64,000 bases of DNA from Candidatus Bathyarchaeia archaeon (GTDB lineage Archaea > Thermoproteota > Bathyarchaeia > Bathyarchaeales > Bathycorpusculaceae). Below, piece by piece: positions 1 to 64,000 of the stretch; the stretch's first letter is position 1; each line of letters opens with the position of its first letter. The notes under the pieces are model-generated. The model was given only the letters and a program-made list of their open reading frames with translations. It was not told where the DNA came from and made no database searches. The stretch is taken from positions 416,001 through 480,000 of the forward strand of contig JBEKKK010000001.1 of NCBI GenBank assembly GCA_050010755.1, written 5' to 3'. The position numbers and the translations under genes are program-made.

Positions 1-2
1 CA

Positions 3-65
3 AAGTTCGCTGAAGTGCCTCCTCCAGTGCCTCCTCCGCTACCGCCACCCCCGCCTCCGCCCTAA
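3..65 (+). CDS. 3' end of a gene entering the window, with a poly-proline C-terminal tail
   Basis: Frame from position 3 reads KFAEVPPPVPPPLPPPPPPP then TAA at 63-65. Confidence 0.6.
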   Translation, partial: KFAEVPPPVPPPLPPPPPPP

Positions 66-747
66 ACATGTATCGCGCGCGTCACCATACGGCCTCTAGA
101 GATTGTGTTTGCGGCTAGCGCTGTATAAACCTCGGAATAGCTATTTAGTTTAAGGACAAACTGCGCGCGCTATCTGTTCCTATCCATGATTTCAGAGCGC
201 GTCTTGATGATTGTTGAAGAAATATATTTTGTCGGAATATTGGAATATCTGGAATATGCCTTTTTAGCCTTGCCAACCTAAAGAAGATGTTGAATGTGAA
301 CCTCTTCAAAGTTACGATTTGTGCGTGTGTGTGGAAAAATGACGAACTTGAATGTAGAAAATGTTGGTAGCGAAACCAGTCAAGCGAGGAAAATTGAGGA
401 ACTTTTGGCCGAATTTGAGTACGCCAAGTTCGACTTATGGATTCAATAAGCACTCGTTATGGTCAGCACTCTCTCCAATTAAACAGCGGCAAAGAATGGC
501 AGCCAAGCTTCTAGGAGTAAATGAAGCGCATCCTCCGCCACCATATGGCACCTCGCATCGTCTTAAAGCGTCAAGGTGGCGCGCGAGCGTGGCGCTTTCT
601 GCGGTCCAAGAAACTGTCCGAAATGCGACAAACTCGGGTTCCCTTAAGCTACGCGAAACAGCGCGCGTGCTACGCCTCTTAACTTTTTTCTGTTACTATT
701 TCAACAATTGCGAAATCTTCGGTTGAAATGGGTTCATGTAAATCTGT

Positions 748-1083
748 CTAGGGTGTGATCGTCAATTCTTTGAGTCTGTTCGACACTGTTTTGTGAAGAC
801 AATTGCGCAAGGTCTGTCCTTGAAGTTTTCTATTTCTTATTTTCGCTATTTCTTCGGTCAGTTTTTTGTCTTTAAGAACATCTGTTGCCCACTTTTCAAA
901 GTCTCCACGCTCGAGATGGAAATTCAGCGACTCTACCTTGACCTGCGTGATCATCTTCACAAAGTCTTCGTATGAAGCGGCGCTTAACCCAGCATACTTA
1001 CCTATGCTAACGTAGAAATGGAACGGTGCAACCTGCTTGCTTTTCTCCAAACTCATGGGAAACACTGAATGCAAACTGATCAT
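748..1083 (-). CDS. DUF5752-family protein
   Basis: FHFY..IG...G..A.S...F...V..ESL.FHLERGDFEKW pattern typical of DUF5752. Confidence 0.7.
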   Translation of the reverse strand: MISLHSVFPMSLEKSKQVAPFHFYVSIGKYAGLSAASYEDFVKMITQVKVESLNFHLERGDFEKWATDVLKDKKLTEEIAKIRNRKLQGQTLRNCLHKTVSNRLKELTITP

Positions 1084-1228
1084 CAGTACGGATATAGTTT
1101 ATGAAAACTGGATCAAGATTCAGACTCAACCAGAGCCTCCATTGGTTGAATTTAAATCTGGCGCATGCTACCCAGAAATAAATCCTCCAGAATATATTGA
1201 GAACTGCACATTAGAGCGTGCCAACGCC

Positions 1229-2068
1229 TTAGACTTCCTTGCACTTGGGACATAGCCTGTTTTTGGATGTGACTTCTTGAATAAAGAGCCTTCCACAGCC
1301 TATCCCTTGCTTTGGATCCGAGCACACGAAGACGCCCGTGCTCTTTTCAGCATCGTTACTAGGATGGTGAACCCAGTAGACCTCCCTGATCACGGGTGGG
1401 CGCGGGGAAGTCAAATCCGCAAGCTCTGATGCCGCGTGCTCGTCCAGCTCCCAGCCGTATCGAGTGGCTGTGCGAAGGTCACGCTTCTTGACCGTTTTGT
1501 TCCCGAGCTCGCCCGAGAGAAAAGTGTAAAACCAATCCAAGTTCGGCTCAAGGCTATAGTACACGACTCTAGAAACGAAACCTCCTGGACAACTGTAGAC
1601 TCCGACTACTCCATTTTTCTCTGTCTGGAGAATTCTAAAGTTTGCTGGCTCTGCGCAGTGCCGTCTGCACTCAACCTTGAAGACCAAGTGTCTCTTTATG
1701 AAATCGTATAGCGAGTACGCGGCATTCTTCTGTGTCTGCAGAAGATTTTGATAGAATTTGCTTTTCAAGAGACTGATCCACCGAGCCTCAGTTATTTGGA
1801 CCGACTCGGAGAAGCCTGTGAAAATGTGTTCAACTTCCCCGCCGTCAAACTCCAAGAATATCTGGGGGATAATGTAGTCCTCCACGTAGTCACCGTATTC
1901 TTTTACAAGTCGATCGGCGATCCTCTCTTGCCCGGCGATATCGATGTCAAGAACTCTCAAGGGAACCCCAAGCTCGTCCGCCATTTTCTGGGCGTATTCC
2001 CTCGATAACGGGACACAGTGTGGACACCAGTTCGCTAGCACTACTGTGACGCGCTTAACCTTAGCCAT
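1229..2068 (-). CDS. Thioredoxin-like (WCPHC) domain fused to a Cys-rich, probably metal-binding C-terminal domain
   Basis: N-terminal WCPHC and IIPQIF cis-Pro loop; C-terminal CRRHC, YSCPGG, CSDPKQGIGC, CPKC. Confidence 0.65.
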   Translation of the reverse strand: MAKVKRVTVVLANWCPHCVPLSREYAQKMADELGVPLRVLDIDIAGQERIADRLVKEYGDYVEDYIIPQIFLEFDGGEVEHIFTGFSESVQITEARWISLLKSKFYQNLLQTQKNAAYSLYDFIKRHLVFKVECRRHCAEPANFRILQTEKNGVVGVYSCPGGFVSRVVYYSLEPNLDWFYTFLSGELGNKTVKKRDLRTATRYGWELDEHAASELADLTSPRPPVIREVYWVHHPSNDAEKSTGVFVCSDPKQGIGCGRLFIQEVTSKNRLCPKCKEV

Positions 2069-2128
2069 CGCAACACCTAGCAGACAACGATTATTTCAGG
2101 TATTTATTAAATCAGGTGGGCACACTTG

Positions 2129-2992
2129 TCAGAATCGCGTTATTATTTCCTTTGCAAAGTGTTGCAGGTTTTCTAGGTTTGAAAATCTGAGTGTGATTAG
2201 GCCTATTCCTCTCTTCTTGTACTCTTCGATAGTTTCAACTGTCTTTTCTGTGGCGTTAGGTGTCGTTCCGCTCTCCATGTTCATCGCTGTGGCTTTCCTG
2301 ATCTTGCTGTAGTCTGTGCCCACGGTCTTACAGTGTTTTCTTAGGACTGAGAGCTTATGCTCAAGCTCGTCTACGTTCGCTGCAAACAGGTGACTGATGT
2401 CAGCGTGCTCAGCGGCAATCTTCAGGGTTACTTTTTCTCCGCTTCCGCCGACCATGATCGGTATATGCTTCTGCACTGGTTGCGGTGAGTTGAGGACGTT
2501 ATCAATGTCATACATCTTGCCGTGGTAGGTTGTACGGTCCTTGGAGAACATTGACTTGCATATCTCCACGGTTTCACGAAGCCCTTGAAGCCTCTCTTTT
2601 GGAGATGGAAATCCACCCATGAAGCCTTTGAACTCGTCCTCGTGCCACCCTGCCCCGATACCGAAGATTAGCCTGCCGCCAGAGATTATGTCGACCGTTG
2701 TAGCGATCTTGGCCAAGACCGTTGGTCTTCTATACCCGTAGCAGCTCACAAGAGGACCAAGCATTATTCTGCTCGTCACGGCGGCTAGAGCGCCCAGTGT
2801 TGTCCAACATTCCAGAGGATGGTTGCTCGCCCCATTGGGATTCCTCATGTTCATCATGTGATCCGTCATTGTGAAAAGGTCAAACCCAGTCTCTTCAGCA
2901 GCTAGGCATATGCGCTTCTCGTCCGCGAAGTTTCTTCCCTCAGGAGGAGCATGAACTCCAAACCACATGTCCTTCGGCATAAGTATCACCAA
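2129..2992 (-). CDS. LLM-class (luciferase-like, probably F420-dependent) oxidoreductase
   Basis: AEETGFD..TDH, ECWTTLGALAAVT, D.ISGGRLIFGIGAGW, P.P.Q..IPIMVGGSGEK. Confidence 0.9.
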   Translation of the reverse strand: MVILMPKDMWFGVHAPPEGRNFADEKRICLAAEETGFDLFTMTDHMMNMRNPNGASNHPLECWTTLGALAAVTSRIMLGPLVSCYGYRRPTVLAKIATTVDIISGGRLIFGIGAGWHEDEFKGFMGGFPSPKERLQGLRETVEICKSMFSKDRTTYHGKMYDIDNVLNSPQPVQKHIPIMVGGSGEKVTLKIAAEHADISHLFAANVDELEHKLSVLRKHCKTVGTDYSKIRKATAMNMESGTTPNATEKTVETIEEYKKRGIGLITLRFSNLENLQHFAKEIITRF

Positions 2993-3159
2993 CTAAAGAA
3001 GGATAACTGAACCAATTTAACCCTTAGGGTCCATCTGGTGCAAGGCCAACTTTCTGGCGCGGCCTCGGCGGGAATGAGAAACAAGAATGATTCCCAAGAA
3101 TTGTACCTAAAAGTGACTTTATTCAACAGAATTAAGGATGTTTGAAGCGAAGTTAAGCT

Positions 3160-3244
3160 TGTCAACTTTTCTTGACTTGAGCCTCAACTGGCTGCTGACT
3201 GTTTTTGAAAATTGGGACGCTTTTAGTGTCAAGTTTTCTTGACA
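3160..3244. promoter_or_regulatory. Two palindromic operator-like boxes upstream of the wHTH gene
   Basis: TGTCAAG-TTTT-CTTGACA (3227-3244, perfect 7-4-7 inverted repeat) and TGTCAACTTTTCTTGAC (3160-3176). Confidence 0.6.
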
Positions 3245-3291
3245 AAAAGGTTTTCTTTGCGTTGCTCTTATCATGCTAGTGGAGACTTCTT

Positions 3292-4350
3292 ATGTCTGCT
3301 AACGATGAAGAACCATATTCAACCATTTTTGCATCTTTGAAACATCCTATTCGTCGTAGGATTCTTAGAATGTTGTCAGTGAAGCCTATGAGTTTCTCGG
3401 AAATGCTTGAGGTTCTGGGGGTGTCTAGCTCATTTCTGAATTATCACATTGAAAACTTGGGAGAACTTGTCGGCAAGACGGAGGATGGTAAGTACAAACT
3501 TTCTAGTTTTGGAGAAGCCGCAATGGCAACGATGATGAGGGTTGAAGACATCCCAAGAGCCGTACCCCAACAACTCTCAAGAAGCGCAGAAAGTAGTTCT
3601 CACGAACCGTCAGGACCTCGGGGTATTATTGCAAAGATATTCAAAATGGATAGGACAACATCGAGAAAAGTTGTCAGAAGAAGCGTCGCAATTTCTCTCG
3701 GGATAATCTGCATCTTATTGATTGCAAGTCTGGGTGGAGCATTGGCATACTACACTATGATAATCCACAACAAGGAAAATGAATTAGGCTCTGCAAACAA
3801 CACGATTAGTCAGTTGAACACCAACGCAACGAACCTTCAAAATCAAGACAAGCAACTGCAAACATGGCTAGATGGAAACAAGACATTGCTCAACCAGACA
3901 CAAACTAATAATACAAATTTGCGCAACCAGATTGACTTTTTGAACTCTAATGCCACAAATCTCCAAAATCAAGTGAATAACTTCCACATCGGAAGTACAG
4001 AAAACTCCACGATATGGGTTAATAACGAAATCGTGCATACAAACGAAATTGTGTACGACGCAGAGACTGGCGAAAATCTAACCCTCATTGGGGTTGTCAG
4101 GGCTATATACGTACCTTCTGCGGGGTACGTTTCGGTTCGAGTTTCATCAAACAATAACTCAACATTTGTTGGACTTGGGACTCCTTACGTCAGCGGCACC
4201 AACGTTTCTTTCCCGACTTATGACCAATTTAATGTGGGTTTCGGTGGAACAGTAGTTTTTCCAGTCTTGCCAACTTCCTTCACAGATATCTCCTTTGGCA
4301 GTTCCATCGGCGAAGCAACTCTTGCAGTAACAATAACATACTACTACTAG
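3292..4350 (+). CDS. Membrane-anchored ArsR-like winged-helix protein with coiled coil and extracellular domain
   Basis: IFASLKHPIRRRIL...SFSEM...SSFLNYHIENLGELV.K..DGKYKLS; one TM helix; N/Q-rich coiled coil; many N-x-S/T sequons. Confidence 0.8.
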   Translation: MSANDEEPYSTIFASLKHPIRRRILRMLSVKPMSFSEMLEVLGVSSSFLNYHIENLGELVGKTEDGKYKLSSFGEAAMATMMRVEDIPRAVPQQLSRSAESSSHEPSGPRGIIAKIFKMDRTTSRKVVRRSVAISLGIICILLIASLGGALAYYTMIIHNKENELGSANNTISQLNTNATNLQNQDKQLQTWLDGNKTLLNQTQTNNTNLRNQIDFLNSNATNLQNQVNNFHIGSTENSTIWVNNEIVHTNEIVYDAETGENLTLIGVVRAIYVPSAGYVSVRVSSNNNSTFVGLGTPYVSGTNVSFPTYDQFNVGFGGTVVFPVLPTSFTDISFGSSIGEATLAVTITYYY

Positions 4351-4451
4351 AACCCACCCTCTTTTTCTAGCCTAAGCCATACGCACAAAAGGCTCTAGTC
4401 AAGCTGAAAGAGGAAGTTGAGAAACAGATTTCGATGACACCTGAAGTTCTC

Positions 4452-4565
4452 TGATTTCTGTCTGTTTCTGTCTGTGTGTGTCTGTGTCTGACCCTGAGTA
4501 GTAGTAAGTAGTAGGTAGGTAGTAGTAGAGGAAGTAGAGAGAGAAAGGGTAAAGTTTTATCCCAA
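4452..4565. repeat. Low-complexity microsatellite-like tract ending in GGGTAAAGTTTTATCC
   Basis: TCTG/TGTC repeats, then (AGT)n/GTAG repeats, then a purine tract; similar architecture at 53020-53146. Confidence 0.6.
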
Positions 4566-4846
4566 AAGCGCGCGAAAGAATTGTTTTCGACATTTACGCA
4601 CGCGCATCTGACGGTTCTCTTTTCCTTTTCCGCTTCATCTGAGTGGTACGGAAGAAAGAAGTCGCTGAAACGACAATGATTACGGCTTTGATGAATAGGA
4701 TAATATAGGCTCTCGCGGCTGAGCGTACGCTTATGGTTTGTGGTTCTTGGGCTTCACTGTGAATGCATAGTGACAGCGAAATTGCTTGTGTCGAATAACT
4801 AATGTGGTGCCCCCCTAAATGTTATTAGGGTTCAGGCAGCATATAT

Positions 4847-5803
4847 TTGCAATTGGTGCCAGTCTTGGCGTCCAATTCGGTCTTGAACATTTCGGACGTG
4901 ACAAAGTATTATGGAAAGTTCAAGGCTTTGGATTCTGTTTCCTTCTCTGTTGACAAAGGCTGGGTGTATGGCTATCTTGGACCGAACGGAGCAGGCAAGA
5001 CAACTACTATCAGGATTATGCTGGGTCTCCTCGAACCGAATCGAGGAGAAGTTCAGATAGGTGGTGTTAACCCAATTAAAGATCCTGTTCAGGCTTTCAG
5101 GTCTGTTGGTTATGCTTCGGAACTTCCAACGCTTCAAACTTTCTTCACGGCGGAGCAGCTGCTTGATTTTATGGGGAAGATGTTCAGGCTGTCCACGCAA
5201 GCTAGAAAGGAAAAGACCTGGCAGCTTCTCAACCTTGTTGGTTTGAAAGAGTGGGGAAAAAGGAAGATTGGAACCTACAGCAAGGGAATGGTTCAGAGGC
5301 TGTCTTTGGCCCTTGCTCTCATCAACGATCCAATGGTTCTGATTATGGACGAGCCCACAATAGGCATGGATCCGGAGGCCGCAGTTAATTTCAGAAACCT
5401 CTTCATAAACCTCTCAAAGGAGGGCAAAACCATCTTTATATCGTCTCACTTGCTGGACGAGGTTCAAAGAATCTGCACTCACGTAGGAATGATAAACAAG
5501 GGAAAGATCCTTTTCAGCGGCCCAATTGACCAAGTGCTGGACGCCTTCACTCAAAAATGGGTCGTGGAAGTCGAACTCGAAAAAGTGAGCGAAAAAATTG
5601 TCTCAAGCCTCAAAACGCTTGACTCCGTTGGCGATGTCAAAGTGGACGGAAACAGACTGATGATAGAGCTGAAAGAGAAGAAGGACGTGAGAGGCGAGAT
5701 TTCTTCAGAAATCTTCAAACAGCAAGGCGTGCTGCTGAGCCTGAACCTACGCAAGATAACGCTGGAAGATGCTTATCTCCAAGCTCTGAAAGGAGGCCAA
5801 TAG
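4847..5803 (+). CDS. ABC-2 type transporter ATP-binding protein
   Basis: GPNGAGKTT Walker A, YSKGM signature, LIMDEP Walker B, SSH. Confidence 0.95.
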   Translation: MQLVPVLASNSVLNISDVTKYYGKFKALDSVSFSVDKGWVYGYLGPNGAGKTTTIRIMLGLLEPNRGEVQIGGVNPIKDPVQAFRSVGYASELPTLQTFFTAEQLLDFMGKMFRLSTQARKEKTWQLLNLVGLKEWGKRKIGTYSKGMVQRLSLALALINDPMVLIMDEPTIGMDPEAAVNFRNLFINLSKEGKTIFISSHLLDEVQRICTHVGMINKGKILFSGPIDQVLDAFTQKWVVEVELEKVSEKIVSSLKTLDSVGDVKVDGNRLMIELKEKKDVRGEISSEIFKQQGVLLSLNLRKITLEDAYLQALKGGQ

Positions 5804-5804
5804 C

Positions 5805-6644
5805 GTGGGTGCGCTTGGAAGAGTCTGTGAGGCTCTTGAAAGAGTCGGTGTCATTGCTGGATACGAGTGGAGAAGAGGCATCGCAAAAAAGAGTGTGCTT
5901 GCTCTTGTGATTCTGGCCGTGGCAATTCAGACGTTGGTAATTGTCTCCAACTATGAGTTTAATCGCTCGTCGGGGATAGTGCCCTCGGGCAACGCCTTCA
6001 TGTGGATTTCAACCGTGCTGGAAGGAGGAGCCCAAGCCTTGTTTATCCCGCTGATCGCCATAATAGTTGCAGGCGGTTCGATGTCGGAAGAATATGAACA
6101 CGGAACCGCTGACATACTGCTCTCCAAACCGATTAGTCGGATTGAGTACATGTTCGGGAAGTTCATGGGCGGATACTCTTTGTTGGCGTTGGTTGAAGCA
6201 CTGATAACTGTTGTAAGCGTTGGCCTTTCAATCGGGTTCTTCGGTGCACAAAGCGACCTGCAATTCGCTCCGTTAATGTTTTTGGCGATCGCGTACTCTT
6301 CCCTCATTTTCTTCTGTCTATCATTCATGTTCAGCGAAGTTTTCAGAGGAACTACTCTCGCAATACTACTAGCCTTCGCAATGTACATCGCCTCATTGGT
6401 CATGACCCCCATCTTGTCCTTTCTCTACGGCAACGTCTCGCGGGTCGTTCCGACGTGGGCGGCAACAGGCTTTCCATCATTTCTCCTGAGCCGCCTGATA
6501 ACCGCGTCAAACACTGTTCTTCCCTCAGCTGACACTGAAGCTCTTTACGAAGCAGCACTAATCATCGCGGTTTACACTGTAGTCTTTGTCGCCATTGCAG
6601 CACTAAGGCTTCTCAAGTCAGATGTTACGAAGAAAACAGACTAG
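5805..6644 (+). CDS. ABC-2 type transporter permease
   Basis: About 6 TM helices, E.E.GT...LLSKPISR....GK motif, directly after the ATPase. Confidence 0.9.
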   Translation: MGALGRVCEALERVGVIAGYEWRRGIAKKSVLALVILAVAIQTLVIVSNYEFNRSSGIVPSGNAFMWISTVLEGGAQALFIPLIAIIVAGGSMSEEYEHGTADILLSKPISRIEYMFGKFMGGYSLLALVEALITVVSVGLSIGFFGAQSDLQFAPLMFLAIAYSSLIFFCLSFMFSEVFRGTTLAILLAFAMYIASLVMTPILSFLYGNVSRVVPTWAATGFPSFLLSRLITASNTVLPSADTEALYEAALIIAVYTVVFVAIAALRLLKSDVTKKTD

Positions 6645-6681
6645 ACACCAGCGGGACATCAAAGCTTCTTGACCGGACATG

Positions 6682-7032
6682 CTACCTTTTGTTCAGCCAG
6701 GATACTTTCCATTCTGAGACGCGGTTGCCGCGTATTTTTGCGGTCCAGATGTTTGGGCCCTCGAGTTGTTTGAAGGAGCAGGTGGAGTGACCGACCATGA
6801 CGACGGTGTTGTCTTGAATCGTTATGCTGGTGAATTTGTTTCTGTAATCGGGGTATTGTTTGAAGAACTGTCTCCAACCTTCTTTCATGGCGTTTTTGCC
6901 TTTGGTGACGTTTCCTTCGGCGTCTATGAACGTGTGGTCGCTGGTCATTAGTTCAGCTAAACCCTCTGGGTCTTGCTGGTTGATTTTTTCGTTGAACCTC
7001 AAAGCCGTTAACATTAACTTTGAAGAGTCCAT
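6682..7032 (-). CDS. NTF2/SnoaL-like protein
   Basis: FNEKIN..D...L..LM..DH.FID..G...G...W..FF..PDY pattern. Confidence 0.8.
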   Translation of the reverse strand: MDSSKLMLTALRFNEKINQQDPEGLAELMTSDHTFIDAEGNVTKGKNAMKEGWRQFFKQYPDYRNKFTSITIQDNTVVMVGHSTCSFKQLEGPNIWTAKIRGNRVSEWKVSWLNKR

Positions 7033-7199
7033 GTCGACTTGAAAATAGGGATCAACCGATTTAAGTTTTTATCGGAACGCCCAAAACGTTTTCGGGTTTA
7101 CTCGGAACAAAAAGTGTTGAAATGATTAAGAAGCCTTGGAAGGAATGATGGAAACGGGTTCTGCTTCACATATGGTGAGTCTTGCCAGTTTGTCTGATT

Positions 7200-7682
7200 C
7201 TATTTTGTTCTTTCAAGTATTGATTCGCCGTAGCTCTTGAATTCTTGTCCAGGTTTTGCCATTTCCAGGCCCGTTGCTATCTTGGTGTTCGAAATCTTTC
7301 TTATGGTGGAACGCCAGAGCATCCCAGGACCGACTTGCTTCGACATGGGTTCGGTTGTTATGTCGAATTTCAAACTTTCTTTGGTTCTTGCGCATTCCAC
7401 TTCGTTGTTGACGAAACCATACGAAAAGAAAGTCTTACGTCTGAACTTCTTCTCACCGTCATCATAGAATAGTATTGAAATACTTTTGTTGAGCAAAACA
7501 CCTGCACACCAGTTTTCGCCAGTGCTCATGATGAACGAATCGCTAGGCTCACACGAAAACACTGTCCTGCCCTCAATCACGCCCTTCTCACCGAACTGTC
7601 CACCCTTCGTCTTTCCCTTCCAAGTGCCGACGAGGAATTTCCACTCATCCAACGGAGAACTCGAAGCCATACAATTCACCAT
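7200..7682 (-). CDS. Hypothetical beta-barrel protein (DUF1579/THAP4-like)
   Basis: FLVGTWKG start, YD..EKKF and F.SYG motifs. Confidence 0.55.
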   Translation of the reverse strand: MVNCMASSSPLDEWKFLVGTWKGKTKGGQFGEKGVIEGRTVFSCEPSDSFIMSTGENWCAGVLLNKSISILFYDDGEKKFRRKTFFSYGFVNNEVECARTKESLKFDITTEPMSKQVGPGMLWRSTIRKISNTKIATGLEMAKPGQEFKSYGESILERTK

Positions 7683-7817
7683 TTGAGAAACAATCTAGGT
7701 TTGGCGTATTAAACTGTTCCAGCAGAGCGGTAGTCTTTACTGAAAAATCCTCTCTTGCCATCTTTGCTTACGGGTTAAATCGCAATTAAAGTGTTTCAGT
7801 TTGTTGATCCTTGGAAG

Positions 7818-7954
7818 TGGCGGGCCCGCAGGGATTTGAACCCTGGGTCTCCGGCTCCGCAGGCCAGCGTCTTAATCCAATCTAGGGCTTCTGGAACTAG
7901 GACTCGGGCTTTAGACCCCCCCAAACCCAGACAACCTGACTAGACTACGGGCCC
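7818..7954 (-). tRNA. tRNA-Arg(GCG) with a 58-nt non-canonical D-loop intron (about 7880-7937) and encoded CCA
   Basis: Minus strand: GGGCCCG acceptor, GTCT/AGAC D-stem, CTGGC-CT GCG GA-GCCGG anticodon arm, CAGGG TTCAAAT CCCTG T-arm, GCCA end; relaxed BHB with a CUAG/CUAG helix. Confidence 0.9.
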
Positions 7955-8093
7955 ACACAAAGGAATACTGCACGAAGACAGAATAATAAATACTCTCCTG
8001 CAAATGAAGAACTCGAGGCTCTCAGAATGCACACTCGCAACAGCCTCACGAAAGCGCTTTAATCATATCCGAAATTTTTCCAAAACGCTATAA
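7955..8093 (+). pseudogene. Probable remnant of a tyrosine recombinase/integrase N-terminus abutting the tRNA
   Basis: LDYGPTQRNTA, then a frameshift, then EDRIINTLLQMKNSRLSECTLATASRK; resembles N-termini of tRNA-adjacent archaeal integrases; recognised from memory only. Confidence 0.4.
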
Positions 8094-8116
8094 ACAATTC
8101 AACCTCAATTCACATT

Positions 8117-8488
8117 ATGGCTAAAGTAGTGAAAAAGACACCGAAAAGCGTCGATGATTACATTGCGATGGCACCAAAAGAATTGCAGGGCAAACTTGAG
8201 GAGCTTCGGGTAGCAATCAAAGAAACAGCTCCGACTGTGGTGGAAAGTATCAGTTATGGAATGCCATATTATGACTACAAGGGGCGACTTGCCTACTTTC
8301 GTCTGGCGAAAACACACATTGGACTCTACGTACCCCACGGGGTAGTGGAGGAACACAAAAATGAACTAGCAGATTACGAAACCGCCAATGCAACCGTCCG
8401 CTTTTCTCTGGACAAAAAACTTCCCGTCGCGCTCATAAAGAAACTAGTCAGAGCCGGAATTAAAAAGAACGAAGCCACAAAAAAATAA
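8117..8488 (+). CDS. DUF1801 (YdhG-like) protein
   Basis: SVDDYI..AP...L.ELR..I...AP...E.ISYGMP.Y...K.HIGLY...F.LDKKLP..LIKKLV. Confidence 0.9.
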   Translation: MAKVVKKTPKSVDDYIAMAPKELQGKLEELRVAIKETAPTVVESISYGMPYYDYKGRLAYFRLAKTHIGLYVPHGVVEEHKNELADYETANATVRFSLDKKLPVALIKKLVRAGIKKNEATKK

Positions 8489-8552
8489 ACCCACAACTCA
8501 CGCTCGAAACGTTTAAGCACCTAAAAAGTCCTCCATTATTCAGGATGATTCT

Positions 8553-8915
8553 ATGGCCGTCGATAAAATTACGATGATTCATTTGTTGGTCCGTGACATG
8601 GATAAGGCCAAATTGTTCTACACGGACAAGTTAGGCTTCAAGGCCGCCCAAGATTACGGATACGAGGATAACCGCTGGGTGGTCGTTGTTCCCCCTGGGG
8701 GCGGCACATAGGTTGTTCTCGGCACAAAATTTGAAGAACTCAAACTCGGGTGCATCATGAAGCTGTATCTCTCAACCTCGGACGTTGAAGAAGTCCACAA
8801 AGATCTGAAAGCAAAAGGCGTCAAACCAAACGACGAAGTCAGAAACGACTCATGGGGCAAATGGTTCAGCGTAAACGATCCAGACGGCAATTACTGGTTC
8901 ATCGTACAATCCTGA
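8553..8915 (+). pseudogene. VOC/glyoxalase-family gene interrupted by one in-frame TAG (8709-8711)
   Basis: MAVDKITMIHLLVRDMDKAKLFYTDKLGF...RWVVVVPPGGGT*VVLG...SDVEEVHKDLKAKGV...WGKWFSVNDPDGN; absent from the ORF track because of the stop. Confidence 0.85.
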
Positions 8916-8920
8916 GTTAT

Positions 8921-9391
8921 CTACATAGTGTGTTTGATTTTCTCTCCTACAGAATAGAGGAAGAGGCTGGCTGAGGAAGGCCCCAACCATTTGAATCTGG
9001 CGGTTAGCTCTTTGACAACTGATGAGTAATTGTGCGATTTGTCCAGTTTATCGAGGTATTTTTGGAAAGAGCCGTACTCCTTCTTGATTTTTTCGAACTC
9101 TTTGGCGTTCTGAATGATACTTGAAATCTTTCCTTTGTTTCGGACGATGCCCTCGTCTTTCATCAAACGCGCAATATCCGAGCTAGTGAAGACTGAGACT
9201 TTCTCCGTGGAAAAATTGTCAAACGCTTTCTTCGTTGTGAGCCACTTCTTCTCCACCACGCTCCAGTTCAATCCAGCCTGAAAGATGATTCGACACATGT
9301 TCTCAAAATAGACAGAATCGCTGGAAGGTCTCTTGTCTACATGTATCCAATCTGGAGGACTCCAATGTTCCGGCGTAAGATTCACCCGCAC
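8921..9391 (-). CDS. tag: DNA-3-methyladenine glycosylase I family protein
   Basis: FE....IFQAGLNW..V.KK...AF..F....V......I.RLM.D.GIVRN..KI..I.NA; FKWLGP. Confidence 0.85.
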   Translation of the reverse strand: MRVNLTPEHWSPPDWIHVDKRPSSDSVYFENMCRIIFQAGLNWSVVEKKWLTTKKAFDNFSTEKVSVFTSSDIARLMKDEGIVRNKGKISSIIQNAKEFEKIKKEYGSFQKYLDKLDKSHNYSSVVKELTARFKWLGPSSASLFLYSVGEKIKHTM

Positions 9392-9526
9392 AAGAGTTTT
9401 GTTTCAATTTGCTTTTAAGCGTACTGTTTGAGGGCAAAAGCAAAATGACGTGTAGGAATCCGCACGAGCTACGATCTTTTCGTCGCCCGTCAACGCATTC
9501 GGTGCAAACGACACATTGGCGGGGGG

Positions 9527-10786
9527 CTATTGAATTCTAACGTTGCGTTTCCGCCTGAAAACGAAAGTAGCCAGTAGCGTTGCCACCATAAAGAGTGGCA
9601 GAAATAGGTATATATTAAATTCTGGGGTTGCCGGCGCCCCGAGGGCATAGATATTGCCATCCGTTGATCCCACGTAAAGTACTCCGTTAAGCACAGCAGG
9701 AGAAGAATCCACTGCACCACCAGTCCTATAACTCCAAACAAATTTTCCATTAGCAGCGTTAAGACAGTAGGTATTATTGTCATTAGATCCCACGTAGACG
9801 AGACCATCAGCAACAGCAGGAGAAGAAATCACCGCGTCATGCGTCGCGTAACGCCAAACAACCGATCCATTAACAGCGTTCAGACAGTAAACGTTATCGT
9901 CCTGCGATCCGACGTAGACCAGGCCCCCAGCAACGGCAGGAGAAGACCCCACATAGCTTCCTGTTACATAACTCCAAACAAGCGATCCTGTAGCGGCGTT
10001 AAGACAGTAAACCTTCCCATCGTCGGATCCCACGTATACAAAACCACCCGAAACCGTGGGAGAAGAATCCACGAAGCTGCCGGTCGTGTAACTCCAAACA
10101 GGCGACCCCGTAGCAGCGTTCAAACAGTAAACCTTCTGATCATTTAGAGATCCCACGTAAACAAAGCCCCCTACAACGGCGGGAGAAGCATCTACTGGGC
10201 CGCCTACACCGTGCTGCCAAACCAACGTCCCCGAAACGGCGTTGAAGCAGTAAACGCTCCTACCGTCAGAGCCCACGTAAACTAGACCGTCAACGACGGC
10301 AGGTGAAGAATCGCCAATGGAGCCCGCCACCTTGTACAGCCAAATGAGCGATCCATTAGCAGCGCTCAGACAGTAGATATAATCGTCCAGTGAACCCACA
10401 TACACAAAGCCGCCCACAACGGCGGGAGAAGAATACACGACGCCACCCGTTGGGTAACGCCAGATAACCGCTCCCGTGTTAGCGTTCAGACAATAAACGT
10501 GATAATCATGAGACCCCACGTAAACAAAACCACCTGCAACAGCAGGAGAAGAAAGACGAGCGTTGGCCGCATACTCCCAGAGAGTTTGGTTCGTATTCGG
10601 CCCCGTAGAGGTTGAAGCTCCCGAATGATTGGGGTCATGGTGGAACATCGGCCACGAATCGACAGTATCCGCACTTGCCAGTTGAATCTTATAAGCTATT
10701 GCTAACATGCCCAGCATGAGAAAAAACAGCATTAGAATCGAAACAGCATCCTTGGGCAATTTGACCGCTCTCTCTCCAAACGTCAA
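9527..10786 (-). CDS. Secreted PQQ-like beta-propeller repeat protein with a PEF-CTERM-like anchor
   Basis: Signal peptide, WPMFHHD..HSG, about 8 repeats of SSPAV.GG.VYVGS.D..VYCLNA..G...W.Y, then TPEF, a TM helix and RRKR. Confidence 0.9.
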   Translation of the reverse strand: MTFGERAVKLPKDAVSILMLFFLMLGMLAIAYKIQLASADTVDSWPMFHHDPNHSGASTSTGPNTNQTLWEYAANARLSSPAVAGGFVYVGSHDYHVYCLNANTGAVIWRYPTGGVVYSSPAVVGGFVYVGSLDDYIYCLSAANGSLIWLYKVAGSIGDSSPAVVDGLVYVGSDGRSVYCFNAVSGTLVWQHGVGGPVDASPAVVGGFVYVGSLNDQKVYCLNAATGSPVWSYTTGSFVDSSPTVSGGFVYVGSDDGKVYCLNAATGSLVWSYVTGSYVGSSPAVAGGLVYVGSQDDNVYCLNAVNGSVVWRYATHDAVISSPAVADGLVYVGSNDNNTYCLNAANGKFVWSYRTGGAVDSSPAVLNGVLYVGSTDGNIYALGAPATPEFNIYLFLPLFMVATLLATFVFRRKRNVRIQ

Positions 10787-10856
10787 ATCAGCATGCCGTG
10801 ATAAAAGACTTCCTCACAGAGTCTCAAATTAGATTCCGCGCTTCTGATTTTCTTTT

Positions 10857-10958
10857 TCAGGCTATTATCTTCTTGCTTTCTTCAGCCTGCTTCTGGCGTT
10901 GCCTAATCCAATCACAGAAGAAGCCGCCTTCTGGCTCAGGCGCTAAACCTCTTGACAA
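10857..10958 (-). CDS. Possible 33-aa small ORF
   Basis: TTG start preceded by GGGAG; reads MSRGLAPEPEGGFFCDWIRQRQKQAEESKKIIA. Confidence 0.25.
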   Translation of the reverse strand: MSRGLAPEPEGGFFCDWIRQRQKQAEESKKIIA

Positions 10959-11020
10959 GAAACTCCCTTAAAATTAAAACTTCAATGAGGCAGATATAAA
11001 TTGCAGGCAACTTGAGTTTT

Positions 11021-11839
11021 TCACAGCAGATACGGCGAGAACTGTATATATCCAATGACTGTGAGAGCTGCGCTCGCTGCGAACATCAATGCCCACACAG
11101 TCTTGCTCCAGTGGAATACTTTGAGCCCGTCGAAAACGCCGTAAGGAATCAGATTAAAGGCCGCCAAATAGGCGTTAAAAAACCCACCGAAATAGAAAAA
11201 CGCAACTAAGGGACTCGGCGCAACAATTGCGCCCCCAAGGAACCCTAGAGATAATAAAATGTTAGTTATTGGTCCCGCCATGGAAACTCTTCCTATGTCT
11301 CTTTTTTCAGCGGGCCCGGCGATCATCACTGCACCGGGAGAAATGAGCTTGATCGGCAAGAATGCGAAGATCAGTGTCACGACGGCGCCCCAGAGGGTCA
11401 ACCTGAACTCGGCCCAGAGACCTTTTCTCTGAGCGATCACTTTGTGCGCAATCTCGTGAATGAAAAAGGACATGGTAAGAATCACGGTGAAAGCTACAGC
11501 AGACTCAAGCAAACTGACTGAAGTTAAGATGCTGCCATAAAGAACGGACAACAACCCGACGGCGACAACAAGCAGCGCAGCTATGGCCAAGTGTTTAACC
11601 TCCGTGGGACTGAAATAAACGCGTCCCTTAGCTTTTGGGGGCATTCCAAAAGTGACCTTGTACTGGTAGGAGCTCTGCTTCGACATGACTTCGGCCTCCC
11701 GCTGCCTCTGCGCTCGGGCGACATCCAACTTTGGACAATTGTGGTTCTCAGGCAAACGATGAGCAGCGCAGAACTGACCGCCACAATAAGAACACTGAAA
11801 CGCCATGAATATTTCTTGACCGCATGCCTCGCATTTCAT
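11021..11839 (-). CDS. AN1-type zinc finger fused to an M50 site-2 protease
   Basis: CEAC..FQCSYCGGQFCAAHRLPENHNC; HEIAH, AGP..N and NLIPYGVFDG. Confidence 0.9.
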   Translation of the reverse strand: MKCEACGQEIFMAFQCSYCGGQFCAAHRLPENHNCPKLDVARAQRQREAEVMSKQSSYQYKVTFGMPPKAKGRVYFSPTEVKHLAIAALLVVAVGLLSVLYGSILTSVSLLESAVAFTVILTMSFFIHEIAHKVIAQRKGLWAEFRLTLWGAVVTLIFAFLPIKLISPGAVMIAGPAEKRDIGRVSMAGPITNILLSLGFLGGAIVAPSPLVAFFYFGGFFNAYLAAFNLIPYGVFDGLKVFHWSKTVWALMFAASAALTVIGYIQFSPYLL

Positions 11840-12023
11840 TGGGAAACCTTTTCCAGCCTATAGGAAAGATACCGTTTATACTTTCCCCTCAACGCCCAAA
11901 ACTCTCGACGCATAAGCCGGCAGTCTGACAAGGACATAGAAAGGGGGCGAAAATACTAATGAGCGCTCGACCATACGGTAATTGGTCAAGACTCTCCGCT
12001 GAAGCTCAAAAAACCCAAAAACC

Positions 12024-13458
12024 CTTCTTGCCCTTCCTCATATACTATTACAGAAAATCCACACAGCTTCGTATCATATCAAAACGTTTACATATTCATC
12101 GACGGACTCCCGTGCCTCGGTGACTGAAATAGCAACCAAGTGGAATTCGATGTTTAACGCCCTAATAGCTGCGCTATGACGCTGATGGAGTATCTATGGC
12201 CGTTGAGTTTCTTCACTCATGGATCGGTCAAAAACCTTGTATACACCGTGAGTGCACATATGAGAGCAGGGAGGGAATAAATGGATCCGACAGAATTGTT
12301 CATACTTGCAGTGGCTGTTATCTTAATAGTCTTCATCCTTGCTTGGCTGTTAAGTGTCTCGATACGGCAGGTCAGGCCTACGCAGAGGGGACTCGTGGAA
12401 CGCTTAGGCAAGTACCACAGATTCGTCGAAGGTGGCCTAACGCTCTTGATGCCATATGTAGACAGAATCATCAAGGTCAATACGACCGAACAAATGACCC
12501 CAGTACAACGCCAAGACGTCATAACGAGAGACAAAGTGTTCATGGGTGTAGACGCCGTCGTCTTCTACAGAGTCAAAAGAGATGAAACGAGCGTAAAGGC
12601 CTCAGAATACAGTGTCAACAACTACACAGTGCAAATAGATACTCTCGCCCGAACGGTTCTAAGAGACATAATCGGCGGCATGGACATGACCGTCGCTAAT
12701 ACGTCAAGACACATCATAAACCAAGAGCTGAAAGAGGCGCTTGACGAACAAACCGAGAGCTGGGGAATCGAAATAGTCCGCGCAGAAATAAAAGACCTCG
12801 AACCTCCGAAGGAATTAATCGCGTCTATGGAGTCGGTCCTAAAGGCAGACAACGACAGACAGGCTGCGGAAAAAACCGCGGTTGCCCAAGCAACTCTAGC
12901 CACAGGACAAAAGAACGCTGCTATACAAGTTGCCGAGGGAGAAAAACAAGCATCAATCCTTAGAGCTGAAGGTCAACGACAAGCCACGATCACTATAGCT
13001 GAAGGAGACGCGCAAGCCACGAAACTGCGCAATGAGGCTTTGACGACGTACTTCAAAGACAGTGCCATCACCTTCAAGCAGCTTGAAACGATCTCAACGT
13101 CATTGATGAACAACACTAAAATGATCATACCAGAAGGAAAAGCACTGACGCTCATACTCAATGAAATGCAGAATTTCTCAAGAGAGTCAATAATCCCAAT
13201 TCCGATGCAGCCTCAAAAGAAATAGCCGATATCGTGTCTGACTGCAGAACAATCAGGGCTCTAGCAAAGAACCATCAGGTATATCAAATAGAAGATCACA
13301 CTCTGTTTCTTCCCTCAATTTTCTCCATCGGTCAAGTATCAAGTCGGCCTTGAGAAGAAAGTCATTACAAAGCCATATTAACAGAAAACAAAAGATACGT
13401 AAGTTGCCAAAAAGAGCCTTCGGCTTCTGCTCTTCCTCATACTATATTACAGAAAATC
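12024..13458 (+). repeat. About 35-bp imperfect direct repeats (12024-12059 and 13424-13458) flanking the SPFH gene
   Basis: CTTCTTGCCCTTCCTCATATACTATTACAGAAAATC versus CTTCTGCTCTTCCTCATACTATATTACAGAAAATC. Confidence 0.65.
12281..13225 (+). CDS. SPFH/Band-7 (QmcA/stomatin-like) membrane protein
   Basis: N-terminal TM, GLVERLGKY, QDVITRD.V..VDAVVFY, LRDIIG, WGI.I.R.EIKD, AEG repeats. Confidence 0.95.
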   Translation: MDPTELFILAVAVILIVFILAWLLSVSIRQVRPTQRGLVERLGKYHRFVEGGLTLLMPYVDRIIKVNTTEQMTPVQRQDVITRDKVFMGVDAVVFYRVKRDETSVKASEYSVNNYTVQIDTLARTVLRDIIGGMDMTVANTSRHIINQELKEALDEQTESWGIEIVRAEIKDLEPPKELIASMESVLKADNDRQAAEKTAVAQATLATGQKNAAIQVAEGEKQASILRAEGQRQATITIAEGDAQATKLRNEALTTYFKDSAITFKQLETISTSLMNNTKMIIPEGKALTLILNEMQNFSRESIIPIPMQPQKK

Positions 13459-13693
13459 AGCATGCACCATCCCTACACCAAAGCCATGCCACCTACCAAT
13501 TCGTCGTCAGCTGCGACAGAGACGGCGACAAGGCGCAAGCTCTTATTCTTTTTCATTCTCGCCTCGCACAAGCCCATTTCAGAAAACCAATTCTCGAAAG
13601 AGAACGTCAGATCGCGAGCGCATATCGCCTGTTGCTCCAGCACGACAGTCACACACGTTTATGACCATTGATTGCTCATATCTCGTTAGGTGA

Positions 13694-13894
13694 ATGAAGA
13701 TGGCTAACACTCCCTGGGAGGAGGTCGACAAACTCCGGGCCTCGATACTAGCAGAGGTCATCCGAAGAGACTACCTCGAACAAATGCTCGAAAAAGCCAA
13801 ATTGATGGAATCCTCCCATGGAAAAGACTACCCGCGCAACCTGTCCCAAGCATTCCAATATCTGATTGACACAGAACCCCGCAAACCAGAATAG
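13694..13894 (+). CDS. Small hypothetical protein
   Basis: 66-aa ORF preceded by an AGGTGA SD-like sequence. Confidence 0.5.
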   Translation: MKMANTPWEEVDKLRASILAEVIRRDYLEQMLEKAKLMESSHGKDYPRNLSQAFQYLIDTEPRKPE

Positions 13895-14020
13895 CAGAAC
13901 ATGCCCTTAGACCCGGCGGATACAGAGAATCTATCATCCCATACGTCAGTCTATTGTAAGCCGCGTCTAAAGGCTTTAATCTCCAGCGCCCGAAATCAGT
14001 TTTGCTGAGAGGCTGGGAGA

Positions 14021-14449
14021 TTGGATGAAATTCTAAGCTTGCTGGAAAAGGCCACAAAGCGGGCTCAGAAAACTCTGGACGAAAATAAACACTCATCTTC
14101 TACGCAGATTGAAGCTTACGAGAAGGTGCTAAAATCCAGAGAGTCTTCCGAAACGCAGAGAGCCAAAGCAACTCTCGGAAGAATGATTGAATACAACCGC
14201 CTAGAAGGATTATCCTCTCAACTGAGCCTCCTTTACATCCTTCAGATGTTCGCCTTCAAAGTCAAAATCCTCCAAATCTCGGTAGACAACATTAAGGAAC
14301 AATTGGCAAAACCGGAGTTCCTAGACAAGACCAAGGACATCGAAAACATAAAAAAGAACATCGACACCCTAACCATCCTCCTCGAAGCCCAATACGAAGC
14401 AACAAAACAAATCGGAGAAAACCGCGAAAACCTCTCCTACGTCTCCTAG
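14021..14449 (+). CDS. Hypothetical helical protein
   Basis: 142-aa ORF with coding-like composition and an upstream GGGAG. Confidence 0.65.
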   Translation: MDEILSLLEKATKRAQKTLDENKHSSSTQIEAYEKVLKSRESSETQRAKATLGRMIEYNRLEGLSSQLSLLYILQMFAFKVKILQISVDNIKEQLAKPEFLDKTKDIENIKKNIDTLTILLEAQYEATKQIGENRENLSYVS

Positions 14450-14484
14450 AACACCAAACGATGAAAATTCAAACGAACGCTGTG

Positions 14485-15399
14485 CTAACCCTTCCGTTTT
14501 CGGCGGCGCATCCGTTTCTCAAGTAATATCAAGTGCGTCTGGTGATCTTCTTCCGATCTCAGGCCAACTCCATCCAGAGCCTTCTCAAACCTAGTCTCAA
14601 ACGTGCAAGCAATCGAGCCGAGCCCGCGTTTCAAGGCCAATGTCACGTTACGGGAAAACTGAGCCAGAAAACCGGACGAGTCAACCGCGTAGGCGGTGAA
14701 GCCCCAATAGGACTCATCAGGTTCTTTGCCAGAAGGACTAATCGATAAAGAATCCAATCTTCCTCTTTTCAGGGCGACGTAAAAACTGTGGTTCTTCCCC
14801 ACCTCTTTAACGTTGGAAGAGGTGTTATCCAGGGCCTTCCACTCGTAGATTAGCATCCCCTGAGGAAGAATATGAGGGTTGGTTTCCAGCAGGCCATATG
14901 TTCTTTCTAGGCCGAACTTCCGTATCGGGGGATATTCTGTTGATGTTGGAATCTGTTTGAGGTTATGGTACCAAGAAACGGTCATCCTGAGGATTCTTGA
15001 GAATCCTGCCATCTTGGCAAGCTTCACGGAAGCCGCGTTTTCATCAGACGTTGTGTAGCGAAGCCGTTCAACGCCCAAGCGTTCACCCTCTCTGAGGATA
15101 GTCTCAGTGAGGTCGTTTGCGAATCCTCTGCCCCTATACTCAGGGTGTACCCGAAGTCCTTCCATCCAGCCAATCCTTCCGTCTTCCACCAACCGAATCC
15201 TGCCAACGGCAACAACGCGCCCGTCAACTTCAACTCCATAAAAGCGACTATTCGAGTCGCGCAACCACTCGTCAACCACAGACGGGAGGTAATCGTGCCC
15301 CTCCCAAATGTGACTCGATATCTCTATCACATCGTCACGATCCGAACCTTGGAGCCTTCTAACAGTCGCTACCATGAGCCTCGACCAAGTTTTTCTCAC
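14485..15399 (-). CDS. GNAT-family N-acetyltransferase
   Basis: IWEGHDYLP, WMEGLRVHPEYRGRGFA, N.AS..LA...GF; the true start is probably the ATG near 15375. Confidence 0.9.
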   Translation of the reverse strand: MRKTWSRLMVATVRRLQGSDRDDVIEISSHIWEGHDYLPSVVDEWLRDSNSRFYGVEVDGRVVAVGRIRLVEDGRIGWMEGLRVHPEYRGRGFANDLTETILREGERLGVERLRYTTSDENAASVKLAKMAGFSRILRMTVSWYHNLKQIPTSTEYPPIRKFGLERTYGLLETNPHILPQGMLIYEWKALDNTSSNVKEVGKNHSFYVALKRGRLDSLSISPSGKEPDESYWGFTAYAVDSSGFLAQFSRNVTLALKRGLGSIACTFETRFEKALDGVGLRSEEDHQTHLILLEKRMRRRKRKG

Positions 15400-15621
15400 C
15401 TGCGCTTTTATCTATTGCGCCTCCCGATTTCTAGCGATCCTTTTCTGCAACCGTTCAGTCACAGCGCGCGCGGACACTCGCTAACAGCGCATCAGCAAAG
15501 GCAAACAGAACACGCTCATTCGGTCGGAAAATCGCTTAGTGGATGCAGACCACTTGGAAAAGGATGGACATCGCTCTTGGGCTGGCGGTGTTCCTTGAAA
15601 CTTATGACGTGAAAGCGAGGC

Positions 15622-16134
15622 GTGTTGGTTAATCTTTTAAGAACTTTGCCTGCAGAGTGTATTCGGCGATGTTTCGTGTCGGAAACTCCGCGTGAATTTG
15701 ATTTGGCTTTCCTAGAGTCTGAACTGAAGGGCAAGACGCTCATCGTGTACTGGTACCTGCTGGAGCGATCCACGCATTCCGTGGGGGTTAGAGAGGTTCA
15801 ACGCGCCCTCAAGTTTTCAAGCCCCAGCATTGCCGTTCACCATCTTCAGAAGCTGCAAGATCTAGGCCTCGTTGAGAAGAAGGGAACAGGCGAGTACGTA
15901 CTCAAGGAAGAAGTGAAAGTGGGCATTCTGCGACTTTTCACCAGAATGGGGCGATTCATGGTTCCTCGATACTTGTTCTATTCGGTCCTTTTCACCACCC
16001 TGCTGACGGCTTACTTGACGCTGACCATAATCGGCCAAACCACACCCAGCTTCTACGCAGTGACTTTCGGCCTCATTGCAACCTTCATTTTCTGGGTCGA
16101 AACCGCCAGACTATGGAGAGCGAGACCGGCATGA
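15622..16134 (+). CDS. Winged-HTH protein with two C-terminal TM helices
   Basis: LKGKTL.VYWYLL...GVREVQRALKFSSPS.A.HHL.KL..LGLV.K..G.Y, then PRYLFY and 2 TM. Confidence 0.8.
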   Translation: MLVNLLRTLPAECIRRCFVSETPREFDLAFLESELKGKTLIVYWYLLERSTHSVGVREVQRALKFSSPSIAVHHLQKLQDLGLVEKKGTGEYVLKEEVKVGILRLFTRMGRFMVPRYLFYSVLFTTLLTAYLTLTIIGQTTPSFYAVTFGLIATFIFWVETARLWRARPA

Positions 16135-16186
16135 ACCCTCAACATCCTGTTCTAAAACGTAGAACTAAAAGCCAATACTCCACCAG

Positions 16187-16507
16187 TTGCTATGGGGGAC
16201 ATACGCGTTGAAGAAGACTCTGCTTTACCTTCTTGCCGCGGCCATCCTAGGCGTACTCATCACCGTCGTCCCATTAATCGCCGTTGCCGCGACAAGAATC
16301 GGAAGCAGCCCACAGCACGCATTTGCCCCGTCGCTAGGCCAAGGTCTCAAGCAGCTCGACGGAGGTGGCTCGAGCACTTCACAGGCTAACAGATCAGACT
16401 TGACAGTTCTCGGAATCAGCCTCTTCATCGCACTCTTGGCTTACACTCTCATCGGACGCAGAGCACCACGCAGGTACGACCTCTACATGAGGCTTCCTTC
16501 CCACTAA
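16187..16507 (+). CDS. Small two-TM membrane protein
   Basis: Two hydrophobic segments and a basic tail. Confidence 0.6.
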   Translation: MLWGTYALKKTLLYLLAAAILGVLITVVPLIAVAATRIGSSPQHAFAPSLGQGLKQLDGGGSSTSQANRSDLTVLGISLFIALLAYTLIGRRAPRRYDLYMRLPSH

Positions 16508-16597
16508 AACCTGCTTGTTTAGATCCTGAACATAACTTGAACAGCGAAACATCAGATGACCCCCGTGTTCTGCGAAGGCCCCATTTGACTGTCATAA

Positions 16598-17308
16598 ATG
16601 ACGGTCTTATATTTCTCTCAACAATTGGGTATAGGCATGTTGAAAGTGGGACACAGAGGGGCGCGGGCCTACGAGCCTGAAAACACGTTACGCAGTTTCA
16701 AGAAGGCCCTAGAATTGGGCGTGAACGCCGTGGAACTTGATGTCCGCGTGACAAAAGACGGCGAAGTCGTGGTGATCCACGATGCGGAAGTTGAGAGAAC
16801 AACAAACGGAAAAGGCCTAGTCAATGAGCTAACGCTGAAAGAGATAAAACAGCTCAACACGGAAAAGGATGAGAAGATTCCGACGCTTGAGGAAGCCCTC
16901 GATTTCCTAGACAAAAAGCTGAAAGTGCTGATAGAACTGAAGGAAACAGGCTTAGAAGCGAAAGTCTTGAACACCGTTCAGAAGAAGGGACTAGAAAAGA
17001 ACGTGATAATCGTCTCCTTCCTCGAAGAAACTCTCAGAAAAGTCAGAGAACTCAACGAAAAAGTGGAAACAGGCTTGATAAACGTGAAAAACAAGAACCA
17101 AGTGAAATCAGCAACTGAACTGAAAGCAAACTATCTGCTTCCGTTCTACAGGTTCACGCACACCGCAGACGTTCAGAAAGCTCATCAAAACGGCTTAAAA
17201 GTGATAGTATGGACGATAAACAAACCCGAAGAGGTAGCCGATTACACCAAAAAAGGCGTTGACGGCATAACGAGCGACACGCCGGACATTCTCTCAAGAG
17301 CTGACTAG
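16598..17308 (+). CDS. glpQ: Glycerophosphodiester phosphodiesterase
   Basis: GHRGA...PENT..SF, VELDV..TKDG..VV.HD, IELK, VWTIN, VDGITSD.P. Confidence 0.92.
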   Translation: MTVLYFSQQLGIGMLKVGHRGARAYEPENTLRSFKKALELGVNAVELDVRVTKDGEVVVIHDAEVERTTNGKGLVNELTLKEIKQLNTEKDEKIPTLEEALDFLDKKLKVLIELKETGLEAKVLNTVQKKGLEKNVIIVSFLEETLRKVRELNEKVETGLINVKNKNQVKSATELKANYLLPFYRFTHTADVQKAHQNGLKVIVWTINKPEEVADYTKKGVDGITSDTPDILSRAD

Positions 17309-17317
17309 AACAAGAAG

Positions 17318-18010
17318 TTAGGCCTTCAGGTACCTGTTGTAAAAGTCTAACGTTCTCTTCCACGCGTCCTCCGCAGCTTCCGGTCTGTAGCTCTCTCGTG
17401 TGTCGTTGAAGAATGCGTGAGGCGCACCAGGGTAGATCTTAATGTCATAGACTTTCCCGTACTTGGTCAGGGCCTCTTTCAACAGGCTTATGTCAGCTTC
17501 TTTGATTGCCATATCGGCTCCAGCGTAATTGCCGAGTACTGGGCATTGAACATTCTTGACCAAGTCTATGGGCGTCGGGTTTCTGCCATAGAACACGACT
17601 GCAGCCGCAAGTTCTTTGTTACGGCAAGCCAGGAGAAGAGAAAGCCCCCCTCCCATGCAGAAGCCGATGCTTCCGATGCGCCTTGGCTGCACGTATTCCA
17701 ATGACTGGAGATATTTGAACGCGCCATTCAGGTCTCCCATTATTCGGTCCTCAGACAACTCTTCCCGTAGCTTGCGGGCCTCTTCTAGGCTTGAAACGGA
17801 CCGTCCGAACAAGTCGACCGCCAGAGCCACGTAACCCTCGTCTGCAAGTCTCTTGCTCACATCCTTAATGTGATCTACGACTCCCCATATTTCATGGATG
17901 ACTATAACTGCAGGATGTTTTCCCACATCCTTCGGCCTTGCCAAAAACCCGGCAGTCTTCTTCGCCTCGCCTCCACCTTGAAATTCAACCATAGAAGCTT
18001 CCATGCGCAA
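17318..18010 (-). CDS. Dienelactone hydrolase family protein
   Basis: HEIWG, GFCMGG nucleophile, FYG, YPGAPHAFFND. Confidence 0.92.
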   Translation of the reverse strand: MRMEASMVEFQGGGEAKKTAGFLARPKDVGKHPAVIVIHEIWGVVDHIKDVSKRLADEGYVALAVDLFGRSVSSLEEARKLREELSEDRIMGDLNGAFKYLQSLEYVQPRRIGSIGFCMGGGLSLLLACRNKELAAAVVFYGRNPTPIDLVKNVQCPVLGNYAGADMAIKEADISLLKEALTKYGKVYDIKIYPGAPHAFFNDTRESYRPEAAEDAWKRTLDFYNRYLKA

Positions 18011-18110
18011 CCATCCTCTGCACGTACTTCTTTCAGTCTAGAACGTTAATATGGCTAAATAGTTTTTCTTTCTCAGCACCGAAAGAATTAGTTGTCCCAC
18101 CACAAGTAAC

Positions 18111-18527
18111 TTGCTCGACAGGAGTGCGACTATCTTGACAGAAACTGATGAACTCTGTGTTCGTATTGAAATTGCCACGAGAAACATTAAAGAAGACTAT
18201 GAGAAAGCTCTTGGGACCGTTGGAATGCTCAAAGAGAAAATGAATTATCTGGAGCAAAAAATAGGAAAGGAGAAGCCTGAGGAAGCGACAGAAGATGCGG
18301 CCTCTCTAAAATCTGCAATAGACAATCTTGAACGATTTACAGACTCTGAAATCTTGAAGAGCAAAGAAGCGTGGAAGAAATACGAAGAATTGAAGCGCGA
18401 ATGCGAAAACCATGCATTGACGCCCCATCAGCTGATTGAACTGCGAAGCATTTGCAAGAGAACAGAACAACTGGCTGCAGACTTGCTTTGTTATTCACTC
18501 GGGCTCATAAAACAGAGAAGCACTTAG
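18111..18527 (+). CDS. Hypothetical coiled-coil protein
   Basis: 138-aa E/K-rich helical ORF. Confidence 0.5.
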   Translation: MLDRSATILTETDELCVRIEIATRNIKEDYEKALGTVGMLKEKMNYLEQKIGKEKPEEATEDAASLKSAIDNLERFTDSEILKSKEAWKKYEELKRECENHALTPHQLIELRSICKRTEQLAADLLCYSLGLIKQRST

Positions 18528-18638
18528 AAAAGCTGAATAAAACAGGCGAACCGCTTCGTTGTCAAGGCGCCGAGACGGCGAAATTGCTAAACCGCAGAGA
18601 ATAGTGCCAGCAGGGGCTTCACAGCGCTGCGAGAGGGA

Positions 18639-19133
18639 TTATCTTTGAAGGTAGGCGATCCAGCCCATGTGGGGCGGTTCCACGTCGATTTGCCACAGGA
18701 GTGCAATCAGTTCGCCGAAGTGGTGAACGTTCTCAAGGGCCACGTGAATCAGAATGTCTTCCACTCGCACCTGCACAGGCGGCACTCCCATCCTTGATAC
18801 TTCCACCTTTCTTTCGAGATCGGCCGGAGACATCTTCCCAACGAAATTTTTGGTTCTTGATTCGACATCTTTTGCACGTTTCTTTATAGAATCTATGTCC
18901 TTAAACTCGTCGTGGCTCCGTGAAACCCAAGCTTTCAAACGTCCCGAGATGACGTAGTTAATCATCCTATCCTCGGCGTCTAGCGTGTGCAAGAAAATGT
19001 TCCTCATGGAATCAAAACTTCCCCCGCGACTCTTCACAACCTCCTCCCAAGGAAGCGTTGAAAGTATATCCAAGTATCTGTTCCTTACTGTCTGGCTGTA
19101 TTCCAAGAGACTCTTTGAATCCACAGACATCAC
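18639..19133 (-). CDS. DinB-family protein
   Basis: S.RNIFLH..DAE...W; ILIHVALENVHHFGEL..LL.Q....PP. Confidence 0.85.
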   Translation of the reverse strand: MMSVDSKSLLEYSQTVRNRYLDILSTLPWEEVVKSRGGSFDSMRNIFLHTLDAEDRMINYVISGRLKAWVSRSHDEFKDIDSIKKRAKDVESRTKNFVGKMSPADLERKVEVSRMGVPPVQVRVEDILIHVALENVHHFGELIALLWQIDVEPPHMGWIAYLQR

Positions 19134-19247
19134 CTAGTAAAGTAGTATTTGCTGAAAGAGTAAATAACATTTGAGGCCGATGTACACATTCATAGTCTCC
19201 AGCGTTCAGGCGAATACAGTTGGACGTTGGAACAGTTGACGCGCGCG

Positions 19248-19997
19248 TTAAAGACCGCTGGGCGCCGTTTGTTGATGCAGCGTTATCTTTCCGTCCGCGT
19301 ACATTGGAACTGTTCGAAACACGTTCAGATTGCAGGAAAAATCTACGTCCCCTTTGAACCCCAGCTGCACCAGATGCTCAGCGTGTTTTGCTTTCATCAC
19401 GCTTCCGGTCAAATCATGCTCTGCCTGTTTGAACGCCAGCAGCGCCGCCTGGACCTTATCCGAAAAGTGAAACTTGCCCGTAGCGAAACCGTTTGCAATC
19501 GCTCCTGCACACAGGAAGTCTTCCAGCGAGAACTTGCCTTTCTCTCCAGACAAGACAAACGACACTCCGATCGTTTCCCTCGCAGCAATTTCCTCGGCCT
19601 TTCGCGCCGTTGTGAGGGCATTCAGGAAACCTCCCACCAAAATCCACTTCGCCGCCTTAGACTTAACCAAAGCCGCCGTCCCGCTCGTGGTCGTTATAAT
19701 CAAGGTTTTTCCTCCGACTCTCTCACGCGTGAATTCCAGAGGAGAATTTCCCAGGTCGAAACCCACGGGCTTGTGTCCACCTCTTTCGCCGGCGAGCAGG
19801 TACTCCGGATGCTTACCATGGAGTTTGTAGGCTTCCTCCAGAGTCATCACGGGAACTGCAGCTTGGGCACCATTAGTCAGAGCGTTCAGAATGCTGGTCC
19901 CAGACCTCAGAACGTCGATGACAATGATCAAGTCTCCGCGGCCTACAGCGTTCCTTGAGTCTCGCGCCCGAAATTCGAGATCAACCTGTATTATCAC
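19248..19997 (-). CDS. comB: 2-phosphosulfolactate phosphatase (ComB family)
   Basis: VIDVLRS, LLAGERGG....GFDLGNSP.E, TTTSGT, FSLED.LCAG. Confidence 0.9.
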   Translation of the reverse strand: MIIQVDLEFRARDSRNAVGRGDLIIVIDVLRSGTSILNALTNGAQAAVPVMTLEEAYKLHGKHPEYLLAGERGGHKPVGFDLGNSPLEFTRERVGGKTLIITTTSGTAALVKSKAAKWILVGGFLNALTTARKAEEIAARETIGVSFVLSGEKGKFSLEDFLCAGAIANGFATGKFHFSDKVQAALLAFKQAEHDLTGSVMKAKHAEHLVQLGFKGDVDFSCNLNVFRTVPMYADGKITLHQQTAPSGL

Positions 19998-20108
19998 ATG
20001 CCCACCCGCTTAGCTGCAGATTACGAACTGAAACTCATGGTTTGCGGAGTGTCTTCCCGTTTTCCTCTCAGTAGATTGCTAGTGTCGCCTCTATGAGGGC
20101 CTTGCGAT

Positions 20109-20417
20109 TCACATTAACGGTCTTGTCTTTCCGATGATACGTTCTAGTCTTCGCTTGTGAGCCTCGCGTGTCGTGAGCGGATAGATTTCTCTTTCGGTGT
20201 AGAAGAACAGGGGATCTTCGCCTATGATGCTCGCCAGCTCCTCGTCTGAACCTGCGTTGACAATCAAAGCATCGCCCTGATAACCTATAAGATGATATGA
20301 AATTTCAAGAGTTTTCGTCTTCTCCAGCTCATCCAGATACTTGAAATGGGCTGGAAGCAGCTTGGCCCACACGTCAACTGGGGTTTGTCTCACTTTCGTT
20401 ATTATCAAGAACTTCAT
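20109..20417 (-). CDS. Muconolactone isomerase/YciI-like protein
   Basis: MKFLII start (ATG at 20417), IVNA.S.EEL..I...DPL....EIYPL. Confidence 0.6.
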   Translation of the reverse strand: MKFLIITKVRQTPVDVWAKLLPAHFKYLDELEKTKTLEISYHLIGYQGDALIVNAGSDEELASIIGEDPLFFYTEREIYPLTTREAHKRRLERIIGKTRPLM

Positions 20418-20571
20418 TTCACATCGTTTTCCACTGTTGTGCCGATAATATAAATGACTTTTGGAAGACAGCGAATATGCAATGGAAGCTTGCAACGTAT
20501 GCTGCTAGGGCTCAACGCTAATGTTAAGACAGAGTTCAGCAGTATCTTTGAACAATGCGTTGGGATGAGTT

Positions 20572-21948
20572 TTGAAGAAAACTAAGATCGTCTGTACCAT
20601 TGGTCCAGCCAGTCTTTCCAAGGAGACGCTTCAGAAGATGCACCGCGCGGGAATGAACGGCGCGAGAATAAACACCGCCTACGGAACATTTGACCAGTAT
20701 GAACACGTGATTAGAACCATTCGCGAGGTCGCAGACATTCCGGTGATCATCGACATCAAAGGGCCTGAAATAAGGCTGAGAATGAAAGGCAGCAGGATTG
20801 TCAAGAGGGGAGACATTTTCGAGGCGGGATTCGAGAATGAGACGATAAGCTTCAGCAAGAACTTCTATGACAAAGTGAATGTGGCTGACAGCATCCTGGT
20901 TGACAATGGAAAGTTGAGATTGAAGGTCACAGAAAAAAGGAAAGATGCCTTGAAATTAGTCGCCCTAACCTCCGGCGAGCTGAAGGACGGAAAGGGGGTC
21001 AACATCCCGTACAAGAAGCTCACGGTGCCAACCCTGTCGAGCAGAGACCGCGAGATAGCGACTCTGGCAAAGGAAAAGGACGTTGAATTCATAGCTCTAT
21101 CTTTTACGAGAAATGCCAATGACGTGAAAAACCTCAGGAGAGAAACTCGAGGCTTCAAGGGCGCTGTCATGGCAAAGATAGAGAACTTTGAAGGCGTAAA
21201 CAATTTCGATGAAATCCTGGAAGCTGCGGACGGAATCATGGTGGCAAGAGGCGACTTAGGCGTCGAGATTGAACCCGAAAAAGTTCCGCTCGTACAGAAA
21301 TCGATAATCAAACAGTGCAACCAAAGAGGAAAAAACGTTGTAACCGCGACAGAAATGCTCGAATCAATGATGAACAGCCCGATACCGACCAGAGCCGAAG
21401 TCAGCGACGTTGCCAACGCGATTCTGGATGGAACGGAAGTCACTATGCTATCGGGAGAGACAGCGGTGGGACAGTACCCGGTTGAAGCCGTGATGATGAT
21501 GTCCAGAATCGCGGTTGAAGCTGAAAAGGCAATCGAAAACCACGTAGAGGACGAGGGATTTATCAACATCTCGGACACGATAAGCAGGGCGATTCAAAGA
21601 ATATGCCAGGAAATGCCCGTAAACAAAGTCGTCACTCTAACCAGATCGGGCTACACGGCAAGAATGATATCAAGATTCAAGATACCCCAACCAATAATAG
21701 CCGTGACACCTGGCCCGCGAGTCAAGAGACAACTTGAATTGGCGTTCGGCGTCTCGCCAGCATGCATAGATTACCTTGAGGAGAAAGACCGAATTCTGAC
21801 GGTCGCAAAACAGCTCCATACAGCAGGTCTGGTCAACGAAGAGGACATGATACTGTTCACCGCTGCTTTCAGAACCAGCCGAAAACACGCGAGCAACCTG
21901 ATTGAAATACACAGACTCGAAGAACTCACACAACCCCAAACCGAATGA
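20572..21948 (+). CDS. pyk: Pyruvate kinase
   Basis: KTKIVCTIGP, DIKGPEIR, AKIE, MVARGDLG, PTRAEVSDVANAILDG, MLSGETA.G.YP. Confidence 0.97.
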   Translation: MKKTKIVCTIGPASLSKETLQKMHRAGMNGARINTAYGTFDQYEHVIRTIREVADIPVIIDIKGPEIRLRMKGSRIVKRGDIFEAGFENETISFSKNFYDKVNVADSILVDNGKLRLKVTEKRKDALKLVALTSGELKDGKGVNIPYKKLTVPTLSSRDREIATLAKEKDVEFIALSFTRNANDVKNLRRETRGFKGAVMAKIENFEGVNNFDEILEAADGIMVARGDLGVEIEPEKVPLVQKSIIKQCNQRGKNVVTATEMLESMMNSPIPTRAEVSDVANAILDGTEVTMLSGETAVGQYPVEAVMMMSRIAVEAEKAIENHVEDEGFINISDTISRAIQRICQEMPVNKVVTLTRSGYTARMISRFKIPQPIIAVTPGPRVKRQLELAFGVSPACIDYLEEKDRILTVAKQLHTAGLVNEEDMILFTAAFRTSRKHASNLIEIHRLEELTQPQTE

Positions 21949-22068
21949 TCTCCAGCACAAACACGCCACAGAACGAAGCCCATTCCGTGCCAATCACAGC
22001 CTGCGTCCGCAAGTGCGCGACCCATGACATTCGAGTATCCGATTTCAAAGAATCAAGCAAAGCCGATG

Positions 22069-22896
22069 CTATGCTCTCTGAAAAGTCCGAGTGACGTTTT
22101 GCAGTTTTTCGCCCAGAATTTCTATATCGTCGATGTTGCCTAGGCCTTTCTCGTGGGCCCTGCGAATGTGACTTATTTCATGTGGGTCGAACCCCATGAT
22201 TCGGGATGCGGTTGCGTCCGTTGCGACGGGATCTTTCCCGGCTATTATCAAGTCCATCTTTACGGGTTTTCCATCTGTTGGGCCGCGTCCTTCCATGCCG
22301 ACGAAGCCGTCTATCACGGTCAATGATGATTTGAGCACGGTGTTAATGTCGACGATGACTTTGCTTATGCCTTGCACGTGATATTTTCCTTTGAACTTGT
22401 CCGGCAGAAGACCGAACATGTTTTTCATTCCCAATGTGACTTCTGTCGACATGTGGGTCTTGAGTTTCGGCGCGCTTATGATAGCGGATTCGGTGACGAT
22501 GCGAGGAACGGTCACGCTGCCCAGCGTTTCACAGTGGGGGATTTCTATCTTGACTCTGTCTTTGACGTGTCTCAGGTTGAGAAATTCAACGCCGTCCCGT
22601 TGGACCATTTCTCTCATGCCCGTCGCTTCATAGGCCTTGTCGGCGTTTGTCATTGTGGCATCTGATTCTACAACGTATATCTTGACGTTCAGATTCTTGA
22701 GTCTGTCTATGATGGCTTCAACCATCATCGGATCCGTAGTGGCGCCTGTGTCCCATGTTTTGACCGTTATGAAGTTGACTTTTATGAGAACGGTGCTCCG
22801 GCCGGACAGGGCCGCTTCATAGTCCACCAAGTCCAGCGCCTTGAAAACAGGCTCGTGCCCCCTTTCGCCTTTGACGATTGCAACTTTCGAAGTCAA
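22069..22896 (-). CDS. DUF362 domain protein
   Basis: VLIKVN, ATTDP, PKLKTH...TLGMKN.FG, DG..GMEG.GP..G, DPVA.D. Confidence 0.9.
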   Translation of the reverse strand: MTSKVAIVKGERGHEPVFKALDLVDYEAALSGRSTVLIKVNFITVKTWDTGATTDPMMVEAIIDRLKNLNVKIYVVESDATMTNADKAYEATGMREMVQRDGVEFLNLRHVKDRVKIEIPHCETLGSVTVPRIVTESAIISAPKLKTHMSTEVTLGMKNMFGLLPDKFKGKYHVQGISKVIVDINTVLKSSLTVIDGFVGMEGRGPTDGKPVKMDLIIAGKDPVATDATASRIMGFDPHEISHIRRAHEKGLGNIDDIEILGEKLQNVTRTFQRA

Positions 22897-22982
22897 TTTT
22901 TCCAGTTACCTGCTGCTTGCTTGTTGTGGTTAGAGGCAGAAGAAGTGCAGGTTGATAAAGGTTGAGAGGGAAAACTCGGATT

Positions 22983-24308
22983 TTATTTGGAGTGGGTCAT
23001 GTGCACGTTCTTGATGAGGATGTACGGGGCCAGTGAAGGTGGATCTGCTTCGCCCCACCAGTGTACGTGTTGTCTCTCCTTTGAAACGGCGGAGATGTTG
23101 CCGAGCATGGTTAGAACGTTGTCGCTCAGGCGCAGATCCTTCAATGATTGTCCGATTTCGCCTTTGTCAATCATGAAGATGCCGTCTCTGGGTATGGTTG
23201 AGAAGTCGCCCTTTGCAGAATTCTGGAACCGCGTGTACCAAGTGTTGGTCAGGTACAGTCCCTTCTTCACGTCTTCGAAAAGCTCGTCCTTGCTCGTTGG
23301 TCCTGCTTCCATTTCGATGTTCCACGGGGTCGGACTGATCAAGCCCGCGTTTCCAGTCGTCTTGGTTTTGAACATTTTTGCGGTGGAAGCGTTATGAAGG
23401 TACGTTTTGAGGACGCCGTGATCGATGAACGGGTTCATCTGCGTCGGAACACCCTCATCATCGAAGACCCTGTTAGACATAGAATAAGCAGCAGGATTGT
23501 CTTTCAGCGTGACCGATTCGGCCGCCACTCTCTTGCCGAGTTTGTCTACGAAAACAGACATTTGCACGAGCACGGAATAGGCTGAAACCATCCCGCCCCA
23601 CACTCCGAGCAACGAACCGTGAATCAGAGGGTCGAACACGACATCGTAGACGCCTTCGTCCCCAACTTTCGGACCTTTCGCCAATTTAGCTATCTCGCCG
23701 GCCTTTGCGCCCGCACGGGCGGGCTTGAAGTCTTTCAGGTTTGAGCAGCATTCTACTCCGTGGCCTGAGGCCTCTGTTTCTGTGAAAGCCCTGATTGAAA
23801 GCTCGATGGCTGATCTGCTGTCAACGCCGACGGGGCCTTCGGAAGAGGCTAGGTAAACGTCTTCGAATTTCGTGAAGAGTATGCCTCCGCTATCAACGTT
23901 TCCTCCGGCCTCCTTCTTAGCGGCTTCTACAGCTTCAAAGACGTATTCTGTCGGTTTTTCCAGGTCCTCAAGTTTTGCGTCTGCCTTACTCTTTGGGTAG
24001 TGGAAACTGCCCTGCGCGAAGCCTCCGAAAGTCGGGTTCTCCTGAGAAATCTTCGCAAGCTTTAGCAGCTGTTTGAGGCTGGCGTCAACGCCGATGAAAT
24101 TGTGTATCGTTGTAGCTACTACGCGTTTCTTCCAAGCCAGGGCCACGTCGGTTGAGTAGTCGTTCCAGGCGACGGTGATGTCGACCTGATTGTTGCTGAA
24201 ACGAACCTGCCGATACTTGCCAACAGTGGTCTTCGCGATGACCTGTTCAGCTCCGAGAGCTTTCGCTTTTTTCACGATGTCTTCAGTTTTGCTGAGCATG
24301 ACTGTCAT
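22983..24308 (-). CDS. TldD/PmbA family protein (TldE/PmbA-like partner)
   Basis: RFSNNQ, FDDEG.PT, TTGNAG, WYTRFQ; no HExxxH. Confidence 0.9.
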   Translation of the reverse strand: MTVMLSKTEDIVKKAKALGAEQVIAKTTVGKYRQVRFSNNQVDITVAWNDYSTDVALAWKKRVVATTIHNFIGVDASLKQLLKLAKISQENPTFGGFAQGSFHYPKSKADAKLEDLEKPTEYVFEAVEAAKKEAGGNVDSGGILFTKFEDVYLASSEGPVGVDSRSAIELSIRAFTETEASGHGVECCSNLKDFKPARAGAKAGEIAKLAKGPKVGDEGVYDVVFDPLIHGSLLGVWGGMVSAYSVLVQMSVFVDKLGKRVAAESVTLKDNPAAYSMSNRVFDDEGVPTQMNPFIDHGVLKTYLHNASTAKMFKTKTTGNAGLISPTPWNIEMEAGPTSKDELFEDVKKGLYLTNTWYTRFQNSAKGDFSTIPRDGIFMIDKGEIGQSLKDLRLSDNVLTMLGNISAVSKERQHVHWWGEADPPSLAPYILIKNVHMTHSK

Positions 24309-25729
24309 TTCACAAACACCCTCCTAAGTCGCAGGCACGGACCTCCAGTGTACACCGGAATCCCCTGGGAGGGATCTCCTTTTCCACAGGTAGCCGCGTC
24401 AAACTCGACTTTTTTCGAAACCGCGTCAACAGCAGTCCAAAACTTCAGGGTGGTCGTTTCAATCACGGGCCTGGCCACGGAATCCGTGAGTTCGCCGTTC
24501 TGTATCAGGTATGCTTCTCTGCCCACGTAGCGTTGGTTGAAACGCTTGTCATCGATGTTCCATTCTGTGAAGGATTTCATGTAGACGCCGTCTTTGACTT
24601 CTTCGATAAGCTCTTCCTCGGTCATTTCGCCTGGGAGAACGAACGTGTTCGCCATGCGAACTATCGCTTCTCGGTCGTAGTTGACGGATCTAGATGAGCC
24701 GTTGCTGTTGACGCTGAGCTTGGCTGCTGATTCCCTGTTCTGTAGAAACTCGTTTATGAGGCCTTCCTTGTACAGAAACCTGCGTCTGGCCTTTACGCCT
24801 TCGTCGTCGTACAGGTAATAGCCGTAGCTGTTCTTGACTGTGGGATCATCTACGACTGTTACGGCTTTGCTGCCGATCCTGGTGCCGAGCCAGTATGGTC
24901 CTCCCTTGTAGATGAAAGATCTGCCGGCCTGGCTCATTTCTCGTCCCAGGATTCTGTCGGCTTCCATCGGGTGGCCGCAGGATTCGTGTGCCGCTATCCC
25001 GGCGACTTCTGAGCCGCAGACCAGGTCCATGTTTCCGGGTTTGACGGTTTTCGCCTTTGTAATCACGTCTTTGAGAACTTTCGCGTCGTGGACCATTTTT
25101 TCGGGCATTTTCCATTTGCTGAAGGCTTCCCAGCCGCCGCTGTACCCGAACTGTTCGTATGCTTGTTCGGTTTTTCCCTGTTCGGCGACTGTTATGAAGA
25201 TGAAGGCTCCTATCTTGGGGACGTACGAGGAGATTTTTGAGCCTTCTGAATTGGCGAAGTATTTGGTTATCAGGTTTATCGAGCAGGATGCCATCGTCGC
25301 TGGAATCTTGACTTTTGAAGCTGCGAGGGCTTTGTCGGCTTCCATGAGTGTGGATATTCTCTCTTCGGGAGGAACGTTTTCAATCTTTTTTTTCTGTTCA
25401 ACGACCCATTTGGTCTTGACGCCCTTTTCCTCCTTGAAAACGAGTCTGTCCTTCCGTTTTGCGCTCTTGGCGTACTTGAATGCAACGTTCACAATCGTTC
25501 TGGCTTCTTCCTTCGTCCATTTATTCGTGGATGCAAAACCGATGCCGCCGTCGGCCATGATTCGAACGTTGAACCCGCTGTCAACGGCGGTGGCATAAGC
25601 CTCCACGACGCCGTTGCGCAGCATGAGCCCATCTTGAACCTGACTGTGCGCCCTAACTTCGGCGTACTCAACCTTCTTGCTCCGAGCATACTCGAGGGCA
25701 AAATCAGCGACTTCTTCGTCCATGCGCAT
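24305..25729 (-). CDS. tldD: TldD metalloprotease
   Basis: HESCGHPMEADR, YDDEGV, RMANT, CGKG.P.Q...V..GGP. Confidence 0.92.
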   Translation of the reverse strand: MRMDEEVADFALEYARSKKVEYAEVRAHSQVQDGLMLRNGVVEAYATAVDSGFNVRIMADGGIGFASTNKWTKEEARTIVNVAFKYAKSAKRKDRLVFKEEKGVKTKWVVEQKKKIENVPPEERISTLMEADKALAASKVKIPATMASCSINLITKYFANSEGSKISSYVPKIGAFIFITVAEQGKTEQAYEQFGYSGGWEAFSKWKMPEKMVHDAKVLKDVITKAKTVKPGNMDLVCGSEVAGIAAHESCGHPMEADRILGREMSQAGRSFIYKGGPYWLGTRIGSKAVTVVDDPTVKNSYGYYLYDDEGVKARRRFLYKEGLINEFLQNRESAAKLSVNSNGSSRSVNYDREAIVRMANTFVLPGEMTEEELIEEVKDGVYMKSFTEWNIDDKRFNQRYVGREAYLIQNGELTDSVARPVIETTTLKFWTAVDAVSKKVEFDAATCGKGDPSQGIPVYTGGPCLRLRRVFVK

Positions 25730-25815
25730 TCAATCCTTGAGCGTTATGTGCTGGGGTAGCGCATAAAAACTTTTAGAGAACTGGAACAACGGCGGATTCT
25801 TTTCATATTCGCCAG

Positions 25816-27423
25816 TCAGTTTTGACTCTTCAGTGCCCTTTCTAATGCGTCTGTGACGTTCTGTTTTCCCATAGCGAGAATGTAGGGTCCCAGCCTCGGG
25901 CCCTGTGGAACGCCGAGCAGTATCCGGTATATCGTCTTGAAGAATTGTGCTGGTTGAAGGCCGCGGTTTTTGGCTGTGTTGAACACCGCGTTTTGGATTT
26001 TTTCCGCGTCGTCTTCGACTTTCAGCACTTCAACCAGTTCTTCCAAAGCATTTCTTTCTTCGGGTTCCAGTTTGACTGAGGCTTCCTTTATCTGCCGGAA
26101 ATCTGCGGCCCAGTTGGATGCGTATTCGATGCGTTTTCTGGCGTTGCCGTCGAGTTTCTGGTCTCGCTGGAGATAGCCGTAGCTTCGAAGTTTTTCGGTC
26201 AGGTACTGTTCTTCATTGCCCTTGGGGGCAACCTTGGCCAAGTACGTCAGCAGGTTGTATGGCGCGTGAAAGCCCGGTTTCGTTGGACACTTCATGGCGT
26301 AGCAGTACTCGAACAGGCCTCGAAGCTTGGCCAGTTCCTTCTTGTCTTTGACTTCTTTTTTTCCGAAGTAGACGTCTTCCAGCTCGTCCAGTTCGTCCAT
26401 GTAGGTTGGAATGTCAACCACGTCCAGAGCGCGAGCGCCGACGAACCGCTTGAGGAGCAGCAGCATTAACGATTGGGGGGAGCCGTACCTGAACCAGGTT
26501 TGGGGCGTCAGCAGGAGTCCAGCGCTCTTGGAGAGTTTCTCGCCGGATTTGGCGAGGAACAATTCGTATTGTGCGTGAACGGGAGGTTCCCACTGTAGTA
26601 TTTCGCGGCAAATGCGATCGTTAACGCGCACCGAGTCGGCGACGTCCTTTCCGAAGGCTTCGAACCTGATGTCCAGAGCCTTCCAACGTACGGCAAACTC
26701 GCCTTTCCAGCTGAGCTTGCCCAGGCCTTTTCGGTAATCTACTTCGCCCTTGTGTCCGCAGCCTTCAAGCCAACGTCCTTTCACTTCCATTCCTTCGCAG
26801 CTGTAGAGGATCTTGTTCTCTTCCTCGACGAACTCGAATGCTTTTGTTGTGTAGATTCGACCGCAGTTCTCGCACACCGCGAAGTAGGGCAGAGCTTCCA
26901 AGAATTTTTCTTGTCCGAGTTCTTCGTTGACTATTTCGCCGATCTTTTTAGCGTTGACAAGTAGGGTTCTGATTTCTTCGTTGAACAGGCCTGTTCTGTA
27001 GGCTTCTGCTCCTGACATGAACTTGTATTCTATGCCGCACTTGTCCAATGCTTCCATGAGGAGCATGGCCATGTGTTCGCCGTAGCTTCGGTGACACTTG
27101 TAAACGTCTGGAATGTCTGTAACGGGCCGCCCAAGATACTGTTCTAGAGATTCAGGCATGCCGGCGGGAACCTTTCTCAGTCCGTCCTTGTCGTCGGCAA
27201 ATGCAACGAGTTCTGACGGAAAGTCCTGTTCTCTCAGGGCTAGGGTTACGCCGAAGGATCTGGCGGCGTCGCTCAGGTTGCCGATATGTGGAAGGCCTGA
27301 AGCGGCTATGCCCATCTCCGTTCTGATTAAACCCAGGCCTCTGCCGAGCTTCCGTTCCCTGGCAACCACTTTGGCGGCCGTCTTGTCGTACCATGTGCCG
27401 TGACCGATTATTTCCTCGCTCAT
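25816..27423 (-). CDS. lysS: Lysyl-tRNA synthetase, class I
   Basis: SGLPHIGN, DDKDGLRKVP, C..CGRI, E.FGKD, KLSKS, QGPRLG. Confidence 0.95.
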   Translation of the reverse strand: MSEEIIGHGTWYDKTAAKVVARERKLGRGLGLIRTEMGIAASGLPHIGNLSDAARSFGVTLALREQDFPSELVAFADDKDGLRKVPAGMPESLEQYLGRPVTDIPDVYKCHRSYGEHMAMLLMEALDKCGIEYKFMSGAEAYRTGLFNEEIRTLLVNAKKIGEIVNEELGQEKFLEALPYFAVCENCGRIYTTKAFEFVEEENKILYSCEGMEVKGRWLEGCGHKGEVDYRKGLGKLSWKGEFAVRWKALDIRFEAFGKDVADSVRVNDRICREILQWEPPVHAQYELFLAKSGEKLSKSAGLLLTPQTWFRYGSPQSLMLLLLKRFVGARALDVVDIPTYMDELDELEDVYFGKKEVKDKKELAKLRGLFEYCYAMKCPTKPGFHAPYNLLTYLAKVAPKGNEEQYLTEKLRSYGYLQRDQKLDGNARKRIEYASNWAADFRQIKEASVKLEPEERNALEELVEVLKVEDDAEKIQNAVFNTAKNRGLQPAQFFKTIYRILLGVPQGPRLGPYILAMGKQNVTDALERALKSQN

Positions 27424-27487
27424 ACTAAGCTCAGTCTCTGCATTGAGTGGTGAGACGAAAATAAAAAGGGTTTAGAAAAAGGAGGGT

Positions 27488-27835
27488 TTACTTTCTTCTG
27501 AAAGCTGCAGCTATCGCGAGGCCGCCGATCACGAGCAGAATCAAGGCTAAGGCGTAGATACCGTAGCCGTACCCGTCGAGGAACCATGCACCGCCAACTG
27601 CGATTAGAAGCAGACCCCAACCGAAGTAGCTGAATGCTCCCCGCCCGTACTTTTCAGGGTTTGAGTGCTGCAACTCGGACAGGACCATTAGCCAGATGCC
27701 GAACAGTCCGATGATCGTCGGTAGAATGTAGTATCCGCCGTACAGTTTTGCAGGATAGTAGAGCAAGATAGAGATGACGATGATGACGAATATGGCGCCT
27801 ATTGTCAGCAGGTTCCGGTCTGCCATTCTAGCCAT
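27488..27835 (-). CDS. Four-TM membrane protein
   Basis: Four hydrophobic segments; last gene of the Zn-ribbon/SPFH operon. Confidence 0.75.
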   Translation of the reverse strand: MARMADRNLLTIGAIFVIIVISILLYYPAKLYGGYYILPTIIGLFGIWLMVLSELQHSNPEKYGRGAFSYFGWGLLLIAVGGAWFLDGYGYGIYALALILLVIGGLAIAAAFRRK

Positions 27836-27856
27836 GCCTTATCCTCCCTTGCAGGG

Positions 27857-28828
27857 CTAGATTTTTGCGCCGCACTCGGGGCAGAACTTCGAGTTGGCGG
27901 GTATAGATTTTCCGCATTTGGGGCAGCTCATCGTCTGGTTTGAAGGTGGAGTTATTGTTGTTCCGCATTCTGGGCAGAACTTGGAGGTTGCCGGGACGTG
28001 GTTGCCGCATTTTGGACATATCACTAGGGCTGCAGCCGGGGCTTGTACTGGGCCTGTGGGCGTCATGATTTGTGGGATGAGCACCATGCCGGTTCCTAAG
28101 CCTGCTCCACCTCCGCCTGATTTTCCGAGGGATTCTGCGGCGCTTCTGACTGTTTCCATTCGCAGTACTTCGCTGGAGCTGGTTCCGCCGGTTCTGAGCC
28201 AGAAGAGTCTTTCACGGTATTCGGGGGTTGTGTCTATTCCTTCGAAACGGAGGTCGGTGAGTTCTAGGCCTACTCGTTTGAAGTAGTCTTGGATGGAGTT
28301 TTTGACGATTATGGCTGTTTCGTCGAGTTTTGTGAAGACTGTGAGTAGGTCGTAGTGTGAGAGTTCGTTGATCATTTTCTCGTTTAGGAACCCTCTTAGG
28401 TAGTTGTTTACGTCTTCTGTAGAGTATGCTTTTTGTCCGCCCACGACTTCGTTTACGAAGAGTTGTGCGTCCTCGAGTTTGAAGAAGAATGTGCCGTGTA
28501 CTTGTAGTGGTGCCAGCTCGGTGGTTTGGGCTTGTGTGCCGTATTTGCCGTTGAACACTCGGGTTGAGATGTAGATTACCATTGCCTTGAACGGTTTGTC
28601 CTTGTAGCCGGCGATGCGGGTTAGCAGTCCTGTCACGAGCGGAATATTCAGGGTTGTCAGGGTGTGTCTTCCTGCCTGGAAGACATCGTATGCTTTGCCG
28701 TCCCTGAAGAACACTGCGACTTCGTATTCATGGACGATGAGTTGGGCGCCCCACGTTATGTCTTCGACAGGATATTTCCACAGGATGTCGTCTGGTCCTG
28801 CGTTTGTCCATTCTATGATTTGCGGCAT
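27857..28828 (-). CDS. SPFH domain protein (YdjI-like) with a C-terminal double zinc ribbon
   Basis: WKYP...I..GAQLIVHE..VAVF.RDGK..D.F..GRHTL.T.N.P; two CPKCG...SKFCPECG units. Confidence 0.88.
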   Translation of the reverse strand: MPQIIEWTNAGPDDILWKYPVEDITWGAQLIVHEYEVAVFFRDGKAYDVFQAGRHTLTTLNIPLVTGLLTRIAGYKDKPFKAMVIYISTRVFNGKYGTQAQTTELAPLQVHGTFFFKLEDAQLFVNEVVGGQKAYSTEDVNNYLRGFLNEKMINELSHYDLLTVFTKLDETAIIVKNSIQDYFKRVGLELTDLRFEGIDTTPEYRERLFWLRTGGTSSSEVLRMETVRSAAESLGKSGGGGAGLGTGMVLIPQIMTPTGPVQAPAAALVICPKCGNHVPATSKFCPECGTTITPPSNQTMSCPKCGKSIPANSKFCPECGAKI

Positions 28829-28829
28829 T

Positions 28830-29372
28830 TTAGCTCACTGCTCCCATCATTACTTCTTCTCTTTTGCTGAGGGTTTCGTCGAATGTTTCCAGCGTGTCGA
28901 TTAGGTTTTGCACGCGGTCTTTGGCGTTGTCGAAGTTCTGTTTGGAAACCTCGGTTTTGAAAACGTCAACTTCGTTTACGATGCTGTTAACCTGGTCGAT
29001 TAGCTGGTTGTCGAAGTTGGTCATCCTGTCAAGGGCCGCTTCTTGAATCTTGACGACGTCGAAAAAGCCAGTGTATCCGTAAGAAGCATGGCTTATTTTT
29101 TCTATCACTCTGTCGAATTTGGCGCTAAGCCTGTCCATGTCTGTGAGAAGGTCCAGCTGGCGATTGTCAGCCATTCTCTGAAAAATTGTTTTGAAGTTGG
29201 TTCTCGCAATTGTTAGCTTCATGGTAAGATGGTTGCGGATAAGTTTGTCTGACTCCCTGCGGATTTCTTTCTGTTTGTAACCGCGAAATCCTGGGATTTC
29301 CGCGAGAAGCCTTTCTGAGAGGCGCATCTGACCCTGTGCCGTTGCAAGAACATCATCATTTTTTTCACTCAA
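28830..29372 (-). CDS. Conserved helical hypothetical protein
   Basis: IPGFRGYK.KE.RRE.DKL.R and A.YGY.GFFD.VKI...LD motifs; operonic. Confidence 0.75.
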   Translation of the reverse strand: MSEKNDDVLATAQGQMRLSERLLAEIPGFRGYKQKEIRRESDKLIRNHLTMKLTIARTNFKTIFQRMADNRQLDLLTDMDRLSAKFDRVIEKISHASYGYTGFFDVVKIQEAALDRMTNFDNQLIDQVNSIVNEVDVFKTEVSKQNFDNAKDRVQNLIDTLETFDETLSKREEVMMGAVS

Positions 29373-29453
29373 GATTTAATTCCTCACAAATTCGTTTCGT
29401 CTGTATACAGATTTAGGGTCGCTTTTAAAGTTTGTTCGCCATTCTCGCGATTA

Positions 29454-30197
29454 TCAAAATTTGCCCGAGGGTATGTCGCCCCGTATTTCGGTCCCTGTTG
29501 CTCCGTCGATCAGCAGTTGATAGCCCCTACCCTTGTACCCGTACTTGATGAACCACACCGGCGAGTGCAGGTAAACCACTTGGCGCACGTCCATTTCGGT
29601 TTTGATTTCGATGATTTTGTCCACGTCCTGCTGGATGAGGAAGCGGTGGTTCTCTTCAATCTGCTGTTTTGCAAGCATGACCGCGTCGTCCTTGTCGACC
29701 TCGCTGTTCAAGAACTTCGCGAAGGCCTCGATTCTTCTGAAGTCGAACGGAATTTTCCCCGCCAGCGGCACCTCGTAGTCCCTCGTAGGAAAAGCCGTTG
29801 CTTTCCTTGCCAGAAGAAGCCAGTTGTACTCTTTCTCCAGAGTTCCCTCTTTGGTGACGGCAGGCGTGATTCGCTCGAAAATCCCTTTATAGGTGCTCGT
29901 TGCCTTTGCTGAGACCACCCAGAAGGGAAGGTATGTCAGGTTTTTTTCTTCGATTTTCGATTTTTTCGCGAGGTCTTGCGGTTTGAGAAAGCCTTCGCGC
30001 ATCCATTCTTTGATGGGCTCTTCTATTTGTGTTGGATCGTACCTGTTCAGCAGCATCGAGTGTTCGAACGTGAACGCTTGGTTGGTTTCGACCACGACGG
30101 TGTAGCCGCAGTATTTGCATGTTGCTATTATTTCGCCGGGTTGAAACTGTATCGGTGCCCCACAGTGGGTGCATTTGATCTCGCTGACGACGCTCAA
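29454..30197 (-). CDS. Zn-ribbon protein resembling YdjG-type proteins
   Basis: CTHCGA...CKYCG, YLPFWV, P.W...Y.Y.G..Y...IDGATG...G..P. Confidence 0.7.
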   Translation of the reverse strand: MSVVSEIKCTHCGAPIQFQPGEIIATCKYCGYTVVVETNQAFTFEHSMLLNRYDPTQIEEPIKEWMREGFLKPQDLAKKSKIEEKNLTYLPFWVVSAKATSTYKGIFERITPAVTKEGTLEKEYNWLLLARKATAFPTRDYEVPLAGKIPFDFRRIEAFAKFLNSEVDKDDAVMLAKQQIEENHRFLIQQDVDKIIEIKTEMDVRQVVYLHSPVWFIKYGYKGRGYQLLIDGATGTEIRGDIPSGKF

Positions 30198-30202
30198 GCG
30201 TT

Positions 30203-31624
30203 TCAGGTCTTCTGCTTTTCTCTTTTCAGAATTTCTTTGGACACGATGACGCCTGAGGCTGAGGCCTGGATGAGTCCTCTGGTGACGCCTGCTCCGTCGC
30301 CGATAGTGAACAGGTTGTGTATCTTCGTTTCGAGGCAGTGGCTGAGTTGCAGTCTTGACGAGTAGAACTTGACTTCGACGCCGTAGAGCAGCGTGTCTCT
30401 TGAGTGCAGGCCTGGGACCATTTTGTCCAACGCTTGGAGCATTTCCCGTATGTCCGCCAGGTAGCGGTAGGGCAGGACGAAGCTCAGATCGCCGGGCGTG
30501 GCGTTCTTCAGGCTCGGGGTGACGACGCTTCGGGCCAGACGTTCGGGCGTTGATCTTCTTCCAGACTCCAGGTCTCCTAGACGCTGAACGATGACGCCGC
30601 CGCTGAGGAGGTTTCCGAGCCTCGCAACATATTTTCCGTAGGCTATAGGCTCCTTGAACGGCTCCGTGAACGATGTGCTGACGAGGATGGCGAAGTTCGT
30701 GTTCCTGGTCTTCCGTTCCGCGTAGCTTTGACCGTTAACAGTTAACACTCCTTCGTAGGATTCTGTTATGACCTCGCCGTAGGGGGCGACACAGAAGGTG
30801 CGGACCATATCGTCGAAGGACTTTGAGTAGTAGATGAGTTTGGGTTCGTACAAAACGCTCGTAATCTCTTCCATAACAGAGGCTAAAGTTTCAACTCTGA
30901 TTCCGACGTCGACGGGGTTGTTGAACGTCTTCAGACCCAGCGCTTGGGCTTCCGTTTGAAGCCACTCGGCGCCGATTCTTCCGGGCGCGACGATGACGTA
31001 TTTGCCCAAGAATTTTTGGCCGTCTTCGGTTTCGACTCCTTCTATGGACCCGTTTTTCACTATTAGCCCTTTTACGTCGCTTCTGGGCTTGAACTCGACT
31101 TTACCGTTCAGTTCTTGTCGCATCTTTCGAAGGGTCTCGGCGCATCTTTCGGTACCCATGTGGCGAATCTTCTGGCGAATGAGTTTCAAACCTGCCAAGG
31201 ACGCTTTTCGCTCGAACTCCTCTACCTTTTCGTCCTCTCCTCCGTAGGTGTGTTTAGTTGCTCCGAACTTGAGGTAGACCGAGTCCGCGTAGTTTACTAG
31301 TTCTTGAAGTTCCGTGGGTGATACGTACTGGTTGAGCCAGCCTCCCACTTCGGGGGAAAGCGTCAGCTTCCCATCACTGAATGCTCCTGCTCCTCCCCAG
31401 CCGGATAAGACCGTGCATGGATCGCAGTTCACGCATTCGAATCCGCGGCTCGCCGGGCATTTTCGCTGGTTTATATCCTGTCCTCTGTCCAGCATCAGAA
31501 CGCGCATGCTATTTTTCTCTGCAAGCTCCAGAGCAGAGAATATTCCTGCGGGCCCAGCTCCGACAATTATTACGTCGTATTTCAACGGGCTTATCCCCTG
31601 AAACCCAGAACTACATGTAGCCAC
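30203..31624 (-). CDS. FAD-dependent oxidoreductase (COG2509-like)
   Basis: GAGPAG, GWGGAGAFSDGKL, RTFC..P.G.V, VNG.S, TLLYGVEVKFYS, GDGAG.TRG. Confidence 0.9.
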   Translation of the reverse strand: MATCSSGFQGISPLKYDVIIVGAGPAGIFSALELAEKNSMRVLMLDRGQDINQRKCPASRGFECVNCDPCTVLSGWGGAGAFSDGKLTLSPEVGGWLNQYVSPTELQELVNYADSVYLKFGATKHTYGGEDEKVEEFERKASLAGLKLIRQKIRHMGTERCAETLRKMRQELNGKVEFKPRSDVKGLIVKNGSIEGVETEDGQKFLGKYVIVAPGRIGAEWLQTEAQALGLKTFNNPVDVGIRVETLASVMEEITSVLYEPKLIYYSKSFDDMVRTFCVAPYGEVITESYEGVLTVNGQSYAERKTRNTNFAILVSTSFTEPFKEPIAYGKYVARLGNLLSGGVIVQRLGDLESGRRSTPERLARSVVTPSLKNATPGDLSFVLPYRYLADIREMLQALDKMVPGLHSRDTLLYGVEVKFYSSRLQLSHCLETKIHNLFTIGDGAGVTRGLIQASASGVIVSKEILKREKQKT

Positions 31625-31748
31625 TGGGATATATTTCTAGCGAGCGGGCTACCAAGTCGTTACCGCAAGAAAAGCGTGCGCTGTGAGAAAGTGAGACTGA
31701 GAGAGGCTGATTTGAGTACGCGTCACAGTCTGCGTGTTGGTGACTCTG

Positions 31749-33092
31749 TTAATTTTGCTTTGCTAATGTTCCCATTGGGTCCCAAGGTGATAGGAGGAGG
31801 GGTTTTGTATCCAGAACTTTGAGGATCTTTGGGGGGAGGTACTTTTTTCCAACTGTTATCTCGTACAGGTATTCGTCGAACCATTCATCCATCATGCACA
31901 TGTAGCCTCGGTCGCCGATTTTGGCGCCCCAGCTGTTTTCAGCTCTCCATTTTATCGGCTTGCCATTGTCGTCGAGATCCACGCCGGTCAACACCATTGC
32001 GTGGGTCATTTCGCTGTTCCTGTATTCCAGTCTTCCAGCCTTGTTGAGCTTGAAGTCTGTTCCGTATACTAGTTTGTAGTCGTATACGTTCAGATCCATT
32101 GCTCCCATCTCTGTTTCTAGCATTTGGCCTACGTCACAGCCGAACCAGACCGCGTGGTTGTCCTTTATCATTTCGACGGCGGCTTTCTTCAAGGTTGGCA
32201 TATCAACGTTTAAGTAGCGGACTGGTCGCCCTTCGATGACGTTGCCCAAGTACTGAACCGTGTAGAGTTTATTGTAGGGTTTGTCCTTGGTTGGAGCGTT
32301 TATCAGACAAACTAGATCGTCCAGGTTAGTGCCCACATATTTCTCGTAGAATTCTTTTGGCGTGATGTCGCCTTGTCTGTGAAATACGTTCTGCTTATCT
32401 CGCCACTCCCAACAAAAGCTGCTAGGTGGCTTCCCCAAGTGGATCGTGAGCATGCGGTAGAATTCCTCGAGTAGCTCGCATTTCAACTTTCGCAGTTCCC
32501 TGATTGAGGATCCATGAGCGTTTAGGTCTCGTAGCGTCTTTGCGTATTCTCTCAGCTTAGCGACTAAAAGGGTGTTCATAGAATCAGAGTTGTTGCTGCT
32601 GTCTGTCTCGGGCATGACGGACTTTGGCACAACGCCGTATTTGTCTACGAGATTCACGAACATGTCCCATTGTCCACCGTCGGAGAGTGGATCATATAGA
32701 AGGGCCAGAACCAGTCGGCTGTCCAGTGGTTCATTTCTGGTTTCGATGATGTTCTCGAGGAAGTAATTTGCTTTTTCCAGTTTATCCCAGAACATCTGGT
32801 AGACTTCTGAGAGTTCAAAAGTTACGAGTTTCAACTTTTTCATGGCTTCTAGGCAGAGGAAACTGAGTCCGGAAAACAACCAGCACCGTCCTGACTGCTC
32901 TTGATTAGTTGCCTCCGGTGATTGTATTAGATGACTGAACGTGTAATTGATTCGGTCAACCTCTTTTCGGCTCAGAGCGACAGCTGCAATACCGTTCTCG
33001 GTTACAGCGTTCAGCGCAAGAAGATTTCTAGGATCCCTGTCAAAAGATGCTGAAAATCGTTTAATCTCCTGTTTCGTGATGGCTTGCTCCAT
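31749..33092 (-). CDS. pepC: Aminopeptidase C / bleomycin hydrolase (C1B)
   Basis: NQEQSGRCWLF, FWDKLEKANYFLE, DGGQW, WFGCDV, MTHAM...GV, ENSWG. Confidence 0.95.
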   Translation of the reverse strand: MEQAITKQEIKRFSASFDRDPRNLLALNAVTENGIAAVALSRKEVDRINYTFSHLIQSPEATNQEQSGRCWLFSGLSFLCLEAMKKLKLVTFELSEVYQMFWDKLEKANYFLENIIETRNEPLDSRLVLALLYDPLSDGGQWDMFVNLVDKYGVVPKSVMPETDSSNNSDSMNTLLVAKLREYAKTLRDLNAHGSSIRELRKLKCELLEEFYRMLTIHLGKPPSSFCWEWRDKQNVFHRQGDITPKEFYEKYVGTNLDDLVCLINAPTKDKPYNKLYTVQYLGNVIEGRPVRYLNVDMPTLKKAAVEMIKDNHAVWFGCDVGQMLETEMGAMDLNVYDYKLVYGTDFKLNKAGRLEYRNSEMTHAMVLTGVDLDDNGKPIKWRAENSWGAKIGDRGYMCMMDEWFDEYLYEITVGKKYLPPKILKVLDTKPLLLSPWDPMGTLAKQN

Positions 33093-33297
33093 ATTATCTC
33101 CCGACCGTTTGACATAGCTAAATAATTTGGAACCTAAGTTAAAGTTTTAGACTTACAAGCGAGCGTGCGCTCAAACGTGCTATCCGTTTCGCGTAAGCCA
33201 AATATATCCTTACTCAGGGCGCTCTCGTCTGGTGCTGTTACCAAAAAATACTTAGACTTCCGCTTACAACTGCAATGAAGTCTATCGTTCGCGAGCG

Positions 33298-34788
33298 GTG
33301 AACATCGTGTCCAAAGTCAAACTGCAGTCCCAACTAACGCTTTTCGATGTGACAAACCTCGTTGTCGGGGCAATCATAGGCGCGGACATTTACGTAGCGT
33401 CGGCGTTTGGAGCGCAATACCTAGGCCCCTTCTCACTCGTCGTGTGGGTCATCGCGGGAGCGATGGCAATCGTCATCGCGTTGTGTTTTGCCCAGTGTGC
33501 GTCTCTGCTGCCGAAGGTCGGCGGGCCGTATGCGTACGCGAAGGAAGCTTGGGGACAGTTTTCGGGTTTCATCGTTGGCTGGTCTCTTTGGCTTGCGGAA
33601 TGGGTGTCATTGGCCGTTTTTCCGCTTGCTTTTGTCGAGTACCTGAGTGTTTACGTTAAGCTTAGCCCAATTCCTCAGATACTTGTCGAGGGAGCTTTCG
33701 TGTTGTTTCTCATTGCCTCGAACATTTTTGGGGTCAAATCCGCCGGGAGAACGAACGATGTTTTGACTTTGGTTAAACTGGCTCCGCTGATTCTTTTTAT
33801 TGTAGTCAGTGTGGGTTTCGTCATTTTCCATCCGGCCGTTGCGGCTTCTCATTTCAGTCCGTTGTTGCCCAGTGGTCTCGGCGGTTTTGGACTTGCTCTG
33901 GTCTTGATTTTTTGGGCTTACGCGGGCTTCGAAATCTCGACCATTCCGGCTGAGGAGATAAAGGATGCGAAGAAGACTATTCCGAGGGCTATTGTTCTTG
34001 GTCTGGCCATCGTGACGGTGTTCTATCTCGTGACTAACGTTTTGCTTTTCGGGGTCACGCCGTCCGCCGTTTTGGCCTTAAGCAAGACGCCGCTGACGAC
34101 GGCGACTGGTACGGCGTTGAGTTGGAATCGTTCTGCGCTTAACGTTGGGGTTGCAATTGTCGGTGTTGGTGCGTTGGTTTCGGTGGCGGGTTCTGACGAG
34201 TCGGGGATGATAGGAACTTCGAGGCTTGGATACGCGTTGGCTGCTGATGGCCTTTTTCCGAGCGTCTTCGCCAAGATTCATGCGAAGTTTAAGACGCCTT
34301 ACCTAGGAATAATAATTCAAGGCGTCACGGCGTTCATAGCTGCGGTTTACGGAGGTCTGGTGTCTGGAGGCCTGTCCATCCTGATAGCGACCTCTGTTTT
34401 TCTGTTAGGCGCGGCTTATCTAGCCACGGCCCTCTCGGTCTTTTGGCTGCGCAAGAAGTGTCCGGGGACGCAGTCACGTTGGGAGGCAACATCTGTCATT
34501 CCTGTTTTGGGAATCGCCTTTTCCGTCATCCTGATAGTTCTGTGTGGAGTTGTTCAAATTGCGATGGGAGTCGTGTTGCTTGCTGTTGGAATTCCAATTT
34601 ACATTCTGTACACTCCGAAGAAGGAGCTGACCGAGCTCAAGAACGCGCTTTTGTCCAGAGAGGCTATCCTAGAAAGGGCGTACAGACAGGAGGACAGGTT
34701 CCTCGCGCACGCGTTACGCCACCTGAAGAGAGCGTACAGGAGACTCACTGGCAAGAAAGAAACGTGGCAGACAGAAGAAAAAGACTGA
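33298..34788 (+). CDS. APC-family amino acid permease
   Basis: About 12 TM, GAIIGADI, GG.Y.Y...AWG, WAYAGFE, SR..YALA.DG.FP. Confidence 0.92.
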   Translation: MNIVSKVKLQSQLTLFDVTNLVVGAIIGADIYVASAFGAQYLGPFSLVVWVIAGAMAIVIALCFAQCASLLPKVGGPYAYAKEAWGQFSGFIVGWSLWLAEWVSLAVFPLAFVEYLSVYVKLSPIPQILVEGAFVLFLIASNIFGVKSAGRTNDVLTLVKLAPLILFIVVSVGFVIFHPAVAASHFSPLLPSGLGGFGLALVLIFWAYAGFEISTIPAEEIKDAKKTIPRAIVLGLAIVTVFYLVTNVLLFGVTPSAVLALSKTPLTTATGTALSWNRSALNVGVAIVGVGALVSVAGSDESGMIGTSRLGYALAADGLFPSVFAKIHAKFKTPYLGIIIQGVTAFIAAVYGGLVSGGLSILIATSVFLLGAAYLATALSVFWLRKKCPGTQSRWEATSVIPVLGIAFSVILIVLCGVVQIAMGVVLLAVGIPIYILYTPKKELTELKNALLSREAILERAYRQEDRFLAHALRHLKRAYRRLTGKKETWQTEEKD

Positions 34789-34838
34789 AATGCCGCGCAA
34801 GGTTCGCGCTTTGAAAGCTGCGGATTGGGCTATTCCTG

Positions 34839-35171
34839 CTAGAGTGGGACAAGGCAGAGAAATTTCAGTGTTTTTTTGCCGTTGTTTTTGAACTGATGTT
34901 TTTCGTTTGGCGGCATGAAGACGGCGTCGCCTGCCTTGATTTTTTTCTCTTCTTTTCCGCCCACGACGAGGCCTTCACCCTCGAGCACGAAGACTTCGTG
35001 CTCCCAATCGTGATTATGGAATGGACTGTGGCCTCCGGGTTCCATTTCGAACAGTCTCATCGCAAAGGTGGGAGCGCCCGTTTCTTTCGTTATGAGCCAG
35101 CGGACTTTGAGTTTTGATGCTCCTTCGTCGGCTTCTTTCAGTTCTACTTCCTTGTGCGGGATTACCTTCAT
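34839..35171 (-). CDS. Cupin-domain protein
   Basis: FAMR.FE.EPGG.SP.H.H.WEHE..VL.G, GD....P.E.H. Confidence 0.9.
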   Translation of the reverse strand: MKVIPHKEVELKEADEGASKLKVRWLITKETGAPTFAMRLFEMEPGGHSPFHNHDWEHEVFVLEGEGLVVGGKEEKKIKAGDAVFMPPNEKHQFKNNGKKTLKFLCLVPL

Positions 35172-35221
35172 TCATTTCACCTTCAATGCTAATATCGCAA
35201 ACAGGTTGCTTGGTTTACGTT

Positions 35222-35500
35222 TCAGTCTTTTATTGCTTCGAGCAGGCTCATTACGTTCCACAGTTTGACGCGTGTGTAGGGTGGCATGTTTGGATCCTGA
35301 AGGATTTCGTCCATGAGGGATACGGCGTTTGCTGCTCTAACGGCGGGAGTGAACTCCTTCGATTGCAAGGCGTCCATCGAGTCTTTGGCTGCCCTTCGGA
35401 TGTTTCTGGGGGTAGTGTTATCCTCGGAAACTGCTCCCAGCACGGCTAAAGCCTGCTTTATCCGCTCATCGTACTCCTCCATCTTCTTCTTTCTGACCAT
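35222..35500 (-). CDS. UPF0147 family protein
   Basis: D.TTPRNIRRAA; RAA.A.S..DEI..DPNMP...R..W. Confidence 0.92.
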   Translation of the reverse strand: MVRKKKMEEYDERIKQALAVLGAVSEDNTTPRNIRRAAKDSMDALQSKEFTPAVRAANAVSLMDEILQDPNMPPYTRVKLWNVMSLLEAIKD

Positions 35501-35574
35501 AGTGCCACCTCATCGTGTTCGTGATGACGCTGTTATATAAGCTGGGATACCTATTTACTTTGGGGTTTTAAAGC

Positions 35575-35940
35575 TTGTCGAAAAAACCACCTGAAGAGCC
35601 CCCTATCAAACGCATGGCCAACCTCCTGCGCCAAGGAGCAACGCTGACGGACCTCGCGTGCCCAGCGTGTTCTTCGCCGCTGTTCAGACTGAAGAACGGT
35701 GAGCTCTGGTGCGAAAAGGACCAGAAAAAAGTCATAGTCGTGAAACAAGGAGAGGAAGAAACGAGAGCAACAGGCTCGGCCGCCATGGAAAGCCTGGAAG
35801 CCACCCTCCTTGCCAAGGTTCAGACAATACAGAACAAGATTGAGCACGAAGAGAAACCTGAAGAACTGGAGAGATTGAACACGGTACTCTCTGGGCTCTT
35901 GGACAACCTTGAAAAAATAAGAAAATCAAAGAAATCATAG
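35575..35940 (+). CDS. UPF0148 / SSSCA1-like Zn-ribbon protein
   Basis: MA.LLRQGAT....CP.C.SPLF...G...C. Confidence 0.88.
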   Translation: MSKKPPEEPPIKRMANLLRQGATLTDLACPACSSPLFRLKNGELWCEKDQKKVIVVKQGEEETRATGSAAMESLEATLLAKVQTIQNKIEHEEKPEELERLNTVLSGLLDNLEKIRKSKKS

Positions 35941-35953
35941 GCGCCGCCCTTCG

Positions 35954-36463
35954 ATGCTAGGATTCTACACAAACTTTCCGCAGAACATTCACAAGGCAGA
36001 AACGTTCTCCACTTCAATCCTGAACAAGAAGCTGCAGCAGACGCTGGTGGAAGCCTTGTACAGGCTGAACAGCGAAACCCCCGGTCTGGAAGAGGTTGCA
36101 GAGCCGTCTGTGCCCTGCTGCAAGGTGATTTTCGAGTTTGGAGTGGCAGAGGACAACGACTTCAACTATTTAGATGAAGAGGAAAGAAAAAGGCTGCTTG
36201 CAGCCCTGCAGAAGAAGCCTTTTCAGGTTTTGGATTTTTTCTGCGTCATCCGCTATCGCAGAATGATCGGGGAGAAGAAGGCGCGCATGAGGTTTGACTA
36301 TTACATGCTGCGCTTCATGTTCGGCGAAAGCCTACTCGAAGTCCATGTTTCGCATGAAAAAGGAACAAGGCACATCTCACCGGACGATCTCGTCAACCTC
36401 CTCGTGAACAGGGTTAACGGCGCGTTCTCGAAGAAAGTGTTGAAGCCCACAGAAGCTGATTAG
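35954..36463 (+). CDS. Conserved hypothetical protein
   Basis: FEFGVA..F.YL, LDF...RY, FDYY..RF, HEKG; follows the UPF0148 gene. Confidence 0.7.
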   Translation: MLGFYTNFPQNIHKAETFSTSILNKKLQQTLVEALYRLNSETPGLEEVAEPSVPCCKVIFEFGVAEDNDFNYLDEEERKRLLAALQKKPFQVLDFFCVIRYRRMIGEKKARMRFDYYMLRFMFGESLLEVHVSHEKGTRHISPDDLVNLLVNRVNGAFSKKVLKPTEAD

Positions 36464-37059
36464 AAGTCTTTCTTCAGAAACCTTTGAACGACATCGGCAA
36501 GATCCGCAGCAACCTGGCTCTTGGGCTTGTTTCCGTCCACTCTGACAAGTTCGCCGTTTCTGACAAACTTCATGTAGACCTCTCGAACTTTCCTTTGTGT
36601 TTCGAGGTTCTCCATGACTGACTTCTTGGGTTTCAGTCTTTGAACGACGGTTTCGGGTTCCACGTCGATGAATATTGCCAGGTCGGGGCGAACCGCGTGT
36701 TCGTTTATCTTTTGGATCCATTCTAAATCAAGCCCGGTTGCGCCTTGATAGGCTAGGGATGAGTAGACGTAGCGGTCAGAAACAATTATCCGACCCATTT
36801 TCAGAGCTGGCAAAACAGTGTTTTCCACATGATCAGAACGGTCTGCCGCAAAGAGCAGCGCCTCAACCACGCCTGAACCACGCTTGAGGCTGTGTAGGCA
36901 GTGTTTCTTGATGAATCGGCCGATGTTGCCGCGGCTGGGTTCTGCGGTGTAAACGGCATCACTGGTTCTCCTCAGTTTTCTCACGAGCAGTTTTGCCTGC
37001 GTGGTTTTTCCACAGCCGTCCAACCCTTCGAGGCAGATGAAAGCTCCCTTGGAAACCAA
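36460..37059 (-). CDS. tmk: Thymidylate kinase
   Basis: EGLDGCGKTTQ, EP, LLFAADR..H, SDRY..SSLAYQG. Confidence 0.95.
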   Translation of the reverse strand: MVSKGAFICLEGLDGCGKTTQAKLLVRKLRRTSDAVYTAEPSRGNIGRFIKKHCLHSLKRGSGVVEALLFAADRSDHVENTVLPALKMGRIIVSDRYVYSSLAYQGATGLDLEWIQKINEHAVRPDLAIFIDVEPETVVQRLKPKKSVMENLETQRKVREVYMKFVRNGELVRVDGNKPKSQVAADLADVVQRFLKKDF

Positions 37060-37212
37060 CGCTTCCCACCCTCAAACCTTAGGCACTATGGGAAGACGGA
37101 TATTTAGTGTTATTCTCATGCATCACGATGAATTGTTAAAGGAGCCGGTCTTTGAGTTATGCTGTTAACTTGATTGTCTTGGCGGTTTTCTTCGACTTTT
37201 TTTCTGTGAATC

Positions 37213-37623
37213 ATGGTGAGCGGTCGCTATCCTTATACGCGCGGGATTCTAAATGGACGTTGGGAAGGGACTGGCATGGCTGTGAAGGGACCAGACAAAT
37301 TTGATCCGAAAACGGGGTTTTACAGTGGTCAGTTCATGGCGACTGGTATTCCAACCGTTGAAGATAGGATGAATTGGTTGGCATTGCACCAGACTGAAAA
37401 TCGGAAAGGATCGCAAGGGCGTGACCAAAAGAATAGTATGGAGTTCGATTTGGCTGAGAGAAGAGTTGTCGGTTGCTCTCACGTTTGGCGGCCTGTTCAC
37501 AAATTTCTGCACAAAGAGTACATGCATTGTATCAAGTGCGGGGCTGTCAAGCATCAGGATGGGACAATCTGGTTTTTCGTAGGCCACCATGCAGTCGAAT
37601 TGACGATAAAAAGATGTGATTAA
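37213..37623 (+). CDS. Hypothetical protein with a C-terminal C/H cluster
   Basis: GCSHVW...HCIKCG; start uncertain. Confidence 0.45.
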   Translation: MVSGRYPYTRGILNGRWEGTGMAVKGPDKFDPKTGFYSGQFMATGIPTVEDRMNWLALHQTENRKGSQGRDQKNSMEFDLAERRVVGCSHVWRPVHKFLHKEYMHCIKCGAVKHQDGTIWFFVGHHAVELTIKRCD

Positions 37624-37706
37624 GAGAGCGCTTTTCTATTCTAGGGAAAGTGTGAAATATCGAACTTGGTCGGCCAGAAAACGAGAACTGTGCCTGCACG
37701 CGAGAG

Positions 37707-38213
37707 TTATAATCGGGTTGCTGACTCGTGTGCCCTGTACAGGAAGGCTTCTATCTGTTCTCTCGTCATAGCGCCTTCGATGATTTCGCCCAAAGAGGTC
37801 ACTAAAGCTGGGAGGGTTTTTATTCTTTTGGAATGTTCTATTCTCCATCTTAAGAAGGCACTGTCTTTCGCCAGGTCAACTACCGTCAAATCGAAGCCGT
37901 ATCTTGAGGCTAGCTCTTTGACGTCTTCGACCGTTCTCTGCTGGTCTTCCGGAAGCACGTAATCATATTCAACAACGGTTTTCACGTCATAGTAAGAAAT
38001 GGGCTTCTCTACAGGGCCATAGCCTGGCGGAGCCCCTGTTCCCACATACTTTGTCGTGTAACCGCCAACTTGCTCTTCTCCAGTCGCGGTCTTGGTGCTT
38101 CTCACGTAGAGAATGACTTCAGAATTCATGCTTTCCCCTTCCACTATTCTTTCCAGCATACTCCGAAAAAAGGCTTCCGCATGTACACGATGTCTGTCTG
38201 TTTGTATGTGCAC
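37707..38213 (-). CDS. Hypothetical protein, possibly glutaredoxin-like fold without CxxC
   Basis: VILYVRS...V.ELA...G.....VD....IKTLPALV...G..IEG; likely start at MNSEV. Confidence 0.55.
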   Translation of the reverse strand: MHIQTDRHRVHAEAFFRSMLERIVEGESMNSEVILYVRSTKTATGEEQVGGYTTKYVGTGAPPGYGPVEKPISYYDVKTVVEYDYVLPEDQQRTVEDVKELASRYGFDLTVVDLAKDSAFLRWRIEHSKRIKTLPALVTSLGEIIEGAMTREQIEAFLYRAHESATRL

Positions 38214-38299
38214 GGCATCGTCGTGTTTAAGGAAGAAAGCGCGCTTAGGTCAGCGGTAGCAATATGCAGTGTAACTGATTATGTAGTGGATTCCTGAGG

Positions 38300-38887
38300 T
38301 TATTGTTGTTTTTGCTGCCGAGCGTTTTCGGTTTTGGCAAGCAAGTAGCCGCCGAACCCTGCTCCCCACACGAGAATGGGGTAGGCGATCATGCGTTCCA
38401 TTCCGCCCGGGCCGAGCCCCAAGTAATCTTTCGCGCCGAAGAGGCCTAATGCTGCCAGAGCTGTAAGTCCGAGAATGACAGCGATGACTGAGAAGGGCAG
38501 TTTGAGCAGCTTGATCGATGCTATGCAAGAGAGTGCGCCGAACAGGAAGGCGATGAGCGAAACTATGGGGTGAATTGATCCGTAGTGTTCGGTGAACACG
38601 CCCACGCCCATGGATCCCAGTGAGGTTAGAATCAACAGTATAGTCAGAGGCTTGAAGTCGAAGGCTCTTTGGAGGAAGAGGGCTCCGACGAGTATTAACA
38701 GGCCAAGGAGAAAGACTGACGAGTTGAAGATCATCGCGGAAGGTCCAACGCCCAAGTCGCTAATGTAGTTCGTGCTTATACTGTAATTCGAGACAGCGCG
38801 GGCTTCGGCAACCATCATTCCTATGATGAACTGCGAGGCCGCTATGAAAAAGAAACTTCCAGCAATTTTACCATCAGAATATTTCAT
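38300..38887 (-). CDS. DUF998 membrane protein
   Basis: YS...NYISDLG, GVGVF.E....H, GGMERM..YP. Confidence 0.85.
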   Translation of the reverse strand: MKYSDGKIAGSFFFIAASQFIIGMMVAEARAVSNYSISTNYISDLGVGPSAMIFNSSVFLLGLLILVGALFLQRAFDFKPLTILLILTSLGSMGVGVFTEHYGSIHPIVSLIAFLFGALSCIASIKLLKLPFSVIAVILGLTALAALGLFGAKDYLGLGPGGMERMIAYPILVWGAGFGGYLLAKTENARQQKQQ

Positions 38888-38996
38888 GGTACTAGCTACT
38901 TCTTCTGGATTTTTAAAATTTATCTTCCGCGACGCGTTGCAGGGGCAAAGTTAGGCGTTATAAGAATGAACATGTATCTACTAGCTATCCAGAAAC

Positions 38997-40292
38997 GTGG
39001 GAGGGTTGTGGATGCCTAGGAATTATTGGGGTGAGATTAAGGATCCTGTGCACGGGTACGTGTACATTACTGAGGAGGAGAGAGGCCTTATCGATTCTTA
39101 TCCTGTTCAGAGGCTGCATAGGCTGCGGCAGCTTGCGGGGGCGGAGTATGTTTATCCTGGGGCGAACCACACGCGTTTTGAGCATTCGGTCGGCGTGATG
39201 TACTTGGCGAGCAGGGTGGTTGAGAATCCCAACATTTCGCAGTACGTTAGGGAGGATGAGGCGGAGATGGTGAGGATGGCGGGTTTGCTTCACGATGTGG
39301 GGCACGGGCCGTTCTCGCATGTTTTTGAGCCGCTGTTGGAGAGAGAGTTGAACAAGACGCATGAGGACATCACTCTGTGGCTGGTTAAGAACAGCGAACT
39401 GAAGGACAGGCTGGAAGGGGTGGGTTGCAGGGCGGAGGATGTTGCTAAGCTGGCGGTTGGCAGGCTTCACAGGCCCGGAAAGGCTTTCTTGGATCAGATA
39501 ATAAGCAGCGCCGTGGATGTTGACAAGCAGGATTTCATTGTGCGCGATAGTTACCATACGGGGGCTGAGTACGGTTTCATCGACGTTTCTAGGCTGATCC
39601 ACACGTTGGACGTGTTGGAGGGTGACTTGGCCGTCGATTTGGGCGCGTTGTCGGCGCTTGAGTCTCTGATAATAGCTCGAATGGAGTCGTTCAGGAGTAT
39701 ATACTTTCACCGTGTTGGCAGGGCGGCGCAGATCATGCTTTCAATGGCGATGGAAAAGGCAAACGATGAGCTCGGCTTGACGAGTTTCAAGACTCCGGAG
39801 GAGTACTTGGCCATGGACGATTACACGGTTTGGGCGATGTTGAAAAACTGCAAAAAATCAAGCGCCATCATAAGAAACCTTGAGAGGCGAAAGATGTTGA
39901 AGTGCGCTTACGAGAGGACGTTCTACGAGAAGGACACGGTGGTTTCTAACATTTTCAGCCGTGAAGCCAACAGAACGCAGTTGCAGGCCGAGATCGCAAG
40001 AGAAGCCAAGCTCAGGGCAGAAGCGGTTTTCATCGATGTCCCGACTGTTCCCTCCGTTCCGAATCATCACTCGGTGTTGATGGAGAGCTTTGAGATTCCC
40101 GTGTTTTACAGGACGGCGAAGGGCGAGAAGGTTCCGCAGAGGCTGAGCGAGATTTCCAAGATTTTCGAAACGCTGAAGGGTTTCATGAACATAATGCGCG
40201 TCTACACGGGAGAAGAGAACAGGGAAAGGGTGAGCGCGGCCGCGTCGAAGATTCTGGGAGAGATTCCGTCGTCAGCGACAATATCTTATTGA
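38997..40292 (+). CDS. HD-domain phosphohydrolase (SAMHD1/YdhJ-like dNTPase)
   Basis: DPVHGY, QRL.RLRQL, YPGANHTRFEHS, LLHDVGHGPFSH, DVDK.D...RDS. Confidence 0.93.
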   Translation: MGGLWMPRNYWGEIKDPVHGYVYITEEERGLIDSYPVQRLHRLRQLAGAEYVYPGANHTRFEHSVGVMYLASRVVENPNISQYVREDEAEMVRMAGLLHDVGHGPFSHVFEPLLERELNKTHEDITLWLVKNSELKDRLEGVGCRAEDVAKLAVGRLHRPGKAFLDQIISSAVDVDKQDFIVRDSYHTGAEYGFIDVSRLIHTLDVLEGDLAVDLGALSALESLIIARMESFRSIYFHRVGRAAQIMLSMAMEKANDELGLTSFKTPEEYLAMDDYTVWAMLKNCKKSSAIIRNLERRKMLKCAYERTFYEKDTVVSNIFSREANRTQLQAEIAREAKLRAEAVFIDVPTVPSVPNHHSVLMESFEIPVFYRTAKGEKVPQRLSEISKIFETLKGFMNIMRVYTGEENRERVSAAASKILGEIPSSATISY

Positions 40293-40299
40293 AGCGTGC

Positions 40300-40722
40300 G
40301 TGCCGAGAATGCGGTCTTTAACGTTTAAGGGCAGAGGAATCGTGGAGGGAACTCGGACGGCAGAGGCCCTGGTGAGCATTAAGCCCATCAGCTTTCTGGG
40401 CGGAGTGGACCCGGCTGACGGAAAGATAATCGAGAAGAAGCATGATCTCTGCGGCACGTGCATTAAAGACAAGATTCTGGTCTTTCCGCACGGTCACGGG
40501 TCAACGGTGGGCAGCTACGTAATGTACTCGCTGGCCAAGAAAGGCCTAGGCCCCGCGGCAATCATCAACCAAACAGCCGACCCCGTCGTCGTGGTAGGCG
40601 CAATAATAGCCAACATTCCAATGATTGATCAGGTGGACATCGGAAAATTCAGAACGGGCGACACCGTCGAAGTTGACGGAAGCAAGGGCGTCGCGAGAAT
40701 CTTGAAGCGCAGGGAGAGCTGA
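40300..40722 (+). CDS. Aconitase X small (swivel) subunit, DUF126
   Basis: ISFLGGVDP..G.I....H...G..I..K.LVFP.G.GSTVGSY. Confidence 0.9.
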   Translation: MPRMRSLTFKGRGIVEGTRTAEALVSIKPISFLGGVDPADGKIIEKKHDLCGTCIKDKILVFPHGHGSTVGSYVMYSLAKKGLGPAAIINQTADPVVVVGAIIANIPMIDQVDIGKFRTGDTVEVDGSKGVARILKRRES

Positions 40723-40728
40723 AACGGC

Positions 40729-41895
40729 GTGCAGTTGACGCGAGAGGAAGAGCGCATCTACGATGGCGAGCGCGGGTGGGCGAATCAGACTTGCATGAAA
40801 ATTCTGGTGCGGTTGGGCGAGCTGTTCGGCGCAGAGAAACTTATACCGATAGATTCCGCGCATGTTTCTGGAGTTTCATACAAAACCTTGGGGGACGCCC
40901 CGATCGAGTTCTTGAGAACCCTGGCAGATTCTGACGGGAGAGTGAAAGTCAGGACGACTTTGAACCCGCAGAGCCTCGACTCGCAATACCTCAGAAAGAA
41001 AGTTGAAGAGAGTCTTCAGGAACCGCAGCTTGATATTTTGAGACAGTTTGAGAGAATGGGCTTGACACAGTCTTTGACGTGTACGCCGTATTACTTGCAC
41101 AGGTTGGCGCGGGGTTCGCATCATGCGTGGGCCGAGTCCTCAGCTGTCGTTTACGCTAATTCTGTTCTGGGCGCGTGGACTAACCGTGAAGGTGGACCTA
41201 GCGCGCTTGCAGCGGCGATAATTGGGAAAACGCCTGATTATGGAATTCACAGGGCGGGGAACAGGCGGCCAAACGTCACGGTGAAGGTTGAGGCCAAACT
41301 GACAGATCCAACGAAACTGGGGGCCCTAGGAATATTTTTGGGCAAAACGCTGGGAGACAAAATCCCCACGATAACAGGTCTGCCAAACACATCTAGGGAC
41401 GATTTGAAGCAGCTCTGCGCCGCCATCGCCACGACGGGAATGACGAACATGTTTCACACAGGCTCTAAAACGACGACGGAAGGAGCGGAAAGGATCTGTG
41501 TGGACTCGGATCAGATTGAGCGGACAATCGAGGAGCTTTCCGGTGGAACTGGTAAGCCTGATCTTGTATTTTTGGGGTGTCCACACTGTTCGTTGGATGA
41601 GATGAGACGGATCGCAGAGCTTATTGAAGGGAAGAGGGTTAGGGCCAGCGTGGAGTTTTGGGTCTGCACTTCCTGTCACGTGAGACGAGCAGCCGCCGCA
41701 TATGTGAAGAGGATTGAAGAGGCTGGAGGGCACGTGTTGGACGGCGTGTGCACGGTTGTCTCCTGGACTGAGAAGCTAGGGATAAGGACGATAATGACCA
41801 ACTCGGCGAAAACAGCCTATTATGCCCCTACGTTGAACAAGGCAGAAGCCGTGTTGGCGCCGATGGAAGATTGCCTGGAATCAACACTTCGATAA
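40729..41895 (+). CDS. Aconitase X catalytic subunit, DUF521 (candidate phosphomevalonate dehydratase)
   Basis: AHVSGVSY, TCTPY, WAESSA..YANS..GA.TNREGG, GCPHCS, TNSAK.A.Y. Confidence 0.9.
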   Translation: MQLTREEERIYDGERGWANQTCMKILVRLGELFGAEKLIPIDSAHVSGVSYKTLGDAPIEFLRTLADSDGRVKVRTTLNPQSLDSQYLRKKVEESLQEPQLDILRQFERMGLTQSLTCTPYYLHRLARGSHHAWAESSAVVYANSVLGAWTNREGGPSALAAAIIGKTPDYGIHRAGNRRPNVTVKVEAKLTDPTKLGALGIFLGKTLGDKIPTITGLPNTSRDDLKQLCAAIATTGMTNMFHTGSKTTTEGAERICVDSDQIERTIEELSGGTGKPDLVFLGCPHCSLDEMRRIAELIEGKRVRASVEFWVCTSCHVRRAAAAYVKRIEEAGGHVLDGVCTVVSWTEKLGIRTIMTNSAKTAYYAPTLNKAEAVLAPMEDCLESTLR

Positions 41896-41902
41896 GCGCG
41901 CG

Positions 41903-42170
41903 CTATTTACTGGAACGTTCTTGGCGATACAAGTGTATTGCCTTCTGGAGTAGCTCTTTAACGGTTTGACCTGTATCGCCAGTTGAACTGGGTTGTGTTG
42001 GATTCTTCTTTTCAAGAATGTATTGTTCCGCGCGGTCTCGCAGTTGTGGAAAATCATCAAGCATAGACTTCGAGACGTCCCAACGGATTTCAGTCGTATC
42101 CGGCGGTGTATTGTCTCGCAATATACGCTTCACCCCAATAGTAATACGGTCACCCTGAAATTTAAGCATT
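41903..42170 (-). CDS. Hypothetical protein
   Basis: Coding-like 3' part of ORF 41903-42388 starting near MLKFQG; start uncertain. Confidence 0.35.
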
Positions 42171-42463
42171 ATGTATACTTGTAGTACAATTAAAGGAAAA
42201 AGATACAGTTCATCCGAGAGAGCCCGCAACGCAGACTTAAGAGCGTGAGCTGGAATAGAATAGCTTTGCGCGCGCGGGGGCACCGTCCACTCCTGTGTGG
42301 GCAACATAGTCACATACGTGCCTACATTATGTGGATCCATTGCATCAGATGTGTGTGAAAGAAAATGGAGGGGCGACCGGCTCGCCACGGAAAATCCCGC
42401 GCTCGCTGACGTAAACGCTTATTGGAATGATGAGCCTGAATTCTGGCGGGGTTCGGTTGCAAA

Positions 42464-43330
42464 ATGCCTTACTGTAGAAAGTGTGGTGCAGAGTTGGCTG
42501 CCGACGCTAATTTTTGTTCGAAGTGCGGAACGCCAGTTGCACAGGCGCAGGCGGTTCCTGCGAGTCAGCATCAGACTTTTAAAGTATCGGGAAAGCCGAG
42601 ACTGGTCGTGGTGAATCGTTCTCCGGGAAAGGTTGATGTCAGGCCTGGTGCCGACGGCGAAGTCACAGTTGACCTCCAGCTAAGAGAGCCAGATGATGTT
42701 GAGTGCAGTGTTTCACAGAGTGGCAGCACAGTCACGGTCAGGTGCCGAGCGTTGGTTCATCCCTTCAGATGGCCGCGTTACTTCGGTTCTGGCGGACCGA
42801 GATCCGACATCTCAGTCTTAGTTCCCAAAGAATCGGAAGTGCACGTAGAAGCCAGCCTCGATCAAGTTACTGTTGACGGAATCAAGGGCGAAGTAAACGT
42901 TGACACTTCCATCGCAAAGATCTACATCGCAAACGTTGAAGGCAAAGTTCACGCAAAAGCACGAACAGGCCAAATCGAAATATCGAACGTCAACGGCACA
43001 GTCACGGTTGAAAACAAAACGGGACCAGTAACCCTTGAAAACACAAACGGCACAGTCTCAATTCAAAACAGGATGGGCCCAATAAAGTTCTCCGGCTCCT
43101 TGTCAACAACTGAAAACTGGTTCAGAACAAGAATGGGCTCGATAGAACTCCAGCTAACCGGAAACCCTGACCTCACGGTAGAAGCCTACACGCACCTTGG
43201 ATCGGTCACGCCATCCCCAGACATCGCCGATTGGCATTATGAACGAGGCCGATACGTAGGCCGCATCGGATCAGGAACAGGCAAACTCCTAATCGAAACC
43301 AGAACAGGCTCTGTAGACATTCACCGCTAA
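42464..43330 (+). CDS. Zinc ribbon plus DUF4097 beta-strand repeat protein
   Basis: YCRKCG......NFCSKCG; repeated G.V.....G.I units. Confidence 0.85.
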   Translation: MPYCRKCGAELAADANFCSKCGTPVAQAQAVPASQHQTFKVSGKPRLVVVNRSPGKVDVRPGADGEVTVDLQLREPDDVECSVSQSGSTVTVRCRALVHPFRWPRYFGSGGPRSDISVLVPKESEVHVEASLDQVTVDGIKGEVNVDTSIAKIYIANVEGKVHAKARTGQIEISNVNGTVTVENKTGPVTLENTNGTVSIQNRMGPIKFSGSLSTTENWFRTRMGSIELQLTGNPDLTVEAYTHLGSVTPSPDIADWHYERGRYVGRIGSGTGKLLIETRTGSVDIHR

Positions 43331-43408
43331 AGATTCCTGAAGAGAGCCCGAAAACATTCACGAAGCAGGCGCTAATGGAAAGATATCTGAGCAGTCGATG
43401 AATCTTGC

Positions 43409-43666
43409 TTACGGTGCGTCGCTGGTGACGTTTTCTGTCTTTTTCTTGCGCGGCTTATAAAGAACACCTGCAATGAACAACACAATCCCAACGATGGGTA
43501 ATACGAGTGCAACTTCTTGACCTCTTGCAAAATAGAGGACAAGGCCCACAACAATTAGTATTCCCCCAATTCCAAGGAGTCGCCCTTTGTTTGTTTGATA
43601 ATAATCTTTCCAGTCCACCACTTTTCCCACCTCCTCCCTCGTCGCTTCCAATCTTGCTACTTCCAC
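43409..43666 (-). CDS. Small two-TM protein
   Basis: Two TM helices and a KPRKKK tail; the start is probably a GTG near 43621-43630. Confidence 0.6.
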   Translation of the reverse strand: MEVARLEATREEVGKVVDWKDYYQTNKGRLLGIGGILIVVGLVLYFARGQEVALVLPIVGIVLFIAGVLYKPRKKKTENVTSDAP

Positions 43667-44397
43667 TTTGTTAGTATTTCCTCTCGTTGAAAAGCTGCTG
43701 TACCTACGAAATAAAGAGCGATATCAATTGCGAAAAGGATACCTGAGATTATGAGAATCCCGCTTATGTCTAGACTTATTATGCGTATTTCGCTAGCCAA
43801 ATAAATTGCTAACAATGGCAATAAAATTAGTATCCCAGAACCATTAGCGCTGCGTACGTCATTAGCTCTCGATGAGACAATAACGCTGTATAGCACGCTC
43901 ATAACAACAGCGACGGGAACTAGGATCAGCAGCAAAACACCAAAAGTCCAATTTGGAAAATAATTATAGCCAAGCTTCCCGAAAGTCACTGCATCAACGC
44001 CAACCATAAAAACTGTCGCTCCAGCATACATTGCAGCTAAAGTTGGCAACACTGCAGCAATTGCTTTTCCAAGCAAAATCTCCCCGTCAGTAAGAGGAGT
44101 AGCGAGGAGCGGTTCTAAACTCTTCTCAATTTTTTCGCCGACTATGCTATAAGAAGCAATTCCTAATGGAATGTACGCCGCTCCAATGACAATAAAGAAT
44201 GAAAATGAATTTAATAGGTTTGGAAGATTTGCAGTTGTGAGGAGCCCGGCGTTTCGATGTCCAGCAAACTCTAGTATGGCTGGAAAGAGAACTGAAATTA
44301 TAATGGGAAAAACGATAATTGAGTACAGAATATTTTTCTGATGCCTAAATATTTTAAAATCTCTTGAGGCAACAAGCCATGCTTTTGACAATCTCAT
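43657..44397 (-). CDS. ABC-2 transporter permease
   Basis: SIVGEK.EKSLEPLLATP.T..E.LLGK; F.RE.IL..WK. Confidence 0.9.
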   Translation of the reverse strand: MRLSKAWLVASRDFKIFRHQKNILYSIIVFPIIISVLFPAILEFAGHRNAGLLTTANLPNLLNSFSFFIVIGAAYIPLGIASYSIVGEKIEKSLEPLLATPLTDGEILLGKAIAAVLPTLAAMYAGATVFMVGVDAVTFGKLGYNYFPNWTFGVLLLILVPVAVVMSVLYSVIVSSRANDVRSANGSGILILLPLLAIYLASEIRIISLDISGILIISGILFAIDIALYFVGTAAFQREEILTKWK

Positions 44398-45314
44398 GCG
44401 GACTCCCTCACAAGCTTCAAATAGGTATCTTCCAAAGTCGAACCCACAACGTTAATGGCCCGCACGTGACCGCCAGCCAGCACGAGGGATTCTACGACTG
44501 GCGAATTCTCTTTATCAGGATCCACCACATCAAACGTTACCTTGTTGCCGTCAACAGTGAGGTTTCTAAGCGACAACTTCTTTAAAGAGTTTAAAACGGC
44601 ATCGTTGACTTGCTCCAATGTGATAACTGTGCTTCTGCCATGAACAGATCGTTCAAGTTCATCAGGAGTGCCTATTGCCCGAAGCTTCGTGTTCAGAATA
44701 GCTATTTTATCACATATCCTCTGGGCCTCATCGAGGTTGTGGGTGTTTAAGAAAATGGTTTTCTTCTGCTTTTTCAACTCAAGAATGAACTCCCTGACCG
44801 TCTTGGCAGACTCAGGATCCAAATTGACTGTTGGCTCATCCAAGAACAGTACTTGTGGGTCATGGATAAGTGCGCGTGCAATGGCCAGTTTCTGCTTCAT
44901 ACCCTTCGAAAAGGTACCGGCCAAAACGTTCCGCTTTTCCCACAACCCTAACATTTCCAGGAAACGCTGAATGTTCCGTTTCCTCTCAGCATCTCCAAGA
45001 TCGTATATTTTACCGTAAAAATCCAAGTTATCATAAGCGCTCAAGTGTTCAGATAGTCCGACGTTGTCAGGAACTAGACCGATGATTTTACGGATTTTAA
45101 CCGAGTCTTCCTTATTCCCTATCTCATAACCGCCTACGGTTGCGTTCCCACTACTTTTCGATATCAAACAGCAAAGCATCCTCACGGTGGTGGTTTTCCC
45201 CGCACCATTCGGCCCGAGAAAACCGAAAACTTCACCTTCATCAACTTGCAAGGTAAGGTTGTCTACGGCTGTTAAGTCTCCAAATTTTTTGGTCAGGCCA
45301 TCAGTTTCTATCAA
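44394..45314 (-). CDS. ABC-2 transporter ATP-binding protein
   Basis: GPNGAGKTT, FSKGMKQK, LDEP, H-loop. Confidence 0.95.
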   Translation of the reverse strand: MIETDGLTKKFGDLTAVDNLTLQVDEGEVFGFLGPNGAGKTTTVRMLCCLISKSSGNATVGGYEIGNKEDSVKIRKIIGLVPDNVGLSEHLSAYDNLDFYGKIYDLGDAERKRNIQRFLEMLGLWEKRNVLAGTFSKGMKQKLAIARALIHDPQVLFLDEPTVNLDPESAKTVREFILELKKQKKTIFLNTHNLDEAQRICDKIAILNTKLRAIGTPDELERSVHGRSTVITLEQVNDAVLNSLKKLSLRNLTVDGNKVTFDVVDPDKENSPVVESLVLAGGHVRAINVVGSTLEDTYLKLVRESA

Positions 45315-45527
45315 CGCAGTTACTCCTTAGGTCAGACGGTGTGATATCTTGGTAGATAGCTAATTTTCCTTAAATAACATTCCATATGAACAATTTTCGG
45401 GTCTGGAGGGCGCGCTTGCACGCTGGGGACTTCAAATGAAAGAAGTGAGACGAATGAAGGTGTGCTGTTTTGGCGCAGGGTTCCATTTGCACATGCTTTG
45501 AAGGTGGCGCGCTGTTCTTAGATGGCT

Positions 45528-48452
45528 CTAATGTTGTGGGTTGATATGATCGCTCATCAATAGCGCGCGCCAGCTACTTGGCGCGTCGGGTGATTGTTTC
45601 TTTTTTCTGCTGGGTGTACTTGCGTCTATTCCGATGAACATGAGCAGTAACGCGGCTGCTAAGAGGCCGAGCGCTATGGCTCCCGCCAGGTCGAAACTTG
45701 GTTTGGACAGGATCGACGTCGGGAGGGTTGATGAGACAGTTACGTAGTTTCCGGTGAGACTGCCAGGGCCTGTGACTGTCAGGGTTCCGTTCTGAAGGGT
45801 TGATAGTCCGGAGGTTGAGTTCCATGTGTACTGTTTGCTCGTGTTGACGGTTAGTGGTGAGGCGAATGAGAAGCTGTGGTTTGATTGGTTGTCCCACCAG
45901 AAGATGGAGGGCAACGCGTCAAGAGTGTAGTTGGAACCGTCCACAGTCGCAACAGTGCCCGTGAAGTCTGAGCCTACACCCTGCTGGCCAATCGTCACCT
46001 CGAATTGAGTTTTCCAGGTCCACGTTATGGTCGAGTTTGAGGCTATTGCAAAAGGTACGGATGTGCCAGTACCGGAAGCTGGGACGCTTCCTGAGCCTGT
46101 CCAACCTGTACAAACGTATTGAGTGCCCGTTCCGCCCGAGACTGGCGAGGTCACGGATTCTGTGATATCCATTCCGGAGTTGAAGAAGCCGCTAGGGGGA
46201 GAAGGTGAACCGTGGGCAGAAGCAACCGTCAGGTAGAATTGTGTGGGCGGGGGCTTCACGACTCGGGTTGTCGTGCTTTTGGAAATCTCGCTCAAGTCTG
46301 TCTGGGCTGGCGGCGGGGTCACCGTGGCCGTCAAGATGTAAGTTCCAGCGGAAACGCTTGTTGTGTTCCAAGTGAAGGTGAGCGTCGTTGTGTTGCCGAC
46401 GCTGAGCGAAAGTAGAGTTTGGGGGGTTCCGATCAAAGTTCCATTTGCGGTGGCGTTCACAACGACCGACGTTTCTGTTACTGTTCCATTATTCAGAACT
46501 GCAACATCGATTGGCACCTCGACGCCTTGCGTCACGCTTGCGTTGGCGGACACGCTGACCACGATAACATCGTGGCTAGCTGTCAATGTTAGAATAATGG
46601 TGTCGTTGCTTGGAAGGTTGTTTGAGTCTCCGCTGAAGCTTGCAGTGATGTTAACGGAGCCAGAGCTGATGTCGATATAAGTAGTTGAGCAAGATCCTTT
46701 GGAAAGAGTCGAGATAGTCGGGCTGAACGAACCTGTGCTGCTGCTTGTGCTCCACGTCACTTTGCCCGTGGGGCTGGAGCCTGTAACAGTTGCAGTGCAC
46801 GTGATTGGCGAGTTTACGTGTCCAGGGTTGGGCGAACAGACGATAGAAGTGGAAGAGCGTGTGAGCGTTGATGCGAATGCTATGGAAACATTCACGCCAG
46901 TTCCTCTCACGAGAACACTTCCACTTGCTGGCGAGGCTGCGAAGCCTGTGGGACCTGTGACTGAGTAGGAATAGGTGCCGTTCTGCGCCTCGAATGTAAT
47001 GGTGCTCGTAGTTGAAGACGATTGAGAACCGTTAAACGTCACACTCCAAGACGTGTCCGAAGATAAACCAGTCTCAGTGAAACTCACCGAATAAGTCACA
47101 GCCGCAGTGAAGTTAACGGCAACAGTCACGTTCGCGTTACTTACAGTGACAGTTCCAGAAGACGGAGAACCCGAAAAGCCGCTAAGAGTCCCAACCGTGT
47201 ACGGATAACCGCCGTTCGCCACCCCCGTAAACGTAATACTACTGGTCGTTGAAGACCCAGGCGACCCGTTGAACATCACACTCCAAGATGTACCCGAAGG
47301 CAAACCAGTCTCAGTGAAATTCACGACAAAGGTTACGCCCGTCACAAAGTTTGCGGTTATGTTGCCTGGTCCACTGATTGTGGCTGTCGTGGAGGACGCG
47401 GATGCGTTTGCGACTGTTATGGAGCCGGTAGTCGTCCACGAGGAGAACACGAAACCAGAGTTCGCCTCGGCCGATATCGGGAGCGATCCAGCAGTCTCGT
47501 TTACATTTGTTCCGGAGGGTGTGGTTGTTCCGGCTCCTGAAGGACTGACGGCGAAAGACACTCGGTACTGAGTCTCATAGGAGCCTGTCACTGTCTCGTT
47601 CGATGAAACCGTCAAGGGCGAAGAAGCGTTGACGCCTGTGTTCTGGAATTGTTCGCCTGTGGTGCTGCTTGCCACAGTGGTCTGATAGGAATAGACTAGC
47701 GTGTCTCCGGAGTTAACCAATGTGCTGTACGGTAACTGGCTCAAGGTTTCCGCAGTCCCGTTGACTGTCACAACCGTTCCTGAAGCCGAACTGTCTAACC
47801 CAGTTTGAGTGAATGTGATCTGATTTTTCGCTTGGACAACGCCGCTGCTGAACGTGTACGTGCAGTTGCCATAGTTGAATCCTCCCTCGACGACGCCATA
47901 TTGATCAAAACCGGAGGAAAGGTTTGGGTCCCATTGGATGATGTTTGAGAGTGAGCCGCCCGGCGGGGGAGCCTGCGTGATGTTAAATTCTACGATGAAG
48001 AGACTGCCAACGTCGATTGTGGCTAGTTGCAAACCCAAAATTGTTTCGCCACAACCGTAAGGCTCACCTACGGTCCCATCCGTGTTGTTCCAGACTACAG
48101 GCTCTTGAACGAGGCTGGCCACGGGAATACCTAAAGTTTGCATCCACAGACTTTCTTTGCCCCCTGAGCCGCTGTATGTTGCCGTCACCACTTGGAGCTG
48201 TGTCGGGTCGAAAAACAGTGCGGCATCCCAACCAGAGCTGTTGTCGGGCGCATCGATCCAACCGGTTACATTGAATAGTGTCCCCACTGAGGCATTGCTG
48301 GTGCTGAAAGTTTCAGTGCTGGGATCAAGGTACAGTGAAGGTTGGGGGGGCTGAGCCTTAACGCCTGAGAGAACAATCAGCATTATTCCCATAATCATTG
48401 CTACTGCAAGGACAACAGCGGCAAGCTTTCTCAATTTCTTATTCATACCCAT
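45528..48452 (-). CDS. Large membrane-anchored surface glycoprotein: cohesin-like N-domain, Ig-like repeats, CARDB, C-terminal TM
   Basis: Signal peptide; LYLDP...VGTLFNV...GWD..L.FDP..LQV...GSLF.VEF.I; FTETGL.S.TSWSV repeats; V.NNG..E...FTWNTT....G.Y...A; C-terminal TM and basic tail. Confidence 0.8.
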   Translation of the reverse strand: MGMNKKLRKLAAVVLAVAMIMGIMLIVLSGVKAQPPQPSLYLDPSTETFSTSNASVGTLFNVTGWIDAPDNSSGWDAALFFDPTQLQVVTATYSGSGGKESLWMQTLGIPVASLVQEPVVWNNTDGTVGEPYGCGETILGLQLATIDVGSLFIVEFNITQAPPPGGSLSNIIQWDPNLSSGFDQYGVVEGGFNYGNCTYTFSSGVVQAKNQITFTQTGLDSSASGTVVTVNGTAETLSQLPYSTLVNSGDTLVYSYQTTVASSTTGEQFQNTGVNASSPLTVSSNETVTGSYETQYRVSFAVSPSGAGTTTPSGTNVNETAGSLPISAEANSGFVFSSWTTTGSITVANASASSTTATISGPGNITANFVTGVTFVVNFTETGLPSGTSWSVMFNGSPGSSTTSSITFTGVANGGYPYTVGTLSGFSGSPSSGTVTVSNANVTVAVNFTAAVTYSVSFTETGLSSDTSWSVTFNGSQSSSTTSTITFEAQNGTYSYSVTGPTGFAASPASGSVLVRGTGVNVSIAFASTLTRSSTSIVCSPNPGHVNSPITCTATVTGSSPTGKVTWSTSSSTGSFSPTISTLSKGSCSTTYIDISSGSVNITASFSGDSNNLPSNDTIILTLTASHDVIVVSVSANASVTQGVEVPIDVAVLNNGTVTETSVVVNATANGTLIGTPQTLLSLSVGNTTTLTFTWNTTSVSAGTYILTATVTPPPAQTDLSEISKSTTTRVVKPPPTQFYLTVASAHGSPSPPSGFFNSGMDITESVTSPVSGGTGTQYVCTGWTGSGSVPASGTGTSVPFAIASNSTITWTWKTQFEVTIGQQGVGSDFTGTVATVDGSNYTLDALPSIFWWDNQSNHSFSFASPLTVNTSKQYTWNSTSGLSTLQNGTLTVTGPGSLTGNYVTVSSTLPTSILSKPSFDLAGAIALGLLAAALLLMFIGIDASTPSRKKKQSPDAPSSWRALLMSDHINPQH

Positions 48453-48739
48453 TCATCCATTCGCGCGCGTATTCTCCCTTAACTGGCATTCAACTTCAAA
48501 AGTGTCGATGGTTCCACTTGACAATTCGAGTCCCGTCTTCTCCTAGAATTTGGTTCCGAAGGACGACTCTTAAACCTTGTTGTAGAATCTTATATAACAA
48601 AACTCTGTAAGAAACTTCTAGCCTGCGCTATAGAAAGCGTTCACGGAAGCGAAATTCGACTCTCGCATACCCTTCACCCAGATGGAGACCTTATTGCTAC
48701 AAACCTATTTCAACAATGAACGTGACATGTTTTGTTTGG

Positions 48740-49111
48740 ATGCGTGAACATGGACCAGCTGAGTTCGGCTGGATAAAAGTAAACGGAGTCAAGTACGAAA
48801 AAGACATCATCATACACACCGATGGCACGATAACCAAAAGATAGAAGAAAAAATCTAAAGACCTAAAACCGAAGTACGGTCACACTCCCCTCTCCGAACG
48901 CGAACTCACATTCCTCGAGGAAGAAAAACCCGACGTAATCCACATCGGAACCGGCCACCAAGGGAGCATTACCTATCACACCCAAAGCTCAACAAATCCT
49001 AAAAAAATACGAAACCATCATTCTCCCCACCCCGAGGCAATCGAGAAAATAGACCAAGACGACCGCAAACTCACCGCACTAATACACGTCGCGCGCGCTA
49101 AGAAGAGATAA
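48740..49111 (+). pseudogene. Mth938/DUF498-like gene with an in-frame TAG and frameshifts
   Basis: FGWIKVNGVKYEKDIIIH.DG.ITKR*KKKS...YGHTPLS...PDVIHIGTG, then a frameshift, then ALPIT...ALIHV. Confidence 0.8.
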
Positions 49112-49228
49112 AATAAATAGAGGCGGGCTTTGAATATGTTCGCTACAGCGAAAAGACGACGTTGCCATAAACTGCAAGCGAAAGTAGGCGCTCCGTACTA
49201 TGGCACGAGCAGCAGTAGTATAACTCAG

Positions 49229-49303
49229 GCTCCGGTAGTATAGCTCGGTTAAGTATTCCGGCCTTTCGAGCCGGAGACCCGGGTCCAAATCCCGGCCGGA
49301 GCA
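49229..49303 (+). tRNA. tRNA-Glu(TTC)
   Basis: GCTCCGG/CCGGAGC acceptor, CCGGC-CT TTC GA-GCCGG anticodon arm, CCGGG TCCAAAT CCCGG T-arm. Confidence 0.93.
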
Positions 49304-49324
49304 CCTCAGATTGATAAGGGCAGT

Positions 49325-49640
49325 TTATCCTATGTTTTTTTCGTAGGCTACGTCTTTCTTTGCGACTTTGAAGCCGACCTTCTCGTATAGCTGCATAGCT
49401 TTGGTCACGTTCCAGTCATCTACTCCCAGCATCCCAACGGTCATGCCCTTAGCCTTCTGCAGGTTCATCCAACTCAGCGATGAATCTGCCTTCAGAATCA
49501 AAATCAGGCGACCTCTCCAATTTCCTCATCTCCTCTGCCAACGTTGGCGCATTATCCAAGCGCGCAGCGAGAACGGCATTCCGCACCTTAAGCCAGTCCT
49601 CCTCATCAATCCCCAGAACGAAGCGCCTAACCTTCAGCAA
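49325..49640 (-). pseudogene. GNAT acetyltransferase with a large internal deletion
   Basis: N-terminal LKVRRFVLG.DEE.W...FDSEGRFIAELD joined out of frame to C-terminal KGMT..MLGVDD.N.TKA..LYEKVGF. Confidence 0.75.
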
Positions 49641-49681
49641 CCAGCCTCCTCCAAGTCTTCCAAAACGACTCAGCGCGCACA

Positions 49682-52600
49682 CTATACGTGGTTTCCGAAC
49701 TGTCTGGCCACGAGTGCGATGTCTCTCATGTTGACTGTGCCGTCGCCGTTGATGTCTGCGTTGGGGTTCCAGTTGCTGGAGCCTGGCGTGGAACCGAAGG
49801 CTCTGGCGACTAACGCGATATCTTTCAGGTTGACTACTCCGTCGTCGTTGATATCGCCCATAAGTTTGATTGTGATGGTCTCGCCTGAGAGTGTGTTCGA
49901 GCCGGTAGGTATTGTTGCGACTGCTGTTAGCGTGTAGTTTTGGCAGGGGACGCCCTTGGTGTTCCATGTGAATGTGAACGTCAAACTTTTTCCTACGCCT
50001 AAGTACAGTGGGTACGTGTTCACGCTCTTGCCGCCTGTCACGTTATAGTACAGAGTGACTGATACGGCGGATTCGTTGAAACCTCCGACGTTCGTGACTG
50101 TGACGTTGATCGTGGGTGTCCCTCCCTGGTAAACCCATGTGGTGCTGGCTGTTATGTTCGTCACTATGACTTTGTGAGTCACGTAGTTGCCTGTTACGTT
50201 TCCGGAGGCAGTTATGGTGATTGAGGTTGATTGCAGAGTTGACAAGCCGGTTGTCGAGTTCCAGAAATACTGTTCGCCACCGCTCACGCCGACCGAGGGG
50301 GCATAAGAGAAATTGTGCACTGAGCCTGGCCCCCACCAGAAAGACAACGGAAGACTACTCCCACTATAGTTTAGGCCGTCAATTGTGACGACTGTGCCGT
50401 TAACGTCGCTCCCTAGGCCTGTTTGGTCGAAGGTGATCTGGCTGCTACCCGGCAGCATCAGGGGATAATGATCTGTGTTGTTCGTGTCGATCACATATGG
50501 CGTATCACCTATTCCGTCGCCTCCACTCAAGTTCTGAAACGGACCATGGTACGAGTCTGTTCCGCCGTAGTTACTCCAGTAGTTTCCGCCAGAAGGGTAA
50601 CCATCATCCCAAACACCCGCGGAATCAAAGCTGACAACCTGCTGAGCGTTGTCTACGAAGTCATTGTGGTAAAACCTGTTGTTTGAAGAATCAAGTGCTG
50701 AGATGCCAACAGCGTTCTCTGCCACGTTGTTTCCAGAAACGTCGCTATAGTTTGAATACCAAAGCCATATGCCATAGTCTACGCTGTTCGTCACATGGTT
50801 TCCAGAAATACTGCTGTTTGAACAAGAAAAAAGCCATATGCCAAACTCGTTGTTTGTGATGTTATTTCCATAAATATTGTTTCCTGAAGAATAGGTAGGG
50901 CTGATGCCCTCTTCATTGTTTGTTACGTTGTTTCCAGAAATGCTGATGTTTGAAGAATAGAAAAGTATTAGACCATACAAGTTGTTCGTTATGTTGTTTC
51001 CAGAAATGGTGCTACTGTTTGTTTCCCATAATTCTACGCCGTAATCTGTTTTCGAGAGGCAGAGACCTTCAACCGTTATGTTCTCACAATTGACAAGGAC
51101 AACCTCTCCCGCATCATTGCCTACGGTTAGGTCTGACGTGCTTTCAAGGTAGACGAGAGGCTTACCATTTACCGTATTGTTTTCGACAAAGCAAGGAATA
51201 GAGTCCATTACAAAAAGACCGCTACTAGTGAACGTGTTTCCAGAAATGCTCGTATAGTTTGAAGAGCCAACGAAGAGGCCACCCAGCTTGTTTGTTATGT
51301 TGTTTCCGGAAACGCTCGTATAGTCTGAATAGCCAAGCCAGATGCCATACCCGTCGTTTGTTATGTTGTTTCCGAAAATGCTGTTGCCTGAAGCCTTATC
51401 AAAAACGATCCCTCCGTTCGCATTGTTTGTTATGTTGTTTCCACAAATCGTGCAGTATGAAAAAATGCCGTATACAGTAGGATCACCAATAAAGACGCCA
51501 TTGCTGTTGTTTGTTATGTTGTTTCCGCTAACGGTGTCGCCGATAGAGTCTTCGAGATATATGCCACAGCCGAAACCTTGTATATTTGTGTTTTTGATTG
51601 TCACATCCCACATGTCTGATACGGCTATTCCGTTGCTAATCGCAATTTCATTTCCTTGAAGCATGTAGCCTCCTCCTTGAAGCGTGTAGCCTCCTCCGTC
51701 TAGAACTATGCTGTCTCTTTCAATCACAATTCCATCGGCATCGGCGCTGATGTTGCCAGTTAAAGTGTACGTGATGTTGTCTGCGGAATAGAGAGGAGCA
51801 TTTAACGGGCTTACGCTCCCGTCTGCGTTAATGCAAACGGTTCCCCCCTCGTACGGAACCCAAGGTTGCATGAGTGGGAAATAATCGGTATTGTTTGCAT
51901 CGATAACGTATGGTATGTCGCCTATCCCATCATGATTTGAGTCTGATCCAGTGTAATTGTCCCAGTAATTACCCTGTTTGCCGTTGTCCCAAGTGTTAGG
52001 GGTGTTTCCTTCAACGTAGGCGTGAATTAGAGTGTTGGCTATGAAATTGTTGTGGAATATCGTGTTGTTCGAGGAAAAGTGGATGTAGATTCCCACTGGG
52101 TTGTTAACTATGTTGTTTCCAGTGAAGGTGTTGCTGTAGGAGTATGGCGCAAGGTAGATGCCGTAGGTCCAAGGGAGCCCGTTATTGTCGGTGACGTTGT
52201 TTTCGTAGAATAGATTGTCATGAGAATCGTGGTCAACGTATAAGCCCTGAATATGGTTGCCCGTTACCTGATTGAGTGATATGGTGTTGAAGGCAGAGGA
52301 GGCGACCCAGATGCCGGAATCCTCAACATCGTTTGCGGCTATGTTGCCGGAAACGAGATTTTCGTCTGAATAGTAAAGGGTTATGCCCTCCCAGTTATTT
52401 CCTGTCAAGTTGTTATCCGTGACGGAACAGTTAGAGGAGTCGTACAGCCAGATTCCATAGTCAAAATCAGTGACTCCAACGTCTGTGATTGTCACATTTG
52501 TTCTCTGGGTCGCGTCGATTCCATGCCCACTGCCTGACCCGACGATTTCAAAGCCTGATCCATCAAAAACCATATTATCCCTCAGAATCACGATGGGAGA

Positions 52601-52795
52601 GGATGCATTCGAGGTCAGCCAGTAGGTCACATTATCCAAACTCGAAACGGGCGATCCCGCAGGGTAAATGCTTCCATCCGGTTCAATGTAGATGGTTCCA
52701 CCATCACCCTTGACTATTTGAACCCTAAAAGCCAATGTAAATGTGCTTATTACTAGCAAAAATAGCATTATTGCAGAAACAGCCTTCCTAAACAA
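49682..52795 (-). CDS. Secreted NosD/right-handed beta-helix repeat protein with CARDB and a C-terminal dockerin
   Basis: Many SGNNITNN..GI.L repeats, GNYW.Y.G.D..DGIGD.PY..D..N.D.YPL (twice), and a duplicated dockerin repeat GDINDDGVVNLKDI...ADINGDGTVNMRDI. Confidence 0.9.
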   Translation of the reverse strand: MFRKAVSAIMLFLLVISTFTLAFRVQIVKGDGGTIYIEPDGSIYPAGSPVSSLDNVTYWLTSNASSPIVILRDNMVFDGSGFEIVGSGSGHGIDATQRTNVTITDVGVTDFDYGIWLYDSSNCSVTDNNLTGNNWEGITLYYSDENLVSGNIAANDVEDSGIWVASSAFNTISLNQVTGNHIQGLYVDHDSHDNLFYENNVTDNNGLPWTYGIYLAPYSYSNTFTGNNIVNNPVGIYIHFSSNNTIFHNNFIANTLIHAYVEGNTPNTWDNGKQGNYWDNYTGSDSNHDGIGDIPYVIDANNTDYFPLMQPWVPYEGGTVCINADGSVSPLNAPLYSADNITYTLTGNISADADGIVIERDSIVLDGGGYTLQGGGYMLQGNEIAISNGIAVSDMWDVTIKNTNIQGFGCGIYLEDSIGDTVSGNNITNNSNGVFIGDPTVYGIFSYCTICGNNITNNANGGIVFDKASGNSIFGNNITNDGYGIWLGYSDYTSVSGNNITNKLGGLFVGSSNYTSISGNTFTSSGLFVMDSIPCFVENNTVNGKPLVYLESTSDLTVGNDAGEVVLVNCENITVEGLCLSKTDYGVELWETNSSTISGNNITNNLYGLILFYSSNISISGNNVTNNEEGISPTYSSGNNIYGNNITNNEFGIWLFSCSNSSISGNHVTNSVDYGIWLWYSNYSDVSGNNVAENAVGISALDSSNNRFYHNDFVDNAQQVVSFDSAGVWDDGYPSGGNYWSNYGGTDSYHGPFQNLSGGDGIGDTPYVIDTNNTDHYPLMLPGSSQITFDQTGLGSDVNGTVVTIDGLNYSGSSLPLSFWWGPGSVHNFSYAPSVGVSGGEQYFWNSTTGLSTLQSTSITITASGNVTGNYVTHKVIVTNITASTTWVYQGGTPTINVTVTNVGGFNESAVSVTLYYNVTGGKSVNTYPLYLGVGKSLTFTFTWNTKGVPCQNYTLTAVATIPTGSNTLSGETITIKLMGDINDDGVVNLKDIALVARAFGSTPGSSNWNPNADINGDGTVNMRDIALVARQFGNHV

Positions 52796-53019
52796 ACCAG
52801 CTCCCTCCCCAAGAATGGATCAACTTGCAGTGATAAAAGGTTTATGAAGGAAGATCCCCCTTCGATCCCCATCACATTTTCTTATCTCACATCGAGTTCT
52901 TCCAAAAGTTAATCAGGCCCTCCTTCTTCAGGATCCTACCCTACAAGATCCTAACCTATAAGCTCCCAAAAACCTGTGGGAGATCCTGCCTAGGGGAACC
53001 CCTTCTGCTGTGCGACACA

Positions 53020-53146
53020 TATTTCTGTACATCTTTCTCTCTTTGTCTTTCAATATATCTCGTGACGTATCTCGCGCGTGTGTGTATGTAAGTGAGTAAG
53101 AAGGAAAAGAAACAGGAGTAAGGCTTGGCGGGGTAAATTTTTATCC
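53020..53146. repeat. Low-complexity tract ending in GGGTAAATTTTTATCC
   Basis: Pyrimidine tract, GT repeats, purine tract, then the same terminal motif as at 4547-4562. Confidence 0.5.
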
Positions 53147-53187
53147 AAACCAAACCAACGCTCGCAACAAAAAAACCGCGCTCGGAA

Positions 53188-54306
53188 TCAGAGGGCAGCT
53201 TGCTTTGGTTTTTTTCTGGCTATTGCAATCACGAAAATCGTCATTGCCGTTATTGTCGTTGCCGCTGCGAAGAGTCCTATACTGCTATACTCAGGTATTG
53301 AGCTATTTGAAAATACCAGTGTGTTGGAGCTGCTGGCTGCGAAGATTTCGCCTTTGCCCGAGTCGTAGATCATGTCTCCGAGCCCTGCTGGAAGTTGTGC
53401 GACTATCGAGTTCGTGTTATCTGATATGACTGCGTTGCCGGCGAACACCATGCCTGTGCCCGAATCGTATGCTATTGTGGAGAAGGGGGTCGCTGTTACG
53501 CCGGTCACGTTTGCAATCACTGTGTCTGAAGTGTCGTTTATGACGGAAACTGTGTTGTCGCCCTCGTTGAATACAAACACTTCACTCTTGGCAGAATCAT
53601 AAGCGATGCCGTAAGGTGAGCTTCCCACGGTTACGTTTGCAACGACAGTGTTATTTGACACGGTGTTGGAGCCCTCGTTTGCCACGAAGATTTCACCCTT
53701 GCCCGAATCGTAAGCCAGGTCTCCACCAGAATTCCCAACTCCTCCTATACTTGCAAAGATGGTGTAGGTGCTGTCATTCATGACGTAGACAGTTCCGGAG
53801 CCGTATGAACCAGGATCAATTATGAATACCTCATTCTTGCCAGAATCGTAAGCCATCCTCGTTGGTTCATAAGGAAAGTTGTAAGCGCTATTGCCGAAAT
53901 CGCCAGCATTTATACCCGCGGCGACGGCGCTGTCGTTATTGTCCGATATGACCGCGAACACTGGAGGGCCAGCTTCATTGCTGCGCGCGTCGCCTGAAGC
54001 AGCGAATATCAAGCCCTTACCCGAGTCATACACCAACCCACCGTTATAACCGTACGCTTCTGTCGTGTACACACCACTCCCAACAACAGAGTTGTTGCTA
54101 TCCGACACCACCGAAACTACGGACCAATCACTGCCCCACTGCACGAACACTGCGCCCAAACCAGAATCATAAGCCATCTTGCCCGCAACACCAGATATCG
54201 TATAGGTCGGCGACAACGTCGAAGTCGCCCCCACGAGCCTCACTGCTGATAAGACAAAAACCGCAAGCAGCAAGAGACTTAACATTCTACAACCCTTAAA
54301 TTTCAT
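53188..54306 (-). CDS. YncE/YVTN beta-propeller surface protein with a PEF-like (IPEY) C-terminal anchor
   Basis: Repeated AYDSGKGE.FV.N.G.NTVSV; IPEY, a TM helix and RKKPK. Confidence 0.88.
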   Translation of the reverse strand: MKFKGCRMLSLLLLAVFVLSAVRLVGATSTLSPTYTISGVAGKMAYDSGLGAVFVQWGSDWSVVSVVSDSNNSVVGSGVYTTEAYGYNGGLVYDSGKGLIFAASGDARSNEAGPPVFAVISDNNDSAVAAGINAGDFGNSAYNFPYEPTRMAYDSGKNEVFIIDPGSYGSGTVYVMNDSTYTIFASIGGVGNSGGDLAYDSGKGEIFVANEGSNTVSNNTVVANVTVGSSPYGIAYDSAKSEVFVFNEGDNTVSVINDTSDTVIANVTGVTATPFSTIAYDSGTGMVFAGNAVISDNTNSIVAQLPAGLGDMIYDSGKGEIFAASSSNTLVFSNSSIPEYSSIGLFAAATTITAMTIFVIAIARKKPKQAAL

Positions 54307-54507
54307 AGATGATTTTCACCTTTCTCCTCTTCATAGCTGAAATGACCGAACCATGGAGTCAACCCACATTTATATAAAGTTTACCAAAATCCCTACGCGC
54401 ACAGAATGATACTATTTGCCAAAATCTTCATGCAGGCTCACTTGGGCTGGGACTAAAGTTCGATCCCTAAACCCAAACATGAAAAAACGGCAATAACGGG
54501 CCAAGCG

Positions 54508-54972
54508 TTGGAGAAGGCCCTTTACGATTACTCAAATTGTCTCACAAGGGGGAACAGCGATCAACGCCCCTGCATTATTACGGTAATTGGGTGTTCGGAA
54601 TTGAGTATTCTGTTGGCCTTCTTGCTAACTATCATATTTTTCATTCTGATTCTTGTGGCACACGAAAACGTTCGCGAAGCGGCCGAAAGAGCTGAAAAAG
54701 CTGAAGGTGGTGATTTTGAACTCAAGATGGGCAGGGCAAAGCTGTACGCATGTATCCAATTTTCGGTAGCAGCAGCATGCGTGTTATTCGTCTTTTTGGG
54801 CTACTATTTTGTCCCCGACCTCGGCTGGAACATCTTCCAAACCATTATTGACTTATTCTTTACGATTATGGGCCTCCGTAATGGGTTCATTTACACCTCT
54901 CGATACAAGCACTATCGCGACCAATTCCAAGGGCTCGAACCGCCACCGGACGAAGAATCCGACGAAAACTGA
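54508..54972 (+). CDS. Three-TM hypothetical membrane protein
   Basis: Three hydrophobic segments and an acidic PPPDEE tail; start uncertain. Confidence 0.55.
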   Translation: MEKALYDYSNCLTRGNSDQRPCIITVIGCSELSILLAFLLTIIFFILILVAHENVREAAERAEKAEGGDFELKMGRAKLYACIQFSVAAACVLFVFLGYYFVPDLGWNIFQTIIDLFFTIMGLRNGFIYTSRYKHYRDQFQGLEPPPDEESDEN

Positions 54973-55120
54973 CAAACTCACAATCCAACCCCAACCCTTC
55001 ACAGTCAAAACGTCGCAATCAGCACATCGCAGGACCCACACCCAAGAAAGCAGGTCAACCTAAACGCGCGCCAAGACAACAGGCACTTTTCGAATCACGC
55101 GTCACCCAACATGAAAAACC

Positions 55121-55180
55121 TACAAAGCAACATTACATTGCAACATCACATTAGATGTAAACAAAAAAAGGGGAGGGGTA
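55121..55180 (+). repeat. Copy A of the dispersed CAACATTACA / GATGTAAA / A7 / G-run element
   Basis: TACAAAGCAACATTACATTGCAACATCACATTAGATGTAAACAAAAAAAGGGGAGGGG. Confidence 0.7.
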
Positions 55181-55424
55181 GACCTGGCGACTCTTCATGT
55201 TCTTATACCCTCATCGCTGTCAAGAAACTCAAACCCAGGAGAAGGCTGCAGGCTGAAAGGTTATTTTGTGAGTTCGACAAGCCTAAATGTTCAGTTTACC
55301 TACATCCTAACTTGATAGCGCATCCAACTCGGGAAAGGTAAGCATGAGAAATATTCTGAACTCTATCTCAAAAGTCAGATTTGTGCTGCTTCTTGCGCTC
55401 GGGAAAGAAACGTTTTAGTTCAGT

Positions 55425-56405
55425 TTGACGCCATCAAGTGTGCAGAAGGCAATTCGCTTGGGCAAATATCTGGTTGTGGATAGAATCGAATTCGTCGTAA
55501 CCTATCTCTGCAACTCAAGATGTGCCCATTGTCAGCTTGCAGAAGAGAGAACAAGGAAACAACCAACCAGCATTGACAAGGAAAAATCTGTTGAGACAGT
55601 CAGGAAGGTAAGTCGGACGCGGGTTCCAAAGTCGATCATGACGTTCGGCGGGGAGCCTCTTCTCTATCCCGAAATCGTCTGCGCCATTCACAACAAAGCA
55701 GAGAAAGAGGGCATCCCCCTTCGAGAAATCATCACGAACGGACTCTGGGCAACAAAAACAGAAGAAATCGACGAAATCGCTCATAAACTCGCGAAATCCG
55801 GCGTTAACGTGGTTTCAATTTCGGTTGATTGCTTTCATCAGCAATTTGTTCCATTGAAGATTGTCAAGAGGGCTGCAGCATCGGCCGTTGAAGCAGGAAT
55901 CGAACGCGTATGCTGGAATCCCTGCTGGATCGTGTCCAAAAACCATGAAAACAAATACAACCGCAGAACCAAAACAATCCTGCAAGAGCTTCGCAAACTG
56001 AACGTTGAAGAGAGCGAAGGAAACAACGTCCAGCCCAGAGGCAGAGCCCTTTCATCCCTAACAGAATTCCTTCCACCCAGAACACCCGTGCCGAAGGGAA
56101 AATGCGGCGACACACCCTACACGGAACCGCTCGATCGGGTCAGGACAATTTCGATAGAACCAGACGGAAGAGTCACCGTCTGCGAAAACTTCCTCATCGG
56201 AAACGCCTTCACCCAAGACATCACCGACATCCTAGAAAACTACGATCCCCACAAAATTCCCGAAGCCAAAACAATACTCGAAAAAGGCATGCTGGGGCTC
56301 ATAGAATGGGCAAAAAGCAGAAATGTCGAACCAAAACCCGAAGGATACTGCAACATCTGCCACATGTGCACCGATCTTCGACAAAGAGCAAACACTGCAT
56401 CCTAA
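55425..56405 (+). CDS. Radical SAM protein with a C-terminal Cys cluster (SPASM/Twitch-like)
   Basis: CNSRCAHC, FGGEP, ITNG, ISVD..H, PDG.V..C, CNICHMC. Confidence 0.9.
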   Translation: MTPSSVQKAIRLGKYLVVDRIEFVVTYLCNSRCAHCQLAEERTRKQPTSIDKEKSVETVRKVSRTRVPKSIMTFGGEPLLYPEIVCAIHNKAEKEGIPLREIITNGLWATKTEEIDEIAHKLAKSGVNVVSISVDCFHQQFVPLKIVKRAAASAVEAGIERVCWNPCWIVSKNHENKYNRRTKTILQELRKLNVEESEGNNVQPRGRALSSLTEFLPPRTPVPKGKCGDTPYTEPLDRVRTISIEPDGRVTVCENFLIGNAFTQDITDILENYDPHKIPEAKTILEKGMLGLIEWAKSRNVEPKPEGYCNICHMCTDLRQRANTAS

Positions 56406-56555
56406 AATTCGAACACGCCAACCTAGCACCCTTTTCCATCGCGCGCCTGCCCCTCCTGTCCACATTAACGCGCGGGCTGATTGCTATAGCAAACTCTAAA
56501 AGGGAAAGAGCTTCAAAAATGGCTCATCGAATTAGGTATGAGGGGAACCAGAAGA

Positions 56556-56948
56556 ATGGAAGTTAGAGTTGTCTTCTTGGACGTCGTTGCGCTTCTGGTT
56601 TGGGCTTTTGGATGTCTCACATTTCTTGGGATGTATGGATTTCACATTCTCTTAAGCGGTTTCGGTGTCGTCTTCGGCCTGGTTTAATTCCGACTGACTC
56701 GTAAGTATTTAGCATTCGCCTTGCTAGCGACTATTGTCATTGTGTCACCTATTTTGTACCTTGCTCTCAGTTTTGGATTAGCAGGAGAAATGCAAAAATT
56801 CAGTTTCATGTATCCGCTTCTCCTCGCCCTCTTTGCGACTCGGATTGATCTTATTTCGAATTGGGAAAGAAAACAGAAAAAACAAATTTGGAATAGAGGA
56901 TTCTGGGCAGGTACCCTCTACGCATCTCCAGGACCAGAAAGAAAATGA
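56556..56948 (+). pseudogene. Membrane protein gene interrupted by an in-frame TAA (56685-56687)
   Basis: Hydrophobic frame MEVRVVFLD...FGLV*FRLTRKYLAFALL... is continuous with ORF 56721-56948. Confidence 0.5.
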
Positions 56949-57006
56949 TTCACTAACAAGCCCTTTTTTCGGAACACTGCACGATACATGGAAATTTACG
57001 CTTACA

Positions 57007-57240
57007 CATTACAAAGCAACATTACAACAGACGTAAAGAAAAAAAGGCGGGGGGGCACCGTTCACCATCAAAATCCGGCAACCACATTTAATATAAAAAC
57101 ATGACACAGAAGGCAAATCGCATTCAACACGCGTGCCAACCCTCACTTCTGATAACTTTCGGATCCAACATGGACACACATGTGGATCCATTACATCACA
57201 ACATTACATCTGATGTAAAGAAAAAAAGGCGGGGCCCCCG
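57007..57240 (+). repeat. Copies B (57007-57057) and C (57180-57240) of the dispersed element
   Basis: CATTACAAAGCAACATTACAACAGACGTAAAGAAAAAAAGGCGGGG and CATTACATCACAACATTACATCTGATGTAAAGAAAAAAAGGCGGGG. Confidence 0.75.
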
Positions 57241-57333
57241 CACGAGTCCCATTCTTGCAAGATGTCCGAACTTAAAACTCAAATACAAGCTCCACCCAAT
57301 CCAATAGTCTTCTCAAGATAAAGGTGAAAACTC

Positions 57334-58869
57334 ATGCCCAGAAACCTCATTTCAGATTATAACAGGCTCATGGAGAAAGCCAAAGAACTCGCCATTCTAA
57401 TGTCAGCAGAATCAATCGTCGGCTGGGACATGGAAACCATGATGCCTCCCAAGGGCATCAACCTCCGCAGCCAACAGCTCTCACTGCTCAGCGTAATCGA
57501 ACACAAGATGAGCACGGATCCAGAAATCGGAAAACTGCTCCAAAACATCAAACGAAGCCCACAACACGACAAACTCGACAATATGCAGAAGAGAAACATC
57601 CACCTCATCCAGAAACGCTACGACGAACAGACAAAGCTACCGGAAGAACTCGTCGCCGCCATCGCAAAACAGCAGGCCATAGCAATCGACACGTGGAAAA
57701 AGGCAAAAGCCGCCAAAAACTACCCGATGTTCAGGCCCGAACTCGAAAAACTCGTCGAATTCCAAAAGAAAGCTGCACACATCCTAATGAAAGCCAAACA
57801 AACAGCAACACCATACGACGCCATGATAGACATCTACGAACCCAAGATGACGGCTAAACAGATAACAAAAATCTTCAACGAACTCAGAACAGGACTAGTC
57901 AAACTCCTAAACAAATGCGAAACCGCACCCAACCAGCCAGACATGACCGTCTTGAAACACAAAGTACCCATACCTGTGCAATACAAAATCGCAGTGGCTC
58001 TAGCAGAAACCGTAGGCTACGACGTCACATCAAAACACGCAGGAGGCAGAATCGACCCAACCGAGCATCCGTTCACCACGGGATACTACGACGACGTCAG
58101 AATAACAACACACTACTATGAGAGCATGTTCGCATCCTCAATCTTCAGCGTCCTCCACGAAGCAGGACATGCTATATACGAACAAAACATAAAACAACAA
58201 TGGATGTACCAACCCATCGGCAACGCCGTCTCAAGCGGCTTCCACGAATCCCAATCCCGCTTCATCGAAAACATCATAGGCCGATCCAAAGCCTTCTGGA
58301 CCCACTTCCTACCAAAACTCAAACAAACCGCCAACCCCACCCTCTCAGACCTGAGCCTGGAAAAGTTCGTCCACGCCATAAACCAGGTCAAACCCTCAAA
58401 AATCCGCGTCGAAGCAGACGAAGTCACCTACTGCCTACACATAATCATAAGATTCAACATCGAACGCGACCTCTTCGCCGACAAAATAACCGTCAAAGAA
58501 CTACCCGAAATATGGAACCAAAAATACAAAGAATACCTAAACATAAAAATCGAAAACGACTCCGAAGGCCTAATGCAAGACACCCACTGGGCCAGCGGCC
58601 TATACGGATACTTCCCAACCTACGCACTCGGCAACATCTACGACGGACAACTACTCACAACAATGGAAAAAACCCTACCAGACTGGAAAAAACAAGTAGC
58701 CAAGGGAGACCTCAACCAAACAAGAACGTGGCTCACCAAAAACGTCCACAGCCAAGGAAACCTCTACGACCCAGCTGAGCTAATCAAAAAAATCACAGGA
58801 ACAGAAATAAACGTAAAACCCTACCTAAACTATCTCAACGAAAAATACTCACAACTCTACGACTTCTGA
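57334..58869 (+). CDS. Carboxypeptidase M32 (Taq-like)
   Basis: WD.ETMMP, HPF, DVRITT, HEAGHA.YEQ, HESQS, IRVEADE, QD.HW, GYFPTY.LG. Confidence 0.96.
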   Translation: MPRNLISDYNRLMEKAKELAILMSAESIVGWDMETMMPPKGINLRSQQLSLLSVIEHKMSTDPEIGKLLQNIKRSPQHDKLDNMQKRNIHLIQKRYDEQTKLPEELVAAIAKQQAIAIDTWKKAKAAKNYPMFRPELEKLVEFQKKAAHILMKAKQTATPYDAMIDIYEPKMTAKQITKIFNELRTGLVKLLNKCETAPNQPDMTVLKHKVPIPVQYKIAVALAETVGYDVTSKHAGGRIDPTEHPFTTGYYDDVRITTHYYESMFASSIFSVLHEAGHAIYEQNIKQQWMYQPIGNAVSSGFHESQSRFIENIIGRSKAFWTHFLPKLKQTANPTLSDLSLEKFVHAINQVKPSKIRVEADEVTYCLHIIIRFNIERDLFADKITVKELPEIWNQKYKEYLNIKIENDSEGLMQDTHWASGLYGYFPTYALGNIYDGQLLTTMEKTLPDWKKQVAKGDLNQTRTWLTKNVHSQGNLYDPAELIKKITGTEINVKPYLNYLNEKYSQLYDF

Positions 58870-59048
58870 TCAGACCCACCCCTCGCCGGAGACAAAAACA
58901 CCCTCAACAACACATAAGCGACGATCCCGCCGACAAACAAATAAACTCCAGCCCAACCCGCGACGCCAATATAAAAATTAGCCCCATACAAGAACAAGAC
59001 AACACCTAACACAACAACAAGAAGACAAGCAGGCCCCTCCCAATCCAC
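58857..59048 (-). CDS. Small two-TM membrane protein
   Basis: LG..LFLYGAN.Y...GW.G..L; GTG start with an upstream GGAG. Confidence 0.55.
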   Translation of the reverse strand: MDWEGPACLLVVVLGVVLFLYGANFYIGVAGWAGVYLFVGGIVAYVLLRVFLSPARGGSDQKS

Positions 59049-59325
59049 AAAACCAGCTCCACAAACCAGTTTTACCCCACTAACAACAACTCAAAGTATA
59101 TAGCCTTAACGATACCAAACCAGCATCCGCACAAAAACAGCAACCAAACAGCACAACAACCCAGCCATCCACGTACAACGCACAGGGCACGCATCAAGCA
59201 AAACCCAACTTGCCCAGCGCACCAACAGACACTGCCGCTAACATGCCGAAAACTTTACAACACTCAGCAACACTCGACACCTAAACGCCGAATCACCTAC
59301 ACATCTAACATTTTCTCGCGCACAC

Positions 59326-59342
59326 TCCGACAGTTTTAAATA
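59326..59342 (+). promoter_or_regulatory. TATA box for the HTH-fae-hps gene
   Basis: TTTTAAATA at 59334-59342, about 25-37 nt before GTG 59367 / ATG 59379; preceded by TCCGACA. Confidence 0.6.
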
Positions 59343-59366
59343 CCACTTACGAAAGCAAATAGCGGT

Positions 59367-60833
59367 GTGAATAGTCAAATGTCGGAACACAATGTTAAAA
59401 AACCTGAAACTAGAGAAGAGTTTGTCGACATGCTCCTAGAAGCCGCCAAAAAATCTGCAGAAGACCGCGGCGCCCCAAAACCCAGACCGACAAAACCGAC
59501 AATCCTCGGAACAGCCGAAGCCTTAAACATACACAGAGACACCCTCTACGCCTGGCTCAAAGAGTTTAACGTCGACTTCAAAGAAGTATCAGACGCCATC
59601 CCGACAGAAACCCCGTCGACATACGGCGACGCAACTGGAAAAGTCTACCTCATCGGCGAAGCACTCGTCGGAGAAGGCAACGAAGTCGCACACATCGACC
59701 TCCTCCTAGGCGACAAGAACGGACCCGTCGGAAACGCCTTCGCCCAAGGCATGTGCACTCTCTCGGCAGGGCACACCCCGCTACTGGCCGTCATACGCCC
59801 CAACCTCCCACCCAAGCCGCACACGCTCCTCGTCCCCAAGGTCACGGCCAAAAACATGGAAGACGTAAACAAAATCTTCGGACCCGCCCAAGCCGCCGTA
59901 GCCAAGGCTGTCGCAGACGCGGTAGAAGAGGGAATAATTCCACCCGAAAAGATAGACGATTGGGTCATCGTGTGCAGTGTCTTCGTCCACCCAGCAGCAA
60001 CCGACTTTCGAAAGATATACCACTACAATTACGGAGCCACCAAACTGGCCCTGAAACGAGCCCTAGCAAAATATCCGCCGCTGGAGAAAATACTCTACGA
60101 CAAGGACAGAGGCAAACATCCGATAATGGGATTCAAAGTTCCGCGCTTATGGAGACCACCCTACCTGCAAATTTCACTCGACAACCCCGAACTGGAAAGC
60201 GCAAAGAGAATCATAGCTCAGCTGCCTGGAAGCGACAGAATAATCATCGAAGTAGGCACCCCGCTCATCAAGAGATACGGAACAAAAGTGATAAACGAAC
60301 TCAGAGAAGGAGCCAAGAGCATGTTCTTCGTTGCCGATCTGAAGACCCTAGACGTTGGAAAAGTCGAAGTCGACCTCGCCTACGACGAAACCGCAGACGC
60401 CGTCGTAGCCTCCGGACTCGCACCAGCAGAAACAATCGACGCCTTCGTCCACGAAGCGAAGAGACTGGCAACATACGGAGTCGTGGACATGCTCAACGTC
60501 GAAGACCCCCTCAAAAAACTCAAGTCCCTCAAAGAATTCCCAGACATAATAATCCTGCACAGAGGAATAGACCAAGAAACAGGAAGAACACACGGAATGG
60601 AAATCATCCCCGAAATACGCCAAACCTTCAAAGACAAAAAATTCCTCATCGCCGTGGCAGGTGGAATAGTGCCCGAAACAGCCCGCGAAGCCCTACAGAA
60701 AGGCGCAGACATAATTATCGTCGGCCGATACATAACCCAGTCAAAAGACATCGAACGCGCAGTAAGAGACTTCCTCGAAACAACACCAGAAATGAGAGAA
60801 GACATAGACCTCTTCAGAGTACACGTCGAATAA
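59367..60833 (+). CDS. fae-hps: Bifunctional formaldehyde-activating enzyme / 3-hexulose-6-phosphate synthase with an N-terminal HTH extension
   Basis: Fae: IGEALVGEGNEVAHIDL..G.K.GPVG, GHTPLLAVIRPN, FGPAQAAVAKAVAD, NYGATK; Hps: PPYLQ..LD, IEVGTPLIK, ADLKTLD.G, HRGID.E, VAGG, VGR. Confidence 0.95.
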   Translation: MNSQMSEHNVKKPETREEFVDMLLEAAKKSAEDRGAPKPRPTKPTILGTAEALNIHRDTLYAWLKEFNVDFKEVSDAIPTETPSTYGDATGKVYLIGEALVGEGNEVAHIDLLLGDKNGPVGNAFAQGMCTLSAGHTPLLAVIRPNLPPKPHTLLVPKVTAKNMEDVNKIFGPAQAAVAKAVADAVEEGIIPPEKIDDWVIVCSVFVHPAATDFRKIYHYNYGATKLALKRALAKYPPLEKILYDKDRGKHPIMGFKVPRLWRPPYLQISLDNPELESAKRIIAQLPGSDRIIIEVGTPLIKRYGTKVINELREGAKSMFFVADLKTLDVGKVEVDLAYDETADAVVASGLAPAETIDAFVHEAKRLATYGVVDMLNVEDPLKKLKSLKEFPDIIILHRGIDQETGRTHGMEIIPEIRQTFKDKKFLIAVAGGIVPETAREALQKGADIIIVGRYITQSKDIERAVRDFLETTPEMREDIDLFRVHVE

Positions 60834-60869
60834 ACCCATCCACCACTCTTTTTCTTTTTCACAATTTTG

Positions 60870-62060
60870 TCAGAACACCAAGAAGGAGACAAAAGCCGCC
60901 AAAAAGATTACTCCAGCGACTAGGAAAACCTGAAAGAAACCGAAAGCCTGCGCGACAAATGGACCCGCAAGAGAACCAACCGCAGCGCCGATGCCCATCA
61001 AAACATTGATCAAACCAGCCCTGCCAGGCGGTATGAGCTCCATGAACAAAGATTCAATACGCACAGTAAAGACTGCAGCCAACAACCCCATCAAGATTAG
61101 AACCCCCACAGTCAAAAACACGCTGAACGATGATTTCACCAAGGCCGCAATCAACAAGAGAGTAAGCAGGCTACGAGCTAGAATGATGCCCCACACGCGC
61201 GATCCACCACCAGACGTTTCGGTCTTGCGGCCAGCGAACACGTACCCTACTACTCCCCCACCGGAATTCAAAATGAAAACTGCAAAAACAATCGCCGACG
61301 ACATCGCAAGATTCTTACTGATGAAAATTGGCAGAGGCGTAAAGAGTATGTTCGTAGCCAATGAAAAAAGCGCCAGCGCACAACAGAACGCAGCCACATT
61401 CTCAGTCTTCAACCTCTCATTAAGACCCTTGCCGTCCATCATTCTGGAAGCAAGAAAAATACCGCTTGACGCGAAACTAACTCGCTTCTCCATGCTCACC
61501 AAGCTCCTCTCAAATATCATCGGAGGATCCACAACGAATATTGCAGACAGAACAAAAGCCACGAAATTAAGCCCCGCAACCAAAAAAAGCGTGTTCGCCG
61601 CCCCAAAGCTGTAAAACGAAGCAAAAAAGCCCAACACCAAACCGATCAGCGTCCCAATTTCCGTGAACCCCTCATAGAAAGCAAAATTCTTCTCCCAATC
61701 CTTATGCGAATACAACTCCGAAATCAGAACATTCTTGGGAGCCTCGTGAGCAGCATGAAAAATCGCCACCAGCGCATATATCAAAATTAGCAAAGCAATG
61801 TCCGTTGTAAAAGCAAACAAGCTCAACAGAACACTAACAGCCAAAAACGCAAGAAGAATAAAACGTTTATAATGCCGCGTCTTGTCGCACAAGTAACCCC
61901 ACAGGAAAGAGGCAGGCATAGCCGCGAACAGCGCTATACCCGTGATTATGCCAACATAGTACAACCCATGGACCTTGTCGATACTAACTAGATAAAGCGG
62001 CAGAAAAATGGACAATAATCCGAAGCCCATTTCATGAAAGAAGAACCCTATCCGCCACAT
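60870..62060 (-). CDS. MFS transporter
   Basis: About 12 TM helices, WG.LCD....K.F motif-A-like sequence. Confidence 0.88.
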   Translation of the reverse strand: MWRIGFFFHEMGFGLLSIFLPLYLVSIDKVHGLYYVGIITGIALFAAMPASFLWGYLCDKTRHYKRFILLAFLAVSVLLSLFAFTTDIALLILIYALVAIFHAAHEAPKNVLISELYSHKDWEKNFAFYEGFTEIGTLIGLVLGFFASFYSFGAANTLFLVAGLNFVAFVLSAIFVVDPPMIFERSLVSMEKRVSFASSGIFLASRMMDGKGLNERLKTENVAAFCCALALFSLATNILFTPLPIFISKNLAMSSAIVFAVFILNSGGGVVGYVFAGRKTETSGGGSRVWGIILARSLLTLLLIAALVKSSFSVFLTVGVLILMGLLAAVFTVRIESLFMELIPPGRAGLINVLMGIGAAVGSLAGPFVAQAFGFFQVFLVAGVIFLAAFVSFLVF

Positions 62061-62557
62061 AGCCAGAAAACCTTCAAAGCAAGATTAAAACTTTTACCCA
62101 TCCCACCAGCAACAAACGACGGTTAACCCACAACAACCCATCCGCCTCAGCGAAACCGGTCAAGGCTTCGAACATTAATGAAAATGAATTAACATTGGAA
62201 CAAAAACAACTCAACAAGCCACGACCAGAGCAGCATGAAAAAGAGAAAACCAATTATGAACATTTCAGAAGTGGTGGGATGCGTCATGCTGCAGAAAAAT
62301 TCTGCGTTGAAATTAACGGGGAAAGGACTCGCATGACGCACCTTGCCATTATTAAATGATGCAAGGCTATATAAAACTTACATTCATCAAAGATCTGTTT
62401 TGATATCTAACCAACATATACGGGTTCTTAGATTCTTTTATATTGAGTCAAAATCGCACGGCCAAATTGTCCGAAGAAACACGCTTTCCGAGCCTTTGAT
62501 AGACCGCTCGAGCAATTCTGCGAAAAACTTCACCGCGCTCGGCTACTCGGCACCAGA

Positions 62558-62686
62558 CATTGTTACCACGGCTGTTACCAAAAAACACAGCACCCGCCCA
62601 AAGAAAGACGCTTTCATCTAGAATTTCTTCATAAATTGTTACCACACAACATTACCACGGTTGTTACCAACAGAGAAGGGGGGCCA
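62558..62686 (+). repeat. TGTTACCA repeat cluster ending in a purine tract and G-run
   Basis: TTGTTACCACGGCTGTTACCA (about 62560) and TTGTTACCACACAACATTACCACGGTTGTTACCAACAGAGAAGGGGGG (about 62636). Confidence 0.65.
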
Positions 62687-62801
62687 TCCCGAAGCACGCC
62701 CCGCTCCTCCGGAACCGCCAACTATTTGACAGAACCTGAACGCACAACTCTTAAAAGAGAGACACCCAACTTTCATAGCACTGCTGGAGAGTTCAGCTAC
62801 A

Positions 62802-63269
62802 ATGGCAAAGTTCAAAGTAATCGTTTCAGACCCCGAAGCCGGAACGTCCAAAGCCGTAGAACTTGAAGAAGCTCGTGCAGCCCCGCTCATCGGAAGAAAA
62901 ATTGGCGAAGTCATAGACGGTTCAATAATCGAACTGCCAGGACACAAAGCCCAAATCACGGGAGGCTCAGACAAGGACGGTTTCCCCATGAGACCCAGCG
63001 TCCACGGCGGCGTCCGCCGCAGAATCGTCCTAAGCGGAGGAGTCGGCTTCATCCCAACAAACGAAGGAGCCAGGCAACGCAAAACAATCCGCGGCAACGT
63101 CATAACCGACGAAATCGTCCAGATAAACATGAAAATCACGGAAAAATCAAAACAAGCCAAGGAAGCCAAAAAACCCAAAGAAAAGAAAGAAGAAAAAACA
63201 ACGCCGCAGAAAGAGGAACAAAAGACAAAACCAACCACAGCCCAGCATCCTGCCGCACCAAAAACTTAA
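62802..63269 (+). CDS. rps6e: 30S ribosomal protein S6e
   Basis: [15 protein letters not shown]...[23 protein letters not shown]...IVQ.N. Confidence 0.96.
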
Positions 63270-63285
63270 CCTCCAGACTTCAACA

Positions 63286-63471
63286 TCATCCCAAATTTTC
63301 TTTCACACGCATCGACACTAAGGCTTCATCTACGTCGCTTGGGGAGATTTTCCTACAATCTTCACAGTTGTGGCTTGTTTCACATTTTCTGGCGCAAAAC
63401 TGCTCCCTAATGTTTGAAAAGACTCGCCGTCTCCCCTCTTTATGCTGTGTAACATTTATTAACTCGCACAT
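63286..63471 (-). CDS. Possible small Cys-rich protein
   Basis: 61-aa ORF with FCARKC...NCEDC between rps6e and aIF2-gamma. Confidence 0.3.
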
Positions 63472-63517
63472 TTATTCCTACAATAATTCGAAAAAACATT
63501 TGTGGGAAAAACAAGTT

Positions 63518-64000
63518 ATGAGCGAAAAATCCACAGTCCTACCGCATCAACCCGAAATCAACATCGGAACCATGGGCCACGTTGACCATGGCAAAACAAC
63601 GCTGGTGCAGGCACTCACAGGCGTCTGGGCTTCAAGACACAGCGAGGAACTCAAGAGAGGCATAACAATCAAGCTAGGCTACGCCGACATGCCAGTATAC
63701 AAATGCCCAAATTGCCAACCGCCCAAAAACTACACGACAAAACCAGTCTGCCCCGCCTGCAGCTCAAAAGCAGTTTTCGAAAGAGCAGTCAGCTTCGTCG
63801 ACGCACCAGGACACGAAGCCCTCATGGCCACCATGCTGTCGGGAGCCGCAATCATGGACGGAGCCATACTCGTCATAGCCGCAGACGAACCATGCCCCCA
63901 ACCCCAAACAAGAGAACATCTAGCCGCAGCCAACGTTATCGGAATAAAAAACATCATCATCGTCCAGAACAAAATCGACATCATCGACGAAAAAAGAGCA
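63518..64000 (+). CDS. eif2g: Translation initiation factor aIF2 gamma subunit (5' part, runs off the window)
   Basis: [56 protein letters not shown]. Confidence 0.97.

Follow-up and report, generated by a model that had tools for sequence, protein, structure and literature searches.

Several trigger enzymes are known in which metabolism and transcription meet in one polypeptide, PutA, BirA and RbkR among them. In PutA of Proteobacteria, an RHH domain is fused to the proline-catabolic enzymes and the protein acts as an autorepressor. In archaea, the riboflavin kinase/regulator RbkR has been shown experimentally to bind DNA under the control of a ligand; its operators, which vary among lineages, were predicted by comparative genomics, and its regulon includes its own gene (PMC5397151). 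As regards formaldehyde, the hps-phi (hxlAB) operon of Bacillus subtilis is controlled in response to this compound by HxlR, a wHTH protein of the MarR/DUF24 type, an activator which is switched on by a formaldehyde-made Cys-Lys bridge (PMC7835342). The canonical archaeal Fae-Hps of the methanogen type (NF009833 / PRK13307) starts at the Fae domain.

The Fae-Hps described here is encoded in a 64,000-nucleotide stretch of DNA, referred to below as the window, and has the same two catalytic domains as the canonical enzyme, in the same order, but adds about 90 N-terminal residues which are modelled as a helix-turn-helix (HTH). Like PutA, which represses its own promoter, it joins two metabolic activities to a head at the N-terminus, here one predicted to bind DNA, although PutA is bacterial, its enzymes are unrelated and its head is an RHH and not an HTH; the closest parallel to PutA is found in the RHH-headed Fae-Hps of other Bathyarchaeia orders, and nothing like its membrane-association switch is suggested for Fae-Hps. 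What it has in common with RbkR is the fusion of a DNA-binding domain of HTH type to an enzyme in an archaeon; RbkR differs in being another enzyme, with a winged HTH, which controls several riboflavin genes, whereas the boxes described here occur at the enzyme's own gene only, and the DNA binding and ligand control of RbkR are experimental while those of the window protein are predicted (PMC5397151). HxlR activates as a protein of its own, whereas the putative DNA-binding part is here fused to the enzyme and the positions of the boxes suggest repression (PMC7835342). The best reading of these data, to which we give a probability of roughly 0.6, is that this Fae-Hps is a self-regulating enzyme-repressor acting at its own gene. 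In the literature searched, which included main-text passages of PMC11237513 and PMC10321748, no Fae-Hps was found to be described as carrying a DNA-binding head.

Reading of the open frame, Pfam, NCBIfam and homologues place the coding sequence (484 amino acids plus stop) at 59379..60833 on the + strand. The frame offers two candidate starts, GTG 59367 and ATG 59379, and ends at 60833. The earlier note had placed the gene from 59367 to 60833; its frame, strand and end hold, but homologues begin with MS... at ATG 59379, so that the likely start lies 12 nt inside the coordinates first given, and residue numbers are counted from there. At this position, 79 ATG and 2 GTG codons are found among the 81 loci which carry the same type of head (HTH-A), and since these loci are relatives, independent events are fewer than the counts out of 81 suggest. 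The Fae (formaldehyde-activating enzyme) domain spans residues 92-250 (59652..60128, + strand; PF08714, E 2.7e-69; solved Fae structure 1y5y, E 2e-41) and is followed by the Hps (3-hexulose-6-phosphate synthase) domain of OMPdecase fold at residues 261-464 (60159..60770, + strand; PF00215, E 1.7e-33; TIGR03128, E 1.7e-38), which matches the solved Hps structures 9lj9, 3f4w and 3ajx. As a whole, the protein scores 578.9 bits against the Fae-Hps equivalog NF009833 / PRK13307 (cut-off 274), residues 90-483 aligning to positions 2-390 of its 392. Since this model covers residues 90-483 only, about 90 N-terminal residues are extra, as the earlier note had seen; the accompanying claim that canonical fusions begin directly at Fae agrees with the start of PRK13307. 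Both catalytic domains keep many invariant residues in an alignment of 51 sequences, which, together with the profile scores, suggests a catalytically intact Fae-Hps. The linker from the HTH to Fae (59607..59651, + strand) is poorly conserved, with variable alignment columns and a pLDDT below 50 at residues 77-88. On the 3' side of the stop codon, a T-rich run (60849..60859, + strand) may be an archaeal terminator, as read from the sequence. Phi (HxlB, TIGR03127) was sought in the same genome as a co-regulated partner, and its best match reached 57.5 bits against a cut-off of 160.

The head itself (residues 1-76; 59379..59606, + strand) was characterised by means of AlphaFold models, a fold search and its phmmer relatives with their Pfam families. 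The earlier note had seen in it an HTH of the Fis/PucR type, on the basis of the peptide TILGTAEALNIHRDTLYAWLKEFNV, which is present in the translation. In the AlphaFold model, whose confidence is moderate (pLDDT 69), helices are formed by residues 12-29, 42-48, 53-62 and 67-73, and the N-terminus models as the three-helix HTH that the proposed fold check looked for; helix 53-62, HRDTLYAWLK, is the likely recognition helix. The 50 best structural neighbours listed are all DNA-binding by title (AraC, TetR, sigma factors, P22 small terminase), with a top Z of 6.0 (VIA), values of up to 6 possibly reflecting just a common helical arrangement; one of the leading matches is the P22 small terminase 3p9a, with a Z of 5.0. 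Foldseek against the PDB gave nothing for the head model at E<=1e-3. When the head profile was run against solved structures, an influenza matrix protein was all that came up (E 0.61), a match at chance level which was discarded.

A phmmer search of 1.84 billion proteins with the head returned 34 matches; fragments of Fae-Hps aside, the seven that were checked all proved to be HTH proteins recognised by Pfam. The nearest significant one, P0149 (phmmer E 1.1e-4), is a P22 gp3-type small-terminase HTH protein with a GP3_package match at 5.8e-17, and has the pattern PTI.G.A..L.VHRDTLYAW.KEFN in common with the head; P0142, P0148, P0150, P0151 and P0152 are HTH_23/HTH_28/HTH_17 repeat proteins. 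The closest relatives of the head outside Fae-Hps are hence P22 gp3-type small-terminase HTHs (GP3_package) and homeodomain-like HTHs of HTH_23/HTH_28, families whose thresholds are strongly passed by these relatives. The window protein, which has no terminase oligomerisation part, lies below the curated cut-off in every Pfam HTH match, the best being HTH_23 (E 0.017) and HTH_28 (E 0.024), with 15 bits against cut-offs of about 25, and GP3_package (PF16677) is also under its family threshold (E 0.11; 13.1 bits against 29.4). As for the Fis type, the window protein had no match to HTH_8 (PF02954) at E<=1, and this family appeared in two fragment homologues only, below cut-off (E 0.02-0.05), while the PucR-type HTH_30 (PF13556) covered residues 45-60 only, at E 0.23 and 11.7 bits against a cut-off of 27. 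Model and relatives therefore support a three-helix, HTH-like, putatively DNA-binding domain, and this part of the earlier assignment stands, but not a specifically Fis or PucR type.

When residues 1-92 were used as a query, 594 protein clusters were retrieved at E<=1e-3 among 640 candidates, and all of the 120 matches listed carry Fae and OMPdecase, most being 479-488 amino acids long. Sixteen residues of the head region are invariant in the 51-sequence alignment (S2, K8, P9, P40, T41, A46, H52, R53, D54, T55, L56, W59, L60, F63, V65 and F67). Among 401 sampled Bathyarchaeia genomes, the HTH-A head is present in 127, always fused to Fae-Hps and in one copy per genome, G136 having a second, decayed copy; no free-standing gene for it was found in these 401 genomes. 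Many homologues, then, do have the head, whose range the earlier note had proposed to survey. The genomic matches all lie in open frames of 267-612 amino acids, except a fragment of 89 in G025, which was considered as a stand-alone head and rejected because it sits at a contig end and is thus a cut Fae-Hps. P0138, with 63-64% identity to the N-termini of family-f6 Fae-Hps, and the other short homologues are likewise most likely fragments of Fae-Hps. By these comparisons, the HTH-A head is a conserved feature of Fae-Hps in one Bathyarchaeia order and the N-terminal extension is translated.

The promoter of the gene carries a hexamer, CCGACA, in a defined arrangement. The TATA box TTTTAAATA, which the earlier note had pointed out just ahead of the extension, is indeed at 59334..59342 (+ strand) and is conserved as TTATATA or TTAAATA in 81/81 loci, beginning some 41-44 nt before the start codon. 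The proximal box, CCGACA (59327..59332, + strand), abuts it in the BRE position and is also kept in all 81 loci, 2-5 nt on the 5' side of TATA. A distal box with a 5/6 match, TCGACA (59274..59279, + strand), was read 53 nt on the 5' side of the proximal one, and in 45 of the 81 loci a direct CGACA precedes the proximal box by 52-55 nt. In inverted orientation, TGTCGG (59380..59385, - strand) overlies the start codon (ATG 59379-59381) together with codons 2-3; (A/G)TGTCGG is found at the start in 81/81 loci, separated from the proximal box by 50-54 nt (mode 52), and Ser2 is TCG in every one of them, compared with 13.9% TCG for Ser elsewhere in the gene. At 54 and 52 nt, the spacings between boxes correspond to about five helical turns.

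Further copies lie inside the coding sequence, where they can be examined through codon choice. Two direct CCGACA boxes (59487-59492 and 59496-59501, + strand) encode Pro37-Thr38 and Pro40-Thr41, and these pairs are written CCGACA in 119/143 cases across loci, against 6/46 for control Pro-Thr pairs at residues >=80 of the same gene, 6.9% genome-wide in long open frames (n=1662) and 8.0% in the flanking frames (n=226). A third one (59601..59606, + strand), at Pro75-Thr76, is encoded as CCGACA in 60/64, P75 being CCG in 91% and T76 being ACA in 99% across loci. These codons also stand out when conserved Thr, Pro and Ser residues at other positions serve as the comparison, and core boxes reach a density of 16.6 per kb in the interval -120..+300, compared with 3.1 per kb elsewhere in the gene. 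On this comparative evidence, the CCGACA copies of the coding region are kept by synonymous codon choice. Overlapping core boxes in both orientations, TGTCGACA, at codons 15-18 (59423..59430, no strand assigned) are specific to the window and constitute a weak element, since the CGACA core occurs there in 2/81 loci only.

The array is also singular within the genome. The 64-kb window contains the composite CCGACA-N3-TTWWATA a single time (0.18 expected), and so does the whole 2.19-Mb genome, whose densest CCGACA cluster is the fae-hps locus, with 5 copies in 350 bp and no window elsewhere exceeding 3. A regulon search of this genome yielded no other CCGACA cluster or box-plus-TATA composite. 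Windows with 3 boxes were considered as further targets, but the 11 found outside the locus, against about 8 expected by a hand estimate assuming a Poisson distribution, give no evidence of them. In five other genomes the exact composite appears once each, at fae-hps in 4/5; in the remaining one (G297) it lies inside another gene, and the fae-hps promoter uses an N4 spacing.

In other Bathyarchaeia orders, Fae-Hps bears a ParD-like RHH head (25 loci; match to PDB ParD, E 4.6e-5) or a second HTH head (2 loci; in L112, HTH_7/23/28 above cut-off), or else it is head-less, of about 400 amino acids. The boxes follow the heads. The HTH-A head has its own A-box (CCGACA) in 81/81 loci, and a distant member, L113, keeps ACGACA-N3-TATA; the RHH head has its own R-box, of GTGACA type or a palindrome on the 5' side of TATA, in 24/25 loci and the A-box in 0/25; the second HTH head has its own GCGGCA boxes in 2/2 loci; head-less Fae-Hps has a box of any kind in 0/15; and L117, a paralogue with a decayed HTH (HRD to QLD), has none. 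The R (RHH-lineage) and B box patterns were defined after inspection of the data, and their loose forms are not very specific, given that they match 3/81 and 5/81 HTH-A loci, respectively, by chance; the RHH pattern was set on 8 loci and then held in 16 of the 17 added later, and the palindrome is unique in 5/5 genomes, each time at fae-hps; at the RHH-headed gene of L106 it reads GTGACAC-N6-GTCACA. As far as these loci can tell, box type co-varies with the type of DNA-binding head.

Since a conserved DNA-binding head coincides with boxes confined to its own promoter, the enzyme probably controls its own gene. The idea of an enzyme-regulator hybrid, put forward in the earlier note, thus receives strong comparative evidence from the promoter boxes. 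An intact enzyme and a DNA-binding domain are found in one chain, by sequence and model only, and the predicted operators at its own promoter are, on comparative grounds, conserved, unique in the genome and co-varying with the head. In the mechanism proposed, a flexible linker tethers a three-helix HTH to the N-terminus of a Fae-Hps that works in the reverse ribulose-monophosphate pathway. The protein is presumed to be an oligomer, which would present several HTH heads to a CCGACA array confined to its own gene, with predicted sites about 53 nt on the 5' side of the promoter, in the BRE position at TATA, inverted on the start codon and at least three times within the initial 230 nt of coding sequence. 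The heads would be expected to bind these boxes; with the BRE/TATA flank and the site immediately downstream occupied, TBP/TFB/RNA polymerase would be impeded, and the enzyme would thereby repress its own synthesis (negative autoregulation). A ligand may modulate this predicted binding: formaldehyde, Ru5P or hexulose-6-P, or H4MPT species, as substrate or product, may release the enzyme from DNA.

Other explanations have to be weighed against this one. The boxes could be real, gene-specific operators for a separate transcription factor, the head doing another job such as nucleoid tethering or protein contact, and the GACA core common to the A-box and the R-box could then mean one conserved factor. 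We regard this as rather unlikely, because box type follows head type, boxes being absent where there is no head or a decayed one, so that such a factor would need gain, swap and loss in step with the head three times; boxes at the own gene only also fit a self-contained loop. It is improbable, too, that the transcribed copies act in RNA, either through pairing of the start-codon UGUCGG with a downstream CCGACA or through binding of the head to the mRNA, so as to control translation. The start-codon copy and the three coding copies are within the transcript and mutually complementary, but the best-kept copy (81/81) lies 5' of TATA and the distal one further 5', where neither should be transcribed; moreover, the complementarity extends over 6 bp only, because the seventh base is unpaired in the window, and the loops would span 100-220 nt.

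Pfam HTH scores under threshold and a modest fold Z would also suit an extension that is a structural or oligomerisation appendage without nucleic acid binding, CCGACA-TATA being an unusual strong core promoter. This we hold to be quite improbable: a core-promoter element would recur at other genes, whereas the composite is unique in the genome, and neither the synonymous-codon constraint in the coding region nor the unrelated DNA-binding folds which take this place in other lineages would be accounted for. That translation begins at the Fae domain, with the upstream frame unexpressed, is scarcely conceivable, since this frame is open and strongly conserved at the protein level in 81/81 loci and 594 clusters, with its 16 invariant residues; the upstream ATG is preceded at 41-44 nt by a conserved TATA, and the window has no ATG between residue 18 and the start of the Fae domain.

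A wider view of the self-regulating enzyme-repressor can be offered tentatively, although we think it somewhat doubtful as a whole. The Fae-Hps of Bathyarchaeia might be a closed, single-gene feedback device which has arisen independently at least twice, perhaps three times (HTH, ParD-like RHH and second HTH), the operator array of the HTH form lying partly in the coding sequence of the head, and a many-headed oligomer wrapping about 330 bp with boxes phased at about 53 bp. In the HTH form, the conserved Pro-Thr pairs are written CCGACA and Met-Ser-Gly/Glu is written ATGTCGG; the protein would therefore read the text of its own gene as binding sites, protein sequence and operator being locked together in evolution, and the wrapped operator would directly couple the dosage of the enzyme to the flux of formaldehyde and pentose.

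In sediments, few archaea are as abundant as Bathyarchaeia; to our knowledge there are few or no pure cultures of them, and almost nothing is known about their gene regulation. In this context, the analysis provides a concrete predicted regulator-operator pair for the group, consisting of residues 1-90 and a defined array of 6-bp boxes. With boxes inside its coding sequence, the gene would clearly exemplify a protein code overlapping an operator code. An archaeal repressor that responds to formaldehyde or sugar phosphates and has one orthogonal operator could also be put to use in biosensors. For the organisms themselves, the finding suggests that the enzyme itself doses the step which releases or consumes toxic formaldehyde in pentose synthesis. 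Different heads on the same enzyme, each with its own boxes, represent a rare natural replicate, and their occurrence across lineages supports selection for the fusion of the regulator to its target enzyme.

The HTH-Fae-Hps gene consists of a single long open reading frame on the forward strand, running from a GTG at 59367 or an ATG at 59379 to 60833 and coding for 484 residues counted from the ATG. In this numbering, the Fae domain takes up residues 92-250 (Pfam, E 2.7e-69) and the OMPdecase/Hps fold residues 261-464 (Pfam, E 1.7e-33), and PRK13307, the NCBIfam equivalog of the bifunctional Fae-Hps (392 positions), matched with 578.9 bits (cut-off 274) and covered only residues 90-483. The earlier note had placed about 90 extra residues ahead of the enzyme; this was borne out, since a complete canonical Fae-Hps begins after them, and both the HTH-pattern peptide which it quoted and the TATA-like TTTTAAATA at 59334-59342 are found in the window sequence. 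As an M32 carboxypeptidase gene lies upstream on the forward strand (57334-58869) and an MFS transporter gene converges from downstream on the reverse strand (60870-62060), fae-hps is a solitary gene, preceded by 330 bp of intergenic DNA.

Fae is a pentamer, and the ten chains counted over the two solved structures 1y5y and 1y60 are consistent with this. In PDB entry 8ub7, residues 125-286 of chain B ('Avd', 290 aa) match the Fae domain (E 5.6e-41); the chain may represent a fusion to a Fae-like pentamer, whether engineered or natural. The window's genome also holds a stand-alone Fae paralogue (contig C6, 18739-19221), 48% identical to the Fae domain, as do many relatives. As regards HxlB (6-phospho-3-hexuloisomerase, TIGR03127), nothing above the cut-off of 160 bits was found in the whole of this 93%-complete assembly, where the best match (57.5 bits, C2:119217-119567) lies in an open frame of 384 aa. 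Hps may have a divergent partner enzyme, or one absent from the assembly. According to the accessible sections of a survey, nearly every Bathyarchaeia order has the H4MPT Wood-Ljungdahl pathway and the reverse RuMP route, and fae is widespread, which fits a housekeeping role of the enzyme in pentose synthesis with formaldehyde capture (PMC10321748).

The extension itself is strongly conserved. Of 640 candidate proteins, 594 matched residues 1-92 at E<=1e-3, and all of the 120 matches listed carried Fae and OMPdecase, most being 479-488 aa long. The homologues all open with MS.. where the window has ATG 59379, and ATG is the start codon at 79 of 81 genomic loci (GTG at two), so that 59379 rather than 59367 is the likely start. 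Sixteen extension residues are invariant in a 51-sequence alignment (S2, K8, P9, P40, T41, A46, H52, R53, D54, T55, L56, W59, L60, F63, V65 and F67). Translation from the Fae domain alone is effectively excluded by this conservation.

The survey of Fae-Hps homologues proposed earlier showed this head, hereafter HTH-A, to be conserved chiefly in Bathyarchaeia. At least 167 loci encoding it were confirmed, and 75 of the 80 retained have contig titles naming Bathyarchaeota, Bathyarchaeia or Bathyarchaeales, the other five being titled "miscellaneous Crenarchaeota group" (one), "uncultured archaeon" (two), "Limnocylindrales" (one) and "Methanocella" MAG (one). A full-length match occurs in 32 of 41 relatives of the window's genome and the head in 127 of 401 genomes sampled class-wide, distributed over families f1 (94/103), f6 (10/11), f7 (18/18), f2 (1/1), f3 (2/2) and f19 (1/2); within this sample it appeared in none of the remaining families searched, e.g. 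f11 (0/25) and f24 (0/71). There is one copy per genome, except for G136, which has a second, decayed one, and the matches sit in long open frames (267-612 aa, most about 480-560 aa), the sole exception being a contig-end fragment in G025. No free-standing gene for the domain was found among the 401 genomes. A 153-aa protein, P0129, joins an HTH-A type N-terminus to non-Fae sequence with no Pfam match, which may reflect a further fusion partner or a chimeric assembly.

With respect to its fold, AlphaFold (19-row alignment) placed helices at 12-29, 42-48, 53-62 and 67-73 with a mean pLDDT of 69; the full-length model reproduced these helices and showed residues 77-88 behind them as a low-confidence linker. 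Foldseek against the PDB returned nothing at E<=1e-3, its top rows, all weaker than that, being the DNA-binding domains of TetR, EilR, Rex, DegU and NtrC4. In the exhaustive VIA search the best 50 rows were every one DNA-binding by title, among them 3mkl (AraC-type, Z 6.0), 1rp3 (sigma-28, 5.1), 3e7q (TetR-type, 5.1) and 3p9a (P22 small terminase, 5.0), values which, being below 8, may mean just a common helical arrangement. Sequence relatives give firmer support for the HTH assignment than these fold searches. Residues 1-90 matched 34 of 1.84 billion representatives by phmmer, mostly Fae-Hps fragments, and the non-Fae matches checked were without exception recognised as HTH proteins. One, P0149, hits GP3_package (P22 small terminase, 5.8e-17) and has PTI.G.A..L.VHRDTLYAW.KEFN in common with the window protein; P0142, P0148, P0150, P0151 and P0152 are tandem-repeat proteins of HTH_23/HTH_28/HTH_17. 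These five and P0123 carry 3 to 19 tandem HTH repeats, P0123 being a giant of 4332 aa with 19 matched stretches resembling the head. The window protein itself stayed under the Pfam cut-offs for HTH_23 (0.017), HTH_28 (0.024), HTH_29 (0.061), GP3_package (0.11) and HTH_30 (PucR, 0.23), and the scan gave no row for HTH_8 (Fis). The extension is therefore probably a three-helix HTH, homeodomain-like or terminase-like in kind; the HTH proposed in the earlier note stands on the relatives and the model, and its Fis/PucR type does not.

The promoters of these genes share an unusual set of boxes. Alignment of the 160 nt preceding the start codon in the window and 80 other loci revealed a near-invariant tCCGACAnnnTTATATAca, with CCGACA (the A-box) 2-5 nt 5' of TATA in 81/81. 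The coding start reads (A/G)TGTCGG at all 81, which is the exact inverted CCGACA, 50-54 nt downstream (mode 52); every Ser2 codon is accordingly TCG, which is used for 13.9% of the gene's other serines. An extra direct CGACA lies 52-55 nt upstream of the proximal box at 45 of the 81 loci; in the window it reads TCGACA and occupies 59274-59279. Since spacings of about 53 nt correspond to five helical turns, the boxes lie on one DNA face. The full composite, CCGACA-N3-TTWWATA, has a single match in the 64-kb window (expected 0.18) and a single one in the 2.19-Mb genome, whose densest CCGACA cluster is also at fae-hps (5 in 350 bp, every other window having at most 3). Five other HTH-type genomes have one exact composite each, at fae-hps in four; in G297 it falls within another gene, and the fae-hps promoter has the box at N4 spacing, the gene starting GTGTCGG.

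The intergenic stretch 59049-59330 shows a striking excess of A+C over G+T on the forward strand, with long runs such as caaaaacagcaaccaaacagcacaacaaccc, a bias also seen upstream of the promoter at several related loci (L038, L055, L058). Many loci (e.g. L048, L049, L081) conserve cagagagcgctGAGGc between TATA and ATG, containing an AGCGCT palindrome and a Shine-Dalgarno-like GAGG; the window has GGTG at 59364-59367 instead.

Further copies lie inside the coding sequence, where CCGACA encodes the extension's conserved Pro-Thr pairs at rates well above the prediction from codon usage: 119 of 143 for P37T38 and P40T41 together and 60 of 64 for P75T76, against 6 of 46 for pairs from residue 80 onwards in the same gene, 8.0% (n=226) in open frames flanking the loci, and 6.9% (n=1662) in the window's genome, a control of stop-to-stop frames of at least 200 aa in six frames that includes some non-coding ones. 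Over 78 loci (3 of 81 were left out for a short ORF stretch), the codons are fixed at T41 (ACA, 92%), T76 (ACA, 99%), P75 (CCG, 91%) and S2 (TCG, 100%), compared with top codon shares of 50-54% at the equally conserved T11, T45 and T55, 45% at P9 and P116 and 48% at S129. Codons 64-66 (AAT GTC GAT), which spell an inverted TGTCG, are also unusually fixed at most loci, the window having AAC. In total, the CGACA/TGTCG core reaches 16.6 per kb in -120..+300, as compared with 3.1 per kb over the remainder of the gene.

Outside the HTH-A families, other heads are found. A class-wide search with the whole protein matched 211 of 301 genomes at E<=1e-20, and in other orders the Fae-Hps genes are shorter, or of similar length with non-aligning N-termini. 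Of 46 such loci fetched, two were dropped (L119, a motif mis-hit; L131, no motif). Fifteen are head-less: 14, picked because their open frames are about 400 aa long, have 3-19 open codons before the Fae motif and no extension, and L118 has an open frame without recognisable head, as judged without a Pfam scan. Another 25, from other Bathyarchaeia orders, carry KGLVRAPGRITQEQYRFLEELVEQGRFSSVSEAVRAAI, whose profile matches solved ParD antitoxins (3kxe, E 4.6e-5; 7b22, 1e-3; 8c24, 2.2e-3) as well as CopG/Arc/MetJ proteins and falls just below the Pfam cut-offs for RHH_1 and ParD_antitoxin; by these matches it is a ParD-like ribbon-helix-helix (RHH). A second HTH, ..LNIAEMAQKYNVSRDTIERRL.., occurs at two loci only, L111 (genome G051) and L112 (G073), and in L112 exceeds the cut-offs for HTH_7, HTH_23 and HTH_28. 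The remaining two are L113, a distant HTH-A locus from another order, and L117, the decayed paralogue in G136 (contig C94), with HRD changed to QLD, PT to LT, and a promoter devoid of any box. Genome G202 has two Fae-Hps copies, one HTH-type and one head-less.

The boxes change with the head. RHH loci show a palindrome, GTGACAC-N5-6-G.CACA, about 10 nt before TATA, with TTGTGACAC about 52 nt upstream of it (a sub-lineage has GTGTCC repeats instead), and both second-HTH loci have TTGCGGCA repeats either side of TATA. Fixed patterns were scored over 450 nt, those for the R-box (GTGACA type) and B-box (GCGGCA type) having been set after the first loci were seen. The A-box was present at all 81 HTH-A loci (R-box at 3, B-box at 5), only the R-box at 24 of the 25 RHH loci, only the B-box at both second-HTH loci, only the A-box at L113, and none at the 15 head-less loci or at L117, counts which overstate the independent events because many loci are closely related, L116 and L122 even being identical. 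At loci fetched after its definition the R pattern was found in 16 of 17, the exception being L137. Moreover, each of five RHH-type genomes has a single copy of the palindrome, every time at fae-hps, and the reversed pattern, as control, gave one match, in one genome. The gene preceding fae-hps at the RHH loci L106-L110 is conserved (...KAACDIP.EF...); it stops about 100-130 nt short of the fae-hps TATA, and the distal box comes right behind its stop codon.

Genome-unique boxes over BRE/TATA and start codon, a box sequence switching with the N-terminal fold, and the loss of boxes where the head is absent or decayed are what would be expected of a protein binding and controlling its own promoter. 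This comparative evidence strengthens the earlier proposal of an enzyme-regulator hybrid, and we give a probability of roughly 0.6 to a self-regulating enzyme-repressor whose head binds the boxes. A separate factor could bind them instead, as the GACA core common to A- and R-boxes would allow, but each change of head would then require a matching change of factor. Alternatively, those copies that are transcribed could work at the RNA level, yet the best conserved boxes lie upstream of TATA, and a purely structural head would leave unexplained both the boxes and the unrelated DNA-binding folds at the same position in other lineages. Under self-regulation by the head, repression would be the favoured mode, because one box abuts TATA at the TFB site and another is situated some 10-15 nt inside the presumed transcript. 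For such an array of phased half-sites, an enzyme that formed oligomers and so carried several tethered heads would be well suited.

PutA is an enzyme-repressor, a design which HTH-Fae-Hps would share on the basis of sequence comparison. Another example is the archaeal enzyme-repressor RbkR, which is described as having operators that vary between lineages, as regulating its own gene and as binding DNA under the influence of its substrate and product (PMC5397151). In Bacillus, by contrast, hps-phi is under a separate formaldehyde-activated regulator, HxlR, according to the sections available (PMC7835342), whereas the DNA-binding head of Bathyarchaeia is part of the Fae-Hps chain. No description of such a head was found in the literature searched, which comprised articles without their supplements. 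Beyond the known enzyme-repressors, the system would represent a single-gene regulon, with candidate boxes at fae-hps only, candidate operator copies within the coding sequence of the DNA-binding head, and different heads that appear to have been fused to one enzyme repeatedly and independently.
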